Shown: piece after piece, positions 1 to 64,000 of the stretch
Layout: every line of letters starts with the position of its first letter
How positions within the stretch are numbered: position 1 is the first letter of the stretch
Assembly (NCBI GenBank): GCA_041629655.1
Contig: JBFKMV010000001.1
Coordinates: forward strand, 8,075 to 72,074
Origin: Candidatus Polarisedimenticolaceae bacterium
Lineage (GTDB): Bacteria; Acidobacteriota; Polarisedimenticolia; Polarisedimenticolales; Polarisedimenticolaceae
Length of the DNA: 64,000 bases
Direction: 5' to 3'
Made by a program: the position numbers and the translations under genes
Notes under the pieces: model-generated
What the model saw: only the letters and a program-made list of their open reading frames with translations
What the model was told of the DNA's origin: nothing
The model's database searches: none

Positions 1-1214
1 ACGGCTACTACATCCTGGCCGACCTGCTCGAGATTCCGAACCTGGGGCAGCGGGGCCTGCAGTACCTGGGCTACCTGGTCAAGCGACGCGTGTTCCGGAT
101 CAAGGACGCCACGCCGCCCTACGTCGGTCCGGGAGAGCGGGCGTGGTTCGTGCTGTACTCGGTGTCCGCGTTCGTGTACCGGATGTTCATCTACGTCGGG
201 ATCATCCTGTTCGTGGCCGGCAAGTTCTTCGTGATCGGCGTGCTGCTGGCGATCTGGGCCGGGTCGAGCATGGTCGCGGTGCCGGTGTCCAAGGGGCTCA
301 AGTTCGTGATGTCGTCGCGCGAGCTGCGCGAGCGGCGGCCGCGGGCGATCCTGTTCTCGGGTGGCGCGATCCTCGCGGTGCTGTTGCTGATCTTCGGGCT
401 GCCGGTGCCGCACCGGACGCTGGCCGAGGGGGTGGTCTGGGTCCCGGAGGATGCCGTGGTGCGCGCCGCGGCGAGCGGCTTCGTCGTGCGCGTGGCGGCC
501 GAGCCGAACTCCCACGTGGAAGCCGGCCAGCTGCTGTTCGAGTGCGAGGACCCGTTGCTGCGCGCGCAGGCCGTGGCGTTGCGTGCGCGGCTGCGGGAGC
601 TGGAGAGCCGCTACGACCAGGCGCGGGCGACGGACCGCAGCGAGGCCCGGATCGTGGCCGAGGAGCGGGACAGCGTGGCCGAGGAGCTGCGACGCGCCGA
701 GGAGCGGCTGTCCGACCTCGCGATCCGGAGCCCGGCGACGGGCCGTTTCGTGCTCCCCAAGCCCGCCGACCTGCCGGGGCGCCACCTCAAGCAGGGCGAG
801 CTGCTGGCCTGGGTGCTGGACGTGGAGCGGCCGACGGTGCGCGTGGTGGTGCCGCAGTCCGGCGTGGACCTGGTGCGGCGCTCGACCCGCGGCGTCGAGG
901 TCCGGCTGGCGGAGCGGCTGGAGCGGGTGTTGCCGGCCGCGATCCGCCGCGAAGTGCCGGAGGCGGCCGAGCGGCTCCCCAGCACCACGCTCGGGAGCGC
1001 GGGCGGAGGCGAGATCGCGATCGACCCCTACGACGAGGGGCGGACCCGCACGTTCGAGAAGCTGTTCCAGTTCGATCTCGAGGTGACCCAGCCGCTCGAC
1101 CGCGTGTTCATCGGCGGCCGCGCCCACGTGCGCTTCGACCACGGCCTGGAGCCGCTCGGGCTGCGCTGGTACCGCGACGTGCGGCGGCTGCTGCTGCGGA
1201 GGTTCAATGTCTGA
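1..1214 (+). CDS. 3' part of a membrane protein with an HlyD-like periplasmic adaptor domain. Probably the M50-peptidase/HlyD fusion family. The 5' end lies outside the window.
   Basis: Frame 3 is open from base 3 (GYYILADLLEIPNLGQRG...) to the stop at 1214. Two hydrophobic helices are followed by a coiled-coil (RARLRELESRYDQARA) and a beta-rich tail, as in HlyD adaptors. The stop overlaps the next ATG (ATGTCTGA). Confidence 0.6.
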   Translation, partial: GYYILADLLEIPNLGQRGLQYLGYLVKRRVFRIKDATPPYVGPGERAWFVLYSVSAFVYRMFIYVGIILFVAGKFFVIGVLLAIWAGSSMVAVPVSKGLKFVMSSRELRERRPRAILFSGGAILAVLLLIFGLPVPHRTLAEGVVWVPEDAVVRAAASGFVVRVAAEPNSHVEAGQLLFECEDPLLRAQAVALRARLRELESRYDQARATDRSEARIVAEERDSVAEELRRAEERLSDLAIRSPATGRFVLPKPADLPGRHLKQGELLAWVLDVERPTVRVVVPQSGVDLVRRSTRGVEVRLAERLERVLPAAIRREVPEAAERLPSTTLGSAGGGEIAIDPYDEGRTRTFEKLFQFDLEVTQPLDRVFIGGRAHVRFDHGLEPLGLRWYRDVRRLLLRRFNV

Positions 1215-3198
1215 GGTCGGGGCCGGCCTGACCCGCGCGCGCGGCGCCTACCCGGAGCGCGGTGTGGACGAGGAGCGTGGCCTGGACCGGCTGGTGCGCG
1301 ACCTGCTGGGACAGCTCAAGCGGTTGCGGGGCGGGCGCGTCGCGCGGCACCGGCGGATCGTCGAGCTGGTCGAGGCCCACGGTTCGCGGTTCGCCGGCCT
1401 GAGCGACGAGGAGCTGGGCTGGCAGGCGCGCAGCCTGCGGCCCGAGCTGCGCGCGGGGGGGCTGACGCCGGCCCGCGTCGCCGAGTCGTTCGCGCTGGTG
1501 CGCGAGGTGGCCGGGCGACGGCTCGAGATGCGGCACTTCGACGTGCAGCTGATCGGCGGCTGGGTGCTGCTCAACGGGATGGTCGCCGAGATGGCGACCG
1601 GCGAGGGCAAGACGCTCACCGCGACCCTGCCCGCCTGCACGCTCGCGCTGGCCGGCGTGCCGGTGCACGTGATCACCGTCAACGACTACCTGGCCCGCCG
1701 CGACGCGGCGTGGATGGCGCCGGTCTACGAGGCGCTCGGTCTGAGCGTGGGCGTGGTGGCCCAGGGCATGGACCTGGAGCAGCGCCGCCAGGCCTACCGT
1801 TGCGACGTGACCTACTGCACGAACAAGGAGCTGGTGTTCGACTACCTGCGCGACCGGCTGGATCTGGGACGCCGGCCGGGACCGATCCGTTCGCGCCTGG
1901 AGCGGCTGGGCGGCAAGGCCGGCCGGGTCGAGCGGCTGCGACTGCGCGGCCTGTACTTCGCGATCGTCGACGAGGCGGACAGCGTACTGATCGACGAGGC
2001 GCGGACGCCGCTGATCATCTCCGGACCGGGCGACAACAGCTTCGAGGCCGAGGTCTACCGCCAGGCGCTCGAGCTGAGCGAGGGGCTCGAGTCGGGCCGC
2101 GACTACTACGTCGATTTCGCCAATCGCACCGTGGAGCTGCGCGAGGCCGCGGGCGAGCGGCTGGAGACGCTGGCCGAGCCGCTGCACGGGTTCTGGACCG
2201 GCAAGCGGCGCCGCGAGGAGCTGGTGCGGCTGGCGTTGACGGCGCGCCACCTGTTCCACCGCGACAAACACTACGTGGTCCGCGACGGCAAGGTGCAGAT
2301 CGTCGACGAGTACACCGGCCGCATCATGCCCGACCGCTCATGGGAGTACGGCCTGCACCAGCTGATCGAGACCAAGGAGCAATGCGACGTCACGACCCAG
2401 ACCGAGGTGCTGGGACGGATCAGCTACCAGAAGTTCTTCCGGCGCTACCTGGCGCTGTCGGGCATGACCGGCACCGCCCGCGAGGCCGCCGGCGAGCTGT
2501 GGTCGGTCTACCGGCTGGAGGTGGCGGCCGTGCCGACCAACAAGCCGATGCGTCGCCGCGATCACGGGCTCTCGGTCCACGCCACGCTCGACGACAAGTG
2601 GGCCGCCGTGGGGCGGCGGATCGAGAAGCTGACCACGGCCGGCCGCCCGGTGCTGGTCGGAACGCGCACCGTGGCGGCCTCGGAGCACCTGGCCGAGCTG
2701 CTCGCGGCGGCCGGTCTCGAGAGCCGCGTGCTGAACGCGCTCCAGGACCGGCACGAGGCCGAAATCGTCGCCGCCGCCGGACGGCGCGGCCAGATCACCG
2801 TCGCCACCAACATGGCCGGGCGGGGGACCGACATCAAGCTCGAATCCGGGATCGCCGAGCTGGGCGGACTGCACGTGATCGCCACCGAGCTGCACGACGC
2901 CGGCCGGATCGATCGCCAGCTGTTCGGCCGTTGCGGGCGGCAGGGCGACCCGGGCTCGTTCGAGGCGTTCGCGTCGCTGCAGGACGAGCTGCTGCGCGCG
3001 TATCCACGGCGGGTGCTGGGATTGCTTCCGCGACGCTGGGTCGGGACCGGGAGCCCGGCGGGTCGGCTGCTGGCGCGACTGCTGTTCCGTCGCGCGCAGC
3101 GCGCGGCCGAGCGCAGCCACTTCGCGATGCGCCGCGACCTGCTCAAGCTCGACGACTCGCTGGAGCGCGCGCTGGCCTTCGCCGGACGCGGGGAGTAG
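1207..3198 (+). CDS. Truncated SecA-like DEAD-motor ATPase (SecA paralogue lacking most of the C-terminal scaffold/wing/zinc-finger region)
   Basis: SecA signatures are present: [20 protein letters not shown] (Walker A), [46 protein letters not shown] and GRCGRQGDPG. The protein is 663 aa against 932 aa for the canonical SecA at 41984. It ends shortly after the first scaffold helix. Confidence 0.8.
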   Translation: MSEVGAGLTRARGAYPERGVDEERGLDRLVRDLLGQLKRLRGGRVARHRRIVELVEAHGSRFAGLSDEELGWQARSLRPELRAGGLTPARVAESFALVREVAGRRLEMRHFDVQLIGGWVLLNGMVAEMATGEGKTLTATLPACTLALAGVPVHVITVNDYLARRDAAWMAPVYEALGLSVGVVAQGMDLEQRRQAYRCDVTYCTNKELVFDYLRDRLDLGRRPGPIRSRLERLGGKAGRVERLRLRGLYFAIVDEADSVLIDEARTPLIISGPGDNSFEAEVYRQALELSEGLESGRDYYVDFANRTVELREAAGERLETLAEPLHGFWTGKRRREELVRLALTARHLFHRDKHYVVRDGKVQIVDEYTGRIMPDRSWEYGLHQLIETKEQCDVTTQTEVLGRISYQKFFRRYLALSGMTGTAREAAGELWSVYRLEVAAVPTNKPMRRRDHGLSVHATLDDKWAAVGRRIEKLTTAGRPVLVGTRTVAASEHLAELLAAAGLESRVLNALQDRHEAEIVAAAGRRGQITVATNMAGRGTDIKLESGIAELGGLHVIATELHDAGRIDRQLFGRCGRQGDPGSFEAFASLQDELLRAYPRRVLGLLPRRWVGTGSPAGRLLARLLFRRAQRAAERSHFAMRRDLLKLDDSLERALAFAGRGE

Positions 3199-3220
3199 CG
3201 CGACCTCGCCGCCCCGGCGA

Positions 3221-4096
3221 TCAGTAGTGCAGGTTCATGTTGGCCATCACGCGCTCCGGCGTGGACGGCCCCTGGTTGCCCGCGATCTCGAACGGCGCGC
3301 AGATCCCGGCGTAGCACAGGGTCGCGGTGGTGTGGTCGGTGCCGTGTTCCGCGAGCCAGTTGGCGTAGGAGCGCCCGACCGTCCCGAGCAGCGGGTTGGT
3401 CAGGTCCACCGTGGCCCGCGGGTCGGGTCCCCCGCCGTACCACACCCGGGCGTCGCCGCGGAAGGGCAGCGACGTCACGGTGCCGGCATTGTTGTCGAGC
3501 GCGATGCTGAAGTTCGTCGCGTCCAGGTCGTAGATCAGCCCGATCCGGCCCAGCCGCCGCGTGAGCTTACCCTGGCCGAGCAGCGCCAGGCGGTCCTCCA
3601 GCGCCAGCCGCGTGCGGCCGCACTCGCCGTAGTAGCGTCCGGTGGCAACGAGGATCGAGAGCGAGCGGAACCCGAGGCAGTTCTCGTTCGGGGTCCCGTC
3701 GAACGGCTGGTCGCCGGGATCGTTGGGATTCGGCGCGGTCCAGATCGCGCAGCCCTGCCAGTCGGGGTTGCAGTACAGATCGGAGTGGAACGTGGGCTGA
3801 CCCGCCAATCCCGAGTGGTTGTTGTAGGTCAGCAGGGTCTGGTCCCCGTTGGCCTTCTGATCGACGAACGAGAACAGCTCGTCGGTCCCGTCCTCGTAGA
3901 GGAACGCCGTCTGCGACGACTCGCGGATGTGCGCGCGCCCGTTGGTGTTCACCGGCAGGGGAGCGTTCCCTCCGCCCCCGAGCGAGCTTCCCGTGTCGTG
4001 GTCCTGGTCGTTGTCGGTGATCACCGGGTAGTCGGTGATGCACCCGAGACCCAGCGCGACGGCCACGCAAAAACAGAGATGGGCCAGCGTTCTCAT
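3221..4096 (-). CDS. Hypothetical lipoprotein
   Basis: Start chosen at MRTLAHLCFCVAVALGLGC (lipobox LGC) inside the 311-aa ORF. I recognise no family. Several Cys pairs suggest a secreted disulfide-bonded protein. Confidence 0.5.
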   Translation of the reverse strand: MRTLAHLCFCVAVALGLGCITDYPVITDNDQDHDTGSSLGGGGNAPLPVNTNGRAHIRESSQTAFLYEDGTDELFSFVDQKANGDQTLLTYNNHSGLAGQPTFHSDLYCNPDWQGCAIWTAPNPNDPGDQPFDGTPNENCLGFRSLSILVATGRYYGECGRTRLALEDRLALLGQGKLTRRLGRIGLIYDLDATNFSIALDNNAGTVTSLPFRGDARVWYGGGPDPRATVDLTNPLLGTVGRSYANWLAEHGTDHTTATLCYAGICAPFEIAGNQGPSTPERVMANMNLHY

Positions 4097-4244
4097 GAGC
4101 CCCCCTTTCGCTGCTGGATTGTCCCAAGAATACGCCCCCGGGTCGCCAGGGGTCAAGCGCGAACGGGCCGCTGCCGGCCTGCTCGGCGTCCGCTCGACGG
4201 ACGCACGGTGGGCAGGCCGGGCGGCCCTTGGGGGGTGGAGGGGG

Positions 4245-4562
4245 TCAGCCGCCGAGCTTCTTGACGTACTCGGCGACCGACTTGATCTGCTCGTGGGTCA
4301 GCTTGCCGTCGAACTTGGGCATCTTGCCCTTGCCCTCGAGGCTGACCTTCACGATGTCCTCTACCGAGGTCGCTTTTTGCCACTCGGCGTCGTTGAGGTT
4401 GGCCGAGCCCTTCGCCATCGCCTTGGCCACGCCGTCCTTGCCGTGGCACATCGCGCACTTCTTGTCGTAGAGCGCCTGGCCCTCGTCCTCGGCGAGCGCC
4501 GCCGGCGCGGCCGCGAGCGAGGCCAACAGCACCAACACCGCGATCCAGAACATCCGCTTCAT
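4245..4562 (-). CDS. Monohaem class I c-type cytochrome, secreted
   Basis: Signal peptide MKRMFWIAVLVLLASLAAAPAALA and a single CAMCH haem motif with a distal Met region (GKGKMPKF). GAGGAGG lies 5-7 nt before the ATG at 4562. Confidence 0.85.
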   Translation of the reverse strand: MKRMFWIAVLVLLASLAAAPAALAEDEGQALYDKKCAMCHGKDGVAKAMAKGSANLNDAEWQKATSVEDIVKVSLEGKGKMPKFDGKLTHEQIKSVAEYVKKLGG

Positions 4563-4642
4563 CTCGTCCTCCTCGGGTAGCACGGTCGGCCTGGGAGCGC
4601 GCGCACCGTGCAGGGTCTTCTTTCGAACCGATCCGGTCTCAA

Positions 4643-4658
4643 AGCAACGGCCGTGCCA
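4643..4658 (-). promoter_or_regulatory. Sigma-54 (-24/-12) promoter candidate for the cytochrome c gene at 4245-4562
   Basis: The minus strand reads TGGCACGGCCGTTGCT, a full match to TGGCAC-N5-TTGCW with correct GG-to-GC spacing. It is intergenic, about 80 nt upstream of the ATG. Confidence 0.55.
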
Positions 4659-4781
4659 CGGGGAGCGAATCGGGGCCGCGGCCGTGGCGTTTCACGCGGC
4701 CGGCGGCGTGTCCGCGCTGCGGTGGGGAATTTTCCGCGACAGCGGCGTAGGAATCCACATCAACGGCGCGCCGCCACGGGG

Positions 4782-5246
4782 TCAGTCCGCTGCACCCGTG
4801 CTGCGCACCGCCAGCACGGGGCACGGCGCATGCCGGATCACCCGCTCGGTGGTCGAGCCCATCAGCGCGTGGGAGATGAACCCCCGCCCGTGGGTCGCCA
4901 TCACGATCAGGTCGGCACCGCGCTTTTCGGCCAGCTGGACGATCTCGCGGTGCGGCGTTCCGGTCAGCAGCACGGGCTCGATCGGAACGCGGTCGCCGAG
5001 CTGCTCGCGGACCGCGCGCTCCAGCTCGCGGGTGGCGTGCTTCTTGTGGTTCTCCATGATCTCGACCGTGGAGATCCCATTGACCCCGGGAAACTCACCG
5101 ATGAACGGCGGCAGCCGCTCCTCGTCCACGTACAGGAAGAGGATCTTGGTGCCGAACTTCTCCGCCATCATCAGCGCGGGCTCGAACGCCTGCTTGGCCG
5201 TCTCGGAGAAATCCGTGGTGAGGAGGATGGTTTTGAACTCGTTCAT
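4782..5246 (-). CDS. Universal stress protein (UspA family)
   Basis: ILLTTDFSE...LIVMATHGRGFISHALMGSTTERVIRHAPCPVLAV is the typical USP ATP-binding fold signature. Confidence 0.85.
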   Translation of the reverse strand: MNEFKTILLTTDFSETAKQAFEPALMMAEKFGTKILFLYVDEERLPPFIGEFPGVNGISTVEIMENHKKHATRELERAVREQLGDRVPIEPVLLTGTPHREIVQLAEKRGADLIVMATHGRGFISHALMGSTTERVIRHAPCPVLAVRSTGAAD

Positions 5247-5325
5247 GGCTCCTCCCTTCCTCCGACAGTGTAGCGTGCATACGGTGTGCCAGTCACGCCC
5301 CCGAGGCGGCGGGACCGGCGGCCCG

Positions 5326-5341
5326 TGGCTCGAAACTTGCT
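5326..5341 (+). promoter_or_regulatory. Sigma-54 (-24/-12) promoter candidate for the cytochrome c gene at 5390
   Basis: TGGCTCGAAACTTGCT has correct spacing and lies about 50 nt upstream of the ATG. A GGAAGGAGG RBS follows. Confidence 0.5.
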
Positions 5342-5389
5342 CCGGAACGGGGCGGGGGCCGGCTGCGCGGCCCGGAAGGAGGCGTCATC

Positions 5390-5854
5390 ATGCGAAGCCT
5401 GGAATTCGTGGTCGGATGCGTCGGAGTCGCCCTGGTCGCGCTGGGGCTGGCGATGGCCAGCGTGCCGTCCGGTTCGACGGCCGTGCTCGCCCAGACCACG
5501 ATCGCGGCCGCCGGGCCCGTCGGGTCGGCGCCCGTGCCCGACAAGGCCAAGCGGACGTCCAATCCGGTGCCCGCCACGGCGGATTCGGTCGCGGAAGGCA
5601 AGACGATCTTCAGCAGCCAGTGCACGATGTGCCACGGCGTGCTCGGCAGCGGCAAGGGCGACCTCGTCGAGCGGCTCGAGCTGCAGATGCCCGACTTCAC
5701 CGATCCCGCGTACCAGCGGGCGCGGACCGACGGCGAGCTGTTCTGGGTCATCAGGAACGGGCACGAGGAGATGCCCTCGCAGGCGAAGCGCTTCGACGAT
5801 CGGACCTGGTGGAACGTCGTCAACTACATTCGCACCCTTGAGCGGAAGGACTGA
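5390..5854 (+). CDS. Monohaem c-type cytochrome, secreted or membrane-anchored
   Basis: N-terminal hydrophobic segment and a single CTMCH motif. GELFWVIRNGHEEMP supplies the Met-ligand region typical of class I cytochromes c. Confidence 0.8.
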   Translation: MRSLEFVVGCVGVALVALGLAMASVPSGSTAVLAQTTIAAAGPVGSAPVPDKAKRTSNPVPATADSVAEGKTIFSSQCTMCHGVLGSGKGDLVERLELQMPDFTDPAYQRARTDGELFWVIRNGHEEMPSQAKRFDDRTWWNVVNYIRTLERKD

Positions 5855-5956
5855 CCCGCGAGCCGGGCGGCGCAGGACGGTCCGCCGAGTCTGTGGCATG
5901 ATGGTCCGCCGCGACACGCGGCCGCGACGTTGAACCTCCTGACCGCCGGGTAGCCG

Positions 5957-7273
5957 ATGTCGGTTCCACTCGACCGAGAAACCGTACGCCGGATCATTGC
6001 CGAGCAGGCCGTCGACGTCCGTCACGCGTCGATCCGCGAGATGAACCGCGTGGTCAACGCGATCGAGCGCAAGCTCGACGTGCGGTTCATCCGGATGGAG
6101 TTCGGCATCCCGGGTCTGCCGCTGAGCCCGATCGCCATCGAGGCCGAGGCGGCGGCGCTTCGCGATCGCGGCCTGGGCCCGGTCTACGCCCCGTTCGACG
6201 GCGTTCCGGAGCTGAAGCAGGAGGCGGCGCGGTTCGTCAAGCTGTTCATGGACGTGGAGGTCCCGCCCGAGTGCTGCATCCCGACCGTCGGCGCGATGGA
6301 GGCCTGCTTCGCCGCGCTGGCGCTCGCCGGGCGCCTGCGACCCGAATCGCGGACGGTGCTGTGCCTCGAGCCGGGGTTTCCCGTGAACAAGACCCAGCTC
6401 CGGTTTCTGGACCTGCGCTGCGCCCAGATCGACTTCTACGACCATCGCGGCGAGCGGTTGCTGGAGGCCGTCGAGCGCCGGGCGCAGCAGGGCGACCTGT
6501 GCGGCATCCTGTGGTCGAGCCCGAACAACCCGAGCTGGATCATCCTCCGTGATCACGAGCTGCAAGGTCTGGGGCGGATCTGCGACGAGTACGACCTGCT
6601 GGCGATCGAGGACCTGGCCTACTTCGGCATGGACAGCCGCGCCGACTACTCGGCGCCGGGAGAGGCGCCGTACCAGCCGACCGTGCTGAGCTACACCCGC
6701 CGCGGGATCTGCATCATCAGCAGCTCCAAGATCTTCAGCTACGCCGGGCAGCGGATCGCCCTGGCGGTGCTGTCGCCGGAGCTGATGGAGGCCAGGGCCC
6801 CGAACCTGGAGCGGTACTACGGGACGCCACGGATCGGCCGGGCATGGGTGCCCGGAGTCCACTACCCGCTGGTCGCCTGCGTGCCGGAATCGCCGCAGCA
6901 CGGGCTGCTGGCGTTGCTGCGGGCCGCCAATGCCGGAGAGCGCAGCCTGTTCGAGCCGGCGCGCGAGTATGCCCGGCGCGCGCGGACGATGAAACGGCTG
7001 TTCATTGGCAACGGGTTCCGGCTGGTCTATGACAGCGATCTGGGTGAGCCGATCGCCGACGGGTTCTATTTCACCGTCGGCTACCCGGGTTTCGCCGACG
7101 GCGCCGATCTGCTGGGCGAGCTGCTGCACTACGGCGTCAGCGCGATCACGCTGGAGACGACCGGAAGCTGCCGCAGGGAAGGTCTCCGCGCCTGCGTGTC
7201 GATGACCGGGAACGAGCAGTTTCCGGTCCTCGAGCAGCGGCTGCGGCGGTTCCACGAGGACCACCCGGTCTAG
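5957..7273 (+). CDS. PLP-dependent aminotransferase (class I/II fold)
   Basis: 438-aa ORF with IISSSKIFSYAGQRIA (Schiff-base Lys context) and the general AAT-like layout. Confidence 0.7.
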   Translation: MSVPLDRETVRRIIAEQAVDVRHASIREMNRVVNAIERKLDVRFIRMEFGIPGLPLSPIAIEAEAAALRDRGLGPVYAPFDGVPELKQEAARFVKLFMDVEVPPECCIPTVGAMEACFAALALAGRLRPESRTVLCLEPGFPVNKTQLRFLDLRCAQIDFYDHRGERLLEAVERRAQQGDLCGILWSSPNNPSWIILRDHELQGLGRICDEYDLLAIEDLAYFGMDSRADYSAPGEAPYQPTVLSYTRRGICIISSSKIFSYAGQRIALAVLSPELMEARAPNLERYYGTPRIGRAWVPGVHYPLVACVPESPQHGLLALLRAANAGERSLFEPAREYARRARTMKRLFIGNGFRLVYDSDLGEPIADGFYFTVGYPGFADGADLLGELLHYGVSAITLETTGSCRREGLRACVSMTGNEQFPVLEQRLRRFHEDHPV

Positions 7274-7310
7274 AATGACCGCGGCCCCGCGGGATCGAGG
7301 AGGTGAGGGG

Positions 7311-8516
7311 ATGGTCTGCCGCCGGATCTGTGCATTGCTGACGCTGGCGCTCGTCGTCACCGCTTGCAGCGGCCCCGGGAGTCCGGAGGCGCCTCCGGTA
7401 GCCCAGGCCGTGAGCGAGATCGCGAGCCCCGCGGCCGCCGGAAGCGGCGAGCCGAATCTCACCGTCGGCGACGACGGGCGGTTGTACTTGAGCTGGATCG
7501 AGCCGTTCGACGACGGTCACGCCCTGCGCTTCGCGGTCCGCGAAGGAGCGGGTTGGAGCGCGCCGCGCACGATCGCGACCGGCCGGGACTGGTTCGTCAA
7601 CTGGGCCGACTTCCCCGCGCTGGCGGCGCTGGGCGACGGGACGCTGGCCGCGCACTGGCTGGCCAAGAGCGGACCCGGCACCTACGCCTACGACGTCTGG
7701 CTCGCCGTGTCGCGCGACGGGGGCGAGACGTGGAGCGAGCCGGTCCGGCCGCATGGCGACGGCACCCGGACCGAGCACGGGTTCGTGTCGCTGGTGCCGG
7801 CCGGGGACCGCTTCGGCGTGGCGTGGCTCGACGGGCGGGAGACGGCCGCGCAGCCACCGGGGCCGATGACGCTGCGCTACACCACGCTCGACCGCGAGGG
7901 CCGGGTGGGCCAGGAGCGCCTGATCGACGAGCGCGTCTGCGATTGCTGCCAGACGGAGGTGGTCCGGACCGCGGACGGCCTGGCCGCGTTCTTCCGCGAC
8001 CGTTCGACCGGGGAGATCCGGGACATCTACGTCGCCCTGGGCTCCGGCGACGACTGGTCCGAGTCGCGCGCCGTGCACGACGACGGCTGGAAGATCGCGG
8101 CCTGCCCGGTCAACGGGCCTGCGGCCGCGGCCTCCGGAGACGATCTCGCGGTCGCCTGGTTCACGGTTGCCGCGGGCGGCGAGGGCCAGGTCAAGCTGGC
8201 CTTCTCCGGGGACGGCGGCCGGAGCTTCGGTTCGCCGCTGCGCGTCGACGGCGGCAACCCGCTCGGACGCGTCGACCTCCTGCTGCACGACGACGGCTCG
8301 GCGCTGGTGAGCTGGCTCGAGCTGGGCGAGACGGCCGAGATCCGGGTCCGGCGGGTGGAGCCGTCGGGCGCGCTCGGTGAGCCGCGGGTCGCGGTGACGA
8401 CCAGCGGCGCGCGCTCGAGCGGCTTCCCGCGGCTGGCCCGGCTGGGCGGCGAGGTGTTCCTGGCCTGGACGGCGGCGGAAGAGCCCGCGCAGGTCAGGAC
8501 CGGCGTGCTGCGTTGA
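7311..8516 (+). CDS. BNR/Asp-box repeat (sialidase-fold) lipoprotein
   Basis: Lipoprotein signal MVCRRICALLTLALVVTAC. Asp-box SRDGGETW and a degenerate SGDGGRSF are present. The start inside the ORF was chosen at the signal peptide. Confidence 0.65.
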   Translation: MVCRRICALLTLALVVTACSGPGSPEAPPVAQAVSEIASPAAAGSGEPNLTVGDDGRLYLSWIEPFDDGHALRFAVREGAGWSAPRTIATGRDWFVNWADFPALAALGDGTLAAHWLAKSGPGTYAYDVWLAVSRDGGETWSEPVRPHGDGTRTEHGFVSLVPAGDRFGVAWLDGRETAAQPPGPMTLRYTTLDREGRVGQERLIDERVCDCCQTEVVRTADGLAAFFRDRSTGEIRDIYVALGSGDDWSESRAVHDDGWKIAACPVNGPAAAASGDDLAVAWFTVAAGGEGQVKLAFSGDGGRSFGSPLRVDGGNPLGRVDLLLHDDGSALVSWLELGETAEIRVRRVEPSGALGEPRVAVTTSGARSSGFPRLARLGGEVFLAWTAAEEPAQVRTGVLR

Positions 8517-10422
8517 CCGCGGCGCGGTCGTCCGCGCCGTCCGTCGCCGCCGCCTCGGCTTCCGGGCCGCCGCTGCCGTGCCCTTCCTGCGGGGCGGTAC
8601 GCCGCTCCGCCGCGCGGGCCGCGGGAGAGCGGCCGGTCAGCCACGCCGTATCCATCGGGTAGACCACCGGGTCGAAGACGACGAAGTACAGGTGCCAGAC
8701 CAGGATCGCCAGGCTGGCCAGCACCGCCTCGTAGAAGTGGATCGCGGTGGCGAGGTCGGTGATCCACTTCGGCAGCCAGCGCAGCACCAGGTTGTCGAAC
8801 CACAGCACGAAGCCGCTGATCGCCATCACGACGATGCCCCACATCAGCGCCAGGTACTCGAGCTTCTCGGGATACCCGAGCGTTCCCGTACGAGGGGGTT
8901 CCGGGCGGCGGCCGAAGAAGTACCGCACCCGCTCCACGAGCTCGTGGAGATCCTCCCGCCCGGGGCGCATCGCTGCGATACAGGCCCGGGCGCGGCGGTC
9001 CAGCGCCAGATGGAGCAGGTGGAACAGCAGCGCCGCCAGCATCACGATCGAGGCCCCGCGGTGCAGCCAGCCGCGTAGGCCCAGCGAGTCCTCCCAGGCC
9101 AGCACCGGCTGCGCCCACCGGGCCTCGGGGTACGTCAGCGCGAACCCGGTGTAGACCAGCACCACGAAGCTCACCATCAGGGTCGCGTGCGCGATGCGGA
9201 ACCCCGGCGACATCCGCTCGGCGGCGGTGGCATCGGCGGGAGGTCGCGTCGGGGGAGTGAGGACCTTGCGCCGCAGGTCGAGCAGGTTGTGCAGCAGCAT
9301 GCCGCCGACGGTCAGGTAGATCAACCACAGGTAGATCACGCGGACCCAGCGCACCGAGACGTGCTCCCCGTTGTCCGCGGTGAAGTGCACGGTGCCGATC
9401 GCGAAGCGTTGCCCGGCCCCGGGGTGGCACTGCCCGCACGTCGCGGCGAGATTGTCCTTGTGCGTGTGCGAGCGCGGGTCCGACGAGGGCAGCGTGTCGT
9501 GCACGCCGTGACACGACCCGCAGTGTGCCACGGTGAGCCTCCCGGAGCGGCCGGCCAGGCCGTGGTAGCTGTCCTGGTAGGCCGGCACCCTGTCCAGCGC
9601 CAGGTCGTACTTCTCGGCCAGCCTGAGGTCGCCGTGACAGCGACCGCAGGTCATCTTGGGGATGTTGGTGGCGTAGACGGGCGAGCCCTTTTCCCGCGGC
9701 GACACGATCCGGTGCTCGCCGTGACAGTCGGTGCACACGGGCGCCTCGCGCAGCCCGCGGGCCGAGGCGGTACCGTGGACGCTGCCGCGGTAGATCTCGG
9801 CGATCGATCCGTGACACGATCCGCAGGTCTCGGGAACGCGCTGGTGGAACACCGTCGAGCGCGGGTCGGAGGCCGGCTGGATCCCGTGGCTGCCGTGACA
9901 GTCGCTGCAGGTCGGCCCGGCGCCGCCCGCGGCGAGGAGCTGGCCGTGCACGCTCTTCAGGTACGCCTCGAGCGGCCGGACCAGCTTGATGCCGTAGCGC
10001 GCCACCTTCTCGGGGTCGGCGTGGCAGGAGCCGCAGGTCTCCGCCAGCCGCAACCCGTGGACCGGAGAGGCCTCGTCCGCCGCCGGCAGGACGGTGTGGA
10101 TCCCGCCGTGGCAGACCTGGCAGTCCGGTGCTTCCGCGGTGCCCTCGGCGCGCACCCGGCCGTGCACGCTGGCGCGATACTCCTCGACGATCCCGTCGTG
10201 GCAGGTCGCGCAGTCGACCTCGCCGGCCGTCTCGGCGTGCGGCACCTCGTCGGTTCCGGCGTGGCAATCGCCGCACTCGAGAAAGCCGTGCGCGCTGGCC
10301 TCGTAGCTCTCCGGTTCGAGCTCGTGGCAGTCGGCACAGGGTATCGCCTCGGCTGCGCGCGGCGGCGCGGCGGCGGCGCAGAGCAGCAACACCAGTAGCG
10401 TGACCCACGGAACGGCACGCAT
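8494..10422 (-). CDS. Multihaem cytochrome c (11 CXXCH) fused to a membrane dihaem cytochrome b domain (CbcL-like quinol oxidoreductase)
   Basis: Starts MRAVPWVTLLVLLLCAAAAPPRAAEA inside the artefactual 1370-aa ORF. It has 11 CXXCH motifs, followed by 4-5 TM helices with conserved His (IAHATL, FHLLHL, AIHFYE, WHLYF), as in FdnI/HydC-type cytochrome b. Confidence 0.85.
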   Translation of the reverse strand: MRAVPWVTLLVLLLCAAAAPPRAAEAIPCADCHELEPESYEASAHGFLECGDCHAGTDEVPHAETAGEVDCATCHDGIVEEYRASVHGRVRAEGTAEAPDCQVCHGGIHTVLPAADEASPVHGLRLAETCGSCHADPEKVARYGIKLVRPLEAYLKSVHGQLLAAGGAGPTCSDCHGSHGIQPASDPRSTVFHQRVPETCGSCHGSIAEIYRGSVHGTASARGLREAPVCTDCHGEHRIVSPREKGSPVYATNIPKMTCGRCHGDLRLAEKYDLALDRVPAYQDSYHGLAGRSGRLTVAHCGSCHGVHDTLPSSDPRSHTHKDNLAATCGQCHPGAGQRFAIGTVHFTADNGEHVSVRWVRVIYLWLIYLTVGGMLLHNLLDLRRKVLTPPTRPPADATAAERMSPGFRIAHATLMVSFVVLVYTGFALTYPEARWAQPVLAWEDSLGLRGWLHRGASIVMLAALLFHLLHLALDRRARACIAAMRPGREDLHELVERVRYFFGRRPEPPRTGTLGYPEKLEYLALMWGIVVMAISGFVLWFDNLVLRWLPKWITDLATAIHFYEAVLASLAILVWHLYFVVFDPVVYPMDTAWLTGRSPAARAAERRTAPQEGHGSGGPEAEAAATDGADDRAAVNAARRS

Positions 10423-10454
10423 CGGCGCTCTCCTTTCCGGCGGACCTCCAACGT

Positions 10455-10470
10455 AGCAGGCGCCGCGCCA
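10455..10470 (-). promoter_or_regulatory. Sigma-54-like promoter candidate for the 11-haem gene
   Basis: The minus strand reads TGGCGCGGCGCCTGCT. Spacing is correct, with one mismatch in the -12 box. An AAGGAG RBS lies between it and the ATG at 10422. Confidence 0.4.
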
Positions 10471-10547
10471 GCGACCTGTGGACAAAGCGCGTTGACAACT
10501 CGACCTGTCCGAAGTCCGCAGGCCTCGGGAGGGAGTCAGGTGTCGGA

Positions 10548-10563
10548 TGGCGCAGGTCTTGCT
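10548..10563 (+). promoter_or_regulatory. Sigma-54-like promoter candidate for the 19-haem gene
   Basis: TGGCGCAGGTCTTGCT has correct spacing. However, the predicted start site lies only about 5 nt before the ATG at 10579, giving a near-leaderless mRNA, so confidence is reduced. Confidence 0.35.
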
Positions 10564-10578
10564 GCCATCACCGTTCCC

Positions 10579-13386
10579 ATGACGACGCCACTGCGATCCG
10601 GGCCCGCCTCGCGCCGCGCCGGGAGATGGACAGCCGCGGTCTTGCTGCTGCTGTCGGTCCTCGCCCCCGCAGCCGCGCAGGAGAACGACGACTGCCTGAT
10701 GTGTCACGCCGACCCAGACCTCGTCGGCGAGCGCGCAGGGGCGGAGATCTCCGTTTACGTCGACGCGAAGGTCTACGCGGGTTCCGCGCACGCGGGCCTG
10801 GAATGCGTGATGTGCCACCAGGATCTCGCGGGCGAAGAGCTGCCGCACGGGGACGAGCCCGCGCGGGTGGACTGCTCGCCGTGCCACGACCGGCAGGCCG
10901 CCGAGCACGATCACAGCCTCCACGGCCGCGCGGCGCGGCGCGGCGACGAGCTGGCGCCGAGCTGCGCCACCTGCCACGGCACCCACGGCATCCGGTCCCA
11001 CAACGATCCGGGCTCGCCGACGGCCCTGCTGAACATTCCCCAGCTGTGCGGAAAATGTCACCACGAGGGCACCCCGGTCTCGCTGACCCACGAGATCCCG
11101 CAGGACCGCATCCTGGAGAACTACTCCGAGAGCATCCACGGGCAGGGCCTGTACGAGAAGGGGCTCATCGTCACCGCCGTCTGCACCTCCTGCCACACCT
11201 CGCACAACATCCTGCCCCATACCGAGAAGGACTCGAGCATCCACGCCGCCAACGTCGCGCGAACGTGCACCCAGTGCCACGGTCGGATCGAGGACGTGCA
11301 CCGCAAGGTCATCGAGGGGCGGCTGTGGGAGGAAGAGCCGCACAAGATCCCGGTCTGCGTCGACTGCCACTCCCCGCACAAGATCCGCCGCGTGTTCTAC
11401 CCGGCGGGCCTGGCCAACCAGGACTGCCTGAAGTGCCACGGGGACCCCGAGCTCGCCCTGGAACGGGACGGCGCGACGGTGTCGCTGTACGTGGACGGGG
11501 AGGTCTACGCGGCCACCGCGCACGCGACCGTCGGTTGCGCGCAGTGTCACACCGAGGTGCGGACGTCGCGCGAGCGACCCTGTGAGACGGTGACCGCGCC
11601 GGTCGATTGCAGCATCTGTCACGCCGAGCCGGTCAACGAGTTCTTCGGGAGCACCCACGGCACGCTGCTCGCCGCGGGCGACCACGATGCCCCCTCGTGC
11701 CAGGACTGCCACGCCCGGCACGCGACCCAGAAGAAGACCAATCCGACCTCGCCGACCTACCCGCGCAACGTGCCCGTGCTGTGCGCCAAGTGCCACCGCG
11801 TCGGCGAGCAGGCGGCGGTGCGGATCCACAGCGAGGTGCCGGACATCGTCCAGAGCTACCTCGACAGCATCCACGGCAAGGGGCTGATCCAGAGCGGTCT
11901 GGTGGTGACCGCGACCTGCGCCGACTGCCATTCGGCCCACGGCGAGCTGCCGCCGGACGATCCGCGGTCGACCGTCAACCCGGCCAACCTCAACCACACC
12001 TGCGGTACGTGCCACCGCGGGATCGAGGAGGTGTTCCGCTCGAGCATCCACGCCACCGGGACCCCGGGCGCGGGACGACACCTGCCGACCTGCGAGAACT
12101 GCCACTCCTCGCACACGATCAGCCGCACCGACGTGCCCGGGTTCCGGACGCTGATGATGGATCAGTGCGGCCGGTGTCACGAGACCGAGGCCGAGACGTT
12201 CTTCGACACCTTCCACGGCAAGGTGTCGCGGCTCGGCGCCGAGCGCGCGGCGAAGTGCTACGACTGCCACGGCACGCACAACATCCTGCCGGTCGAGAAC
12301 CCGGACTCGACGCTCAGCCGGTCCCACGTCGTCACCACCTGCGGGCAGTGCCACGACGCCGCGCACCGGCGTTTCGCCGGCTACCTGACCCACGCCACGC
12401 ACCACGACCCGGACAAGTACCCCTGGCTGTTCTGGACCTTCTGGGGCATGACGGCGCTGCTGGTCGGGACGCTGACCTTCGCGCTGATGCACACCCTGGC
12501 CTGGCTGCTGCGGCTGTGGCTCAACCGCGAGGAGTGGCGGGCGCACCGGGCCCACCGCTCGGGCAAGCTGGTGCGGCGCTTCACGCGGCTCCAGCGCGGC
12601 ATGCACATGACGATGCTGCTGAGCTTCTTCACCCTGGCGATCACCGGGATGACGCTAAAGTTCTCCTACATGGGCTGGGCGCAGGGCCTGTCGCGGGTGC
12701 TCGGCGGCTTCGAGGCCACGGGGTTCTTGCACCGGCTGGGGGCGGTGGTGCTGTTCGGGGTGTTCGTGGTGCACCTGGTCGACGTGCGGCGCAAGAAGCT
12801 CGCCGCCGGCCGGAGCTGGTGGGGCTTTCTGACCGGGCCGGACACGATCCTGTTCACGCGACGCGACCTGCGCGAGCTGTGGCAGTCGATCCGCTGGTTC
12901 GCGGGCGCCGGCCCGCGGCCGCGTTACGGGCGCTTCACCTACTGGGAGAAGTTCGACTACTTCGCCGTGCTGTGGGGCATCGTGGTGATCGGTTCGACCG
13001 GCCTGATCCTGTGGTTCCCCGAGCTGTTCACCCGGGTGCTGCCGGGCTGGTTCGTCAACGTGGCCACGATCATCCACAGCGACGAGGCGCTGCTGGCCGT
13101 CGCGTTCATCTTCACCGTGCACTTCTTCAACACGAACTTCCGCCCGGACAAGTTCCCGCTGGACACCGTGATCTTCACCGGCCGGGTCTCGCTCGAGGAG
13201 CTGCAGTACGACAAGCCGGACGAACACGCCGAGCTGCTGGCCTCCGGCGCGCTGGACCAGCACATCGTGCAGCCGCTGCCGCGGCCGGCCGAGCGCGCCG
13301 CGAAGACCTTCGCCTCGCTGGCCCTGGCGACCGGGCTGACCTTGATCGCGCTGATCGTCTACACGATGCTGATCGGCTACCGCTAG
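10579..13386 (+). CDS. Multihaem cytochrome c (19 CXXCH) fused to a membrane cytochrome b domain (CbcL-like, expanded)
   Basis: Signal peptide MTTPLRSGPASRRAGRWTAAVLLLLSVLAPAAAQ. It has 19 CXXCH motifs, followed by about 6 TM helices with conserved His (LMHTL, GMHMT, FLHRL, VVHLV, IIHSDE, TVHFF). Confidence 0.85.
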   Translation: MTTPLRSGPASRRAGRWTAAVLLLLSVLAPAAAQENDDCLMCHADPDLVGERAGAEISVYVDAKVYAGSAHAGLECVMCHQDLAGEELPHGDEPARVDCSPCHDRQAAEHDHSLHGRAARRGDELAPSCATCHGTHGIRSHNDPGSPTALLNIPQLCGKCHHEGTPVSLTHEIPQDRILENYSESIHGQGLYEKGLIVTAVCTSCHTSHNILPHTEKDSSIHAANVARTCTQCHGRIEDVHRKVIEGRLWEEEPHKIPVCVDCHSPHKIRRVFYPAGLANQDCLKCHGDPELALERDGATVSLYVDGEVYAATAHATVGCAQCHTEVRTSRERPCETVTAPVDCSICHAEPVNEFFGSTHGTLLAAGDHDAPSCQDCHARHATQKKTNPTSPTYPRNVPVLCAKCHRVGEQAAVRIHSEVPDIVQSYLDSIHGKGLIQSGLVVTATCADCHSAHGELPPDDPRSTVNPANLNHTCGTCHRGIEEVFRSSIHATGTPGAGRHLPTCENCHSSHTISRTDVPGFRTLMMDQCGRCHETEAETFFDTFHGKVSRLGAERAAKCYDCHGTHNILPVENPDSTLSRSHVVTTCGQCHDAAHRRFAGYLTHATHHDPDKYPWLFWTFWGMTALLVGTLTFALMHTLAWLLRLWLNREEWRAHRAHRSGKLVRRFTRLQRGMHMTMLLSFFTLAITGMTLKFSYMGWAQGLSRVLGGFEATGFLHRLGAVVLFGVFVVHLVDVRRKKLAAGRSWWGFLTGPDTILFTRRDLRELWQSIRWFAGAGPRPRYGRFTYWEKFDYFAVLWGIVVIGSTGLILWFPELFTRVLPGWFVNVATIIHSDEALLAVAFIFTVHFFNTNFRPDKFPLDTVIFTGRVSLEELQYDKPDEHAELLASGALDQHIVQPLPRPAERAAKTFASLALATGLTLIALIVYTMLIGYR

Positions 13387-13390
13387 CCCG

Positions 13391-14836
13391 TCAGGGCTGC
13401 AGCTGGCCCAGGATCTCCGGCTGTTCCTCCTCCATCGCCAGCAGGCTGTGGCAGGTGGAGCAGTCCTGGGAGATCGTCTCGCCGTCGGCGGTCGCGTGCT
13501 CGTCGTTGTGGCAGCGGAAGCAGCCGTCGAAGCTGGTGTGGCCGATGTGGTTGGGGTACGTGCCCCAGCCGATGTTCATCGTCGGGAACACGTTCCGGCA
13601 GTAGATGTCGCCCAGCACGCCCGCCGCCTCGGCGATCCGTGGTCCGTCGGAGCTTGCCAGCTCGGGGTAGTTCTCGCGGTAGAACGCCGTGATCCGCTCC
13701 GCGATCGCCTGCCGCGCCTCGTCATGCGACGCGTAGGACTCCTCGAGCGCCCGCAGGCCCTCGCGGCGGATGTAGGGCAGGGAGCGGTCGAGACGGCCCT
13801 CGGCGATCGCCTCGTCGATCGAGCGGTCGGGCAGCTTGTACACGTGGGTCGGCCGGTTGTGGCAGTCCACGCAGTCCATCTCGCGCCATTCCGGCTCCAC
13901 CTCGGGCGCGCCCGCCGCGCCCTGCTCCGCGGCCTGTCCGTTGGCCGCCCGTTGCGGGGGCAGCCAACGCTTGACCGTACCGTCCGGGAGCGTCAGCTCG
14001 ACCTCGTGGATCGTCTCGCGCGTCGCGTCGGCGCGGTAGCGGATACGGTTGGCCGGATCGACGTGCCAGTGGATGCCGTGGGACTTGCGTCCCTGGATCC
14101 CGCCCACCCGCAGCAGCAGCACCGACTTCAGCTCGGTGTTCTGCTCGTCCTCGGCGTAGTGGGTCAGCACCTTCAGCCGGTCGCCGACGAACTTGGTCGG
14201 CCAGTGGCACTGCTCGCAGGTCTCCCGCGCCGGCCGCAGGTTCTCGACCGGGGTCGGGATCGGCCGCGGGTAGAGATCGAAGGCCACGGCCACGACCTGC
14301 CAGGCGCCGGACAGCTTCGACTTGACGAACCAGTTCGCCCCGGGCCCGATGTGGCACTCGACGCACTTGACCCGCGCGTGGGGCGAGCTCTGGTAGGTCG
14401 TGAACTCGGGATCCATCACGGTGTGGCAGGCCTGCCCGCAGAACTCCGTCGAGTCCATCACCTCGACGCCCTTGTAGGTCGCGGTGGCCAGGATCACCAG
14501 GTTGACCCCCGACATGGCCAGGAACACCAGCACCGCCTTGCGGGTCGGCTTCCGGTTGAGGTCGACCACCGGGAACGTCGGGGCCGGCTCGCCGCGAGCC
14601 TCGGCGGCGCGTTCGCGGCGGCGCTCCCGCACGATGCCGACCGGGATCAGTGCCAGTCCGACCAGGAAGATCGCGGGCAGGATCAGGTAGGCCAGGATGC
14701 CGATGTAGGGGCCGCCCTCGTGGCCCACCAGTCCGATCGCGAACAGCGTCAGGATCAGCAGCGCGGCGGCCGTGGTGATCGCGGCGCCGACCAGGCTGAT
14801 CGCGTTCCGGGTCAACGCGATGAAGAACGTCCTCAT
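13391..14836 (-). CDS. Membrane-anchored NapC/NirT-related multihaem cytochrome (ImcH-like)
   Basis: Three N-terminal TM helices, then five CXXCH motifs (CVECH, CEQCH, CVDCH, CFRCH, CSTCH). One CX3CH (FCGQACH) sits at the position of the first NapC haem. Confidence 0.75.
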   Translation of the reverse strand: MRTFFIALTRNAISLVGAAITTAAALLILTLFAIGLVGHEGGPYIGILAYLILPAIFLVGLALIPVGIVRERRRERAAEARGEPAPTFPVVDLNRKPTRKAVLVFLAMSGVNLVILATATYKGVEVMDSTEFCGQACHTVMDPEFTTYQSSPHARVKCVECHIGPGANWFVKSKLSGAWQVVAVAFDLYPRPIPTPVENLRPARETCEQCHWPTKFVGDRLKVLTHYAEDEQNTELKSVLLLRVGGIQGRKSHGIHWHVDPANRIRYRADATRETIHEVELTLPDGTVKRWLPPQRAANGQAAEQGAAGAPEVEPEWREMDCVDCHNRPTHVYKLPDRSIDEAIAEGRLDRSLPYIRREGLRALEESYASHDEARQAIAERITAFYRENYPELASSDGPRIAEAAGVLGDIYCRNVFPTMNIGWGTYPNHIGHTSFDGCFRCHNDEHATADGETISQDCSTCHSLLAMEEEQPEILGQLQP

Positions 14837-14924
14837 GGCACCTCGCTCAGCCGGTTTTCGGGGGCGACCCCGTCCGGGGGAATCATGCTAGATGGAATCG
14901 CGCCGCGGCGCCCGTGGATCCGCT

Positions 14925-16145
14925 TCAGCTCCAGCGCAGCCCGAGTTGCTGGAGCATCGCGGCCAGCCCCTCGCCGGATGCCGGTAGGCACGGCAGCAAC
15001 CGCGCGGCATGGGCCTTGACCCAGTCGTTCGCCTCGGGCCCCGCCGCCGGCGGGCCCTCGAGACCCAGCAGGCGTTGCCATTCGGCGCGTCGTTCCGACT
15101 GGTAGATCTCGAACAGCTTCGGCGTGCCGTCGCGCCGCAGGGCGGACCCGATCCGGTCGGCGAGGTCCCACGCCTCGCGCAAGCCGACGTTCATGCTCTG
15201 CGCGCCCACCGGACCGGTCACGTGCGCGGCGTCGCCGGCCAGCCACACGTGGCCACTCCCGAACTGCTCGGCCAAGCGGCGCTCGAACCGCGTGTCGGTG
15301 GCCCAGAAGACCTCGGCCGGACGGGGCTCGAACCACGGGGCCCGGGAGCTGAGCAGCGTCTCCAGCGAGGAACCGCCCCGGTCCGGCGCCCGGTCCGGCT
15401 GCGGCGCCTCGCGCTCGACCTGGAAGCTCCAGCGCCCGCGAGCGCCGGCCATCGGCCACAGCACGTTCAGCATGTTCTCATGGAACACCACCCGCATCTC
15501 GCCGCCCAGGTCGAACGGTGCGCGGAACTCGAACACCGCGAAGCTCTCGGCGCCCCCGTGGTCCTCGAAGCGGGTGCCGAGGCTGCGCCGCGTGAACGAA
15601 TGATAACCGTCGGCGCCGATCAGGAACGAGCAGTTGCTCTCGAACCGCTTGTCGACGATCCACTCGGTGCGGGCGATCGGGTAGCCCAGCGACACCCGGT
15701 CGAGCCGCCCCAGCTCGCAGCCCACCCCGCCCTCGGCCCGCTCCTCGATCGCCAGCAGCTGGTGGTTCCACAGCACGCGTACCCCGCGCTCGCTCAGCCG
15801 TTCCTCGAGCTCTCCCTCCAGCTTGCTCTGCGGCAGCACCAGCACGAACGGGAAACGGCCGCCGAGCGGTTCCAGCTCGACGGCGGCCCGCTGGGTCTTG
15901 CCGTCGTAGAACCCGATCCGCGTGATCCGTTGCCCCTGCTCGACCAGCGGTTCCGCGAGCCCCAGCTCGTCGAGCATCGACAGCGTCGCGGGGTGCAGGG
16001 CCAGGGCGTAGCTGTGCGCCGAGCCGATCCAGTCGCGGTCGATGATCTGCACGGTGACGTCCTGCTCGGCCAGGCACAGCGCGGCGAACAGCCCCACCGG
16101 CCCCGCGCCCACGATCGTCACGTCGGTCTGGCGCTTCGGTTTCAT
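14925..16145 (-). CDS. FAD-dependent monooxygenase (UbiH/PHBH-like)
   Basis: N-terminal VTIVGAGPVGLFAALCLAE Rossmann motif and a later GDAAHVTGPVGAQSMN FAD-binding motif. Confidence 0.8.
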   Translation of the reverse strand: MKPKRQTDVTIVGAGPVGLFAALCLAEQDVTVQIIDRDWIGSAHSYALALHPATLSMLDELGLAEPLVEQGQRITRIGFYDGKTQRAAVELEPLGGRFPFVLVLPQSKLEGELEERLSERGVRVLWNHQLLAIEERAEGGVGCELGRLDRVSLGYPIARTEWIVDKRFESNCSFLIGADGYHSFTRRSLGTRFEDHGGAESFAVFEFRAPFDLGGEMRVVFHENMLNVLWPMAGARGRWSFQVEREAPQPDRAPDRGGSSLETLLSSRAPWFEPRPAEVFWATDTRFERRLAEQFGSGHVWLAGDAAHVTGPVGAQSMNVGLREAWDLADRIGSALRRDGTPKLFEIYQSERRAEWQRLLGLEGPPAAGPEANDWVKAHAARLLPCLPASGEGLAAMLQQLGLRWS

Positions 16146-16161
16146 GGTGTACTCCCCGGAC

Positions 16162-18186
16162 TCAGAAGGTGAGCCCCGCGCGGAGCGACACGATCTGACC
16201 CTTGTAGTCCAGGCCGTCGTTGCTGAACAGCACGGCGCCCAGCCCGTCCAGCCGGCGGCCCCCGTCGTCGTACTCGAAATCGCGGTAGTCGGCCCCGAAG
16301 TACAGGCCGTTCGGAAGGAGGTAGGTCAGACCCAGCTCCCAGTCGTCGTAGTCCTGCGCGATCACCTCGTCGTTGACCAGGCCGGAGGCGTCGCCGAACA
16401 GCAGGTTGTGGCCTTCGGACTCGGTCATCGTGTAGCGGGCGTGGATCTTCCACGCCTCGCTCCAGCGGTAGTTGAGGTAGGCCGAGAGCTGCGTGTTGTC
16501 GTTCTGGAACACGGAGTCGCCGTCGTCCGCCAGATTGAAGCCGGCGAGGTCGAACCGCACGCCGACGCGCGTGTCGATCTCCTGCTCGGCGTAACGCAGC
16601 ATGTAATCGACGTTCTCGTTGGCCTTGTGCCAGAACGCCACCGAGTGCGTGGTGCCCTCGGCGGTGCCGTCGTAGAACGAGCCGGGGCTGCGGAGGTCCG
16701 GGGCGTTGTTGTCGTGGTCGAAGTCGAGGTATCCCAGGTCGATCCGCATCTCGGGCTGCGGCAGGAATGCGGCGCGGATCCGGGTATGCGAGGTCTCCCG
16801 CGGGGCCACGGCGTTGAACGGCTGCGTGATGTCGCCGTTCTCGATGTCGGCGTTGAGGCGAAACCACTTCACCGGCCGCAGCGACAGGCCGAAGATCACG
16901 GTCTCGTCGTCGTCGGAGTCGAGCTCGGTGTCGCGCAACAATCCGCCGAAGCCGTTGCGGTCGAGCGTGCGGTCGATGGTGCGATAGCCGGCCCGCAGCG
17001 CCACCGTCCGCGCCGGGCGCGCTTCGACCAACGCGGTCAGCGTGCTCAGCTCGTAGTCGAGGCGGGTGTCCGAGGACGGCACCCCGTCGCCGTCGATGTC
17101 GTCCTCCAGGCCGTCGCCGTCGAGGTCGCGCGTAAGCACGCCGTCCAGCTCGCGGTCCAGGTTGCGGAACTGCAGGTGCAGGTCGACCGCCTCGACGAGC
17201 TTGACCGTCAGATCGACGTCGACCAGCATCGTGTCGCCCTCGGCCTCGGAGCGGCTGGATCCGCCGACAACCGAGAACGGGTCGCCGTTGAAATCGAGAC
17301 CCGTCGCGTCCAGCCCGACGCGGCTGTCGAGCTGCTCTTCGCCGAGCAGCGTACCGATCAGCGAGACCGCGAGGCGCACCCGCTTGCCGAGACCGGCGCC
17401 GACCCGGATCGTGGTCAGATCGACGTCCCCGTCGTCGCGCTGGAGCCAGTCGTAGGAGTCGAGTCGCGACAGCGCTCCGGCCTCGAGCCCGGCGTTGTCC
17501 TCGGTGATGTTCCGGAAACGGTTGTCGTAGCTGCGCCGGCTCTGGCGGAACAACAGGTTGACCGGCCCGACCTCGACCGTGGCGGCGACGCTGAACAGCT
17601 CGTGCTCGGCGTCGAGCGGCGTGTCCAGACGGAACAGGTTGCGCTCGACGTCCTTCATGAACAGGGAGTTGCCGGTGCGTTCCCCGCGCTGGTAGTTGAA
17701 CGAGAGTTGGACGCGCTCCGACGGAAAGGCCCGGAACGTCAGATCGGTCATCCGGCGCCGGGCGTCCCACGCCGCACCGTCCTCGTTGTTGACCAATCCG
17801 AACAGGTCGTACAGGTAGGCCTGCTGCCAGTGCGTCGCGCGTAGATCGTAGACGTTGCGCCGGCCGAGCTGGAACGAGCCGCGCCGGTAGGGATCTCCCA
17901 GGCCACTGAGCTCGAGCCGCGCGCGGTCGAGCAGCTTCGAGTCCAGGTCGCTCCAGTCGAGCTCCAGGTTGGCCAGCCGCACGCCCGAATCGAGACCGTC
18001 GAAATCCTCGTCGTACTTCCGCCGGCTCCCGTCGCGGTCCACGTCGCGATAGACCAGCTCGACCGAGCCGCTGGGGCTCCGCTTGTCCTCGTCCTCCGCG
18101 CGGACCCCGGAGTCGGCTCCGAGCAGCAGCCCGGCGAGGGCGAGACCGGTCAGGGCGAAACCGAGGCCAGGGTGTCTCGTCGTCAT
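16162..18186 (-). CDS. Large outer-membrane beta-barrel, MtrB/PioB-type partner of the decahaem cytochrome
   Basis: Signal peptide, 674 aa, alternating beta-strand pattern rich in D/N/Y/R, and a C-terminal ...LRAGLTF. It starts 3 nt after the stop of the decahaem gene. Confidence 0.7.
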   Translation of the reverse strand: MTTRHPGLGFALTGLALAGLLLGADSGVRAEDEDKRSPSGSVELVYRDVDRDGSRRKYDEDFDGLDSGVRLANLELDWSDLDSKLLDRARLELSGLGDPYRRGSFQLGRRNVYDLRATHWQQAYLYDLFGLVNNEDGAAWDARRRMTDLTFRAFPSERVQLSFNYQRGERTGNSLFMKDVERNLFRLDTPLDAEHELFSVAATVEVGPVNLLFRQSRRSYDNRFRNITEDNAGLEAGALSRLDSYDWLQRDDGDVDLTTIRVGAGLGKRVRLAVSLIGTLLGEEQLDSRVGLDATGLDFNGDPFSVVGGSSRSEAEGDTMLVDVDLTVKLVEAVDLHLQFRNLDRELDGVLTRDLDGDGLEDDIDGDGVPSSDTRLDYELSTLTALVEARPARTVALRAGYRTIDRTLDRNGFGGLLRDTELDSDDDETVIFGLSLRPVKWFRLNADIENGDITQPFNAVAPRETSHTRIRAAFLPQPEMRIDLGYLDFDHDNNAPDLRSPGSFYDGTAEGTTHSVAFWHKANENVDYMLRYAEQEIDTRVGVRFDLAGFNLADDGDSVFQNDNTQLSAYLNYRWSEAWKIHARYTMTESEGHNLLFGDASGLVNDEVIAQDYDDWELGLTYLLPNGLYFGADYRDFEYDDGGRRLDGLGAVLFSNDGLDYKGQIVSLRAGLTF

Positions 18187-18189
18187 CGG

Positions 18190-19032
18190 CTACTCCTCCA
18201 GGAAGAACGGGCTGGTGTTCGACCCGTGGATCGCGGTGTGACACGCGGTGCACTTCTCGTTCAAGAAGCGCGGCACGCTGTGCCAGCCCGGCGTGACGCT
18301 GGCGCTGTGGCACTGGTAGCACAGGTTGACCTGCGGCTCGTGCTTGAGCAGGTGGCGGTTCGGCGAGCCGTGGACCTCGTGGCACGCGGCGCAGCCGTCC
18401 ACGAACACGACGTCGTGCGAGTAGACGTAGGGCACTGCCTTGTCGAAGTGGCAGTCCCCACAGGTGTCCCGGAACAGCGACCGGTCGGTGCGCAGGGACT
18501 TGGTGGCGTGCGGGTTGTGACATTTCGCGCACTCGGCGATGGGGTGGCTACGGGGCAGGTCGAACTGGGCCGCGATGGCCTGGTGGCACCGCGAGCACAG
18601 CTCGCTGCCCTCGGCGCGCAGCAGCTTGTCGTGGCTGCCGTGCGGATCGTGGCAGTCGTTGCAGCCGACGTCGCCGAGCCTGTGGAGGCTCTGCATCGAG
18701 GAGAAATGAGCCTCCTGCTTGCGATGGCAGCTCAGGCAGGTCTCGGAGGCCTGCCGCGCCGACAACTCGCCGAAGCGGACGATCCTGGCGGGGTCACCGC
18801 CCTCCTCGACGTGTGCGGTGCCGGGTCCGTGGCAGCTCTCGCACCCTCGCTCCTCGTCCCAATACGGACTGCGGGCGTGGGGGGTACGCGCGAACGCGGC
18901 GGCAATCTCGTCGTGGCAGGCCGCGCACGTCTCGCTGCCGACGTATTCTTCCTCGGCACCGACCGGCGCCGCTAGGGGAACCGCGCAGCACAAGGCGACC
19001 AGCGGTAAAAGCCGTCGGAACATCCGGTGCAT
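18190..19032 (-). CDS. Periplasmic decahaem c-type cytochrome, MtrA/DmsE/PioA family
   Basis: Signal peptide MHRMFRRLLPLVALCCAVPLAAPVGA and exactly 10 CXXCH motifs in about 255 mature residues. A GGAGGAGG RBS precedes the ATG at 19032. An alternative ATG lies at 19023. Confidence 0.85.
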   Translation of the reverse strand: MHRMFRRLLPLVALCCAVPLAAPVGAEEEYVGSETCAACHDEIAAAFARTPHARSPYWDEERGCESCHGPGTAHVEEGGDPARIVRFGELSARQASETCLSCHRKQEAHFSSMQSLHRLGDVGCNDCHDPHGSHDKLLRAEGSELCSRCHQAIAAQFDLPRSHPIAECAKCHNPHATKSLRTDRSLFRDTCGDCHFDKAVPYVYSHDVVFVDGCAACHEVHGSPNRHLLKHEPQVNLCYQCHSASVTPGWHSVPRFLNEKCTACHTAIHGSNTSPFFLEE

Positions 19033-19087
19033 GACCTCCTCCGTGGCGACATCGGGCAGGACCGACCGCACCCGAACCGTAGCGCAA

Positions 19088-19096
19088 TTTATACCA
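19088..19096 (-). promoter_or_regulatory. Extended -10 sigma-70 promoter candidate for the decahaem/barrel operon
   Basis: The minus strand reads TGGTATAAA (TGn + TATAAA), about 55 nt upstream of the ATG. The same TGGTATAWW 9-mer recurs upstream of secA and EF-G. Confidence 0.3.
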
Positions 19097-19233
19097 GCGA
19101 CCCGTGGGAAACGGGGTCGCTCCATCGACAACGCGGACCCAATCGCTCCGAAACACGCCTGGCGCCGGGAATGCTACCGTATCCGACCCCGGCGGTGGAA
19201 GCCTCGCCGCGCGTCCGGGGGAGGAAGGGTGCG

Positions 19234-21153
19234 ATGGCCTCAGCGGCGAATCCGGGAGACACTGGCCAGGCGGCCACGGCGCAGTGGCAGGAGCGCCACG
19301 CCTCCAAGCTGGCCACGCTGGAGCAGGCCGTGCGCGCGATCCCGCCGGGCCGCTGCGTGATGATCGGGTCCGGGGCCGCCGAGCCCCACGCGCTGGTCGA
19401 GGCGATGGTGGAGCACGGCACCCACCTCGCCGACAACGACGTCGTGCACCTGCTGACGCTCGGGCCCGCGCCCTACGTGCGGCCCGGGATGGAGCGGCGC
19501 TTCCGCCACACCGCGTTCTTCATCGGCAAGAACGTGCGCGAGGCGGTCCAGGACGGCCGCGCCGACTTCATGCCGGTGTTCCTGTCCGAGATTCCGTCGC
19601 TGATCCGCTCGCGCCGCGTGCGGGTCGACGTGGCGATGATCCAGGTCAGCCCGCCGGACCGCCACGGCTACGTCAGCCTCGGCGTGGCCGTGGACGTGGT
19701 GCGCGCCGCGGTCGATTCCGCCGAGCTGATCCTGGCCGAGGTCAACCCGCGAATGCCCCGCACGCTGGGGGACTCGTTCGTCCACGTGGACCGGATCCGG
19801 TACCTGGTGCCCGTGGACTACGAGCTGCCCGAGCTGGATCCCAGCCCGCCGGACGAGGTCTCGGCCGAGATCGGGCGTCACGTGGCGAGCCTGATCCCCG
19901 ACGGCGCCACGATCCAGGCCGGGATCGGCGGCATCCCCAACGCGGTGATGGCCGCGCTGGCCGGGCGCAACGACCTCGGCGTCCACACCGAGATGTGCTC
20001 GGACGGCATGATGGAGCTGGTCGAGGCCGGCGTGATCAACGGCCGGCGCAAGACCTTGCTGCCGGGCAAGCTGGTGACCTCGTTCCTGATGGGCAGCCGC
20101 CGGCTCTACGACTGGGCCCACGACAACCCGGCGGTCGAGATGCGTCCCAGCGAGTTCACCAACGACCCCTTCACGGTGGCGCGCAACGACCACATGGTGG
20201 CCGTCAACTCCGCGCTGGCCGTCGACCTGACCGGGCAGGTCGCCGCCGACACGCTGATGGGGCGGTTCTTCTCGGGAATCGGCGGCCAGGTCGACTTCAT
20301 CCGCGGCGCCGCGCGCAGCCGCGGGGGCCGCGCGATCATCGCCCTGCCCTCGACGGCGCGGAACGGGACGGTGAGCCGGATCCGGCCGGTGCTCGAGGAG
20401 GGCGCGGGGGTCGTGACCAGCCGGGGCGACGTGCACGACGTGGTGACGGAATACGGCGTCGCCGACCTGTGGGGCAAGAACATCCGGCAGCGCGCGATGG
20501 CGCTGATCGAGATCGCGCATCCCGACTTCCGCGGCGAGCTGCTGGCGGCGGCCAAGGCGCGCCGGTTCGTGTTCCCCGACCAGGTCGCGCCGCGGGCCGT
20601 GTATCCCTGGGAGGAGGAGCGGCAGGTCGCCCTGGCCGACGGCACCCGGGTGACCGTGCGTCCGGTCCGGCTGACCGACGAGAAACCGCTCCAGGACCTG
20701 TTCTACCGGTTGTCCGACGAGTCGACCTACCGGCGCTTCATGGCCTTCAAGCGCGTGCATCCCCACGAGGACATGCAACGTCTGGTCTCGCTCGACTACC
20801 AGCAGAACATGGGGCTGGTGGTCTCGATCCGCGAGGGCGGGCGCGAGGAGATCCTGGCCATGGCGCGCTACGACGTCGACCCGGCAACCCAGCTGGCCGA
20901 CATCGCGTTCGTGGTGCGTGACGAGTGGCAGGGCCGGGGCATCGGGACGCTGCTGATGCGGCGGATGGGCGAGATCGCGCGCGCGCGTGGGCTGGCGGGG
21001 TTCACCGGCGACGTGCTGGTGACGAACAAGCCGATGCTGGCCGTGTTCCAGAACAGCGGCCTGGCGATCCGCATGGAGTTGCGCCAGGGCAGCTATCACC
21101 TGACGGCCACGTTCGAGGACGACCCCGAAGCCCGCGAGCAGCCCGAGGCCTGA
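19234..21153 (+). CDS. Acetyl-CoA hydrolase/transferase family domain fused to a C-terminal GNAT acetyltransferase domain
   Basis: The N-terminal 480 aa resemble the 4-hydroxybutyrate CoA-transferase/acetyl-CoA hydrolase family (GSGAAEPHAL, EMCSDG, GIGGQVDF). The C-terminus has the GNAT motif VRDEWQGRGIGTLLM. Start chosen at the ATG after GGAGGAAGG. Confidence 0.75.
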   Translation: MASAANPGDTGQAATAQWQERHASKLATLEQAVRAIPPGRCVMIGSGAAEPHALVEAMVEHGTHLADNDVVHLLTLGPAPYVRPGMERRFRHTAFFIGKNVREAVQDGRADFMPVFLSEIPSLIRSRRVRVDVAMIQVSPPDRHGYVSLGVAVDVVRAAVDSAELILAEVNPRMPRTLGDSFVHVDRIRYLVPVDYELPELDPSPPDEVSAEIGRHVASLIPDGATIQAGIGGIPNAVMAALAGRNDLGVHTEMCSDGMMELVEAGVINGRRKTLLPGKLVTSFLMGSRRLYDWAHDNPAVEMRPSEFTNDPFTVARNDHMVAVNSALAVDLTGQVAADTLMGRFFSGIGGQVDFIRGAARSRGGRAIIALPSTARNGTVSRIRPVLEEGAGVVTSRGDVHDVVTEYGVADLWGKNIRQRAMALIEIAHPDFRGELLAAAKARRFVFPDQVAPRAVYPWEEERQVALADGTRVTVRPVRLTDEKPLQDLFYRLSDESTYRRFMAFKRVHPHEDMQRLVSLDYQQNMGLVVSIREGGREEILAMARYDVDPATQLADIAFVVRDEWQGRGIGTLLMRRMGEIARARGLAGFTGDVLVTNKPMLAVFQNSGLAIRMELRQGSYHLTATFEDDPEAREQPEA

Positions 21154-21168
21154 GGCGCGCGTCGCGGG

Positions 21169-22626
21169 TCAGGCGCGGGGCTCGGGCGGCTTCAGCGGCA
21201 GCTCGAGGGCGACGACGGCGCCGCCGGTGTCGGCCGGGACCAGCCCGATCCAGCCGCCGTGGGCCTCGACGACCTGCCGGGCGATGGCCAGTCCCAGGCC
21301 GGTCCCGTAGTTGCGGGTGGTGAAGAACGGCTCGAACACGCGCTCCCGGATCTCGCCGGGGACGCCGGGCCCGTTATCGGCGACGGCCACGCGGCAGCGT
21401 CCGTCCTCGTTGCTCAACGAGACCTCGATGCGCCCCTTGCCGTCCATCGCCTGCGCCGCGTTAAGCAGCAGGTTCTGGAACACGTCCCGCAACTGCTCGG
21501 CGTCGGCCAGCACCTGCAGATCGTCGCCCGTGATCTCGACCTCCACGCCCCGCAGGCCGGGGTCGCGGCGCAGCAGCCGGGCGGTGTCCCGGATCAGCGC
21601 CGCGAGCTGCACCGGCGCCGGCTCCGGGCGCCGCGGCCGGGCGTAGCGCAGCAGGTCCTGGACCTTTTCGTTCAGTCCGTCGATCCGGCTCAGGATGCTC
21701 CCGATCACCTCCCGGTCGACGCTGTCTCCGGGCAGCCGCCCGCGGATGATCTGAAGCGCACCGGCGATGCCGGCCAGCGGGTTCTTGACCTCGTGGGCCA
21801 CCACCGCGGCGAGCTGACCCAGCTGGTGCAGCGCCTCGCGGTTGCGCAGCTCCTCCTCGATCTGCTTGCGCGCCGTGATGTCGCTGCGGATGGCCAGGTA
21901 CTGGTACGGCTTGCCGTCGGCGTCCAGGAACGGCACGATCGTCGTGTCGACCCAGTAGATCGTCCCGTCCTTGGCCCGGTTGCGGATCTCGCCGCGCCAG
22001 ACCCGGCCCTTGCCGATCGTTCCCCACAGGTCGCGGAAGAACGCCTTGGGGTGGTGCCCCGAGTTGACGATGCGATGGTCCTGCCCCAGCAGCTCCTCGC
22101 GCGGGTACTTGCTGATCTCGCAGAACTTGTCGTTGACGTAGTGGATGATGCCCTTGCGGTCGGTGATCGCCACGATCGCGGCCTGGTCGATGGCCTGCTT
22201 GATGTCCCGCAGGTCCTTCAGGGATTTCCGCAGCTCGTCCTCGACCTGGCGCTGCTCGGTCACGTCCTCGCCGGAGCTCAGGGTGCCGCTGATCCGGCCC
22301 TCGCCGTCGCGGAGCAGGGCGTTGTGCCAGGCGATCACGCGCTCGTCCCCGGACCGTGTCACGACGGGATTCTCGAACCTCTCGGCCAGCTGCTCCCGTC
22401 CCTCGATCAGCCCCCGATGCACCTCGCGAACCTGCTCCCGCAGCCGCTCCGGGACGAACTCCTCGATCCAGTCGCGGCCGATCAGCTCCTGCGGGGGGTA
22501 GCCCAGGACCTGGCCGCCCTTGCGGTTGATCAGCGAGATCCGGCCCCGGGCGTCCAGCGCCAGGATGATGACCTCGGCGATGTCCAGGAAGTCCTGCCCA
22601 TCGCGCAGGGGGGGAGAATCGGACAT
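21169..22626 (-). CDS. Cytoplasmic PAS-domain sensor histidine kinase (NtrB/AtoS-like)
   Basis: Two PAS domains, an H-box [12 protein letters not shown], an N-box ([10 protein letters not shown]) and G-boxes ([14 protein letters not shown]). No TM segment. Start at MSDSPPL chosen inside the ORF. Confidence 0.8.
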
Positions 22627-22718
22627 CCTCGTCGTGACTCCGCGGGTTTCGGGGGCTCGGGACCGTTCGATTCGCCATCCTAGCGGCGGCCCCGGGACCC
22701 TGCAAACCGCTCCGGGCG

Positions 22719-22734
22719 TGGAACGGTTCTTGCT
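22719..22734 (+). promoter_or_regulatory. Sigma-54 promoter candidate for the NtrC-family regulator gene
   Basis: TGGAACGGTTCTTGCT has correct spacing. It lies in the divergent kinase/regulator intergenic region, about 85 nt upstream of the ATG at 22817. Confidence 0.5.
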
Positions 22735-22816
22735 CGAACGGTCGGGAGAAACCCGCCGGACGGCCACGGGGCTGCTTGGCCCGCGCCCGGGCGGCCGGTA
22801 CCATGGGGTCGTGAAG

Positions 22817-24184
22817 ATGCGTCCGACCATCCTCGTCGTGGACGATGAGCAGCTGATCCGCTGGTCGCTCCGCGAGCGTCTGGACCAGGCCGGTTACCAC
22901 GTGCTGGAGGCGGAGACCGGGGCCCAGACCGCCGAGCGGCTGGAGGAGTGGATCGACCTGGTCCTGCTGGATTACAAGCTGCCCGACACCGACGGGCTGA
23001 AGCTGCTCAAGCAGATCAAGGACCGCGACCCGGACACGCTGGTGATCCTGATGACGGCCTACTCCTCGGTCGAGAACGCCGTCGAGGCGATCAAGCTCGG
23101 GGCCTACCACTACGTCAACAAGCCGTTCAATCTGGACGAGATGATGTTGATGGTCGAGAAGGCGCTGGAGACCACCCGGCTGCGCCGGGAGGTCAAGTCC
23201 CTGCGCGCCAGCCAGTCCGCGCCCTACGGCTTCGACAGCATCATCGGCGAATCCCGGGCGATGCGCTCGATCAAGACGCTGCTGCAGAAGATCGCCGGCA
23301 GCCCGGCCTCCACGGTGCTGCTGAACGGCGAGAGCGGCACCGGCAAGGACCTGGCGGCCAAGGTCCTGCACTACAACTCGGACCGCGCCGCCGGGCCGTT
23401 CATGAACATCACCTGCACCGCCCTGACGGAGACGCTGCTGGAGAGCGAGCTTTTCGGCCACGAGCGCGGGGCGTTCACCGACGCCAAGCAGCAGAAGAAG
23501 GGCCTGTTGGAGCTGGCGGACCGCGGCACGGTCTACCTGGACGAGATCGGCGAGATGCCGGCGATGCTCCAGGCCAAGCTGCTGCGGTTCCTCGAGGAGC
23601 GCGCGTTCAAGCGCGTCGGCGGGACCACCGACCTCTCGGTGGACGTGCGGGTCGTCGCCGCGACCAACCGCAACCTGGAGGAGGAGGTGCGCCAGGGCCG
23701 CTTCCGCGAGGACCTGTATTACAGGCTGAGCGTGCTGCCGGTCACGATGCCCGCGCTACGGGAGCGGACGGGCGACGTTCCGCTGATCGTCAACCACTAC
23801 GTGGACCAGTTCAACAAGGAGTTCCGCCGCAACGTGCAGGGCCTGTCGGACGGAGCCCTGACCCTGCTGGGCGCCCACTCGTGGCCGGGCAACGTCCGCG
23901 AGCTGCGCAACGCCGTCGAGCGGGCGATGCTGCTGGCCGAGGCCGACGTGCTGAGCGCCGAGGACTTCACGATGCTGGTCCCCGGGGGGCGCCTGGCCGA
24001 GGGCTTCCGGCTGCCTCCCGACGGGATCGACTTCGAGCAGCTCGAGCGCGAGCTGGTGGTCCAGGCGCTCGAGCGGTCCGGGGGCAACCAGACCCGGGCG
24101 GCCGCGCTGCTGGGCATGAATCGGGACCAGATCCGGTACCGGATCGAGAAGTTCTCGATCGGCAAGGCCAAGTCGGCCGACTAG
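22817..24184 (+). CDS. Sigma-54-dependent response regulator (NtrC family bacterial enhancer-binding protein)
   Basis: Receiver domain (ILVVDDE...[11 protein letters not shown]), an AAA+ domain with GESGTGKD, the GAFTDA sigma-54 contact loop and [10 protein letters not shown], plus a C-terminal Fis-type HTH. Confidence 0.9.
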
Positions 24185-24309
24185 CCCCGGATCGTCGCAA
24201 AACCGGGAATTCTCCCCCACGGGGAGGGAAATTTTCCCCGCCTCCGGCGAGCCGGTTCGGTCTCCCACCGGACCTTTCGACAAACCAAACGTCATTTGTC
24301 CCGCAAGCA

Positions 24310-24338
24310 GGGCGGTTGAGCGTCCGCCCGGCGTTTTT
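24310..24338 (+). terminator. Intrinsic terminator candidate downstream of the NtrC-like gene
   Basis: GGGCGG-ttgagcgt-CCGCCC hairpin followed by GGCGTTTTT. Confidence 0.4.
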
Positions 24339-24345
24339 CGCGTTC

Positions 24346-24361
24346 TGGCATTGGGGTTGCT
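24346..24361 (+). promoter_or_regulatory. Sigma-54 promoter candidate for the Rrf2 regulator gene
   Basis: TGGCATTGGGGTTGCT has correct spacing and lies about 45 nt upstream of the ATG at 24405. An AAAGGAGG RBS follows. Confidence 0.55.
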
Positions 24362-24404
24362 CTAGGAGATGATCCGACACGAGACCGGTAAAGGAGGTCC
24401 GACC

Positions 24405-24968
24405 ATGGCTCTCAAACTGACCCAGGCCGCCGACTACGCGATCCGCGCGATGCTGTACGTGGCCTCGTTCCCCGAAGGGCGCTCGGTGCTGCGCAGCGAG
24501 GTCGCCCGGGCGGAGCGGATCCCCGTCAGCTTCACCGCGAAGATCCTGCGCAGCCTGGTCCGGGCCGGGCTCCTGCGATCGACGCGCGGGGTTCACGGCG
24601 GCTTCACGCTGGCGCGGTCCGGGGCCGAGATCAACCTGCTGCAGGTCGTGGAGGCGATCGAGGGGCCGATCTCGCTCACCAACTGCGTCCCGGAGCCGGA
24701 CAATTGCGTCAATTCGAGCAACTGTCCCGCGAGCCAGATCTGGTGGCGCGTCCAGTCCGAGATGGTGCGCATCCTGGAAGAGGCGACGCTGGAGGCGCTG
24801 ATCTCCACCCCGCGCCGCAACGGGAGGGTGGAGTTCGGCAAGCAGCGCTCCGCCGTGGAGGAGCCGTCCGAGGGCGATGCGCCGGCGAGCACCGCCGCGC
24901 GCGACGATCAGCAGGCTGCCGACGACCGGCCGTGGCCGGTCAACCGCCGCGCGCTCTGCGTGGTCTGA
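24405..24968 (+). CDS. Rrf2-family transcriptional regulator with a three-Cys cluster (IscR/NsrR-like)
   Basis: MALKLTQAADYAIRAMLYVA...GVHGGFTLAR winged helix, and a Cys triad CVPEPDNCVNSSNC. Confidence 0.85.
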   Translation: MALKLTQAADYAIRAMLYVASFPEGRSVLRSEVARAERIPVSFTAKILRSLVRAGLLRSTRGVHGGFTLARSGAEINLLQVVEAIEGPISLTNCVPEPDNCVNSSNCPASQIWWRVQSEMVRILEEATLEALISTPRRNGRVEFGKQRSAVEEPSEGDAPASTAARDDQQAADDRPWPVNRRALCVV

Positions 24969-24979
24969 TCGCGCGTGAC

Positions 24980-25004
24980 GCGGCCCCGGGCGTCCCGGGG
25001 CCGC
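24980..25004. terminator. Perfect 11-bp GC hairpin between the convergent Rrf2 and TlpA genes
   Basis: GCGGCCCCGGG-cgt-CCCGGGGCCGC. There is no U-tract on either side, so it is only a possible bidirectional terminator. Confidence 0.3.
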
Positions 25005-25023
25005 GCCGCCGCCGCGGCTCGGC

Positions 25024-25815
25024 TCAGAGCCACCCTTCCAGCATCGCGTCGTTCAGCCGGGCGGGGTGCCCGCGCCACACCACCTTGCCGTCCTTGACCA
25101 CCGCGGCGGCCGGGATGCCGCTGACCGCGAAGTACGAGGAGGCGTCGCCGTTCTCCTTCGCGATCGGGTAGCTGACGTTGTTGCTCTTGATGAACTCCAT
25201 CACCTTCTCCTCGGTGGAGCCCTTGGAGAGCTTGGTCAGGCCGACCATCTGGAGTCCCTGGTCCTTGAACTTGTTGTAGACCGCCTCGAGCTTCGGAACC
25301 TCGCGCTTGCAGTGCGGGCACCATTCCTCCCAGAACACCACCAGCGTGGCCTTCCCGCTGCCGAGATCGACCTCGTCACCCTGGAACCACTGCTCGACGC
25401 CCAGGCTGGCCGGCGTATCCTTGCCGATCACGCTCAGCTCGGCCTGCAGCCGCGACGCCCGGCGGGCGGAGTTGGTGTCGCCGTAGTCCTTCATCAGCGC
25501 GGCGAGCTCGGTCTTGGCCTCGAGGAACTTGCCGTCGGCCACGAGCTTGTTGACCTGGCCGTACTTCTGGCTGGCGAGCCGTTCCCGCTCCGCCTCGCTG
25601 CGGCCGGCGACCTCGATCTGCTTCTCCAGCGCCGCGAACTTCTCGTTCATCTGCTTGGACAGGTCGCCGAACCCCTTCTGGATCGCCTGTTCGAGCGCCG
25701 CCACACGCTGTTCGAGCCGGGCGATCTCGGCGTCCTTGGAGTCCTTGGGGGCCGCCCAGACCAGCGTCAGGGCGCCGGCGATCAGGACGACGGTCAGAAT
25801 GCGAGCGACGGACAT
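25024..25815 (-). CDS. TlpA/ResA-like thiol-disulfide oxidoreductase with an N-terminal anchor and coiled-coil
   Basis: Thioredoxin fold with a WCPHC active site. N-terminal TM segment MSVARILTVVLIAGALTLVWA. Confidence 0.8.
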   Translation of the reverse strand: MSVARILTVVLIAGALTLVWAAPKDSKDAEIARLEQRVAALEQAIQKGFGDLSKQMNEKFAALEKQIEVAGRSEAERERLASQKYGQVNKLVADGKFLEAKTELAALMKDYGDTNSARRASRLQAELSVIGKDTPASLGVEQWFQGDEVDLGSGKATLVVFWEEWCPHCKREVPKLEAVYNKFKDQGLQMVGLTKLSKGSTEEKVMEFIKSNNVSYPIAKENGDASSYFAVSGIPAAAVVKDGKVVWRGHPARLNDAMLEGWL

Positions 25816-25861
25816 GGGTGGTGCCTCCGTTCCTGAGCGGCCGTCACGCCGGACCGCGTTT

Positions 25862-26143
25862 TCAGCGCGGCGGGCGCGGGGGGGCCGACGTTTTCAGTGC
25901 GAGCGCGTGTATCTCCCTACCGAACATCCCGGCGAGAGCCTGGTTGACCGCCCGGTGCTGCTCGAGCAACGTGCGGCCCTCGAACTCCCGCGAAACCAGG
26001 GTCACGTGATAGTGGCCGCCACCGGAGGTCGCCCCGCGGTGTCCGACGTGCCGGTCGCTCTCGTCACGAAGCTCGAGCACGAGCGGATCGAACCGCTCGC
26101 GCAGGATGCGCTCGATCTTGCGCCGGGTTGCCTCCACCTTCAC
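25862..26143 (-). CDS. BolA-family protein
   Basis: RILRERFDPLVLELRDESDRHVGHRG...HYHVTLVSREFEG...QHRAVNQAL. The start is uncertain: a GTG at 26143 was chosen, because the upstream part of the 165-aa ORF is Arg/Pro-rich. Confidence 0.6.
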   Translation of the reverse strand: MKVEATRRKIERILRERFDPLVLELRDESDRHVGHRGATSGGGHYHVTLVSREFEGRTLLEQHRAVNQALAGMFGREIHALALKTSAPPRPPR

Positions 26144-26370
26144 GTTACCCAGGATCCCGGATACTGTACGCTCAGACCCGCCGGGCGTCCACCTCCGGCC
26201 TGCCGGCGCCGGCGGGCGTCGTCCGGCCAAGTCCCTGTCTGGTCTCGATTTCTGCGGCTGGTAGAATCTCCGGGTGCCCCCCGGCTCCCGGCTTGCCTGA
26301 AACACGTCCGGAGGCCTCGCGTATTCGGACCCGCGGGGACGCGGGCGGGCCCCGCTCACAGGAGTCGCTG

Positions 26371-28137
26371 ATGAAGAAGTTCGTGGTGGGTTCCCTGGCG
26401 GTGATCGGCGCCCTGGCGCTGCTCGCGTTGTTCTTCGTCGCCGGGTTCGGCCTGCTGTCCCAACTGGCCAAGCCGCGCGTCCCCGGCAAGACGATCCTCG
26501 AGGCCAACTTCGAGAGCGCGCTGGTCGAGCACGCTCCCGAAACGCCGTTCGGCGATCTGCTCGAGGATCCGCCGGCCACGCTGCGGGACGTGGTCGAGGC
26601 GCTCGAGCGGGCGTCCGACGACGACCGGGTGGTCGCGCTGGTGGCGCGCGTCGGCGCCGCCCCGATCGGGCTGGCCCAGCTCCAGGAGATCCGCGACGCC
26701 GTGCTGCGCTTTCGCGAGTCGGGCAAGCCCGCCGTTGCCTACGCCGAGACGTTCGGCGAGTTCGGACCCGGCAACGGCGCCTACTACCTGGCCAGCGCCT
26801 TCGACGAGATCTACCTGCAGCCGTCCGGCGACATCGGGCTGACGGGCTTCCGCTACGAGAGCATGTTCCTGCGCGGGACCCTGGACAAGCTCGGGGTCAA
26901 GCCGCGCATGGACCAGCGCCACGAATACAAGAACGCGATGAACAGCCTGACCGAGAAGCGCTACACGCCCGCGCACCGCCAGGCGATGCAGTCGCTGCTG
27001 GACTCCCGGTTCTCGCAGATGGTGCGCGGTCTCGCCGAGGCCCGCGGGGTCGAGGAGGCGGAGATCCGCCAGTTGATCGATCGCGGGCCGTTCCTGGGCC
27101 AGGAGGCGGTGGATGCGGGACTGGTCACCGGCCTCAAGTATCGCGACGAGGTCTACGCCCGGGTCAGGGAGCAGGCGGGCGAGCGCGCGCGCCTGCTGTA
27201 CCTGTCGAAGTACCTCCAGCGCGCGGGCCGGCCCCACCAGCGCGGCGACACGATCGCGCTGATCTACGGCGTCGGCGCGGTGGTGCGCGGCGCGAGCGGC
27301 TACGACCCGCTGGTCGGCGAGAGCGCCATGGGCGCCGACACGGTCAGCGCCGCGTTCCGCCAGGCGATCGACGACGAGCGGGTCAAGGCGATCGTGTTCC
27401 GCGTCGACAGCCCCGGCGGCTCCTACGTGGCTTCCGACACGATCTGGCGCGAGACGGTCCGCGCGCGCGAGGCCGGCAAGCCGGTGATCGTCTCGATGGG
27501 CGAGCTGGCCGCCTCGGGCGGTTACTTCGTGTCGATGTCGGCGGACAAGATCGTGGCCCAGCCGGCCACGATCACCGGATCGATCGGCGTCTACGGCGGC
27601 AAGCTGCTGACCGCCGAGATGTGGGGCAAGATCGGGCTGAGCTACGACGGGGTGGCGTCGAGCCGCAACGCCTCGATGTGGTCGAGCCAGACCGACTACG
27701 GCCCGGACGAGTACCGGCGCTTCCAGGCCTTCCTGGACCGGGTCTACGAGGACTTCACGACCAAGGTGGCCGAGGGCCGAGGTCTGGAGCGCGACACGGT
27801 GCTCGAGATCGCCCGCGGCCGGGTCTGGACCGGCGAGCAGGCCCTGGAGCTGGGGCTGGTCGACGAGCTGGGAGGCTTCCCGGTCGCGATCCGCCTGGCC
27901 AGGGAGGCCGCCGGCATCGACCCCGAAGCGCGGATCCGGCTCAAGCTGCTGCCGCGGCCGCGCTCGACCTGGGAGCAGCTGTTCGGGGAGAAGCCGGACA
28001 GCAGCGAGGGTCGCAGCTTTGCCGCGCTGGGCCGGATGGTCCGTACGCTGCGACCGCTGGTCCGGGCCCTGGACGCCGCCACGCGGGACCCCGGCGCCGA
28101 CGTGCTGCGGTGGCCGGAAGCCGATCTGGCCGAGTGA
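26371..28137 (+). CDS. sppA: Signal peptide peptidase SppA, 67K (two-domain) type
   Basis: N-terminal TM segment and a duplicated ClpP/crotonase-like S49 domain (GELAASGGYFVSMSADKIVAQPATITGSIGV). Confidence 0.85.
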   Translation: MKKFVVGSLAVIGALALLALFFVAGFGLLSQLAKPRVPGKTILEANFESALVEHAPETPFGDLLEDPPATLRDVVEALERASDDDRVVALVARVGAAPIGLAQLQEIRDAVLRFRESGKPAVAYAETFGEFGPGNGAYYLASAFDEIYLQPSGDIGLTGFRYESMFLRGTLDKLGVKPRMDQRHEYKNAMNSLTEKRYTPAHRQAMQSLLDSRFSQMVRGLAEARGVEEAEIRQLIDRGPFLGQEAVDAGLVTGLKYRDEVYARVREQAGERARLLYLSKYLQRAGRPHQRGDTIALIYGVGAVVRGASGYDPLVGESAMGADTVSAAFRQAIDDERVKAIVFRVDSPGGSYVASDTIWRETVRAREAGKPVIVSMGELAASGGYFVSMSADKIVAQPATITGSIGVYGGKLLTAEMWGKIGLSYDGVASSRNASMWSSQTDYGPDEYRRFQAFLDRVYEDFTTKVAEGRGLERDTVLEIARGRVWTGEQALELGLVDELGGFPVAIRLAREAAGIDPEARIRLKLLPRPRSTWEQLFGEKPDSSEGRSFAALGRMVRTLRPLVRALDAATRDPGADVLRWPEADLAE

Positions 28138-28329
28138 CGCCGGCCCGCGCGTTTTGCGGCTGCCGCGTCCGCTAGATCTCCCCGGGAGGCCTTCCCGCCG
28201 CCCGCGCGCGGACGTACATTTTCCCCGTCGAGGATGCGGTCCGGCACCGCTTCCCCGCTTGCGAATGCCGGATCGAGGGGAGCCTGAGCTGGCGGCGGTT
28301 CCCCCCCCGCCGCCACCAAGAGGCCCACG

Positions 28330-28372
28330 GCCGGTGCGGGTCGCGCGACGCGAACCGCACCGGCTTTTTTTT
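28330..28372 (+). terminator. Intrinsic terminator
   Basis: 10-bp stem GCCGGTGCGG/CCGCACCGGC followed by eight T. It lies about 190 nt after the sppA stop and directly abuts the stop of the convergent gene. Confidence 0.6.
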
Positions 28373-28374
28373 GT

Positions 28375-29571
28375 TCAGTCGCGGTACAGCAGGAAGCGCT
28401 CGCGCAGCGCGCGGAACTGCTCGAGGCCGGGGCGCCACGTTGCTTCCAGCTCGTCGAGCGGAGCGCGCCCCTCCAGCATCTCGCGCAGCCCGCGCCGACC
28501 GAGCAGCAGGTCGATCGCGAGCCGCTCGGTCTCGAACTCGTACGCCTCGCGTCGCCAGTCGAACGCGTCGCGGTCGTGCCGCAACGCTTCCCGCAGCAGC
28601 GTGAGGTAGGTCGCGAAGGGCCGGAACGCCTCGCGACCGGCCGGGATGACCTGGACCCCGTGACAGACCCGGCCGCGGTGCTTCTGGAACATCGGCCGGA
28701 AGCTCGCCGCGCGGAACGCGGCGCCGGGCGGCGCCGCGGCGCGCAGCGCCTCGGTCAGCTCGCGGGGCCGGATCCAGGGTGCCCCGACCAGCTCGAACGG
28801 CACCGTCGTGCCCCGGCCCTCGGAGAGGTTGGTGCCCTCGACCAGGCATCCGCCGGGGTAGACCAGCGCCGTCGCCGGGGACGGCATGTTGGGTGACGGC
28901 GGCACCCAGGGCAGGCCCGTCTCGCCGAAGTGCATCGCGCGGCGCCAGCCGGTCATCGGCACCACGCGCAGGTCGCACCGTGCGCCGAACTCCGCGGCGA
29001 ACAGCCGGACCAGCTCGCCGACCGTCATCGCGTGGCGGACCGGCAGCGGGTACCAGCCGACGAACGAGGCCAGCTCCGGCTCCAGCACCGGGCCCTCGAC
29101 GGCCAACCCGCCGATCGGGTTCGGCCGGTCCAGCACCACCACCGGAAGCCCGGCCTCGCGGCACGCCTCCATCACGAACGCGATCGTGTACACGAAGGTG
29201 TAGTAGCGGGAGCCGACGTCCTGGAGGTCGCACAGCACCGCGTCGAGGCCCTCCAGGTGCTCGGGCCGCGGGCGCAGCGACGCGGCGTCGTGGCCGTACA
29301 GGCTGAACACCGGCAGCCCCGAGACCGCGTCCGCGCCGTGATCGACGGCCTCCATGTCCTGGGCCTCGCCGAACAGCCCGTGCTCGGGGGCCAGCAACCG
29401 GACCAGGCGGAGCCGCGGGTCGGCGACCAGGCGCTCGACGGCGTGATGCGCCCGGCGATCCACCGAGGCCGGATGGGCCAGCAGCGCGACCCGTGCGCCC
29501 GCGCGGAGACCGGCCAGCTCGGGACCGGCTTCGAGCAGCCGGTCGAGCCCGGTCCGGACCTTTCCGCTCAC
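28375..29571 (-). CDS. DUF1343 / NamZ-like exo-beta-N-acetylmuramidase family protein
   Basis: The 398-aa ORF shows the DUF1343 pattern (RVALLAHPASV, PEHG, DLQDVGSRYYTF, VVLDRPNP). Confidence 0.7.
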   Translation of the reverse strand: MSGKVRTGLDRLLEAGPELAGLRAGARVALLAHPASVDRRAHHAVERLVADPRLRLVRLLAPEHGLFGEAQDMEAVDHGADAVSGLPVFSLYGHDAASLRPRPEHLEGLDAVLCDLQDVGSRYYTFVYTIAFVMEACREAGLPVVVLDRPNPIGGLAVEGPVLEPELASFVGWYPLPVRHAMTVGELVRLFAAEFGARCDLRVVPMTGWRRAMHFGETGLPWVPPSPNMPSPATALVYPGGCLVEGTNLSEGRGTTVPFELVGAPWIRPRELTEALRAAAPPGAAFRAASFRPMFQKHRGRVCHGVQVIPAGREAFRPFATYLTLLREALRHDRDAFDWRREAYEFETERLAIDLLLGRRGLREMLEGRAPLDELEATWRPGLEQFRALRERFLLYRD

Positions 29572-29690
29572 CGGCCGGCCCCGCGTCGGCGGGCCGGGTC
29601 GTCCGCCCTCGGCAGCATCGAAACCTCCGGTCGGCGGCCGGTTACCCGGGCCACGGGCATCCGACGCCGACCGGCCGTATTGTAAATGCG

Positions 29691-31379
29691 ATGAGAGCCG
29701 AGCCCGCCCATCCGATCCGCCGGGTTCTCGTCCCGGCGATCCTGCTGGTGGCGTCGACCGCCGCCAGGGCCTCGTCCGAGTCGGCGGACGCCGAGGTCCC
29801 CGCGGCGCCCGCGCCCGAGGTCGCGGCCCGCGCCGCCGTCCCGGGCGACGCCGTGCTCGAGGCCAACGGCGCCGTGATCGGCGAGATCCTGATCCGCAGC
29901 GGCAACATCTTCGACCCCGAGCAGCCCGGCGAGGACAACCGGCTGTTCCGCGCGGCCAACCGCCTGCACCGCACCACGCGCCAGGGAGTGATCCGGCGCC
30001 TGCTGTTGTTCCGCAGCGGCGACCTGTTCTCGCGCCGGGTGCTCCAGGAATCGGAGCGGATCCTGCGCTCGACCAGCTACCTCTACGACGCCAGCATCGA
30101 GCCGGTGCGTTACGAGGACAACACGGTCGACGTCGAGGTCGTGACCCGGGACGTCTGGACGCTCCGCGTCGGGGTGGGCTTTTCGCGCAGCGGCGGCGAG
30201 AACTCGACGCGCTTCGGGGTCAAGGACTCCAATTTCCTGGGCACGGGCAAGGAGGTGCTGGTCCGGCGGACCTCCGACGTGGACCGCAGCTCCCTGACCT
30301 ACCGGTTCCGCGACCCCAACATCCGCGGTCATCGCGTCGAGCTGTTCCTGCAGTACTCCGACAACACCGACGGCAACACCAAGCAGTTCGGCCTGGGGCG
30401 GCCGTTCTACGCGCTCGACGCCCGCTGGGGCAGCGAGCTGGGCCTCGAGCAGGACGACCGCGTGGAGCCGCTCTACGACCGTGGCGAGATCTTCGACGAG
30501 TTCCGCCACCGCCGCGAGCACTATTCGTGGTACTACGGCGGCTCGGCGGGGCACGCCGGCCGGACGACGCGGCGCTGGAAGGCCGGGCTGGGATACCAAC
30601 GCGATCGCTACGCCGAGATTCCGGGGCGGACGATCGAGCCGCTCCCGCCGCCTCGCGAGCTGGTCTATCCGTGGCTCGGCGTGGAGTGGATCAAGGACGG
30701 TTTCATCGAGGCGCACGACCTGGACCGGATCCAGCGCACCGAGGATCTCAACCTCGGCCAGGAGCTGCGCGGCTGGGTCGGCTGGTCGACGACGACGCTG
30801 GGCGCCGACCGCGACCGCGCCCTGTTCGGCGTGTCGTATGCCGTCGGCGCCAGCCCGGCCGAGGGGCAGATCGTGCGGGGGCGGCTGCACGCCTCGGGCC
30901 GCTTCGCCGGCGGCCGCGGCGAGAACCTGCGCGTCGGCGGATCGGTGCAGTACTACCTGCGCGATTTCGGCCGGCACGTGTTCTTCGTCGAGGCCGGGGC
31001 CGACGCGGTGCGGCGGCTCGACCGCGAGAACCAGCTGCTGCTCGGCGGCGACACCGGCCTGCGCGGCTTTCCGCTCCGTTTCCTGCCCGGAGACCGCCGC
31101 CTGCTGCTCACGCTCGAGCAACGGTTCTACACCGACTGGCACGTGTTCCGGCTGCTGCACGTGGGCGCCGCGGTGTTCTTCGACGCCGGCCGCTCGTGGT
31201 TTGCCGGATCGCCGGACGGCGATGACCGGGTCTACAAGGATGTCGGCTTCGGCCTGCGGATCGGTTCCAGCCGCTCGGCGTCGGCGGCGATGGTGCATGT
31301 CGACGTGGCATTTCCGCTCAACGGCGACCGCTCGATCGAAAAGACGCAATTCCTGGTCACCACGCGCGAAACGTTCTAG
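29691..31379 (+). CDS. BamA/TamA-family (surface antigen D15) outer-membrane protein
   Basis: Signal peptide, a POTRA-like N-terminus, a beta-barrel with GGDTGLRGF and VHVDVAFPL motifs, and a terminal F. Confidence 0.7.
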   Translation: MRAEPAHPIRRVLVPAILLVASTAARASSESADAEVPAAPAPEVAARAAVPGDAVLEANGAVIGEILIRSGNIFDPEQPGEDNRLFRAANRLHRTTRQGVIRRLLLFRSGDLFSRRVLQESERILRSTSYLYDASIEPVRYEDNTVDVEVVTRDVWTLRVGVGFSRSGGENSTRFGVKDSNFLGTGKEVLVRRTSDVDRSSLTYRFRDPNIRGHRVELFLQYSDNTDGNTKQFGLGRPFYALDARWGSELGLEQDDRVEPLYDRGEIFDEFRHRREHYSWYYGGSAGHAGRTTRRWKAGLGYQRDRYAEIPGRTIEPLPPPRELVYPWLGVEWIKDGFIEAHDLDRIQRTEDLNLGQELRGWVGWSTTTLGADRDRALFGVSYAVGASPAEGQIVRGRLHASGRFAGGRGENLRVGGSVQYYLRDFGRHVFFVEAGADAVRRLDRENQLLLGGDTGLRGFPLRFLPGDRRLLLTLEQRFYTDWHVFRLLHVGAAVFFDAGRSWFAGSPDGDDRVYKDVGFGLRIGSSRSASAAMVHVDVAFPLNGDRSIEKTQFLVTTRETF

Positions 31380-31390
31380 GCTGGCACCCG

Positions 31391-31960
31391 ATGGTCTACA
31401 TCTGCCTCGACTGCGAGGCCTCCGGGCCGCTTCCGCCGCTGTACAACCTGTTGTCCATCGGGGCGACGGTGGTGCGTCCGCAGAGCAACCACCACGTGCT
31501 GGGCAACTCGTTCTACGTCGAGCTGAAGCCGGTCTTCGCGGGGTTCGACCGCGCGGCGATGGCCGTGTGCGGGCTGGATGCGGAGCGCCTGCGGCGCGAG
31601 GGCGAGGAGCCGGTCGAGGCGATGCGGCGGCTGACCGAGTGGGTGCGCCGCGAGAACTCCGGATCCGCCGAGACGCCGGTGTTCGTCGGGCACAACGCGG
31701 TCTTCGACTGGGCCTACATCGCTTACTACTACGCGCACTTCAAGCTCGACAATCCCTTCGGGTACAAGGGCATCGACACCAAGAGCCTGGCGATGGGCGT
31801 GCTGCGCGTTCCGTGGACGGCGACCTCGAAGGAGTCGCTGGCCGAGCTGCTGGCGCTGCCGCCGCAGGACCCGGCGCGCGTGCACCGCGCCGACTACGAC
31901 GCGTACTATCAGGCCATGATCCTGAAGGCGTTGCTGGACCGGCCCGCCTCCTCCGCGTGA
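31391..31960 (+). CDS. DEDDh 3'-5' exonuclease domain protein
   Basis: LDCEASG (Exo I), GHNAVFDW (Exo II) and HRADYDA (Exo III). Confidence 0.7.
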   Translation: MVYICLDCEASGPLPPLYNLLSIGATVVRPQSNHHVLGNSFYVELKPVFAGFDRAAMAVCGLDAERLRREGEEPVEAMRRLTEWVRRENSGSAETPVFVGHNAVFDWAYIAYYYAHFKLDNPFGYKGIDTKSLAMGVLRVPWTATSKESLAELLALPPQDPARVHRADYDAYYQAMILKALLDRPASSA

Positions 31961-31975
31961 GGCGGCGGCTGTGGC

Positions 31976-32004
31976 TTGACAGCCCCCCACGGCGGCGTTA
32001 GTCT
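31976..32004 (+). promoter_or_regulatory. Sigma-70 promoter candidate
   Basis: TTGACA-N17-TAGTCT, 60 nt upstream of the gamma-carbonic-anhydrase-like gene. Confidence 0.3.
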
Positions 32005-32063
32005 GGTCGGCTTTTTCAGTCCGATCGCCCCGGTTGCGTTCGGTTCGTCATCTCGGAGCAAGC

Positions 32064-32651
32064 ATGGCCACGCGCGGCACGCAACCCGGCAGGCCCGACG
32101 ATGCGGGTCGTCCCTACGCCACCCGACTCTCGCTCGACGAGTCGAGCTGGGTGGCGCCGAACGCCGTGCTGGTCGGGCGGGTCAGCCTGGGACCGCACGC
32201 ATCGGTGTGGTACGGCTGCGTGCTGCGCGGAGACCTCGAGCCGATCGAAGTCGGCGAAGCGACCAACGTCCAGGACCTCTCCACGCTCCACGTCGACGAG
32301 GGATGTCCGGTGCGGATCGGGCGGCGGGTCACGATCGGGCACCGCGCGGTGATCCACGGCTGCGTGGTCGAGGACCAGGCCGTGATCGGCATGGGGGCGG
32401 TCGTGTTGAGCGGCGCGCGGGTCGAGCGCGGAGCGCTGGTGGCGGCCGGCGCGGTGGTGCGCGAGGGGTTCACGGTGCCGGCCGGCGCCATCGCGGCCGG
32501 CGTGCCGGCCCGCGTGATCGGCAAGGTCGGCGAGAAGCTCGGGCAGCGCTTCGGCGACGGGGTCGACACCTACATCGCCAGCGCGCGGGCCTACCGTGAG
32601 GGTCGCGCCGGCGCGGGGCCGTACGGCGGCCCCCGCGGGGTCGAGCCGTGA
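32064..32651 (+). CDS. Gamma-class carbonic anhydrase / hexapeptide-repeat transferase family protein
   Basis: Left-handed beta-helix repeats: VWYGCVLRGD..., STLHVD..., IGHRAVIHGC and IGMGAVVL. Confidence 0.8.
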   Translation: MATRGTQPGRPDDAGRPYATRLSLDESSWVAPNAVLVGRVSLGPHASVWYGCVLRGDLEPIEVGEATNVQDLSTLHVDEGCPVRIGRRVTIGHRAVIHGCVVEDQAVIGMGAVVLSGARVERGALVAAGAVVREGFTVPAGAIAAGVPARVIGKVGEKLGQRFGDGVDTYIASARAYREGRAGAGPYGGPRGVEP

Positions 32652-33655
32652 TCGGGCCCGAGGGTCACGCGTTGTTCCGCCGGCTGCTCGGGCAGCGCGG
32701 ACCGTTCGTGCTGACGACGCACATCAACCCCGACGGGGACGCGATCGGCTCGATGATCGGGCTGGCGTGGTTCCTGCGCTCGCGGGGCGCCGCCGTGCGG
32801 ATGATCGCGCAGGATGCGGCTCCGCCCAACCTGAAGTTCCTCGAGAACGCCGACCTGGCGTCGGAGGCCTACGAGCCCGCGCAGCACGACGCGCCGCTGG
32901 CCGCGGCCGAGCGGGTGATCCTGCTCGACAACTCCGCGCCCGACCGGCTGGGGCGCATGGAGCAGCCGCTGCTGGGCGTGGCGTCCAAGACGCTCTGCAT
33001 CGACCACCATCCCACCCGCGGCACGCCGTGGGCCGAGAACATCCTCGACCGCTCGGCCTGCGCCACCGCGGCGATGGTCCACGAGCTGCTGGCCGAGGTG
33101 GGCTGGCAACCGGACCTGCCGGCGGCTCGGGCGCTGTACGTCGGGATCGCGACCGACACGGGCTTCTTCCGCTTCAACTCCACCAACGCGCAGGGCCATG
33201 CCATCGCGGCGCAGCTGCTGCAGCTGGGGGTCGAGCCGGCCCGCTGCTACCAGGAGATCTACGAGCGCAACTCGGTCGCCTACACGCGCCTGCTGGGGCG
33301 GGCGCTGGCCGACCTGCGCACGACGGACGACGGCTCGGTCGTGGCGGTGCGGATCACGCACGCGATGATCGACTCGTGCGGAGCACGCGGGGTCGACACC
33401 TCCGAGATGACGACGCCGTTGCTCGCGCTGGACGGCGTGTGGATCGCCTTGTTGTTTCGCGAGCTGCCGGGTCGGCGGGTCAAGGTCTCGCTGCGTTCCA
33501 AGGGCGACACGGACGTCCACCAGCTGGCGCTCGAGTTCGGCGGCGGCGGCCATCGCAACGCGTCCGGAATCGTGACCGACGGCAAGCTGGACGACGTGAT
33601 GCAGGAGGTCATGCGACGCGCCGCCGCGCTGGTCGCGGCCCGCCGCGGGGAGTGA
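32648..33655 (+). CDS. nrnA: DHH/DHHA1 phosphoesterase (NrnA-type oligoribonuclease/pAp phosphatase)
   Basis: THINPDGDAIGS, IDHHP and GGGHRNASG motifs. The GTG start overlaps the preceding stop (GTGA). Confidence 0.75.
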   Translation: MIGPEGHALFRRLLGQRGPFVLTTHINPDGDAIGSMIGLAWFLRSRGAAVRMIAQDAAPPNLKFLENADLASEAYEPAQHDAPLAAAERVILLDNSAPDRLGRMEQPLLGVASKTLCIDHHPTRGTPWAENILDRSACATAAMVHELLAEVGWQPDLPAARALYVGIATDTGFFRFNSTNAQGHAIAAQLLQLGVEPARCYQEIYERNSVAYTRLLGRALADLRTTDDGSVVAVRITHAMIDSCGARGVDTSEMTTPLLALDGVWIALLFRELPGRRVKVSLRSKGDTDVHQLALEFGGGGHRNASGIVTDGKLDDVMQEVMRRAAALVAARRGE

Positions 33656-33658
33656 TCG

Positions 33659-33904
33659 ATGAAGCTGCGCGTGCGCTTCTTCGCCTCGCTGACCGATCTG
33701 ACGGGTACGGTCAGCGAGGAGATCGAGATCGCCGAAGGCGCCGACGTCGCCCAGCTGTGGACGGCCCTGGCCGAGCGGCACGCCGGCCTGCGGGGCATGG
33801 ACTACCGGCCGATGGTCGCCTGCGACCGGGTCTACGCCAGCTGGAGCACTCCGCTGGCCGGAGTCGCCGAGGTGGCGTTCCTGCCGCCGGTCAGCGGCGG
33901 GTGA
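33659..33904 (+). CDS. moaD: MoaD/ThiS-family sulfur carrier
   Basis: 81 aa with a C-terminal GG, immediately upstream of moaE. Confidence 0.75.
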   Translation: MKLRVRFFASLTDLTGTVSEEIEIAEGADVAQLWTALAERHAGLRGMDYRPMVACDRVYASWSTPLAGVAEVAFLPPVSGG

Positions 33905-33915
33905 GGCGGCCGGCG

Positions 33916-34347
33916 ATGATCCGGCTGCAAACCGCACCGATCGAGACCGCCGAGCTGATCGCGGCCGTGCGCGGCGACGGCGACGGCGCGGTGGCGCTGT
34001 TCCTGGGCACGGTGCGGAACCTCAACCGCGAGCGCCGCGTGCTGTATCTCGAGTACCAGTCGTACGAGGGCATGGCCGAATCCGAGCTGGAGCGGATCGT
34101 GCACGAGGCGACCGGCAAGTTCACGATCTCGCGCGTCGCCGTGATCCACCGCACGGGACGGGTCGAGATCGGCGAGGCCTCGGTGGGCATCGCGGTCAGC
34201 GCGCCCCACCGCGCTCCGGCGCTCGAGGCCTGCCGGTTCGTGATCGACACCCTCAAGCGCACGGTGCCGATCTGGAAGCGCGAGCACTTCGAGGGCGGCG
34301 CGGTGTGGATCGAGGGGCCGGAGGGTCCGCCGCCGCCCGGTTCGTGA
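33916..34347 (+). CDS. moaE: Molybdopterin synthase catalytic subunit MoaE
   Basis: GAVALFLGTVRN...LEYQSYEGMAE...IWKREHF. The start was located inside the long out-of-context ORF 32596-34347. Confidence 0.8.
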   Translation: MIRLQTAPIETAELIAAVRGDGDGAVALFLGTVRNLNRERRVLYLEYQSYEGMAESELERIVHEATGKFTISRVAVIHRTGRVEIGEASVGIAVSAPHRAPALEACRFVIDTLKRTVPIWKREHFEGGAVWIEGPEGPPPPGS

Positions 34348-34357
34348 GCGCCCGCGG

Positions 34358-35164
34358 TCAGGCCAGGTCGATGTCCGCGAGCTCGGCCTCGTCGAGACCC
34401 AGGTAGTGTCCCAGCTCGTGGTACAGCGTGATCGCGATCTGCTCCTCGAGGTCCTCCGGATCCTCGGCTTGCCGCTCGAGGTTGCGCTGGAACAGGTAGA
34501 TCCGCGGCGGTAGCTCGCCGCCCGGCGAGAAGTGGGTCTGCTGGTCCAGGGCCACGCCGACGAACAGTCCCAGCAGGTCGGGACCCAGCGGCGGCTCGTC
34601 GGCCGTCAGGACCTCCAGCGGGGGCACCGGCTCGACGCTGACCGCCACGTCGTCGAGATGCCGCCGGAAGGTCTCCGGCAGGCGCGCGGCGGCGTCCTGC
34701 ACGCACCGCTCGAAGGCCTCGCGGGTCAGGCGCCGCGCCGGCGGGCAGCCCTCCGGATCCAGCTCGGCGGCGCGCGCCAATTCGCGGTCGGCGTGGTCCA
34801 GCTCGCCGCGCAGCTCGAGCACCAGCCCCAGCACCTCGTGCGCGAAGGCGAAGCCCTCGTCCGCCTCGACCGCCGCCCGCGCGTGGGGCAGCGCCTCGTC
34901 GGGCTTCACGACGTGGTAGAGCGCCAGGGCCAGGCGGGACCGGAACTCCGGGTCGTCGGGATCGGCGGCCACGGCCTGCCGGAGCGGCTCGACGGCGTCG
35001 CCGGCGCGGTCGAGGTCCAGCAGCGCGACCCCCTCGAGGAACCGCAGCACCGGGTCGTCACCGTCGTCCGCCTCGCGGATCAGGCGCAGTGCGTTCTCGG
35101 GATCGCCGCGGTCGAGCGCGTCGTAGGCCGCCTCGACGCGGTCGTACTCCTCGTCCTTGACCAT
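34358..35164 (-). CDS. TPR-repeat protein fused to a small zincin (HExxH, DUF1025-like) metallopeptidase domain
   Basis: N-terminal TPR-like repeats. The C-terminus has ITLYHELGHYLGLDE. Confidence 0.6.
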   Translation of the reverse strand: MVKDEEYDRVEAAYDALDRGDPENALRLIREADDGDDPVLRFLEGVALLDLDRAGDAVEPLRQAVAADPDDPEFRSRLALALYHVVKPDEALPHARAAVEADEGFAFAHEVLGLVLELRGELDHADRELARAAELDPEGCPPARRLTREAFERCVQDAAARLPETFRRHLDDVAVSVEPVPPLEVLTADEPPLGPDLLGLFVGVALDQQTHFSPGGELPPRIYLFQRNLERQAEDPEDLEEQIAITLYHELGHYLGLDEAELADIDLA

Positions 35165-35180
35165 GGCGAGAGTCTAGCGG

Positions 35181-35999
35181 TCACTCGGGCTCGCTCGCCA
35201 GGGAGTTGCGGAGCTCGATCAGCGCCCGCCGTTCGAGCTGTCGCACCCGCTCGCGGCTGATCCCGAGCCGGCGTCCGATCTGCCGCAACGTCATCGGCTC
35301 CTGCCCGTTGAACCCGAACCGCAGCAGCAGGACCTCGAGCTGCTTGGCGTTCAACGCGCCCATCAGCCCGTGCAGGTGCCGGCCCAGATCGCGCCGGATC
35401 GCGGCGTCCTGGGGACCCGGCATGTCGCTGGCCACCAGCGCGTCGCGCAACGGCCGGGTTCCCCCGGGCAGCGAGCTCTCCTCGATCGAGATCGGGCTCT
35501 GGCCGATCCGCAGCAAGCGGGCCACGTCGGCCCGGGACCGCCCCGTCTCTGCCGCCAGCTCGTCGGCGGTGGGGTCGCGGAGGTGCCGCCGCCGCCAGGC
35601 CCGCCGGGCCTCGTTGAGGTGCCGCAGCTGCTCCTGGCGGTAGCGTGGGATGCGAACCGCGCCGGACTGCTCCTCCAGCGCCTTGAGGATCGACTTCCGG
35701 ATCCACCAGTCGGCGTAGGTCACGAACTTGACCTTCCGCGAGGGCTGGTAGCGCAGCGAGGCCTCGACGAGCCCGAGGTTGCCGGCCGACAGCAGCTCGT
35801 CGAAGGGCAGCCCGCATCCGCTGAAGCGGCGGGCGACGTGGGGGACGTAGGCCAGCGCCTTCCGGATCCAACGCGAGCGGGACGAGGCCGAGCTCGGTTC
35901 TTCGGTCTGCAACTGCCTGGCCATCGGCCTCCCTTCGAGCACAGACGCGCGGGAACCGGAAACCGCCGGATCGGACGAGGCATTCCCGGCGTTCTTCAT
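35181..35999 (-). CDS. Sigma-70 family RNA polymerase sigma factor (regions 2-4, RpoS/group-3-like)
   Basis: GNLGLVEASLRYQPSRKVKFVTYADWWIRKSILKAL (region 2), IPRYRQEQ (region 3) and TLRQIGRRLGISRERVRQLERRAL (region 4.2). The start is uncertain (35999 or 35924). Confidence 0.8.
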   Translation of the reverse strand: MKNAGNASSDPAVSGSRASVLEGRPMARQLQTEEPSSASSRSRWIRKALAYVPHVARRFSGCGLPFDELLSAGNLGLVEASLRYQPSRKVKFVTYADWWIRKSILKALEEQSGAVRIPRYRQEQLRHLNEARRAWRRRHLRDPTADELAAETGRSRADVARLLRIGQSPISIEESSLPGGTRPLRDALVASDMPGPQDAAIRRDLGRHLHGLMGALNAKQLEVLLLRFGFNGQEPMTLRQIGRRLGISRERVRQLERRALIELRNSLASEPE

Positions 36000-36129
36000 T
36001 GAGTCACCACCGGGTACGTGTTAACCTCGGCGGTTCGACGGCCGCGGGCCGGCCCTCGGTCCCTTTGCCGATCGGCGCCCGACGCGAGGCCCGACCCGTC
36101 CGGACCCCGATCGACGACGAGCGAGCACC

Positions 36130-37935
36130 ATGGCGGAGCGGACGCGCGACGACATCCGGAACCTGGCGATCATCGCGCACGTGGACCACGGCAAGACCAC
36201 CCTGGTCGACGCCCTGCTGTGGCAGAGCCGGCTGCTCGCCGAGAGCGACGGCGCCGCCGGCGATCTCGCCTCGCGAGTCGACCTGGAACGCGAGAAGGCG
36301 ATCAACGTGATGCCGCCGCTTGTCTCGTTCGAGTACCGCGGCACGCGCTTCAACATCCTCGATGCGCCCGGCCAGGCCGACCCCGGCGACCGGGCCCAGC
36401 GCGTGTTCCGCATGGCGGACGGGGTGGTGCTGATCGTCGACGCCTGCGAGGGGCCCGCGCCTCCGACCCGGTTCGCGCTGCGCAAGGCGCTCGAGGCCGG
36501 CCTGGCCCCGCTGGTGGTGCTGAACAAGATCGACCTGCCGGGCAGTCGCCCGGCGGAGGTGCTCGAAGAGATCCGCGAGACGTTCATCGATCTCGATGCT
36601 AGCGAGGCCCAGCAGCGCTTTCCAATCTTCTTCTGCAACGCGCTCCAGGGCCTGTACCGCGCCGACCCGCAGCAGGCCGAGCAGCCCCTGGTCGGGCTGC
36701 TGGAACACTTGCGCGAGACCGTCCCCCCGCCGGCTTACGACGACGAGGCGCCGTTGCAGCTGCTGATCTGTAGCCGCAGCTACGACGACTTCCTCGGGCG
36801 GCTGGCGATCGGCCGGGTGTTCCACGGCTCGCTCACCCGGGGCGCGCGCGTGAGCCATTGCCGGCTGGACGGCGACGCCGTGCCGGCCCGGGTGGCGGGA
36901 ATCTACGGCCACGACGGCCTGCGCCGGGTGGAGCTGGAGCGGGCCGGGCCGGGCGACATCGTCGAGATCAACGGCGTGGAGCAGCTCCAGATCGGGGAGA
37001 CGCTGAGCGACCCCGAGGACCCGCGTCCGCTACCCCCGATCCGGGTCGGCGAGCCCGTCATCTCGGTCCTGCTCGGCGTCAACGATTCGCCGATGGCCAG
37101 CCTCGACGGCGAGCACGTCTCGGCCGACAAGCTGCGCGAGCGCCTGTGGACCGAGATCCTGACCAACGTGACGATCCGCGTCGAGGAGACCGAATCCTCG
37201 GACACCTTCCGCCTGGCCGCCCGCGGCGAGCTGCAGATCGCGATCCTGCTCGAGATGATGCGCCGCGAGGGATTCGAGATGTCGGTCGGCCGCCCTGCGG
37301 CGGACACCCGCCGCGGCGAGGACGGGGACCTGGTGCCGATGGAACGGCTGGTGCTCGACCTCCCCGAGCAGCTCGGTAGCATCGTCGCGCACCGCGTCGA
37401 GGCGCGCGGCGGCCGGCTGGGCCGGATGGTCAACCACGGCACGGGTCGCGTACGGATGGAGTACCGCATCCCGGCGCTGGGCCTGATCGGCTTCCGCTCC
37501 GAATTCCTCAGCGACACGCGCGGGACCGGGATCATGAGTCACGAGTTCGACGGCTGGGCGCCGTCCACGGGTGAGGTCCCGGGCCGCAGCACCGGCGTGC
37601 TGGTGGCCGACCGGCCCGGACGGTGCACGGTCCACGCGATCGACCACCTGCAGCACCGCGGGACGTTGTTCGTCGCGCCGGGGGACCAGGTCTATGCGGG
37701 AATGATCGTGGGCGAGAACTCGCGCGCCAACGATCTCGAGGTCAACATCACCAAGCTCCGCCCGACCGGCGCGGCGCCCGGGGGGCGGGAGGTGCGGTTG
37801 ATCCCGCCCCGGACGATGAGTCTCGAGCAGGCGCTGGCCTTCCTGCGCGACGACGAGATCGCCGAGGTCACGCCGCGCGCGCTGCGCCTGCGCAAACGGG
37901 TGCTCGGGTCCGCCTCCCGCCCCGGCCCGGTCTGA
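36130..37935 (+). CDS. BipA/TypA-family translational GTPase paralogue with substituted switch residues
   Basis: G1 AHVDHGKTT and G4 NKID are intact, and the BipA C-terminal domain is present (LIGFRSEF, PPRTMSLEQAL). Switch II reads DAPGQADPG rather than DTPGHADFG. Switch I reads EKAINV rather than ERGITI. Confidence 0.75.
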   Translation: MAERTRDDIRNLAIIAHVDHGKTTLVDALLWQSRLLAESDGAAGDLASRVDLEREKAINVMPPLVSFEYRGTRFNILDAPGQADPGDRAQRVFRMADGVVLIVDACEGPAPPTRFALRKALEAGLAPLVVLNKIDLPGSRPAEVLEEIRETFIDLDASEAQQRFPIFFCNALQGLYRADPQQAEQPLVGLLEHLRETVPPPAYDDEAPLQLLICSRSYDDFLGRLAIGRVFHGSLTRGARVSHCRLDGDAVPARVAGIYGHDGLRRVELERAGPGDIVEINGVEQLQIGETLSDPEDPRPLPPIRVGEPVISVLLGVNDSPMASLDGEHVSADKLRERLWTEILTNVTIRVEETESSDTFRLAARGELQIAILLEMMRREGFEMSVGRPAADTRRGEDGDLVPMERLVLDLPEQLGSIVAHRVEARGGRLGRMVNHGTGRVRMEYRIPALGLIGFRSEFLSDTRGTGIMSHEFDGWAPSTGEVPGRSTGVLVADRPGRCTVHAIDHLQHRGTLFVAPGDQVYAGMIVGENSRANDLEVNITKLRPTGAAPGGREVRLIPPRTMSLEQALAFLRDDEIAEVTPRALRLRKRVLGSASRPGPV

Positions 37936-37992
37936 CCCGGCCCGCGGCCACGTTGTTTGGCCGGCCCCCGGAGCGGTGGTAGATTGCGGAGC

Positions 37993-39561
37993 ATGAACGG
38001 ATCGGTCCTGACCTGGCTGGCCGCAGGGGGCGCGCTGCTGCTCGGCGCGGCCCTGGGCTGGTTCCTGAACAACCGCTTCGGCCGCCGGAGCCTGGAAGCG
38101 GCCCGCGCGCGATCGGAAGAGGTGGTCCGGAACGCGGAGCGCGCCGCGGACAAGGTGCGGCGCGCCAAGGTGCTCGAGGCCCGCCAGGAGATCCTGCAGC
38201 AGAAGAACCGCGCCGACCGCGATTTCCGCAACCGCAAGCGTCAGCTTCAGAAACGCGACCGCGACATCAAGGCCGCGCGGCGGGCGCTCGAGGAGGCCGA
38301 GACCGCGCTCCAGGCCCGCAACCAGGAGCTCGAGCGGGCGCAGCAAACGCTCGACGGCCGCGACAAACAGCTCGAGGAGCAGCACCAGGAGGTGGAGCGG
38401 CTGATCGCCGAGCAGAACAGCCGGCTGGAGAAGGTCGCGGCGATGACCCAGGACGAGGCGCGCCGCCAGCTGCTCGACAACCTCAAGGCCAAGACCCGCT
38501 ACGAGGCCGCCGGGATGATCAAGGAGATCAAGGACGAGGCCCAGCGCAACGCCGAGGCCGAGGCGGTCAAGATCATCGCCCTGGCCGTGGAGCGCGCGGC
38601 GTCGGACTTCAGCGCGGAGCGGACGATCAGCCAGTTCGCGTTGCCGCAGGGCAGCGACCTCAAGGGCCGGATCATCGGCCAGGAGGGCAAGAACATCCGC
38701 GCCTTCGAGAAGGCCACCGGCATCCAGCTGCTGCTCGACGAGGACAGCAACTCCGTCACGCTGTCCGGCTACAACCCGATCGGGCGCGAGCTGGCCCGCC
38801 GCGTGCTGGAGACCCTGGTCAAGGACGGCAACATCCACCCGCGCCGGATCGACGAGCTGACGCGGCGCAACCGCCGCCGGCTCGAAGAGGAGATGCGGCA
38901 GGCGGGCCAGGAAGCGCTCAAGGAGCTCGGCCTCAAGGGCATGCACCCGGAGATGACCAAGCTGCTGGGCCGGCTGAGATACCGCACCTCGTATGGCCAG
39001 AACGTGCTGCAGCACTCCAAGGAGGTCGCCTACCTGACCGGCATGATGGCCGCCGAGCTGAGGCTCGACGAGAGCCTGGCCCGGCGCGCCGGCCTGCTCC
39101 ACGACATCGGCAAGGCGATCGACTACGAGCGCGAGGGGACCCACCCCGAGATCGGCGCCGAGGTCGGCCAGAAGTACGGCGAGGACGAGGTGGTCGTCAA
39201 CGCGATCGCCTCGCACCACGAGGACTGCGAGTACACCTCGCCGATCTCGGTCCTGGTCTCGGCGGCCGACTCGCTGTCCGGCGCCCGCCCCGGCGCGCGA
39301 CGCAAGAGCGTGGCCGAGTACATCAAGCGGATCGAGCGGCTGGAGGACCTGGCCAACTCGATGGACGGCGTCGAGCAGTCCTACGCGCTTCACGCCGGCC
39401 GCGAGATCCGGGTCATCGCGCGCTCGAAGATCCTGGACGACGCCCGGGTGGAGCTGCTGGCGACCGACCTGGCCTCGCGGATCCAGTCCGAGATGGACTA
39501 CCCGGGCAAGATCAAGATCACGGTCATCCGCGAGACACGGGCCGTCGAATACGCCCGCTGA
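37993..39561 (+). CDS. rny: Ribonuclease Y
   Basis: N-terminal TM segment, a long coiled-coil, a KH domain (GRIIGQEGKNIRAFE) and an HD domain (HSKEVA...LLHDIGK). Confidence 0.9.
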   Translation: MNGSVLTWLAAGGALLLGAALGWFLNNRFGRRSLEAARARSEEVVRNAERAADKVRRAKVLEARQEILQQKNRADRDFRNRKRQLQKRDRDIKAARRALEEAETALQARNQELERAQQTLDGRDKQLEEQHQEVERLIAEQNSRLEKVAAMTQDEARRQLLDNLKAKTRYEAAGMIKEIKDEAQRNAEAEAVKIIALAVERAASDFSAERTISQFALPQGSDLKGRIIGQEGKNIRAFEKATGIQLLLDEDSNSVTLSGYNPIGRELARRVLETLVKDGNIHPRRIDELTRRNRRRLEEEMRQAGQEALKELGLKGMHPEMTKLLGRLRYRTSYGQNVLQHSKEVAYLTGMMAAELRLDESLARRAGLLHDIGKAIDYEREGTHPEIGAEVGQKYGEDEVVVNAIASHHEDCEYTSPISVLVSAADSLSGARPGARRKSVAEYIKRIERLEDLANSMDGVEQSYALHAGREIRVIARSKILDDARVELLATDLASRIQSEMDYPGKIKITVIRETRAVEYAR

Positions 39562-39680
39562 GCCCGCCTCCGGACCGTCCGGGTCCGGTCCGCCGCTTGG
39601 AGAGCGCCCGCCACGGATGGTAGAGTGACCGTCCATCCCGGCTCCCGGAGCGCGGACGCTCCCGGCTAAACGAGGCGCCC

Positions 39681-40871
39681 ATGACCAAGGAACTTTTGAG
39701 CCCCAGGAACATCGAGTACATCGAGCGGGCGCGCGAGGTCGCCGAGACCGCGATGCGCCCCGTCGCGGCCAAGTACGACCAGGAGCAGGCCTACCCGTGG
39801 GAGGTCCAGCAGGCGATCAAGGACGCCGGCCTGAGCGGCGTGTGGATCCCCGAGGAGTACGGCGGCGAGGGCGGCGGCGTGCTCAATCTGTGCCTGGTGA
39901 TCGAGCAGTTCTCCCGCGCCTGCGGGGGGATGGGAGTCGCCTACGCGGTCAACGCCCTCGGCTCGTTCCCGATCCTGGTCGGCGGCACCGAGGAGCAGCG
40001 GCGGCGCTGGCTGCCCCAGATCGCCTCGGGCGACACGCTGATCGCGTTCGGGTTGTCCGAGAAAGACGCCGGCTCTGACGCCGGATCGATGCAGACCACG
40101 GCCGAGCTCGACGGCGAGCACTACGTGATCAACGGGCTCAAGAAGTGGAACACCGGCGGCGCCGTCGCCGGGCTGAACACGATCTTCGCGGTGACCCAGC
40201 CCGGACGGGGTGCCCGCGGCATCTCCGGGATCGTCGTCGAGGCCGGCACGCCGGGCTACAAGGTCGGCAAGCACGAGGACAAGATGGGGATCCGCTGCGT
40301 GCCGGTGGTCGAGCTGCACCTCGACAACTGCCGGGTGCCGCGCGACAACCTGCTCGGCGGATCGGAGGGCCTCGGGTTCAAACACGCCATGATGACCCTC
40401 GACCGGGCCCGGCCGGGCGTGGCGGCCCAGGCGCTCGGGCTGGCCCAGGGCGCGTTCGAGCTGGCGGTCGAGTACACGGGCGCCCGACAGCAGTTCGGGC
40501 AGTCGATCAGCTCGTTCCAGGGCATCCAGTGGATGCTGGCCGACATGGCGACCGAGATCGAGGCGGCGCGGCACCTGGTCTACACCGCGGCGCGGGCCGC
40601 GGACGCCGGAGTCAAGAACCTGACCAAGCTGTCGGCGATGTGCAAGCTCAAGGCGACCGACGTCGCCATGAAGGTCACCACCGACGCGGTCCAGCTGTTC
40701 GGCGGCTACGGCTACGTCAAGGACTACCCGATCGAGAAGTACATGCGCGACGCCAAGATCACGCAGATCTACGAGGGCACCAACCAGATCCAGCGGCTGG
40801 TGATCGCGCGCAACATCCTGCGCGAGGCCGCCGGGGCGGCGGCGCGAAAGGAGAAGGTCTCGGCCGAGTAG
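39681..40871 (+). CDS. Acyl-CoA dehydrogenase (short/medium-chain type)
   Basis: GLSEKDAGSDAGSM, GLKKWNTGG and YEGTNQIQRLVIAR motifs. Confidence 0.85.
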   Translation: MTKELLSPRNIEYIERAREVAETAMRPVAAKYDQEQAYPWEVQQAIKDAGLSGVWIPEEYGGEGGGVLNLCLVIEQFSRACGGMGVAYAVNALGSFPILVGGTEEQRRRWLPQIASGDTLIAFGLSEKDAGSDAGSMQTTAELDGEHYVINGLKKWNTGGAVAGLNTIFAVTQPGRGARGISGIVVEAGTPGYKVGKHEDKMGIRCVPVVELHLDNCRVPRDNLLGGSEGLGFKHAMMTLDRARPGVAAQALGLAQGAFELAVEYTGARQQFGQSISSFQGIQWMLADMATEIEAARHLVYTAARAADAGVKNLTKLSAMCKLKATDVAMKVTTDAVQLFGGYGYVKDYPIEKYMRDAKITQIYEGTNQIQRLVIARNILREAAGAAARKEKVSAE

Positions 40872-41010
40872 CCCGGCGGGCGCCAGAAAGGCATTCCCGA
40901 TGCCGCCCCACGTCAGCATGACGTCCACACGGGGACACTGTGTGGCGCCGGGAGGACGCGGGGAGCCCCGCGCCGGGCCGAATTTGATGGTTTTTGAAAG
41001 CTTCCTGCCC

Positions 41011-41026
41011 TGGCATCGGGCTTGCT
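41011..41026 (+). promoter_or_regulatory. Sigma-54 promoter candidate driving a short terminator-bounded transcript
   Basis: TGGCATCGGGCTTGCT has correct spacing and sits in a locally AT-richer intergenic stretch. Dyads ACGTCAgcaTGACGT (40910-40924) and CCACAC-N9-GTGTGG (40925-40945) lie 65-100 nt upstream, where an enhancer site would be expected. Confidence 0.55.
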
Positions 41027-41036
41027 TTTCTCCGAG

Positions 41037-41127
41037 GCGCGACATGACCTCCTCCTGGTCAGTGTCCAGCCCCCTCCAGGCCTGATGGTCTTGCCCCCCC
41101 GCTGGCCTGGAGGGGGCTGACTTTTTT
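41037..41127 (+). ncRNA. Candidate sigma-54-dependent small RNA (about 90 nt) with an anti-Shine-Dalgarno 5' tail
   Basis: The 5' end is predicted 12 nt after the -12 GC. A single-stranded GCGCGACAUGACCUCCUCCUGGUC is followed by a perfect 16-bp terminator hairpin with a C-rich loop and a U6 tail. No credible ORF is present. Confidence 0.45.
41067..41127 (+). terminator. Intrinsic terminator
   Basis: CAGCCCCCTCCAGGCC ... GGCCTGGAGGGGGCTG (16 perfect bp, 21-nt loop) followed by ACTTTTTT. Confidence 0.65.
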
Positions 41128-41198
41128 CAGGGCGTTTTTCAGCCCGCTCCCCGCTCCTTCCGGCCCCCTGTGTCTTGACAGCCCCGCGGACCGGGACC

Positions 41199-41876
41199 AT
41201 GGTCACGGGGGCTGAACCGATGCAGACGACCCCGGCGGACCTGAGCGATGCGATGCTGGACGCGGCCGTGGAGCTGTTGGGGCGCTCCGGCGGCAGCGGG
41301 ATGGTCCGGGTGCAGGGGGTCAGCATGCTGCCGATGCTGCGCCCCGGCCAGCGCCTGGCCGTCGAGTTCTCGCCGGCGCGGCTCGGTGCGGGCGACCTGC
41401 TGCTGTTCCGGCAGGGTGCCGAGCTGGTCGTGCACCGGCTGCTCGGCCGCGGCGGCGGCGCGCGCGGCCCGTCGTACTACCGCACGCGCGGCGACGGCGT
41501 GCCGCGGCTCGATCCCCCGGTGGATCCCGCCAACGTCGTCGGCCGCGTGACGGCCGTCGAGCAGCCGGCCGGCTGGCGCGACGTCCGCGGTCGGCCGGCG
41601 CGGCTCTACGGACGCTGCCTGGCCTGGCACGACCGGTTCTGGTCGCTGGTCCAGCACGGGGCCTCGCGGCTCGATCCGGCGCTGGAACGGATCCACTGGC
41701 GGCTGCGGCTGCGGCCGCGCGTCGCCGCGCTGGACCGCGGGCTGCTGTACGCCGCGCACCGGCTGCTGTTCGCGGCGTTCCACCGGCGGATTCCGGAACC
41801 GCCGGGCCTTGCGGCGCTCGCGGGACCCGACGCCGGCGAGCCCCGCACGGGGACCGGTCCCGCGGCCTCGCGCTGA
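41199..41876 (+). CDS. S26-family signal peptidase, SipW/archaeal (Ser-His) type, with a C-terminal extension
   Basis: GVSMLPML (nucleophile Ser), VVHRLLG (His in place of the bacterial Lys) and RTRGDG. The start is uncertain (41199 or 41220). Confidence 0.6.
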   Translation: MVTGAEPMQTTPADLSDAMLDAAVELLGRSGGSGMVRVQGVSMLPMLRPGQRLAVEFSPARLGAGDLLLFRQGAELVVHRLLGRGGGARGPSYYRTRGDGVPRLDPPVDPANVVGRVTAVEQPAGWRDVRGRPARLYGRCLAWHDRFWSLVQHGASRLDPALERIHWRLRLRPRVAALDRGLLYAAHRLLFAAFHRRIPEPPGLAALAGPDAGEPRTGTGPAASR

Positions 41877-41908
41877 TCCGTGGCGGTTTCGCGCGGGGTG
41901 CGCGAGGC

Positions 41909-41917
41909 TGGTATATT
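41909..41917 (+). promoter_or_regulatory. Extended -10 promoter candidate for secA
   Basis: TGGTATATT, 67 nt upstream of the secA ATG. Confidence 0.3.
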
Positions 41918-41919
41918 GA

Positions 41920-46341
<4,422 letters not shown>

Positions 46342-46348
46342 ACGCCGC

Positions 46349-46876
46349 TCAGGCGTCGCCGCCGCGGACCGGGGGATCCACGGGGGCCGGCAGCAGCTCG
46401 ATCCGGCGCGAGCCCTCGCCGGCGTCGTAGAAGCGGACCGTGATCGCGTCGCGCTTGTGGTACGGGGGCAGCTTCTCGCCCCACTCGACGACCACCACGG
46501 CGCCGCTGGCGAGGATCTCCTCCAGGCCCAGCGAGGCGAAGTCCTCGGGGTCGTCCAGGCGGTAGAGATCGATGTGGAACAGCTCGAGCCGCCCGCCGAG
46601 GTACTCCTGGACCAGCGTGAACGAGGGCGAGTTGACGTCCTCGGGCGCCACGCCGAGACCGGCGGCGAGGCCGCGCGTGAATGCCGTCTTGCCCATGCCG
46701 AGGTCGCCGTCGAGCAGGATCAGCTCGCCGCCCCGGAGCCGTTGGGCCAGGCTGCGGCCCATCTCGACCGTTTCCTCCTCGCTCAGCGAGTAGACCGTGT
46801 TGCGGGCCTGCGGCTCGTTGGCCGCGGCGCGCGCGCGCGCGCGGTCGGACGAGCTGGTGCGGCGCGTGTCTTCCAT
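46349..46876 (-). CDS. tsaE: tRNA t6A biosynthesis ATPase TsaE
   Basis: LLDGDLGMGKTAFTRG, SPSFTLVQEY and HIDLYRL. Confidence 0.85.
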   Translation of the reverse strand: MEDTRRTSSSDRARARAAANEPQARNTVYSLSEEETVEMGRSLAQRLRGGELILLDGDLGMGKTAFTRGLAAGLGVAPEDVNSPSFTLVQEYLGGRLELFHIDLYRLDDPEDFASLGLEEILASGAVVVVEWGEKLPPYHKRDAITVRFYDAGEGSRRIELLPAPVDPPVRGGDA

Positions 46877-46881
46877 CCGGT

Positions 46882-48450
46882 TCACTCCGGCCCGACGAGC
46901 GAGGCCAGGACCAAAGGTAGTGTCTCGAGCAGGTCGGACGCAATCAGCCCCTCCTGGCCGCGTTCGGCGGCCGCTCGGTCGCCCGCCGCGCCGTGGGCGT
47001 AGACGGCGAGCCGGGCCGCGTCCCAGGGTTTCAGGCCGCGCGCCAGCAGGCTGCCGACGATCCCGGTCAGCACGTCGCCGGTGCCGCCCGTGGCCATGCC
47101 GGGGTTCCCGCTCGAGTTCACCGCGACGCGGCCCGAGGGCGCCGCCACCACCGTGCGGTGCCCCTTGAGCACGACGACGGCCCGCGTCGCCCGGGCGAGC
47201 TTGCGCGCGGCGGCGATGCGATCGCGCTGGACGGCGCGGGTACCGCGATCGAGCAGCCGGGCGGCCTCGCCGGGGTGCGGGGTCAGCACCAGCGGGCGGC
47301 GGGTCGCGGCCAGTCGCTCGATCGCCCGGGCACCGCCGGCGGCGAACGCGTTGAGCCCGTCGGCGTCCACCACCGCCGCGACGGTGCCGCGCCGGACGAT
47401 CGCCATCACCGCCTGGCGCGTCTCCGCCGCGGTGCCGAGGCCGGGCCCGATCGCCAGAGCGTCGCGCGAGTCGATCAGCCGCAACGCCGGGGCGATCGAT
47501 TTGCGGCCGAGCGCCCCCGCCGTCGTCTCGGGCAGCGCCTCGACCATCATCTCGGCCTGCTGCGCGGCGACGATCGCCTGCGCGCCGGCCGGTGTCGCCA
47601 CCGTGACCAGGCCGATCCCGGACCGTAACGCCCCGCGCGCCAGCAGCACGGCGGCGCCGCTCTTGCCCCTCGAGCCGGCGACCGCCAGCAGGTGCCCGTA
47701 GCTGCCCTTGTGCGTGTCGGCGCCGCGGGGCCGCAACAGGCCGGCCAGATCGCCGGGCTCCGTCCATTCCACGCGCGGCCGCTCGGCGCGCACGGCCTCG
47801 TCCGGGATGTCGATCGGCACCACCGTGACGATTCCGGCGCGATCCACCGCCGGGCCGGAGACCAGCGCCAGCTTCGGGCGGCACAGGGTGTACGTCCGCT
47901 CGGCACGCAGCACCCCACCCTCGACCTTGCCGCTGTCGGCGTCGAGCCCGGAGGGCAGATCGACCGCGACCACCGTGGCGTCGCGTCCGGCGAGGTGCTC
48001 GATCACGGTGCGCGCCAGGCCGCGCGCCCCTCCCCGCACGCCGGTGCCCAGGATCGCGTCCACGATCACGGGATTGCCGGACCACCGCGCACGGGCCTCG
48101 CCCCAGGCCGACGCGTCGGGCACCTCCTGCACCGCGACGCCGGCCTGGCGGGCCGCATCCAGGTTGACCGCGGCATCTCCGGAGAGCTGCCCGGCCCGGG
48201 CCAGCAGCAACACCGCCGGTCGCAGCCCGCGCTCGTGCAGGTGGCGGGCCGCGACCAGGCCGTCGCCGCCGTTGTTGCCCTTGCCGCACAGCACCACGAC
48301 CCCGCGGCGTTCGAGGTCCGGATAGTGCTCGAGCAACCGCTCGGCGACGCCGCGTCCGGCCGCCTCCATCAGGCCGAGGCTCGGGATGCCGAGCGTCTCG
48401 ATGGCGCGGCGATCCACGTTGCGCATCTGTTCGGCGGTCAGCACTTCCAT
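46882..48450 (-). CDS. nnr: Bifunctional NAD(P)H-hydrate repair enzyme (epimerase + ADP-dependent dehydratase)
   Basis: The N-terminal YjeF_N domain has GKGNNGGDG. The C-terminal carbohydrate-kinase domain has GPGLG and GTGDVLTG. Confidence 0.9.
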   Translation of the reverse strand: MEVLTAEQMRNVDRRAIETLGIPSLGLMEAAGRGVAERLLEHYPDLERRGVVVLCGKGNNGGDGLVAARHLHERGLRPAVLLLARAGQLSGDAAVNLDAARQAGVAVQEVPDASAWGEARARWSGNPVIVDAILGTGVRGGARGLARTVIEHLAGRDATVVAVDLPSGLDADSGKVEGGVLRAERTYTLCRPKLALVSGPAVDRAGIVTVVPIDIPDEAVRAERPRVEWTEPGDLAGLLRPRGADTHKGSYGHLLAVAGSRGKSGAAVLLARGALRSGIGLVTVATPAGAQAIVAAQQAEMMVEALPETTAGALGRKSIAPALRLIDSRDALAIGPGLGTAAETRQAVMAIVRRGTVAAVVDADGLNAFAAGGARAIERLAATRRPLVLTPHPGEAARLLDRGTRAVQRDRIAAARKLARATRAVVVLKGHRTVVAAPSGRVAVNSSGNPGMATGGTGDVLTGIVGSLLARGLKPWDAARLAVYAHGAAGDRAAAERGQEGLIASDLLETLPLVLASLVGPE

Positions 48451-48485
48451 CGGAAAGCTCCGCGTCGCTTGCGGCCGGAGTGCGG

Positions 48486-48512
48486 ATTATGACATCGAAT
48501 CGGTGTCATAAT
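48486..48512. promoter_or_regulatory. Back-to-back divergent extended -10 elements forming a perfect 9-bp inverted repeat
   Basis: ATTATGACA-tcgaatcgg-TGTCATAAT. Each arm reads TGTCATAAT (TGn + CATAAT) facing outward, toward nnr/tsaE on the left and aroC on the right. It could alternatively be an operator. Confidence 0.4.
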
Positions 48513-48547
48513 CGTGAGGCAACCGGTCCCCGAACGAGGAGCTCGAG

Positions 48548-49726
48548 ATGCCGCTACGGTTCTTGACTGCGGGCGAGTCGCACGGCCCGGCGCTGACCGT
48601 GATCGTCGAGGGGCTGCCCGCCGGCATTCCCGTGGACCGGGAGCGCGTCGACCGCGAGCTGCGCCGACGGATGGGCGGCCACGGGCGGGGCGGGCGGATG
48701 AAGATCGAGCGGGACGCGGTGGAGATCCTGGGCGGGCTGCGCTTCGGCCGCACGCTGGGCTCGCCGGTCTCGCTGGTCATCCGGAACCGGGACTTCACCA
48801 ACTGGACCGAGGCGATGGACCCCGAACGGGCGCCGGACGACCCGGACCGCGCGCGCGTGGTCACGCGACCGCGCCCCGGGCACGCCGACCTGGCCGGGGC
48901 GCTCAAGTACGGGACCCACGATGCACGGGACATCCTCGAGCGATCGAGCGCGCGGGAAACCGCGGCGCGCACCGCCGCCGGCGCCCTGGCGCGCTGCCTG
49001 CTCGAGGCCTGCGGGATCGAGGTCACCAGCCGGACCCTGGCGGTGGGCGGCGTCAGCGCCCCGGAGGAGCCGGGCCAGGGCGAGTTCGACGCGTTGCTCG
49101 CGCTGCCCGACGACGCACCGATGCGCTGCACGGACCCCGAGCTGACCCGGGCGATGATCGAGGAGGTCGACCGGGCGCGCCAGGCGCGGGACAGCGTCGG
49201 GGGCGTGTTCGAGGTGCTGGCGCGCGGCGTGCCGCCGGGGCTCGGCAGCCACGTGCACTGGGATCGCCGGCTGGACGGCCGCCTGGGCGGCGCGCTGATG
49301 TCGATCCAGGCCGTCAAGGCGGTCAGCGTGGGGGAGGGCATCGAGGCCGTCGAGCGGTTCGGAAGCGTGCACCACGACCCGATCCACTACGACGCGCAGA
49401 CCCGCCGCTTCACCCGTCCCAGCAACCGCGCCGGGGGTGTCGAGGGCGGGATGTCCAACGGCGAGCCGGTCCGCGTCCGCGGCTTCCTCAAGCCGCTGGC
49501 CACGCTGCCGAAGCCGCTGCCTTCCACGGACCTGGTGGACAAGGCGCCGTTCGAGGCCACGCGCGAGCGGACGGACACCATTCCGATCGTGGCGGCGGGC
49601 GTCGTCGGCGAGGCGATGGTCGCGCTGGTGCTCGCGGACGAGTTGTTGATCAAGTTCGGGGGCGACCGGCTGGAGGAGACGCTGCGCAACCTGCGCGGCT
49701 ACCTGGAGGCCCTGCGCGGGTTCTGA
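48548..49726 (+). CDS. aroC: Chorismate synthase
   Basis: FLTAGESHGPAL, RPGHAD and SARETAARTAAG. Confidence 0.95.
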   Translation: MPLRFLTAGESHGPALTVIVEGLPAGIPVDRERVDRELRRRMGGHGRGGRMKIERDAVEILGGLRFGRTLGSPVSLVIRNRDFTNWTEAMDPERAPDDPDRARVVTRPRPGHADLAGALKYGTHDARDILERSSARETAARTAAGALARCLLEACGIEVTSRTLAVGGVSAPEEPGQGEFDALLALPDDAPMRCTDPELTRAMIEEVDRARQARDSVGGVFEVLARGVPPGLGSHVHWDRRLDGRLGGALMSIQAVKAVSVGEGIEAVERFGSVHHDPIHYDAQTRRFTRPSNRAGGVEGGMSNGEPVRVRGFLKPLATLPKPLPSTDLVDKAPFEATRERTDTIPIVAAGVVGEAMVALVLADELLIKFGGDRLEETLRNLRGYLEALRGF

Positions 49727-49755
49727 GACGGGGCGGGGCGCGCCGTCGTCGGTGC

Positions 49756-49789
49756 AAAAAAAACCGGGGCGGTGGCAAGCCACCGCCCC
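49756..49789 (-). terminator. Intrinsic terminator (minus strand)
   Basis: The minus strand reads GGGGCGGUGG-CUUG-CCACCGCCCC-GG-UUUUUUUU. On the plus strand there is no U-tract after the hairpin. Confidence 0.65.
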
Positions 49790-50283
49790 CTCCGGCCTCC
49801 GGTTACTCTCGCGAGCGAGAGGTGGGCAACCGGCCGCCGATGGAGCCGCCCGATCGCCCGAATTGTTTCCCCCCCGGTCATCGGGCGTTCGTGCGGTTCC
49901 CGAAAACATGGAACCCCTGTCGGGGTGACCCGGAATCTACGACGGGCGCGAAGAGGTGTAAAGCTTGGAGACAGGACGAAAAAAGACTTTTCGAGGACCG
50001 ATCGTGTCAGGCCTCGGGCCCTGGTCGCTCTCCCCGGTGAAAAACCACCCAAGCACGGGTCAAGACTCCAGCGGTGGGCTGATTGAGAACCCCGACCACC
50101 GAGGTGGCCCGGGTGTAAGGAGGGAGGAACCGATCCTCGCGGACCGGTTCGGAAGCATCGAGGTCGGGTCGCAATCCGCCGGGGAGAGCGAGCAGGGCCC
50201 GAAACGATGGCTGGCCTGGATTCAAATTCCCCCTCATCTCGAACGAGCCCGGACATACCGGGCGCTGTTGTCCGTGCCTGGCC
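49756..50283 (-). ncRNA. Large (about 530 nt) highly structured RNA candidate of unknown class
   Basis: It is bounded by a TTGACA-N18-TAGGGT promoter and an intrinsic terminator. The only ORFs across it are the 76-aa ORF 50007-50237 and the long antisense ORF 49699-51063, neither with a recognisable signature, and GC content is locally lower. A 22-bp long-range helix (50179-50200 with 50016-50037, one mismatch) is extended by a 6-bp outer helix. Several hairpins have GNRA loops, and one has a G-U pair, only when read on the minus strand. Confidence 0.4.
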
Positions 50284-50288
50284 GAGAC

Positions 50289-50318
50289 ACCCTACCCCCG
50301 GTCCAGAAGGATTGTCAA
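50289..50318 (-). promoter_or_regulatory. Sigma-70 promoter candidate for the large RNA
   Basis: Minus strand TTGACA (50318-50313), an 18-nt spacer, then TAGGGT (50294-50289). Confidence 0.4.
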
Positions 50319-50392
50319 GGGCAAAGTACAATATGTCGGCGCCGCTATGTCGGCGGCCCCAGGATGTAGTGGTGCCGTCCCGGAAGGTCGAT

Positions 50393-51724
50393 ATGGGCTC
50401 CGCGACGCTGGAAATCACCGCGCTGGCCGCCGGGGGACGGGGGGTGGCCCGGCGCGAGGGCCGCGTCTGGCTGGTCGAGGGCGGTCTCCCGGGAGACCGC
50501 CTGGTCGCCGAGCCGGTCCGGCAGCGCCCGCGGCTGGTCGAGGCCCGCGCGACGCGGGTGCTCCGGCCGGGCCCCGAGCGGCGAGACCCGCCGTGCCCGG
50601 TCCAGGAGCGCTGCGGGGGATGCCCGTGGATGCCGCTCGCGGAGCCCGCGCAGCGGACCTGGAAGCGGCGCCTGGTCGAGGACGCCCTGGCGCGCATCGG
50701 CGGCCTGAAGGGAGTGCCCGTGGAGCAGCCCGTGCCGTCCCCGCACCCTTTCGCGTACCGCAACAAGGTCGAATTCTCGCTCGGTCGCGACGAGTCCGGC
50801 CGCCGGGTGCTCGGGCTGCACGGCCGGCCGTCGGGGATCGTGGACGTGCCGTCCTGCGCGGTCCAGCACGCTTCGGCCGACGCGGTGCTGGCGAGCTGCC
50901 GCGAATTGCTGTCGGGCCCGGACGCGCCGCGCGACCCCTGGCTCGACGACCCCCGCGTCGAGCCCCGGATCGTGATCCGCAGGTCCGAGACCACGGGAGA
51001 GCTGCTGGTGGCGTTCCGGGGTGGCCTCGAGCCGTTCCCCGCCGCGCGAGCGATCGCGCGCACCCTGACGGCGCGTCACCCGGAGCTGGTCGGCGTGGTG
51101 CGGCTGGTGGCTTCCGCCGGCCGCCGGGGCGGGACGCGCACGCGGCGCCTGGCGGGACGCGGGTGGCTCGCCGAGACGCTCGGTGGCACCGCGTTCCGAT
51201 TGCCGGCGGCGACGTTCTTCCAGATCAACACCCGGGCCGCCGAGCGACTGGTGGAGCTGGTCCGCGAACTGGCGGGGCCCGTGACCGGCCGGCGCGTGCT
51301 CGACCTGTACGCGGGCGTCGGGGTGTTCGGCCTGGCGCTGGCCCGCACCGGCGCCCGGGTGCGACTCTGCGAGGCCGACGCCGACGCGCTGCGCTGCGCC
51401 GCGCGCGCCGCCACGGACGCCGGGCTCGAGGTCGAGCTGCTGCGGGCGGACGTGGGGGAGTTCCTCCGCCGCGACGAGGGCGGAAAAGCCCCGGAGCTGC
51501 TGCTCGCCAACCCTCCGCGCACCGGGTTCGGGCGCGGCGTGGGCACCGCGGTGGCGCGCCTCGCCGCGCGCCGGATCGTGATCGTGTCGTGTGACCCGGC
51601 GACGCTGGCGCGAGACCTGGGACGACTGGTCGGACGCGGCTACGCGGTGCGGCGGGTGGTCCCGGTCGACCTGTTTCCACAGACGCCGCACGTCGAGACC
51701 GTGGTGCGGCTCGACCGCGCCTGA
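50393..51724 (+). CDS. TRAM/RumA-type 23S rRNA (uracil-5)-methyltransferase family protein
   Basis: A TRAM-like N-terminus, an Fe-S Cys cluster CPVQERCGGCPWM, a SAM motif VLDLYAGVGVFG, and NPPRTG with the catalytic SCDP. Confidence 0.8.
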   Translation: MGSATLEITALAAGGRGVARREGRVWLVEGGLPGDRLVAEPVRQRPRLVEARATRVLRPGPERRDPPCPVQERCGGCPWMPLAEPAQRTWKRRLVEDALARIGGLKGVPVEQPVPSPHPFAYRNKVEFSLGRDESGRRVLGLHGRPSGIVDVPSCAVQHASADAVLASCRELLSGPDAPRDPWLDDPRVEPRIVIRRSETTGELLVAFRGGLEPFPAARAIARTLTARHPELVGVVRLVASAGRRGGTRTRRLAGRGWLAETLGGTAFRLPAATFFQINTRAAERLVELVRELAGPVTGRRVLDLYAGVGVFGLALARTGARVRLCEADADALRCAARAATDAGLEVELLRADVGEFLRRDEGGKAPELLLANPPRTGFGRGVGTAVARLAARRIVIVSCDPATLARDLGRLVGRGYAVRRVVPVDLFPQTPHVETVVRLDRA

Positions 51725-51731
51725 GGAGCCC

Positions 51732-52796
51732 TCAGGGCAGCGGCCCGCCGGCCACCGCCGCGAGCAGGCTCTCCGTGGCGAGGGTGCGGTTGATGTTGAA
51801 CCGCAGGTCGCTTCGGATCCGCTCGATCGAGCGGACGACGGCGGCGGCCCGCGCGGCGCCGAGCGCGCGGCCGATGCCGTCGAGCCGCTCCGCCAGCTCG
51901 GGATCGATCGCCGAGTCGCCGGGCAACCCGCAGGCGACCCGCGCGGCGTCGCGCAACGCCTCCTCGACCAGGTCGAGCCCTTCCAGGAAGTCTGCCTCGG
52001 TCTTGCCGCTGACGGGAGCCACCAGATCGGACAGCCGCGCCAGGGCCAGCGGGGAGCGCGCCAGCCGCTCCAGCCCCTGGACGATCTCCGCGCGGCGCTC
52101 GCGCAACGCCTCGACGTCCAGGCTCAGCGCGCGGCCCGGCCGTCCGCCGGACAGGCTGGCCCGGGCCACCGCCTCGCCGCGCGACATCCCGCGTGCCTCG
52201 AGCTCGCGCGCCAGCTCCACCGCGGGCAGCGGCCCGAGCCGCACCGCGTAGCAGCGCGAGCGCACGGTGGGCAGCAGCAGGTGCGGCCGGGCCGCCAGCA
52301 GCATCAGGAACGTCCGGCCCGGGGGCTCCTCCAGCGTCTTGAGCAGCGCGTTCTGCGCCGCCAGGTTCATCCGGTCGGCGGGGTCGACCAGGAACACGCG
52401 GCACGAGGCCTGCCGCGGCGTGAAGCCCGCATGCTCGATCAGCGCGCGGATCTGCACCACCCGGATCTGCGTGCTGAGCTCCTTGTTGCTCAGCGCCTCG
52501 AGCTCCTGCTCCTCCGACAGGTCGCCCATCGGGACCGGCGGCTTGTCGATCTTGCGCGAGACCCGGCGCACCACCAGCAGGTCCGGGTGCGCGTGGTTCT
52601 CGACGAGTTTCCGCGCCACGGCCGGGTCGTCCGCGTCCCGGCACAACAGCTCGGTGGCCAGCGCGCGGGCCAGCGTGCGCTTGCCCACCCCGTGCGGTCC
52701 CTGGAACAGCAGCGCGTGGTGCAGCCGGCCCCGCTCCAGCGAGCGCCCGAGCTGCTCCACCGCGCGACGGTGGCCGATGAGGCCCTCGAAGCTCAC
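51732..52796 (-). CDS. holB: DNA polymerase III delta-prime subunit
   Basis: HALLFQGPHGVGKRTLA and LKTLEEPP. The GTG start overlaps the tmk stop. Confidence 0.85.
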   Translation of the reverse strand: MSFEGLIGHRRAVEQLGRSLERGRLHHALLFQGPHGVGKRTLARALATELLCRDADDPAVARKLVENHAHPDLLVVRRVSRKIDKPPVPMGDLSEEQELEALSNKELSTQIRVVQIRALIEHAGFTPRQASCRVFLVDPADRMNLAAQNALLKTLEEPPGRTFLMLLAARPHLLLPTVRSRCYAVRLGPLPAVELARELEARGMSRGEAVARASLSGGRPGRALSLDVEALRERRAEIVQGLERLARSPLALARLSDLVAPVSGKTEADFLEGLDLVEEALRDAARVACGLPGDSAIDPELAERLDGIGRALGAARAAAVVRSIERIRSDLRFNINRTLATESLLAAVAGGPLP

Positions 52797-53491
52797 GGCC
52801 CCGCGTCCCCGCCCAGCGCCGGCAGCAGGTCCGCCAGGGCCTCGGTGACGCGGCCGGCCACGGCGTCCTCGGACCCGCCCGACTCGACGACCCGGAAGCG
52901 CTGCGGCTCGCGGCGCGCCAGCGTGAGATAACCCTCGCGCACCCGGCGGTGGAACGACAGCGGCTCGGCCTCGAAACGGCCCTCGGCGTCAACGGTGCCG
53001 CGCTCGCGGTTCCGCTCGCGGGCGCGGCGGAGCGCGTCCGCCGGCTCGAGATCGAACAGCACGGTCCGGTCGGGCCGCAGGTCCAGCGGGGGATCGGCGT
53101 GCAGCCGCTCGATCAGCGCCGGATCGAGACCCCGGGCGTACCCCTGGTAGGCCAGCGTGGCGTCCAGGTAGCGGTCGCACAGCACCACCGAGCCGGCGCG
53201 CAGCGCCGGGATCACGACCTGCTCCAGGTGCTGCGCGCGGTCGGCGACGTAGAGCAGCAGCTCGGCCAACGGCGTCGGCCCGTGGCCCGTGCGCGCCAGC
53301 AACAGCGAGCGTAGCCGCTCGCCGAGCGGCGTCCCCCCGGGCTCCTGGGTCACGACCGGCGGGGCCCCGGCCCGGCGCAGCGCCGACGCGATCCGGCGCA
53401 GCTGCGTGGTCTTGCCCGAGCCCTCGATGCCCTCGAAGGTCAAGAACAGCCCGCCCCCGGACCGCCGGCCGGGATCCCGCGGCGCGTTCAT
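52793..53491 (-). CDS. tmk: Thymidylate kinase
   Basis: FLTFEGIEGSGKTTQ and DRY motifs. Confidence 0.9.
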   Translation of the reverse strand: MNAPRDPGRRSGGGLFLTFEGIEGSGKTTQLRRIASALRRAGAPPVVTQEPGGTPLGERLRSLLLARTGHGPTPLAELLLYVADRAQHLEQVVIPALRAGSVVLCDRYLDATLAYQGYARGLDPALIERLHADPPLDLRPDRTVLFDLEPADALRRARERNRERGTVDAEGRFEAEPLSFHRRVREGYLTLARREPQRFRVVESGGSEDAVAGRVTEALADLLPALGGDAGP

Positions 53492-54429
53492 CCGGCGCGG
53501 ATCGGCTGGTTGTGGAAGAACGCCGTCGCCGCCGCGATGTCGCGCGCGATCTGATCGGCGAGCTCTCCGATGCCGTTGAACTTCATCTCGTCGCGCAGGC
53601 GGCCGAGGAACCGCACCGCGATCCGTTTCCGCAGCAGGTTGCCCTCGAAGTCCAGCAGATGGGTCTCGACGGTCAGCGCGTCGCGGCCGAAGGTCGGCCG
53701 CACGCCGACGTTGGTCACCGAGGCGTGGCGGGCGCCGAGCACCGTCGTCTCGGTGATGTACACGCCGCCACCCGGAAGCAGCTCGTTGTCCACGGCGAGG
53801 TTGGCCGTCGGGCAGCGCAGCTCGCGACCCCGTCCGTCGCCCCGGACCACCTCGCCGGTCAGCTCGAACGGCCGCCCGAGCAAAAGCTGCGCCCGCTCCA
53901 CGTCGCCGTCGCTCACGGCCGCACGGACCCGCGAGGAGGAGACCGGCTCACCGTCCACCAGCTCCGGCGCGACCGCGTCGACGTCGAAGCCCAGCTCGCG
54001 CCCGATGCGCTGCAGCAGCGGCAGATCGCCGCTCCGCCCGTGCCCGAAGCGGAAGTTCTCGCCGACCCGCAGCTCGGCCAGCGCCACGCCGCGGCGCCCG
54101 AGCTCGCCAAAGAACTCCTCGCCGGACAGCGCGGCCAGCCGGGCGTCGAAGGGCAGGATCAACACCGCGTCCAGGCCGAGCGCTTCCAGGTGGTCGAGCT
54201 TCTGGCCGCGCGTCATCAACAGCGGTGGCCGGCGCTCCGGGGCGACGATCGCCAGCGGGTGCGGCTCGAAGGTGATCAGCAGCGACCGCAGCGCCCGATC
54301 CCGCGAGCGCTCGAGCACGCCACGGAGGATCTTCTGATGGCCGCGATGGACCCCGTCGTAGTTGCCCACCGTCGCGACCACCGGGCGCGCTTGTCCGGGA
54401 TACGTGCCGAGTCCGTTGTAGACGTGCAT
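53488..54429 (-). CDS. ribF: Bifunctional riboflavin kinase / FAD synthetase
   Basis: VGNYDGVHRGHQ, GENFRFG, PTANL and E..LLDF motifs. Confidence 0.9.
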   Translation of the reverse strand: MHVYNGLGTYPGQARPVVATVGNYDGVHRGHQKILRGVLERSRDRALRSLLITFEPHPLAIVAPERRPPLLMTRGQKLDHLEALGLDAVLILPFDARLAALSGEEFFGELGRRGVALAELRVGENFRFGHGRSGDLPLLQRIGRELGFDVDAVAPELVDGEPVSSSRVRAAVSDGDVERAQLLLGRPFELTGEVVRGDGRGRELRCPTANLAVDNELLPGGGVYITETTVLGARHASVTNVGVRPTFGRDALTVETHLLDFEGNLLRKRIAVRFLGRLRDEMKFNGIGELADQIARDIAAATAFFHNQPIRAG

Positions 54430-54438
54430 CCGGTTTCC

Positions 54439-54933
54439 TCAGGCCGGAAGCAGGCCGAGCGCGAGCAGCAGCAGCAGCAGCAGGCCCGCATACGCTCCGG
54501 CCACGAGGTCGTCGGCCATGATACCCGACCCCCCGGGCAGCGCCTCGAGTCGCCGCGCCGGAAACGGTTTCGTGATGTCGAACACGCGGAACAGCAAGAA
54601 GGCGAGCGCCAGCACGGTCAGGTCGCCGGGCACGATCGCGATCGCGACCAGCTGACCGGCGACCTCGTCGATCACCACCGCCCCGGGATCCCGCGCCCCG
54701 AGCTGCCGCGCGGCCTCGCCGGCGGACCAGAACCCGATTGCGGTGCAGACCAGGCAGGCCGCGATCAGCGCCGGCCGGCCGGCGGGCAGCAGCGCCCAGC
54801 CGATCGCGACGCCGGCCAGCGACCCGAACGTTCCCGGAGCGACCGGGGCCCGGCCGATGCCGAAGCACGTCCCGATCGAGAGCTTCAGCCGCGCCAGGCC
54901 GCGGGCCGCCTCAGGCGGGGCCAAGGATCCCAC
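54439..54933 (-). CDS. pgpA: Phosphatidylglycerophosphatase A
   Basis: GIGRAPVAPGTFGSL, FRVFDITKPFP and MADDLVAG. The start overlaps the rimO 3' end by 23 nt. Confidence 0.8.
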   Translation of the reverse strand: MGSLAPPEAARGLARLKLSIGTCFGIGRAPVAPGTFGSLAGVAIGWALLPAGRPALIAACLVCTAIGFWSAGEAARQLGARDPGAVVIDEVAGQLVAIAIVPGDLTVLALAFLLFRVFDITKPFPARRLEALPGGSGIMADDLVAGAYAGLLLLLLLALGLLPA

Positions 54934-56374
54934 CCACCAGGTCGTAGCCCGCGGTATCGGTCAGCTCCACGCGCACGAACCGGCCGGGCTCCGCGACCCC
55001 GTCGTTGATCAGCACCTGGCCGTCCACGTCGAGCGCCTGGGTGCTCATGCGCCCCACCAGCAGGTGCTCGGTCTCGGGGTGCGGTCCCTCGACCAGCACC
55101 TCGACCTCGCGGCCGATCAGCGCGGCGTTGCGCTCCCGCACGATGCGTTGCTGGGACTCCATCAGCGCAGCGTGCCGTTGCCGCTTGACCTCCGCCGGAA
55201 CGTCGTCGGCGAGGTCGAAGGCGTGGGTCCGCTCCTCGTGCGAGTACGTGAACACCCCGAGGTGGTCGAAGCGCGCGGCCTCGACGAAATCGACCAGCGC
55301 GCGGAACTCCCGCTCGGTCTCACCGGGGAACCCGACGATCAGCGTCGAGCGCATCGCGACCCCGGGCATCGCGTCGCGGAAGCGCCGGAGCAGCTCGAGG
55401 TGCGACTCGGCGGAGCCGCCGCGCCGCATCCGCCGCAGCGTGTCGGGGTGCGCGTGCTGGAGCGGCAGGTCGACGTACTTGACCACGCGCGGCAGGCGGG
55501 CCATCGCATCGATCAACGACGCCGTGACCGTGTTCGGGTACAGGTAGTGCAGGCGGATCCAGCGCAGGCCCTCGATCTCGTCGAGTCCGGCCAGCAGCCT
55601 GGCCGGCCCGTCGGCCAAGCCGAGGTCGCGTCCGAAGTGGCTCGAGTCCTGGGCGATCAGGTTGATCTCGCGCACGCCGGAGCGGACCAGCGCCGCGGCC
55701 TCGCGCAGGATGCTGCCGAGGCGGCGCGAGCGGAACTTCCCGCGGAAGCTCGGGATGGCGCAGAACGCGCAGGTGTGGTCGCAGCCCTCGGCGATCTTGA
55801 TGTAGGCCGACCAGGGAGGCGTGGCCAGCCGGCGCGGGGCGCGATCGTCGTACAGGTAGGTCGAGGCGCCCCACGGGGGGCTGGTCGAGGCCACGGCCGC
55901 GGGGGCCACGCGGCGCGCGGCCCCGGGCCGGGCCGGCAGCACGACCAGGCCGCCCGCCGGCGTCGCGGCGCCGGGGGGCGTCTCCCGCGCCGCGTCCAGG
56001 CCGACGCCGCTGACGATCGCGTGCAACTCGTCCAGTCCGATGAACGCGTCGACCTCGGGCAGGTCGGCGCGCAGCTCCGCCGGATAACGCTGGACCATGC
56101 AGCCGGCGACGACGAGCCGCTTCAGCCGGCCCTCGCGCTTCAGCTCCGCCGCCTCCAGGATCGTCTGGATCGACTCCTCGCGCGCCGCCTCGATGAACGA
56201 GCAGGTGTTGACGACGATCACGTCGGCCTCGGCCGGGTCGCGCACGAAGGTCGCGCCGGCGCGGTCCAGGTGACCCATCATCACCTCGCTGTCGACCAGG
56301 TTCTTGGCGCAGCCGAGACTGATCACCCCGACGCGCACCCGGGTTCCGCGGGCCGGCGGCGCGGCGGTGGTCAT
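54911..56374 (-). CDS. rimO: Ribosomal protein S12 methylthiotransferase RimO
   Basis: VISLGCAKN and NTCSF (N-terminal cluster), [10 protein letters not shown] (radical SAM) and a TRAM C-terminus. The ATG overlaps the asnS stop (ATGA). A Pro/Ala-rich insert of about 45 residues separates the N-terminal and radical-SAM domains. Confidence 0.85.
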
Positions 56375-57699
56375 GGGTACAGCCGGTGGATCTGGCGCGG
56401 GTAGGGGATCGCCTCCCTGAGGTGCGGGATCCCGCAGATCCAGGTCACGAAGCGCTCGATGCCCATGCCGAAGCCGGCGTGCGGGACGGTGCCGTAGCGC
56501 CGGATGTCGAGGTACCACTGGAACGCCTCGACCGGAAGACCGTGCTCCTTGATCCGCGACAGCAGCAGGTCGTGGTCGTGGATGCGCTGCGAGCCGCCGA
56601 TGATCTCGCCGTAGCCCTCGGGCGCCAGCACGTCGACGCACAGCGCCTTGCCGGGGTCGTCGGCGGCGGGCTGCATGTAGAACGCCTTGATCTCGGCGGG
56701 CCAGTGCGTGACCATCACCGGCCGGTCGAACTCGCCGGTCAGGACCGTCTCGTCGAACCCGCCGAAGTCGCTGCCGCGCGTGAACGGCGGCGCGCCGGCC
56801 TCCCGCATGCGCGCCTGCGAGGCGGGTCGCAGCAGGATCTCCGCCGCCTGGTCGTAGGTCAACCGCGGGAACGGCGGGACGACCGACGCGAGCCGTGCCG
56901 TGTCGCGCTTTAGGAAGGCCAGCTCGTCCTTGCAGCGGTCCAGGCAGCGCGCCACCAGGTAGCTGACGAACTCCTCGGCCAGCTCCAGCAGGCCGGGCAG
57001 CTCCAAAAACGCCACCTCGGGCTCGATCATCCAGAACTCGGTCAGGTGGCGGCGCGTCTTCGACTTCTCGGCGCGGAAGGTCGGACCGAAGCAGTACACC
57101 TTCCCGAACGCCATGCAGGCGGGCTCCAGGTACAGCTGGCCCGACTGGGTCAGGTAGGCCTTGTCGTCGAAGTAGTCGGTCTCGAACAGCGTCGTGGTGC
57201 CCTCGCATGCCGCCGGGGTCAGCACCGGCGAGTCGATCAGCACGAACCGCCGCTCGTAGAAGAAGTCCCGGCACGCCTGCACCACCTCGTGGCGCACCTT
57301 GAGCACCGCCAGCGGGGTCCGCGAGCGCAGGTACAGGTGGCGCTTGTCGAACAGGAACTCGACGCCGTGGTCCTTGGGCTGGATCGGGTATTCCTCGGCC
57401 TCGTGGATCACGTCCAGCGCCTCGATGCCGAGCTCGTAGCCGCCCGGGGCGCGCTCGTCCGCGCGCACGGTGCCGGTCACGGCGAGCGACGACTCGAGCG
57501 GGACGCGGTCGCAGCGCTCGAACAGCTCGGCGGGCACGTTCTTGACGAACGCCACGCACTGCAACAGGCCGCTGCCGTCACGCAGCACGAGGAACTTGAT
57601 CTTGCCCGAGGACCGCTTCTGGTACAGCCAGCCCTTGACGACGACCCGTTCCCCGACGTGTCCGCCCAGCTCGTCGATGTAGACGAAATCGCGGGACAT
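56371..57699 (-). CDS. asnS: Asparagine--tRNA ligase
   Basis: OB-fold N-terminus and class II motifs [21 protein letters not shown] and GFGMGIERF. Confidence 0.85.
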
Positions 57700-57706
57700 G
57701 CCGGCG

Positions 57707-59800
57707 TCAGCTGGCTTCCTGCTTGCGCTTCTGGTACTCGGCGATGATCTTCTCGCGCACGCTTGCAGGCGCCTCGTCGTAGTGGTCGAACTCCATCGTG
57801 TAGGAGCCGCGATCCGAGGTCAGCGACTTCAGCGTCGAGGCGTAGTCCAGCATCTCGGCCAGCGGCACCTGGGCCTTGATCACCTGGTCTCCGCCGACCG
57901 CCTCCATGCCCTGCGGCTTGCCGCGGCGCGAGGACAGGTCGCCCATGATGTCGCCCATGTTCTCCTCGGGTGCGGTGATCTCGACCTGCATGATCGGCTC
58001 GAGGATCGTCGGCCGCGCCTTGTCCATCGCGCCCTGGAAGGCCAGCGAGCCGGCGATCTTGAACGCCATCTCGGAGGAGTCGACGCTGTGGAACTTGCCG
58101 TCGACCAGCGTGACCTTGAAGTCGATCACCGGGCAGCCGGACAGCCAGCCGCGCTCGGCCGCCTCCGCGATCCCCTTCTGCACCGCCGGCCGGTAGTTCT
58201 GCGGGATCGAGCCGCCGAAGATCTTGTCCTCGAACTCGAACCCGCCGCCGCGCGGCAGCGGCTCCATGTGGATCACGCACACGCCGAACTGCCCGCGTCC
58301 GCCGGATTGTTTCTTGTGCTTGCCCTCGACGTTCTCGACCTTGCGGGTGATCGTCTCGAGGTAGGGCACCTTCGGCAGTTTGAGGATCGCATCGACGCCG
58401 AACTTGCGCTTCATCCGCGACAGCGCGACCTCGACGTGGACCTGGCCGGTGCCCGAGACCAGCAGCTCGCCGGTCTGCGGGTCGCGCCCGACCTTGAGCA
58501 CCGGGTCCTCCTCGGTCAGCCGGTGCAGCGCCTGCGAGATCTTCTCCTCGTCGCCCTTCGACTTCGGCTCGACGGCGAACGAGATCGCCGGCGGCCGGAA
58601 CTCCACGGACTTGTACTGGATCGGGTGCGCCGGGTCGGCCAGCGTGTCGCCGGTGTGGGTCTCCTTGAGCTTGGCCACCACGCCCAGGTCGCCGGCGCGG
58701 ATCTCGCCGATCGCCTCGAGCTGCTTGCCCTGGAGCAGCGAGATGCCGCCCATCCGCTCGGACGTCTCGTGCTGCACGTTGACCACCGAGCTGTCGCTCT
58801 TGAGCACTCCGCTCTGCACGCGGAACAGCGACAACCGCCCGGCGTAGGGGTCGGCGACGGTCTTGAACACCAGCGCCGAGACCGGCTCGGTCGTGGCCAC
58901 CTTGCGCACGACCTCGTCGTCCTTGCCCGGGACGGTGCCGCGGATCTCGCCGCGCCAGTCCGGGGCCGGGACCAGGTCGGCGACCGCATCCAGCAGCGGC
59001 TGCACGCCGATCACGCGCGAGGCGGCGGCGCAGAACACCGGGAAGATCTTGCGTCGCGCCACGGCCTTGCGCAGGCCCGCGGCCAGCTCCTCGGCGCCCA
59101 GCTCCCCGGCCTCGAAAAACTTCTCCATCAGCGCGTCGTCGGTCTCGGCGATCATCTCCACCAGTGCGGATCGCGCCTCGGCGGCGCGCTCGGCCAGGTC
59201 CCCCGGGACGTCCTCCTCGGCGGGCTGGCCGGAGGCGTCGGTGGCGAAGCGGACCGCCTTCATGCGGATCAGGTCGACGACGCCGGCGAAGTCCTTCTCC
59301 TCACCGATCGGGATCTGCAGCGGAACCGCCTCGCGGCCGAAGCGCTCCTGGATCGCCGCGAGACAGCGGTCGAACGAGGCGCGCTCGCGGTCGAGCTTGT
59401 TGATCGCGAACATCACCGGCAGCCCGAACCCGGCGGCGTAGTTGAAGGCCCGGTTGGTCACGACCTCGACCCCGGCGACCCCTTCGATCAGCAGCAGCGC
59501 CGCGTCGGCGACCGACAGGGCCGACTTGGCGTCGGCGGCGAAGGCGGCATAGCCGGGCGTGTCCAGCAGGTTGATCTTGCGGTTGTTCCACTCCAGGTGC
59601 GCCAGCGCCATCTGGAGCGAGATCTTCCGCTCGATCTCCTCCTCGTCGTAGTCGGTGATCGAGGTCCCGTCGTCCACGCTACCCAGCCGGTTGGTCGCCC
59701 CGGAGAGGAACAACATCGCCGAGGCCAGCGTGGTCTTGCCGCAGTCGCCGTGGCCGACCAGCGCGACGTTCCGGATGTCCGCGGTGTCGTAAACCTTCAT
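57707..59800 (-). CDS. Elongation factor G paralogue (EF-G2-like)
   Basis: [13 protein letters not shown] and five-domain EF-G length (697 aa). Switch II reads DTPGYAAF (Tyr in place of the catalytic His). Switch I reads ERKISL. Confidence 0.8.
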
Positions 59801-59861
59801 CGGGCGCTCCTTACGCGCGTTTCGAGGTTTCTGGTGTCCCGGGGTGCCGGAAGAAAGCGGG

Positions 59862-59870
59862 AATATACCA
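59862..59870 (-). promoter_or_regulatory. Extended -10 promoter candidate for the EF-G...holB operon
   Basis: The minus strand reads TGGTATATT, about 60 nt upstream of the ATG. A TAAGGAG RBS follows. Confidence 0.3.
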
Positions 59871-59978
59871 TAGCGGCGCGGCCGGCGCGGGCGCGCGCGC
59901 GGCGCCTTTTCGACGCTTTCGACTCCGTTTCGGCGCCCGCCCCCGACACCGCCCACGGCCCGGATTTTCGGCGCTTTC

Positions 59979-60007
59979 TTGACCGGGGCGGGGCCCGGAC
60001 CTAGGTT
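59979..60007 (+). promoter_or_regulatory. Sigma-70 promoter candidate
   Basis: TTGACC-N17-TAGGTT, 43 nt upstream of the ATG at 60050. Confidence 0.3.
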
Positions 60008-60049
60008 TTGAGGGTGCCGCCGGGGGATCCATGTGGAGGGCGAGCTTCG

Positions 60050-60661
60050 ATGCTCGAAGCGACCAACCTGCTCGTCACCTGCCCGTCCTGTCGGGCGCTG
60101 TACCGTCACGCCGCCGCCGCGGCCGGAGCGGACCGCGCGCGCTGCTCGCGCTGTAGCTCGGTGTTCCTGCTGACCGGCTCGGTGGGCGCGTCGTATCGCG
60201 TCGTCGACGCGGCCGCGCTGCCCGTCCCACGCCCCGGGATCCCGCACCACGGGCCGGGCGCACCGCTGGGGATCGGGATGGACGACCCGTCGCTGGCCGA
60301 GCAGCTCGAGCGCGCCGGACGCACCTCCGGTCCCGGCGCGGAGCGACGCCCGATGACGTACCGGGTGCTGGCCGACGAGGAGCCGGAACACGCCTCGGCC
60401 CGGACGGCGGCGCCCGGCGTCGCGGACGAGGTCGTGGCGGCGGAGAGCCCCGCGGAGGCGACCCCGGCCCCGGTCCGGGCGCGACACGGCGCGCTCGCCA
60501 GGGGTACGATCACCCTGTGCTGTATCGGGCTCGGCGCAGCCGCGGGCTACCTGACGGCGTCCGATCTGGCGGGTGACTTCCGGGTCGGGGCGGCGATCGG
60601 CGGCGCGGCCGGCCTGGTCCTGGCCTGGGGGTGGCTGCGATGGATGTCCCGCAACACCTAG
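60050..60661 (+). CDS. Zinc-ribbon (MJ0042-type) protein with C-terminal TM helices
   Basis: CPSC...N17...CSRC at the N-terminus, an acidic low-complexity linker, and two C-terminal hydrophobic helices. Confidence 0.5.
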   Translation: MLEATNLLVTCPSCRALYRHAAAAAGADRARCSRCSSVFLLTGSVGASYRVVDAAALPVPRPGIPHHGPGAPLGIGMDDPSLAEQLERAGRTSGPGAERRPMTYRVLADEEPEHASARTAAPGVADEVVAAESPAEATPAPVRARHGALARGTITLCCIGLGAAAGYLTASDLAGDFRVGAAIGGAAGLVLAWGWLRWMSRNT

Positions 60662-61788
60662 CGGGATCGAGTCAACCGGTCGAGGTTCCCGAAGCCGAAT
60701 CCTGTCCGCGTTGCGGGACCCCCTGGGGGCACCTCCCATCGGTCGAGGTGGGGGCTCTCGGCACCGCCTCGATCCGGCGCTGCATCCGCTGCGGCGCGCG
60801 CGCCACCACCGGGACCGAAAAGCTGCGCTGGGCGTTCAACTGCAATCGCTGCGGCCTGCCGTTCCTGGACGACGAGCCGCTGGCGCAGACCGAGCAGCGC
60901 TGCCTCGACTGCCGCGGCGACGAGCAGCCCGCAGCGGTGACGGAGCCCGAGTTGGCGGTTGCCACCGAGGCGGAGTTTCGCGCGGCGCTCGCCGCCACGT
61001 GGCGCTTCGTCGGGGCTCCCGCGCTGACCGCGTATCTCGACCGGCTGGTGCAGCGGGTCGCGCGGCGCGTGCCGGGGGCGCCGGACGATCCCCGGGTGGT
61101 GGTGATCCAGGACTGGGCGGTGCGACGCCTGGGCCTGCCGTCGGGGACCGTGCTGCTCAGCGTCGGGGCGCTGGGGTTCCTCGAGGACGAGGCGGAGCTG
61201 GTGTTCGTGCTGGCGCACGAGCTGGCTCACGCGGCGTCGGGGGATGCCGCCGAGCGCCTGGCCCGGCTCGGGTTCCAGAGCGTGGCGCGCGAGGACTCGG
61301 ACCCCGAGGTCGCGGCGTGGGTCCGGGCGGCCGAGGACCTGGCGCGGATGGGCTACGGCTGGCAGCGCGAGCGCGAGGCCGACGCGCGCGCGATCGAGGC
61401 GCTGCTGGCGATGAACTACGACCCCGGCTCGGTGCTGCGGTACTTCGAGCGGCTCCAGGAGGGGATCGAGGCCGGCAACGTGAACCTCGCCGAGCTGGCC
61501 ACCTCCCACCCGACGCCGCTCGAGCGCGCGCGGCGCGTCGAGAGCGCGGTCCGCGCGGCCGGCGGCGCTGCCGCGGTGCTGCGGGTCAACCGCGAGGTGT
61601 ACCGGCGCGTGGCCGGCCGTCGTCTGCTGGAGGCCGAGCTGGACCGCTCCGAGCTGGGACAGCGCTCGGAGCACGACGCCGACGGCTCGCGGCTGCGACG
61701 CGCCCTGCGCCGGCTGGGCTGGGCCGCGCTCGGCGTGGGCACCCTGGCGCTGCTGATCCTGCTGGTCGGCTGGCTGCTCTCGCGCTGA
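60631..61788 (+). CDS. M48-family zinc metallopeptidase with two N-terminal zinc ribbons and a C-terminal TM anchor
   Basis: CPRC/CIRC and CNRC/CLDC pairs, an HELAH active site, downstream EREAD, and the TM segment LGWAALGVGTLALLILLVGWLL. Confidence 0.7.
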   Translation: MAAMDVPQHLAGSSQPVEVPEAESCPRCGTPWGHLPSVEVGALGTASIRRCIRCGARATTGTEKLRWAFNCNRCGLPFLDDEPLAQTEQRCLDCRGDEQPAAVTEPELAVATEAEFRAALAATWRFVGAPALTAYLDRLVQRVARRVPGAPDDPRVVVIQDWAVRRLGLPSGTVLLSVGALGFLEDEAELVFVLAHELAHAASGDAAERLARLGFQSVAREDSDPEVAAWVRAAEDLARMGYGWQREREADARAIEALLAMNYDPGSVLRYFERLQEGIEAGNVNLAELATSHPTPLERARRVESAVRAAGGAAAVLRVNREVYRRVAGRRLLEAELDRSELGQRSEHDADGSRLRRALRRLGWAALGVGTLALLILLVGWLLSR

Positions 61789-61854
61789 AGCTCGCCCCGC
61801 CCGCGCTAGCATGGACGGCGCGCCGGGGTGTGGTGGCGCGGCGGGCGAGCGAGC

Positions 61855-62901
61855 GTGAGGATCGACGACTACGACTACGAGCTTCCGGGCGAGCTGATCG
61901 CCCAGGCCCCGCTGCCCGACCGGGACGCCTCGCGGCTGATGCTGCTGGAGCGGGAGCACGGCGGCCTCGAGCACCGCCGCTTCGCCGAGCTGCCGCGGCT
62001 GCTCGACCCCGGGGACCTGCTGGTGCTCAACGATACCCGCGTGCTTCCGGCGCGCCTGCTCGGGCGCAAGCCCGGCGGCGGCGGCATCGAGGTGTTCCTG
62101 CTCGAGCGGGACGCGGCCACGGCCGGAGAGGCGTGGGAGTGCCTGCTCCGGGCCTCGCGCAAGCCGCCCCGCGGCTCGCGGATCCGGTTCGAGGAACAGC
62201 TGACCGCGGAGGTGCTCGAGCGGCGCGACGACCGCTGGCTGATGCGGTTCGAGCATCCCGCCGGGGACCCCGCGGCGGCGCTCCGCCGGATCGGGCGGAT
62301 GCCGCTTCCCCCGTACATCCGCCGCCGGCCCGACGACGCGCGGGATGCCGAGGACCGGCTGCGCTACCAGACCGTGTTCGGCCGCGCGCCGGGCGCGGTG
62401 GCGGCGCCCACCGCCGGACTCCACTTCACCGAGCGCAGCTTCGCGGCGCTGCGCGAGCGCGGGGTGCGGCTGGGGTTCCTGACGCTGCACGTCGGGCTGG
62501 GAACGTTCCTCCCGGTCCGGGTCGAGCGGGTGGAGGACCACGTGATGCACGAGGAACGGTTCGTGTTGCCCGCGGCGACCGCCGAGGCGCTGGCCGAAAC
62601 CCGGCGCGGCGGGGGACGCGTCGTGGCCGTCGGCACGACCGTGGTGCGCACGCTCGAGCATCAGGCCCGCCCGGACGGCACGGTGGAGCCGGGGGCCGGC
62701 CGCTCGGGACTCTACATCCGCCCCGGACACCGGTTCCGCGTCGTGGACGCGTTGCTGACCAACTTCCACCTTCCGCGCTCGACGCTGCTGCTGCTGGTCA
62801 GCGCGTTCGCCGGACGCGAGGCCGTGCTCGCGGCCTACCGCGAGGCGGTGCGGGAGCGCTATCGCTTCTACTCGTATGGCGATGCGATGCTGATCCGCTG
62901 A
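61855..62901 (+). CDS. queA: S-adenosylmethionine:tRNA ribosyltransferase-isomerase
   Basis: DYDYELPGELIAQAP, AAPTAGLHFT, VGTT and YRFYSYGDAMLI. A GTG start was chosen. Confidence 0.9.
   Translation: MRIDDYDYELPGELIAQAPLPDRDASRLMLLEREHGGLEHRRFAELPRLLDPGDLLVLNDTRVLPARLLGRKPGGGGIEVFLLERDAATAGEAWECLLRASRKPPRGSRIRFEEQLTAEVLERRDDRWLMRFEHPAGDPAAALRRIGRMPLPPYIRRRPDDARDAEDRLRYQTVFGRAPGAVAAPTAGLHFTERSFAALRERGVRLGFLTLHVGLGTFLPVRVERVEDHVMHEERFVLPAATAEALAETRRGGGRVVAVGTTVVRTLEHQARPDGTVEPGAGRSGLYIRPGHRFRVVDALLTNFHLPRSTLLLLVSAFAGREAVLAAYREAVRERYRFYSYGDAMLIR

Positions 62902-64000
<1,099 letters not shown>

Follow-up and report, generated by a model that had tools for sequence, protein, structure and literature searches.

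The 64,000-nt stretch of DNA analyzed here (the window) contains, immediately 5' of a peptidase gene and secA, a sigma-54 type promoter followed by two hairpins and a U-run, which together predict a ~91-nt RNA on the + strand (41037-41127), its start being set by the usual spacing after the -12 GC of the promoter and its end by the U-run. This element is flanked upstream by an acyl-CoA dehydrogenase gene (39681-40871). Downstream, the S24/S26-like peptidase gene (41199-41876, + strand; Pfam PF00717, weak TIGR02228; exact protein P0001; alternative starts at 41220 and 41253) is the next gene after the RNA in all loci except one, and secA (41984-44782, + strand; Pfam SecA domains) is the second gene downstream in every locus long enough to include it. 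The gap between the RNA and the peptidase gene is longer in the window, where inspection also reveals TTGACA-17-CATGGT at 41174-41202, which might act as a weak promoter for the peptidase gene itself.

Sigma-54 promoters are characterized by a GG at -24 and a GC at -12, held at a fixed spacing (TGGCAC-N5-TTGCW). The box TGGCAT-N5-TTGCT (TGGCATcgggcTTGCT, 41011-41026, + strand), which the earlier note had already reported, is an exact match of this -24/-12 type, and the window has two further exact matches to TGGCAY-N5-TTGCW; when up to one mismatch is allowed, the window holds seven matches against 1.5 expected. Both dinucleotides and their spacing are found in the window as well as in the homologs described below: TGGCA[CTA]-N5-TTGC[AT] is exact in 35/35 of them, 16-21 nt 5' of the sequence ACAUGACC in the first hairpin, and the spacing between box and hairpin is held constant across homologs. 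In sigma-54 systems, activator sites usually lie ~100-150 bp upstream of the promoter, often with a bend site in between. An alignment of 30 upstream regions displays two palindromes and an AT-rich tract in just these positions. The first palindrome (GCGCCAGAAAGGCAT, 40880-40894, + strand; family consensus GYGCCA-N3-YGGCRC) is a conserved block of columns ~150 bp 5' of the predicted start, and the second (ACGTCAGCATGACGT, 40910-40924, + strand; consensus CGTCAG-N2-TGRCGT), a perfect palindrome in the window, is the most conserved upstream block and lies ~120 bp 5' of the predicted start; both are candidate sites for an enhancer-binding protein. Between them and the promoter, the tract AATTTGATGGTTTTTGAAA (40981-40999, + strand) could serve as a bend or IHF-type site, and an A/T-rich tract is present at about -40 to -60 in nearly all homologs, despite genomes of ~65-70% G+C. 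Judged from these conserved signals, the two putative enhancer sites, the AT-rich tract and the -24/-12 box form a classic enhancer-dependent layout. The palindrome motif does not occur above chance elsewhere in the window, nor is it found 5' of the other sigma-54 promoters of the window, and it thus provides no regulon link to the nearby activator. The presence in the window of this NtrC/AtoC-type activator gene (22520-24184) suggests that the organism uses sigma-54; the window also holds a gene for a PAS histidine kinase, and rpoN is not among the genes of the 64 kb.

The two adjacent hairpins begin ~12 nt past the -12 GC, and the 94-nt stretch that contains them folds with an energy of -53 kcal/mol (z = -6.4 vs. 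shuffles). Hairpin 1 (41041-41066, + strand), predicted both by minimum free energy and by RNAalifold, is made of the stem GACAUGACC / GGUCA-GUGUC and the loop UCCUCCU (41050-41056). Its core pairing, ACAUGACC (41042-41049) with GGUCA-GUGU (41057-41065), is invariant in 33 homologs, all eight pairs being retained in 96-100% of alignment cells, and the loop together with the closing C-G pairs displays CCUCCUCC, an anti-Shine-Dalgarno (anti-SD) sequence. Hairpin 2 (41067-41119, + strand) combines a terminator stem with a second C-rich loop: its G+C-rich 16-bp stem is perfect (41067-41082 with 41104-41119) and its 21-nt loop, which holds GCCCCCCC, carries UGCCCCCCC, with the C-run at 41094-41100. 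It is followed by a U-run (T6, 41122-41127, + strand), which the terminator listing classed as terminator-like. At least five T in 8 nt are found at this place in 35/35 homologs and at least four consecutive T in 27/35, while the weak U-runs of the remaining 8/35 (three consecutive T or fewer) suggest leaky termination. A G+C-rich hairpin followed by a U-run, as expected for an intrinsic terminator, is thus present, with a stem that covaries and a U-run that is conserved. The perfect 16-bp hairpin and U6 tail that had been described from the window are both there, and the compact sigma-54-driven RNA with a terminator that had been proposed on this basis is borne out in its promoter, two hairpins, and terminator, all of which are conserved, the ends being predicted ones. 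The suggestion that the C-rich loop of the terminator hairpin could act as a second anti-SD element also gains weight, the C-rich loops being invariant as expected for anti-SD seeds.

By scanning one genome per species with the pattern TGACCTCCTCCTGGTCA-N25-55-GCCCCCC, we identified 28 matching stretches from as many species-level genomes, all of them from Acidobacteriota and mostly labelled Polarisedimenticolaceae, among them Ca. Polarisedimenticola svalbardensis, a species described in work on Svalbard sediment (PMC8528874), and "Acidobacteria bacterium Mor1" (CP011806), in which the element occupies 4344-4447 of locus L031. On JACXWD010000003.1 it occupies 5345-5448 of locus L011. Each contig has a single match, and one MAG carries the element on two contigs. 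An initial search of genomes with the peptidase protein gave no match, nor did an exact-sequence look-up of the SecA protein. Protein-guided retrieval via the peptidase yielded six independent metagenome loci, and all those with upstream DNA carry the element; this set is restricted to loci that returned upstream DNA and does not comprise the peptidase homolog P0098. The peptidase homologs are only 41-58% identical, with 41-57% at the loci retrieved in this way, yet the same element stands 5' of each, even where the upstream gene differs. The structural alignment was built from 33 distinct sequences, whereas promoters, U-runs, and open reading frames were counted in 35 homologs.

In this alignment, 14 of 15 pairs in the hairpin 2 stem have undergone compensatory changes, 97% of cells being paired, and sliding the partner strand by a single column lowers the pairing to ~50%. 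RNAalifold recovered the identical two hairpins de novo, as the only structure. The two parts of the RNA evolve in different ways: hairpin 1 and the run of 7-10 C are without variation, in contrast to the freely varying hairpin 2 stem. Because the motif of hairpin 1 was also the search pattern, its invariance is in part built into the genome-wide set. Seven sequences, namely the window and the six loci retrieved through the peptidase, were chosen independently of the motif, and hairpin 1 is equally invariant in these. They reduce the concern about search-pattern bias and do not abolish it.

A covariance model built from the 33 homologs detects the element in the window at 41033-41136 with 115 bits (E = 2e-30) and finds no second copy there; it also detects the element in two loci (L119 and L120), neither of which was used in building it. 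The homologs, which the earlier note had advised seeking by covariance, form a conserved RNA family with members in 28 genomes and six metagenome loci. Membership in a known Rfam family was rejected, as no family of Rfam 15 reached its gathering score, and at E-values up to 10 we obtained only generic hairpins (miRNA precursors) and weak hits to ar14 and sX13. No description of the RNA was found in the literature searched. As far as comparative sequence analysis can establish it, the ~90-nt RNA gene is real, conserved, and previously undescribed, with no entry in Rfam 15 and no mention in the literature searched; it appears to be single-copy and specific to the acidobacterial class Polarisedimenticolia, its carriers being mostly labelled Polarisedimenticolaceae.

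The position of the element raises the question of its relation to the peptidase gene. In many relatives, the peptidase start codon, which has no SD, lies 1-25 nt past the U-run, too close for a promoter to fit in between, and TGnTAnAnT -10 boxes are found at the acyl-CoA dehydrogenase gene and, in many relatives, at secA, but not at the peptidase gene. The closeness of the start codon to the U-run and the lack of an own promoter make read-through into the peptidase gene probable, and imply that its mRNA usually starts no further downstream than the sigma-54 promoter and crosses the terminator. Furthermore, peptidase homologs were found in no metagenomes or MAGs outside the narrow set that carries the RNA, so that RNA and peptidase gene look like one module. 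No copy of the RNA has turned up apart from the peptidase-secA genes, so its synteny is just as compatible with a leader that acts purely in cis. Under such a scenario, the element would be a 5' leader or attenuator of the peptidase operon, perhaps including secA, the sigma-54 promoter would drive the peptidase gene, hairpin and U-run would set how much transcription or translation passes through, and the short product would be functionless. The invariant place directly 5' of the peptidase gene speaks for this scenario, as do the missing promoter and the shared distribution. Other observations speak against it. Attenuators and riboswitches depend on mutually exclusive terminator and antiterminator pairings, and neither a conserved alternative pairing nor more than a single RNAalifold structure was found among the homologs. 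An antiterminator formed by CCUCCUCC and the 3' arm of hairpin 2 is possible in the window, but inspection of the alignment shows it to be impossible where this arm reads GGAGAGGG; in a pseudoknot joining the G-rich 5' tail to UGCCCC of loop 2, only 44% of cells are paired. Moreover, a plain terminator has no need for invariant loops beside a varying stem, and there is no downstream SD that anti-SD loops could mask. Finally, one locus (L026) has lost the peptidase gene and has kept the enhancer sites, the promoter, and the RNA 5' of secA. The last two observations count for an action in trans, and we regard a leader with no other function as possible although rather unlikely. The proposal that the element is a leader of both peptidase and secA, put forward earlier as the alternative to a small RNA, is therefore partly right, read-through into the peptidase gene being probable.

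If the RNA acts in trans, as a sigma-54-dependent small RNA with anti-SD loops, its targets are to be sought at ribosome-binding sites, and a specific one had been put forward in the earlier note, namely the mRNA of a decahaem cytochrome. The gene (18190-19032, - strand) encodes a DmsE/MtrA-like protein of 280 aa with ten CXXCH motifs and adjoins a gene for a 674-aa putative porin. Its SD and start codon, GGAGGAGGUCAUG (19030-19042, - strand), are an exact 13-nt complement of the RNA: the + strand reads CATGACCTCCTCC both at 41043-41055 and at 19030-19042, with no further exact copy in the window. We ranked candidate targets in the window by the length of exact complement, as a ranking by RNAduplex was uninformative (30-nt G+C-rich seeds inflate the energies everywhere, and the crude gene finder missed genes). 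Nowhere in the window is there a longer complement to the RNA than the 13-nt match, and among matches of at least 10 nt it alone lies on a start site; the second-best seed complement (33603-33613) lies within a coding region, away from any start site, and was discarded. The perfect complementarity over SD and AUG that had been pointed out is therefore exact and unique in the window. It is also not a common start context, since the 13-mer is missing from ~118 other fetched loci, the RNA gene itself excepted. Within the window, GGAGGAGG stands at one genuine gene start only, the adjacent porin gene having GGAGGAG.

These observations could indicate a dedicated antisense regulator of the MtrA-like cytochrome, acting through the full 13-nt CAUGACCUCCUCC / GGAGGAGGUCAUG duplex and placing the outer-membrane electron conduit under the control of an enhancer-binding protein. 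Three arguments make so specific a control doubtful. First, the 13-mer had been assigned to an unpaired 5' segment, whereas its part CAUGACC is paired within the conserved hairpin 1 stem, leaving only UCCUCCU in the loop. Against the -24.7 kcal/mol of the 13-bp duplex stand 10.1 kcal/mol for opening hairpin 1, which leaves a net energy equal to that of an 8-nt pairing with the loop only (-14.8); the 13-mer consequently adds no specificity beyond that of a strong GGAGGAGG SD, and the invariance of CAUGACC is explained by hairpin 1 itself. Second, the earlier note had advised comparing the 13-mer with the start regions of mtrA-like genes in relatives, and of ~10 MtrA-like orthologs (51-69% identity) not one has the exact 13-mer. 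The closest, with GGAGGAcGUCAUG, matches at 12/13 positions; another has GGAGGAGGcUCAUG; with two more, about 4/10 retain 7 nt or more of the SD core, and several start regions are quite different. Third, the match was picked out after the fact from a large number of possible pairs, and about one such gene per genome would be expected by chance (a rough estimate). With half of the 13-mer in a stem, no net energy gained over the loop pairing, and no conservation of the 13-mer in orthologs, the antisense control specific to the cytochrome that had been claimed appears rather unlikely, and it is plausible that the cytochrome mRNA is a member of a set of strong-SD targets, not singled out by the additional 5 nt.

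The RNA also contains a short open reading frame on the + strand, MTSSWSVSxPLRA, which runs over 13 codons from ATG 41044 to TGA 41085 and is kept in 26/35 homologs. This qualifies the earlier statement that the RNA holds no credible open reading frame, insofar as a conserved frame does exist, even if it is probably incidental. Were it translated, a ribosome on it would mask the 5' arm of hairpin 2 and halt in the loop, thereby blocking termination and letting the peptidase be expressed, that is, the locus would function by leader-peptide attenuation. The stop codon does fall at the same loop position in the 26 homologs, three different stop codons (TGA, TAG, TAA) are in use, and GTG is the sole variant of the start codon. 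On the other hand, the frame has no SD and a leader of only ~7 nt, its AUG is sequestered within the hairpin 1 stem, the stop is gone in 7/35 homologs, indels change the frame in L010 (7 codons) and L019 (14 codons), and the derived loop codons show no enrichment in stops. Codons 1-7 display no synonymous change in 35 homologs, which indicates a constraint on the RNA rather than on the peptide, and leader-peptide attenuation is accordingly very unlikely. On the opposite strand, GGAGGAGGTCATG (41055-41043) looks like an ideal gene start, but the frame that follows measures from 1 to 133 codons in homologs, is not conserved, is frame-broken, has no Pfam match, and overlaps the acyl-CoA dehydrogenase gene; a minus-strand gene was therefore rejected.

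Least probable of all, to the point of being barely credible, is a protein-binding RNA, either a SecA autoregulatory site, on the model of E. coli SecA, which represses translation of its own mRNA, or a mimic of the 16S rRNA 3' end that titrates a factor recognizing the anti-SD: both arms of hairpin 1 are indeed conserved beyond the needs of pairing and the linkage to secA is constant, but the candidate binding protein is purely hypothetical, secA lies 0.7-0.9 kb downstream, often with its own promoter, and a sigma-54 promoter would be odd for housekeeping autoregulation.

We thus favor a dual arrangement because both the reading as a leader and the reading as an RNA with a function of its own find support: the locus would encode a sigma-54-dependent anti-SD small RNA that doubles as the leader of the peptidase mRNA. 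We give this explanation a probability of about 0.55, its pairing in trans being modeled on other RNAs. The conserved DNA signals suggest that transcription starts at the enhancer-dependent sigma-54 promoter and ends at a strong intrinsic terminator. By analogy, the RNA would accumulate once an enhancer-binding protein is activated. Hairpin 1 would then display CCUCCUCC, and the loop of the terminator hairpin its 7-10 C, both of which are complementary to G-rich SDs, and, again by analogy, these loops would pair with the ribosome-binding sites of mRNAs with long and strong SDs and lower their translation. The decahaem cytochrome mRNA, with its GGAGGAGG, would be a reasonable member of such a target set. 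Some transcripts probably pass the terminator and become mRNA for the S24-like peptidase. The reading as a sigma-54-dependent small RNA, as the earlier note had proposed, thus appears largely supported by the comparative data, and the leader that it had listed as the alternative seems to be partly true as well.

To our knowledge, almost nothing is known about riboregulation in Acidobacteriota, and Polarisedimenticolia are mainly known from MAGs. This class hence gains a sharply defined and highly conserved RNA gene, with a readable promoter, a structure, and a candidate seed. Through its fixed place 5' of the peptidase gene and secA, the RNA may connect a stress or nutrient signal to secretion, a connection open to testing. 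On a more speculative note, a class-wide sigma-54 anti-SD mimic might selectively silence mRNAs whose SDs are unusually long, including that of the MtrAB-like conduit, while read-through switches on the peptidase beside secA, in such a way that one signal couples extracellular electron transfer and protein export in uncultured sediment Acidobacteriota; we consider this full scenario quite improbable. The link to a metal-respiration cytochrome, hypothetical as it is so far, would if true matter for sediment biogeochemistry.

Several known RNAs share parts of this design. Similar in design are the cuckoo/alpha-r14 RNAs (CcsR1-4 of Rhodobacter, NfeR1 of Sinorhizobium; RF02344 and relatives), which are made of adjacent hairpins with ultraconserved CCUCCUCC(C) anti-SD loops and variable stems and which silence numerous mRNAs by base-pairing with their ribosome-binding sites (PMC10746234, PMC4615179). 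They are found in alphaproteobacteria only (PMC4615179), and the NfeR1 promoter is of the sigma-70 type (PMC10746234). The RNA described here is likewise short, with adjacent hairpins and a CCUCCUCC loop that is invariant while the stem varies. However, its promoter is of the sigma-54 type, and its score against the ar14 model is 16.9 bits, far below the gathering score of 58.8, which places it outside RF02344. Cuckoo RNAs have two to four hairpins, each with CCUCCUCCC in the loop, whereas the loops here are CCUCCUCCU and UGCCCCCCC; there is a single CCUCCUCC loop, in which U comes next instead of C, and the other loop is a plain run of 7-10 C. The likeness to cuckoo RNAs is convergent and not homologous. 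A second comparison is with the 6C RNA of Actinobacteria (RF01066), whose C-rich hairpin loops directly bind several mRNAs (PMC6486639) and which is transcribed from a SigA/SigB promoter in Corynebacterium (PMC5014011). Both are small RNAs with C-rich hairpin loops in hosts of high G+C content, but the 6C model gave no match even at E = 10, and the C-run is present in one loop only, where 6C needs two with at least six C each. The hosts are Acidobacteriota here and Actinobacteria there, and 6C has no CCUCCUCC loop and is not linked to secA. The C-rich loops of sX13 (Xanthomonas, RF02232) and RsaE/RoxS (Firmicutes) also pair with G-rich sequences at or near the ribosome-binding sites of many mRNAs; the score against sX13 is 11.6 bits for a gathering score of 50, and both sX13 and RsaE/RoxS differ from the present RNA in structure, promoters, and taxa.

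With regard to the promoter, Qrr1-5, GlmY, NrsZ, and CrcZ depend on enhancer-binding proteins and turn an environmental signal into a riboregulator. They act through other seeds or through protein sequestration, and we know of none among them that is an anti-SD mimic or is fused to a peptidase gene. The type of promoter is all that the present RNA has in common with them, as there is no similarity in sequence or structure and no Rfam match. The Qrr-like architecture that had been suggested for it holds accordingly for the sigma-54 promoter and not for the fold: Qrr RNAs (RF00378) comprise four stem-loops under LuxO-sigma-54 control, vs. two hairpins here, and the RNA falls outside that family. 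With regard to the dual arrangement, rnTrpL of Sinorhizobium and SreA/SreB of Listeria are terminated leaders that constitute small RNAs, possibly acting in trans, and allow expression of the downstream gene upon read-through. The arrangement of leader and read-through is similar here, but these leaders contain a ligand- or ribosome-sensing switch, whereas no alternative structure was found in the present RNA. The RNA of Polarisedimenticolia would thus seem to be the third or fourth case in which the C-rich anti-SD loop arose independently, here joined to sigma-54, and, falling outside every family against which it was tested, it represents a new family of a known design.

A 13-codon ORF (MTSSWSVSSPLQA, followed by a stop) lies on the plus strand at window 41044-41085, inside the predicted sigma-54-driven RNA (41037-41127); the loop of hairpin 2, the terminator hairpin, opens with the stop codon of this ORF. 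The ORF is retained in 26 of 35 homologues, with TGA, TAG or TAA as the stop, and GTG is the sole start codon variant among the 35; the stop is missing in seven of them. The ORF has no SD, and no synonymous changes were found in it across these homologues. At L002/L003 (3898-4600), from one relative used for comparison, the loop stop codon is replaced by CGA and the short ORF, read from a GTG in hairpin 1, continues in frame into the peptidase gene.

The hairpin-2 loop of the window and of many relatives contains GGUCAUG or GGUCUUG (window 41083-41093), complementary to CAUGACC (window 41043-41049) of hairpin 1, the anti-SD hairpin. We rejected this pairing as a conserved tertiary contact, because the subgroup with a GGAAACG loop has no hairpin-2 loop complement to CAUGACC.

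L026 (JBBIHW010000121.1, 3126-3325) belongs to a genome without the S24-like peptidase gene, and there the enhancer sites, promoter and RNA are located about 110 nt upstream of secA. Two contigs of MAG SMAG_U10130 (L021 and L030) each carry the RNA element downstream of an acyl-CoA dehydrogenase gene; the two copies differ in sequence, so the element is duplicated in this genome or the bin mixes two strains.

In L021, L020, L032, L016, L008, L036 and others, secA has a very short 5' leader, with an extended -10 box 7-35 nt upstream, and the acyl-CoA dehydrogenase gene likewise has very short leaders with such boxes before its start codon. These boxes (TGATAGAGT, GATATACT, TAGAGT and TACAGT) hint at a promoter consensus and at frequent short leaders in Polarisedimenticolia. 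The MtrA-like gene, put forward by the earlier note as the target of the RNA, is probably transcribed from its own promoter of ordinary sigma-70 type; an A/T-rich TATAAAT box lies about 55 nt 5' of its AUG (window 19060-19110, minus strand).

The decahaem cytochrome/porin pair (16162-19032) is located about 2-3.5 kb from a divergent pair of genes (21169-24184), from which it is separated by one 619-aa ORF of unknown function; the pair encodes a PAS histidine kinase (21169-22830, minus strand) and an NtrC/AtoC-type sigma-54 activator (22520-24184, plus strand) with GAFTDA in place of GAFTGA. An exact sigma-54 promoter match, the third in the window (24346-24361, plus strand), lies upstream of a gene for an Rrf2-family (IscR/NsrR-like) regulator (24405-24968, plus strand; SD AAGGAGGUC). 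The second exact -24/-12 match, TGGCACGGCCGTTGCT (4658-4643, minus strand), precedes a gene for a secreted monohaem c-type cytochrome of 105 aa with CAMCH (4557-4245, minus strand), whose SD, GAGGAGGA, is likewise complementary to the RNA loop.

Follow-up and report, generated by a model that had tools for sequence, protein, structure and literature searches.

The gap between aroC and the neighbouring rlmD-like gene is a minus-strand locus of structured non-coding RNA, and it probably holds two tandem ncRNA genes, both read from the minus strand and specific to this lineage of uncultured Acidobacteriota (units A and B; Table 1). Judged by comparative sequence analysis, the RNA family, or pair of families, is both real and new. 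The window, i.e., the whole stretch of DNA analysed, is 64,000 nucleotides long; the element lies in a housekeeping block comprising tsaE, nnr, aroC, rlmD, holB, tmk, and ribF. GC content is 0.60–0.67 in the gap vs. 0.72–0.82 in the flanks, in agreement with the initial annotation, which had described the gap as less GC-rich. The promoter (TTGACA-N18-TAGGGT), strong terminator, and 22-bp long-range helix of that annotation were also located, the last as a helix of 24 bp. Its inverted repeat is near-perfect, and the 22-mer has just two sites in the window, where chance would give 0.02 matches.

Table 1. Features of the aroC–rlmD gap, in window coordinates; unit boundaries and promoters are predicted
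Feature	Position	Strand	Description
aroC	48548–49726	+	left flank of gap
Intergenic gap	49727–50371		645 nt, between aroC and rlmD-like gene
rlmD-like gene (rRNA methyltransferase)	called start GTG 50372	+	right flank of gap
Promoter P1	50318–50289	−	TTGACA 50318–50313, 18-nt spacer, TAGGGT 50294–50289; sequence reading
Unit A	~50282 to 50014	−	variable leader, rod, three-way junction; promoter P1 upstream
Unit A 5' leader	50203–50282	−	sequence and length variable, 26–90 nt in relatives (alignment A3)
Helix P1, 5' arm	50179–50202	−	UCGGGCCCUGCUCGCUCUCCCCGG; partner 50014–50037
Helix P2, 5' strand	50158–50177	−	GGAUUGCGACCC, then GACC, then UCGA (P2b 5' strand)
Hairpin P3	50127–50150	−	GAACCGGUCC-GCGA-GGAUCGGUUC; includes G-U pair
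First CCYACC motif	50119–50124	−	P3–P4 joining strand; A3 conserved columns 208–213
Hairpin P4	50090–50113	−	length variable in relatives
Joining strand P4–P2	50051–50089	−	second CCYACC (CCCACC, 50078–50073), GGAGUCUUG, invariant ACCCGUGC (50060–50053)
Helix P2, 3' strand, and helix P1, 3' arm	50014–50050	−	GGGUGGUUUUUCA (50050–50038); CCGGGGAGAGCGACCAGGGCCCGA (50037–50014)
Inter-unit spacer	49963–50013	−	direct repeat GATCGGTCCT (50003–49994) and TTTCGTCCT (~49981–49973)
Promoter P2	49962–49934	−	TTTACA 49962–49957, 17-nt spacer, TAGATT 49939–49934; sigma-70-type, upstream of unit B
Unit B	~49927 to 49756	−	own promoter P2, hairpins, terminator; core ~170 nt
Hairpin H2	49842–49900	−	conserved loop UGACCGGGGGGGAAACAAU (49880–49862), G7 (49875–49869); inverted repeat I2
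Hairpin H3	49792–49839	−	outer stem, internal loop GCCCACC (49827–49821), inner CUCUCG-CUCG-CGAGAG (49821–49806)
Terminator	49756–49789	−	GGGGCGGUGG-CUUG-CCACCGCCCC, GG, U8; stem 49789–49766, T8 49763–49756

Related loci (n = 84) were collected from soil and sediment metagenomes, and all belong to Polarisedimenticolaceae relatives within the Acidobacteriota. The region is identical among MAGs of the same species, and every relative whose AroC is 70–78% identical has a homologous gene-free gap of 600–950 nt. A metagenome scan by core motif added 70 of the loci; because its pattern included ACCCGTGC..GGG..CCGGRGAGAGC, the invariance of these columns among the matches is partly circular, and it is the nine loci found via AroC that independently show the same columns to be invariant. 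nhmmer recovered every member, with a unit A core of ~190–200 positions. Wherever the flanks are present, the element lies between the rlmD-like gene and aroC, both of which are on the opposite strand, and it is single-copy in the window as in each locus. The RNA is retained where rlmD has been replaced (L089 and L090), where an efflux operon has moved aroC 7.6 kb away (L165), and where aroC is absent (L168). No homologue beside aroC in other phyla was found by the family HMMs in 79 loci; in a member of the Thermoanaerobaculia (L021), a 582-aa ORF begins 11 nt past aroC, so that there is no gap. Both RNAs, having been found only in Polarisedimenticolaceae relatives, thus appear specific to this lineage of uncultured Acidobacteriota.

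The unit A core (~190 nt) is built on a rod of ~35 bp formed by helices P1 and P2, of which 15 bp are invariant, and the rod leads into a terminal three-way junction, which bears hairpins P3 and P4. Helix P1 shows compensatory changes at many pairs among 51 sequences, and in helix P2 the pairs 155/320 (UG19 GC13 UA7 AU5) and 156/319 (UG26 GC14 CG4) covary. Support for P2b (UCGA/UYGA), the sole addition from a helix scan, is weak. Taken together, helices P1, P2, and P2b have 92.8% of cells paired vs. 38–46% with slid partners, and a covariation score (0.254 vs. 0.05–0.11) that was reached by 0 of 500 shuffles. Hairpin P3 has double compensatory changes at 8 of 8 predicted pairs in 34 sequences and is missing from a short subfamily. 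In hairpin P4 (21 sequences), 80.8% of cells are paired vs. 32–50% when slid, both sides have changed in 9 of 11 pairs, and the observed value was likewise reached by none of 500 shuffles. The joining strands of the junction are near-invariant and carry two CCYACC motifs and GGAGUCUUGACCCGUGCC; the first CCYACC reads CCCUCC in the window and CCCACC or CCUACC in most relatives. The motif ACCCGTGC is invariant in 51/51 aligned sequences, subject to its also being part of the metagenome search pattern. MAFFT alignments of P4 and unit B yielded little or nothing in RNAalifold, and hand-specified structures were therefore counted; both alignments are imperfect, with 19–21% of cells unpaired.

Folding energy alone cannot assign the strand, since the two strands fold similarly: the minimum free energy of the minus strand is −260 kcal/mol (z = −3.6), a stability equalled on the plus strand (z = −4.5). 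The strand is fixed as minus by the excess of G-U over A-C cells in the unit A helices across relatives (222 vs. 32), and pairing is 92.8% on the sense vs. 83.2% on the antisense strand. The homologues thus have compensatory helices that are those of an RNA read from one strand, and the proposal in the initial annotation of a genuine minus-strand structured RNA is upheld by the covarying helices and the G-U/A-C bias alike. It thereby survives the covariation check that the annotation itself had named as able to refute it. A G-U pair, the kind of feature on which that proposal had drawn, is present in the hairpin at 50150–50127. Two smaller features it contained stood in part. A 6-bp outer helix (50218–50213/50013–50008) beats shuffled tails as a duplex in the window only, and is not conserved; the hairpins with GNRA loops exist at 50150–50127 and 49926–49913 (ACCCC-GACA-GGGGU), but the identity of their loops varies in alignments A4 and A7.

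Further tertiary pairings were sought in unit A. Pairing of CYACC with GGURG of the helix P2 3' strand is unsupported, being possible in 55–63% of cells at the two informative positions, and the top signals of a mutual-information scan for more pseudoknots largely trace the division into long and short subfamilies. The leader holds GGCACGG (50277–50271), the complement of the invariant CCGUGCC, and this heptamer stands at leader positions 4–8 in 19 of 51 members; the duplex between leader and internal loop is present in about half of the members, with an energy no better than that of shuffles. A K-turn in the GACC/CCCGUGCCN internal loop was considered and rejected, as the strand order does not fit.

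Unit A would be transcribed from promoter P1, starting at ~50282, and would fold into its core after the variable leader; the 3' end given in Table 1 is likewise a prediction. The pattern TTGAC[AC]-N16-19-TA[GT][GC][GC]T occurs 200–280 nt upstream of the core in 61 of the 84 loci, most of the remainder being cut by contig ends, and the spacer sequence is variable across relatives. The −10 hexamer TAGGGT matches TATAAT weakly and was not called by a consensus scan. That scan found promoter P2 as the sole promoter-like site between 49000 and 51000, with 0.1 expected by chance, and TTTACN-N16-18-TAnnnT with a variable spacer is kept in nearly all relatives that have unit B, for which a start at ~49927 is predicted. 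Upstream of promoter P2 lies a direct repeat, ATC[CG]GTCCT ... ATC[CG]GTC[CA]T (21 nt start to start), a looser version of which matched 13 of 29 distinct upstream regions, i.e., about half of the relatives; it looks like a possible regulator site for this promoter.

Unit B, like unit A, is backed by covariation. The H2 loop ACC[GA]GGGGGG is kept in every copy of the unit, making ACCGGGGGGGA its conserved G-rich loop, and the H2 stem has compensatory changes. All 12 of the 12 outer-stem pairs of hairpin H3 change on both sides, its inner stem is 88% paired, and the terminator, with compensatory changes, is 97.5% paired across relatives. Over the whole unit, 78.5% of cells are paired vs. 43–52% when slid, and 0 of 500 shuffles matched either the paired percentage or the covariation score. 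A putative promoter of its own and a Rho-independent terminator thus appear to bound a short RNA, as in trans-acting sRNAs.

The initial annotation had read the region as a single ornate RNA of ~530 nt whose size resembled that of the large ornate RNAs. In that form the proposal does not hold: the region divides into two modules joined by a variable spacer, there is a putative internal promoter (49962–49934), unit B can be lost, and the cores (~190 and ~170 nt) are smaller than OLE, GOLLD, and ROOL. One RNA running from promoter P1 to the terminator, with the units as its domains and the P2-like motif as an RNA or regulatory element, nevertheless has an appreciable if minor chance of being correct. 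No canonical terminator separates the units in the window, and since none with a U-tail follows unit A, transcripts from promoter P1 may traverse unit B to give ~530 nt. Most relatives have the units side by side and in the same orientation; ACCGGGG is common to the unit B loop and the 3' arm of helix P1, the loop being complementary to the 5' arm; and the presence of CCYACC motifs in each unit hints that the two are functionally linked. Against this, the length of the spacer between the units varies by 0 to >190 extra nt among relatives, and a GC-rich hairpin directly follows the 3' end of unit A in many of them. The TTTACA-N17-TAnnTT element behaves as a promoter would, with conserved hexamers at fixed spacing around a variable spacer, and in about half of the relatives the direct repeat lies upstream of it. 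Unit A is always kept, and is intact where unit B is absent, leaving the core only ~100 nt from aroC (L098, L111, L121, L145, L149, L150, L162), or halved to ~100 nt, as in the short clade. Being missing in one clade and shortened in another, unit B is best seen as a separable, sRNA-like gene, and separate transcripts for the two units seem the better reading.

Searches for known RNAs were negative. Rfam 15 gave no match at the gathering threshold anywhere in the window, and only noise in the region at E ≤ 10; 13 loci of the family likewise had no gathering-threshold match, and no weak match recurred across 12 members at E ≤ 5. E. coli tRNAs served as a positive control and were recovered. ARAGORN found no tRNA or tmRNA in the window. 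Neither RNase P RNA (RF00010/RF00011) nor 6S RNA (RF00013) was among the matches to the region (E ≤ 10) or to the 12 members (E ≤ 5); tmRNA was absent from the window by ARAGORN and Rfam, SRP RNA was absent by Rfam from both the window and the family loci, and OLE, GOLLD, ROOL, HEARO, and raiA gave nothing in Rfam 15 at either the gathering or the E-value thresholds. Ms1 (RF02566) gave one isolated match of 21.6 bits, vs. a threshold of 162 bits. The earlier statement that the element is not RNase P RNA, tmRNA, or SRP RNA, for which P4 motifs, a tRNA-like end, a tag ORF, and SRP domain IV had been sought and not found, is therefore borne out by the covariance models and ARAGORN.

A known RNA (RNase P, tmRNA, SRP, 6S/Ms1, OLE, GOLLD, ROOL, HEARO, raiA, or Y RNA) so divergent that covariance models miss it would share the single copy, the fixed position in a housekeeping block, and the strong conserved promoter, and 6S, Ms1, and Y RNAs likewise have a long closing helix. 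With Rfam negative in the window and in 13 family loci, ARAGORN negative, a core that is a three-way junction rather than a rod with a central bubble, and similarity to E. coli 16S, 23S, and 5S rRNA not above that of shuffles, this is very improbable. Less improbable, though the chance is still slight, is control of aroC or rlmD in cis or by antisense, whether through convergent transcription, pairing upon read-through, or a DNA inverted repeat bound by protein. The element is convergent to aroC and back-to-back with the promoter and RBS of rlmD; aroC has no plus-strand terminator of its own (on that strand the hairpin has an A-tract upstream and lacks a U-tract downstream); and the clade without unit B has no U-tailed terminator before aroC. 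Yet the RNA survives replacement of rlmD and displacement or loss of aroC, the strong terminator would halt minus-strand transcription before aroC in most members, and the compensatory changes and G-U over A-C excess favour a folded RNA over a DNA site. The element is not a riboswitch or leader, because aroC on its 3' side is convergent and no co-oriented gene follows in any locus. Scarcely credible is a small protein gene or a miniature mobile element with 24-bp terminal inverted repeats. A 76-aa ORF (50237–50007) and longer shadow ORFs do cross the region, and the long helix does form a near-perfect inverted repeat, but the start codon, which falls in the variable leader, lacks conservation, relatives have their open frames in different phases and on different strands, and the indels in A3 are not multiples of three. 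A mobile element is at odds with one copy per locus at constant position and synteny, and with the absence of the element from viral contigs.

Three specific identities were also tried and rejected. CCGACCU..CGAUG and GACCCGUG resemble 23S rRNA near U1939 and A2058, which would suit an rRNA mimic or decoy substrate for RlmD; the 528-nt region scored within the shuffle range against E. coli 16S, 23S, and 5S rRNA. An FMN riboswitch was considered because aroC requires FMN and ribF lies close by; RF00050 did not appear at E ≤ 10, and there is no downstream gene. As for a Ro-binding helix of the Y RNA type, the 7-mer CUUGACC is shared, the opposite strand lacks the complementary GGUC-C-GA, and there was no Y_RNA match.

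The usual identities of conserved stand-alone structured RNA genes of a few hundred nt are RNase P RNA, tmRNA, and SRP RNA, from which the present element is set apart by matching neither the covariance models nor ARAGORN. Another comparison is offered by the orphan structured ncRNA classes (raiA motif, HEARO, OLE, GOLLD, ROOL), which are also stand-alone genes with a covarying multi-helix fold, conserved junction or loop nucleotides, a restricted phylogenetic range, and a function that cannot be deduced from the neighbours. Units A and B match none of their models, are well below OLE, GOLLD, and ROOL in size at ~190 and ~170 nt, and differ further in being strictly single-copy, syntenic, and found only in Polarisedimenticolaceae relatives. 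Unit A recalls 6S RNA and Ms1 in its length (~200–300 nt), long helix of conserved sequence, strong promoter, and housekeeping-type locus, and its leader could be trimmed as is that of 6S RNA. Unlike theirs, its helix is not formed by the 5' and 3' ends, and its interior is a three-way junction with two hairpins rather than a central bubble and apical stem. Unit B is comparable to trans-acting sRNAs such as the actinobacterial 6C RNA, which has C-rich loops, in having its own putative promoter, a length of 100–200 nt, a conserved homopolymer-rich apical loop, and a GC-rich terminator hairpin with U-tail. In contrast to these, it has no Rfam match, and its loop ACCGGGGGGGA is G-rich, not C/U-rich, so that its partners would be C/U-rich sites and not Shine-Dalgarno sequences.

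Soils and sediments are rich in Acidobacteriota, whose RNA biology is, to our knowledge, almost unexplored; neither Rfam 15 nor the literature searched yielded a described RNA from this lineage. An RNA with 15 invariant base pairs and invariant junction nucleotides has persisted here where AroC is only 70–78% identical, and its single copy at a fixed position in a housekeeping block makes a conserved cellular role likely. The new family, or two, could serve in annotating Acidobacteriota MAGs; unit A, compact and well delimited at ~190 nt, lends itself to structure determination and partner pull-down, and unit B is a candidate for a regulated sRNA whose seed, being G-rich, would be unusual. Should the two interact, a structured RNA would here have its own RNA regulator encoded beside it, an arrangement that is rare.

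The variable helices of unit A surround invariant junction nucleotides, as in RNAs whose tertiary fold binds a protein or ligand, and we infer from this a trans-acting role for unit A, either as a structured RNA of that kind or within an RNP. Unit B, for which transcription from promoter P2 is predicted, has the anatomy of a base-pairing sRNA, i.e., a G-rich apical loop, a second structured hairpin, and a Rho-independent terminator, with ACCGGGGGGGA the likely seed for C/U-rich targets. A bolder proposal, to which we assign a small probability, is that the units form a new, tandemly encoded RNA-RNA system in which A is the tertiary-structured member and B its predicted modulator. Unit A would then represent a new class of tertiary-structured RNA, whether sensor, ribozyme, or RNP core, in which the invariant internal loop GACCCGUGCC would dock the leader GGCACGG, or the CCGGGUCC loop in other clades, and a conformational switch would arise from the duplicated GACCCG elements, both competing for one GGG. 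Unit B would be made on demand from its regulator-controlled promoter; its loop, mimicking the helix P1 3' arm, could invade the invariant 5' arm CUCCCCGG, thereby remodelling or inactivating unit A. Within unit A, CUCYCCGG and the two CCYACC motifs each have a Y that co-varies with the R of the purine strand, a pattern that a pyrimidine-motif base triple on helix P1, at its polypurine face, would fit.

Two structured RNA modules, both conserved and both on the same strand, occupy the 645-nt gap between aroC and the rlmD-like gene: unit A upstream and unit B downstream. The RNA region occurs once within the 64-kb window and, as first noticed, is poorer in GC than its surroundings (0.60–0.67 vs 0.72–0.82 in the flanks). 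Its folding energy is unusually low (z = −3.6 on the minus strand, −4.5 on the plus strand); because both strands fold unusually well, folding energy carries no strand information. The initial annotation had proposed a single ornate RNA of ~530 nt; the structured RNA locus is real, and its size and unity were overstated.

Features of the aroC–rlmD gap in window coordinates
Feature	Position	Strand	Sequence or basis
aroC	48548-49726	+	
Unit B	~49927 to 49756	-	
Terminator	49789-49756	-	GGGGCGGUGG-CUUG-CCACCGCCCC-GG-U8
Promoter P2 (unit B)	49962-49934	-	TTTACA-N17-TAGATT; consensus promoter scan
Direct repeat upstream of promoter P2	49973-50003	-	ATC[CG]GTCCT ... ATC[CG]GTC[CA]T
Unit A	~50282 to 50014	-	
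Long-range helix (unit A)	50202-50179 / 50037-50014	-	
Promoter P1 (unit A)	50318-50313 and 50294-50289	-	TTGACA, 18-nt spacer, TAGGGT
rlmD-like m5U methyltransferase gene	start 50372	+	called start GTG

The exact AroC protein is present in eight MAG contigs, and the gap is 100% identical wherever the contig covers it. An AroC genome scan gave one relative with homologous DNA past aroC, an Acidobacteriota MAG with 72% AroC identity and a cut contig; no such DNA was present at the remaining 79 loci, which belong to other phyla. A protein search returned many AroC sequences at 70–78% identity, including one with the name Candidatus Polarisedimenticolaceae; all eight that were traced to contigs have a gene-free gap of 600–950 nt after aroC, and nhmmer aligns these gaps to that of the window. 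An invariant stretch from a nine-sequence alignment, ACCCGTGCNNGGG-N10-CCGGRGAGAGC, served as a search pattern and retrieved 70 further loci from metagenome contigs (soil, rhizosphere, and marine or estuarine sediment) and none from viral contigs. As far as sampled, the element is limited to relatives of Polarisedimenticolaceae. There is one copy per locus; wherever flanks exist, it has the rlmD-like gene on its 5′ side and aroC on its 3′ side, and these two genes run on the opposite strand.

The fold of unit A was assessed on an alignment (A3) of 51 distinct sequences running from the inferred promoter P1 start to the 3′ arm of helix P1. The leader is variable (26–90 nt). The long-range helix seen initially is borne out, its 22-mer core occurring at just two sites in 64 kb (0.02 expected by chance). 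It is the closing helix P1 (24 bp), which helix P2 continues, and both are strongly supported; support is weak for the short extension P2b (UCGA/UYGA). Across these three, 92.8% of 1988 cells (base-pair positions counted over aligned sequences) are paired vs 38–46% with slid partners, fifteen pairs have changes on both sides, and the covariation score of 0.254 (vs 0.05–0.11) was reached by none of 500 shuffles. The central 15 bp (GCUCGCUCUCCCCGG / CCGGGGAGAGCGAGC) are almost without variation. Hairpin P3 shows compensatory changes in 8/8 pairs, and hairpin P4 is 80.8% paired vs 32–50% when slid (matched by 0/500 shuffles). The joining strands are the best-conserved part, with YCCYACCY linking P3 to P4 and GCCYACCG-YUGGAGUCUUGACCCGUGCCN linking P4 to P2. 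A short subfamily has no P3, and its P2 sequence differs yet still pairs. The excess of G-U over A-C cells (222 vs 32) places the RNA on the minus strand, as originally assigned. Covariation-supported helices in homologues, a check named in the initial annotation, were found; a proposed 6-bp outer helix proved energetically favorable in this window only, and the GNRA identity of the hairpin loops is not conserved in relatives.

Downstream of promoter P2, unit B consists of a variable hairpin H1, a long H2, H3, and the terminator. The H2 loop ACC[G/A]GGGGGG is conserved in all copies; H3 has an internal loop GCCCACC, an inner stem CUCCC/GGGAG, and an outer stem with both-side changes in 12/12 pairs. 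With the hand-specified structure, 78.5% of cells pair vs 43–52% when slid, and neither this percentage nor the covariation score was reached in 500 shuffles. Promoter-like and terminator elements are conserved as well. Promoter P1 and the terminator stand as first described, and 61 of 84 loci keep TTGACA-N16-GGGGTA[G/T]GGT with variation in the spacer; the majority of the remaining loci are cut short. Promoter P2 is the sole consensus promoter-like site across 49000–51000; in relatives its hexamers and spacing are constant and its spacer sequence changes. The two copies of the direct repeat start 21 nt apart, and ~12 nt separate the end of the repeat from the −35 of promoter P2; a looser pattern matched 13/29 distinct upstream regions of relatives (about half). 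Its layout looks like an activator or response-regulator site, which would control unit B.

Unit B is absent in a clade in which only ~100 nt separate the core from the aroC stop (L098, L111, L121, L145, L149, L150, L162) and is cut down to ~100 nt (H1 and H2 only) in a short clade, and the A–B spacer has insertions of up to ~190 nt. Given these absences and the variable spacer, we favor two genes at this locus over a single RNA of 530 nt; read-through from promoter P1 may also span both units.

Membership in a known RNA class is opposed by the Rfam 15 check, in which the gap gave only noise at E≤10 and the whole 64 kb matched no family and no tRNA gene at the gathering threshold. Nor did any family match at this threshold in 13 member loci, or any weak match recur over 12 small member loci; ARAGORN found nothing in the window, and E. 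coli tRNAs, used as a positive control for Rfam, gave the expected result. Scores for rRNA mimicry were not above shuffles. As to coding, a 76-aa ORF starts inside the variable leader and is unconserved, open frames vary in frame and strand across relatives, and indels are not multiples of three. A mobile element is at odds with the single-copy, syntenic occurrence and absence from viral contigs. Cis-regulation is opposed by the lack of any co-oriented gene downstream, and the RNA is kept when either neighbor changes: the locus is retained where a gene for an unknown 198-aa protein replaces rlmD (L089, L090), where an RND efflux operon of 7.6 kb lies between it and aroC (L165), and where aroC is missing (L168). 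The RNA is thus independent of its neighboring genes.

In L089 (6111–9130) and L090 (6044–7577) the replacement includes a second gene, for a 788-aa protein without a Pfam match. In one soil clade, an insertion of ~7.6 kb (L165 5556–13000; also L106, L108, L116) places this operon between unit B and aroC; judging by their translations, its ORFs specify an RND-type efflux pump, a membrane-fusion protein, an outer-membrane factor, and a protein of 608 aa. The conserved block CACCCCCACATCCTGGG (minus strand, upstream of promoter P1) is not part of the RNA, since on the plus strand it reads AGGA-N4-7-GTG, supplying the rlmD-like gene with its ribosome-binding site and its GTG start codon; this sets the rlmD promoter back-to-back with promoter P1. 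The block lies at 50355–50372 and is CCCAGGATGTNGNGGTG in plus-strand sequence; for the rlmD promoter, a TACAAT is present at 50327–50332.

Unit A joins freely covarying peripheral stems to a 15-bp helix segment and to junction and internal-loop nucleotides that do not vary, the signature of one specific tertiary fold, which would be recognized by a partner (protein, ligand, or other RNA); unit A most likely acts in trans. By its anatomy, unit B would be a regulated base-pairing sRNA, with the G-rich loop as its presumed seed and C/U-rich sequences as the pairing partners. A possible link between the units is hinted at by three observations: the unit B loop starts with the same ACCGGGG as the 3′ arm of helix P1, and is hence complementary to the invariant 5′ arm CUCCCCGG; unit A has two CCYACC motifs and unit B has one; and a leader GGCACGG, present in 19/51 members, complements the invariant CCGUGCC. 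Neither Rfam 15 nor the literature searched, on Acidobacteriota and on bacterial ncRNA discovery, yielded a description of the element. The finding is real and worth follow-up; it represents one new RNA family, or two, of a generally familiar kind, a lineage-specific orphan structured ncRNA plus an sRNA-like gene.

The leader GGCACGG (50271–50277, at the 5′ end) is exactly complementary to the internal-loop CCGUGCC (50052–50058) and could form a pseudoknot with it; the pairing energy is no better than that of shuffles. In a marine clade the leader instead carries a hairpin whose loop, CCGGGUCC, complements the neighboring GACCCG. GACCCG occurs twice in unit A (50165–50170 and 50056–50061), and either copy can pair with the same GGG (50048–50050), one pairing giving the long-range P2 and the other a local hairpin, CCC-GUGCCN-GGG. 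The two could be alternative folds; all three elements are invariant, so covariation does not choose between them. At A3 columns 145, 210, 286, and 329 (window 50183, 50122, 50076, and 50033), the CUCYCCGG pyrimidine and the Y positions in the two CCYACC motifs alternate concurrently between C and U, and the paired purine alternates with them between G and A. A C.G-C / U.A-U base triple on the polypurine face of helix P1 would fit this pattern; shared ancestry may lie behind the co-changes, as few independent changes were counted (about two co-changes and two single changes).

On the plus strand, aroC has no terminator of its own (49727–49765 and the aroC 3′ end), and the shared hairpin is there preceded by A8 and followed by CUCCGG. 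With no such terminator, aroC transcripts may run antisense through units B and A toward rlmD.
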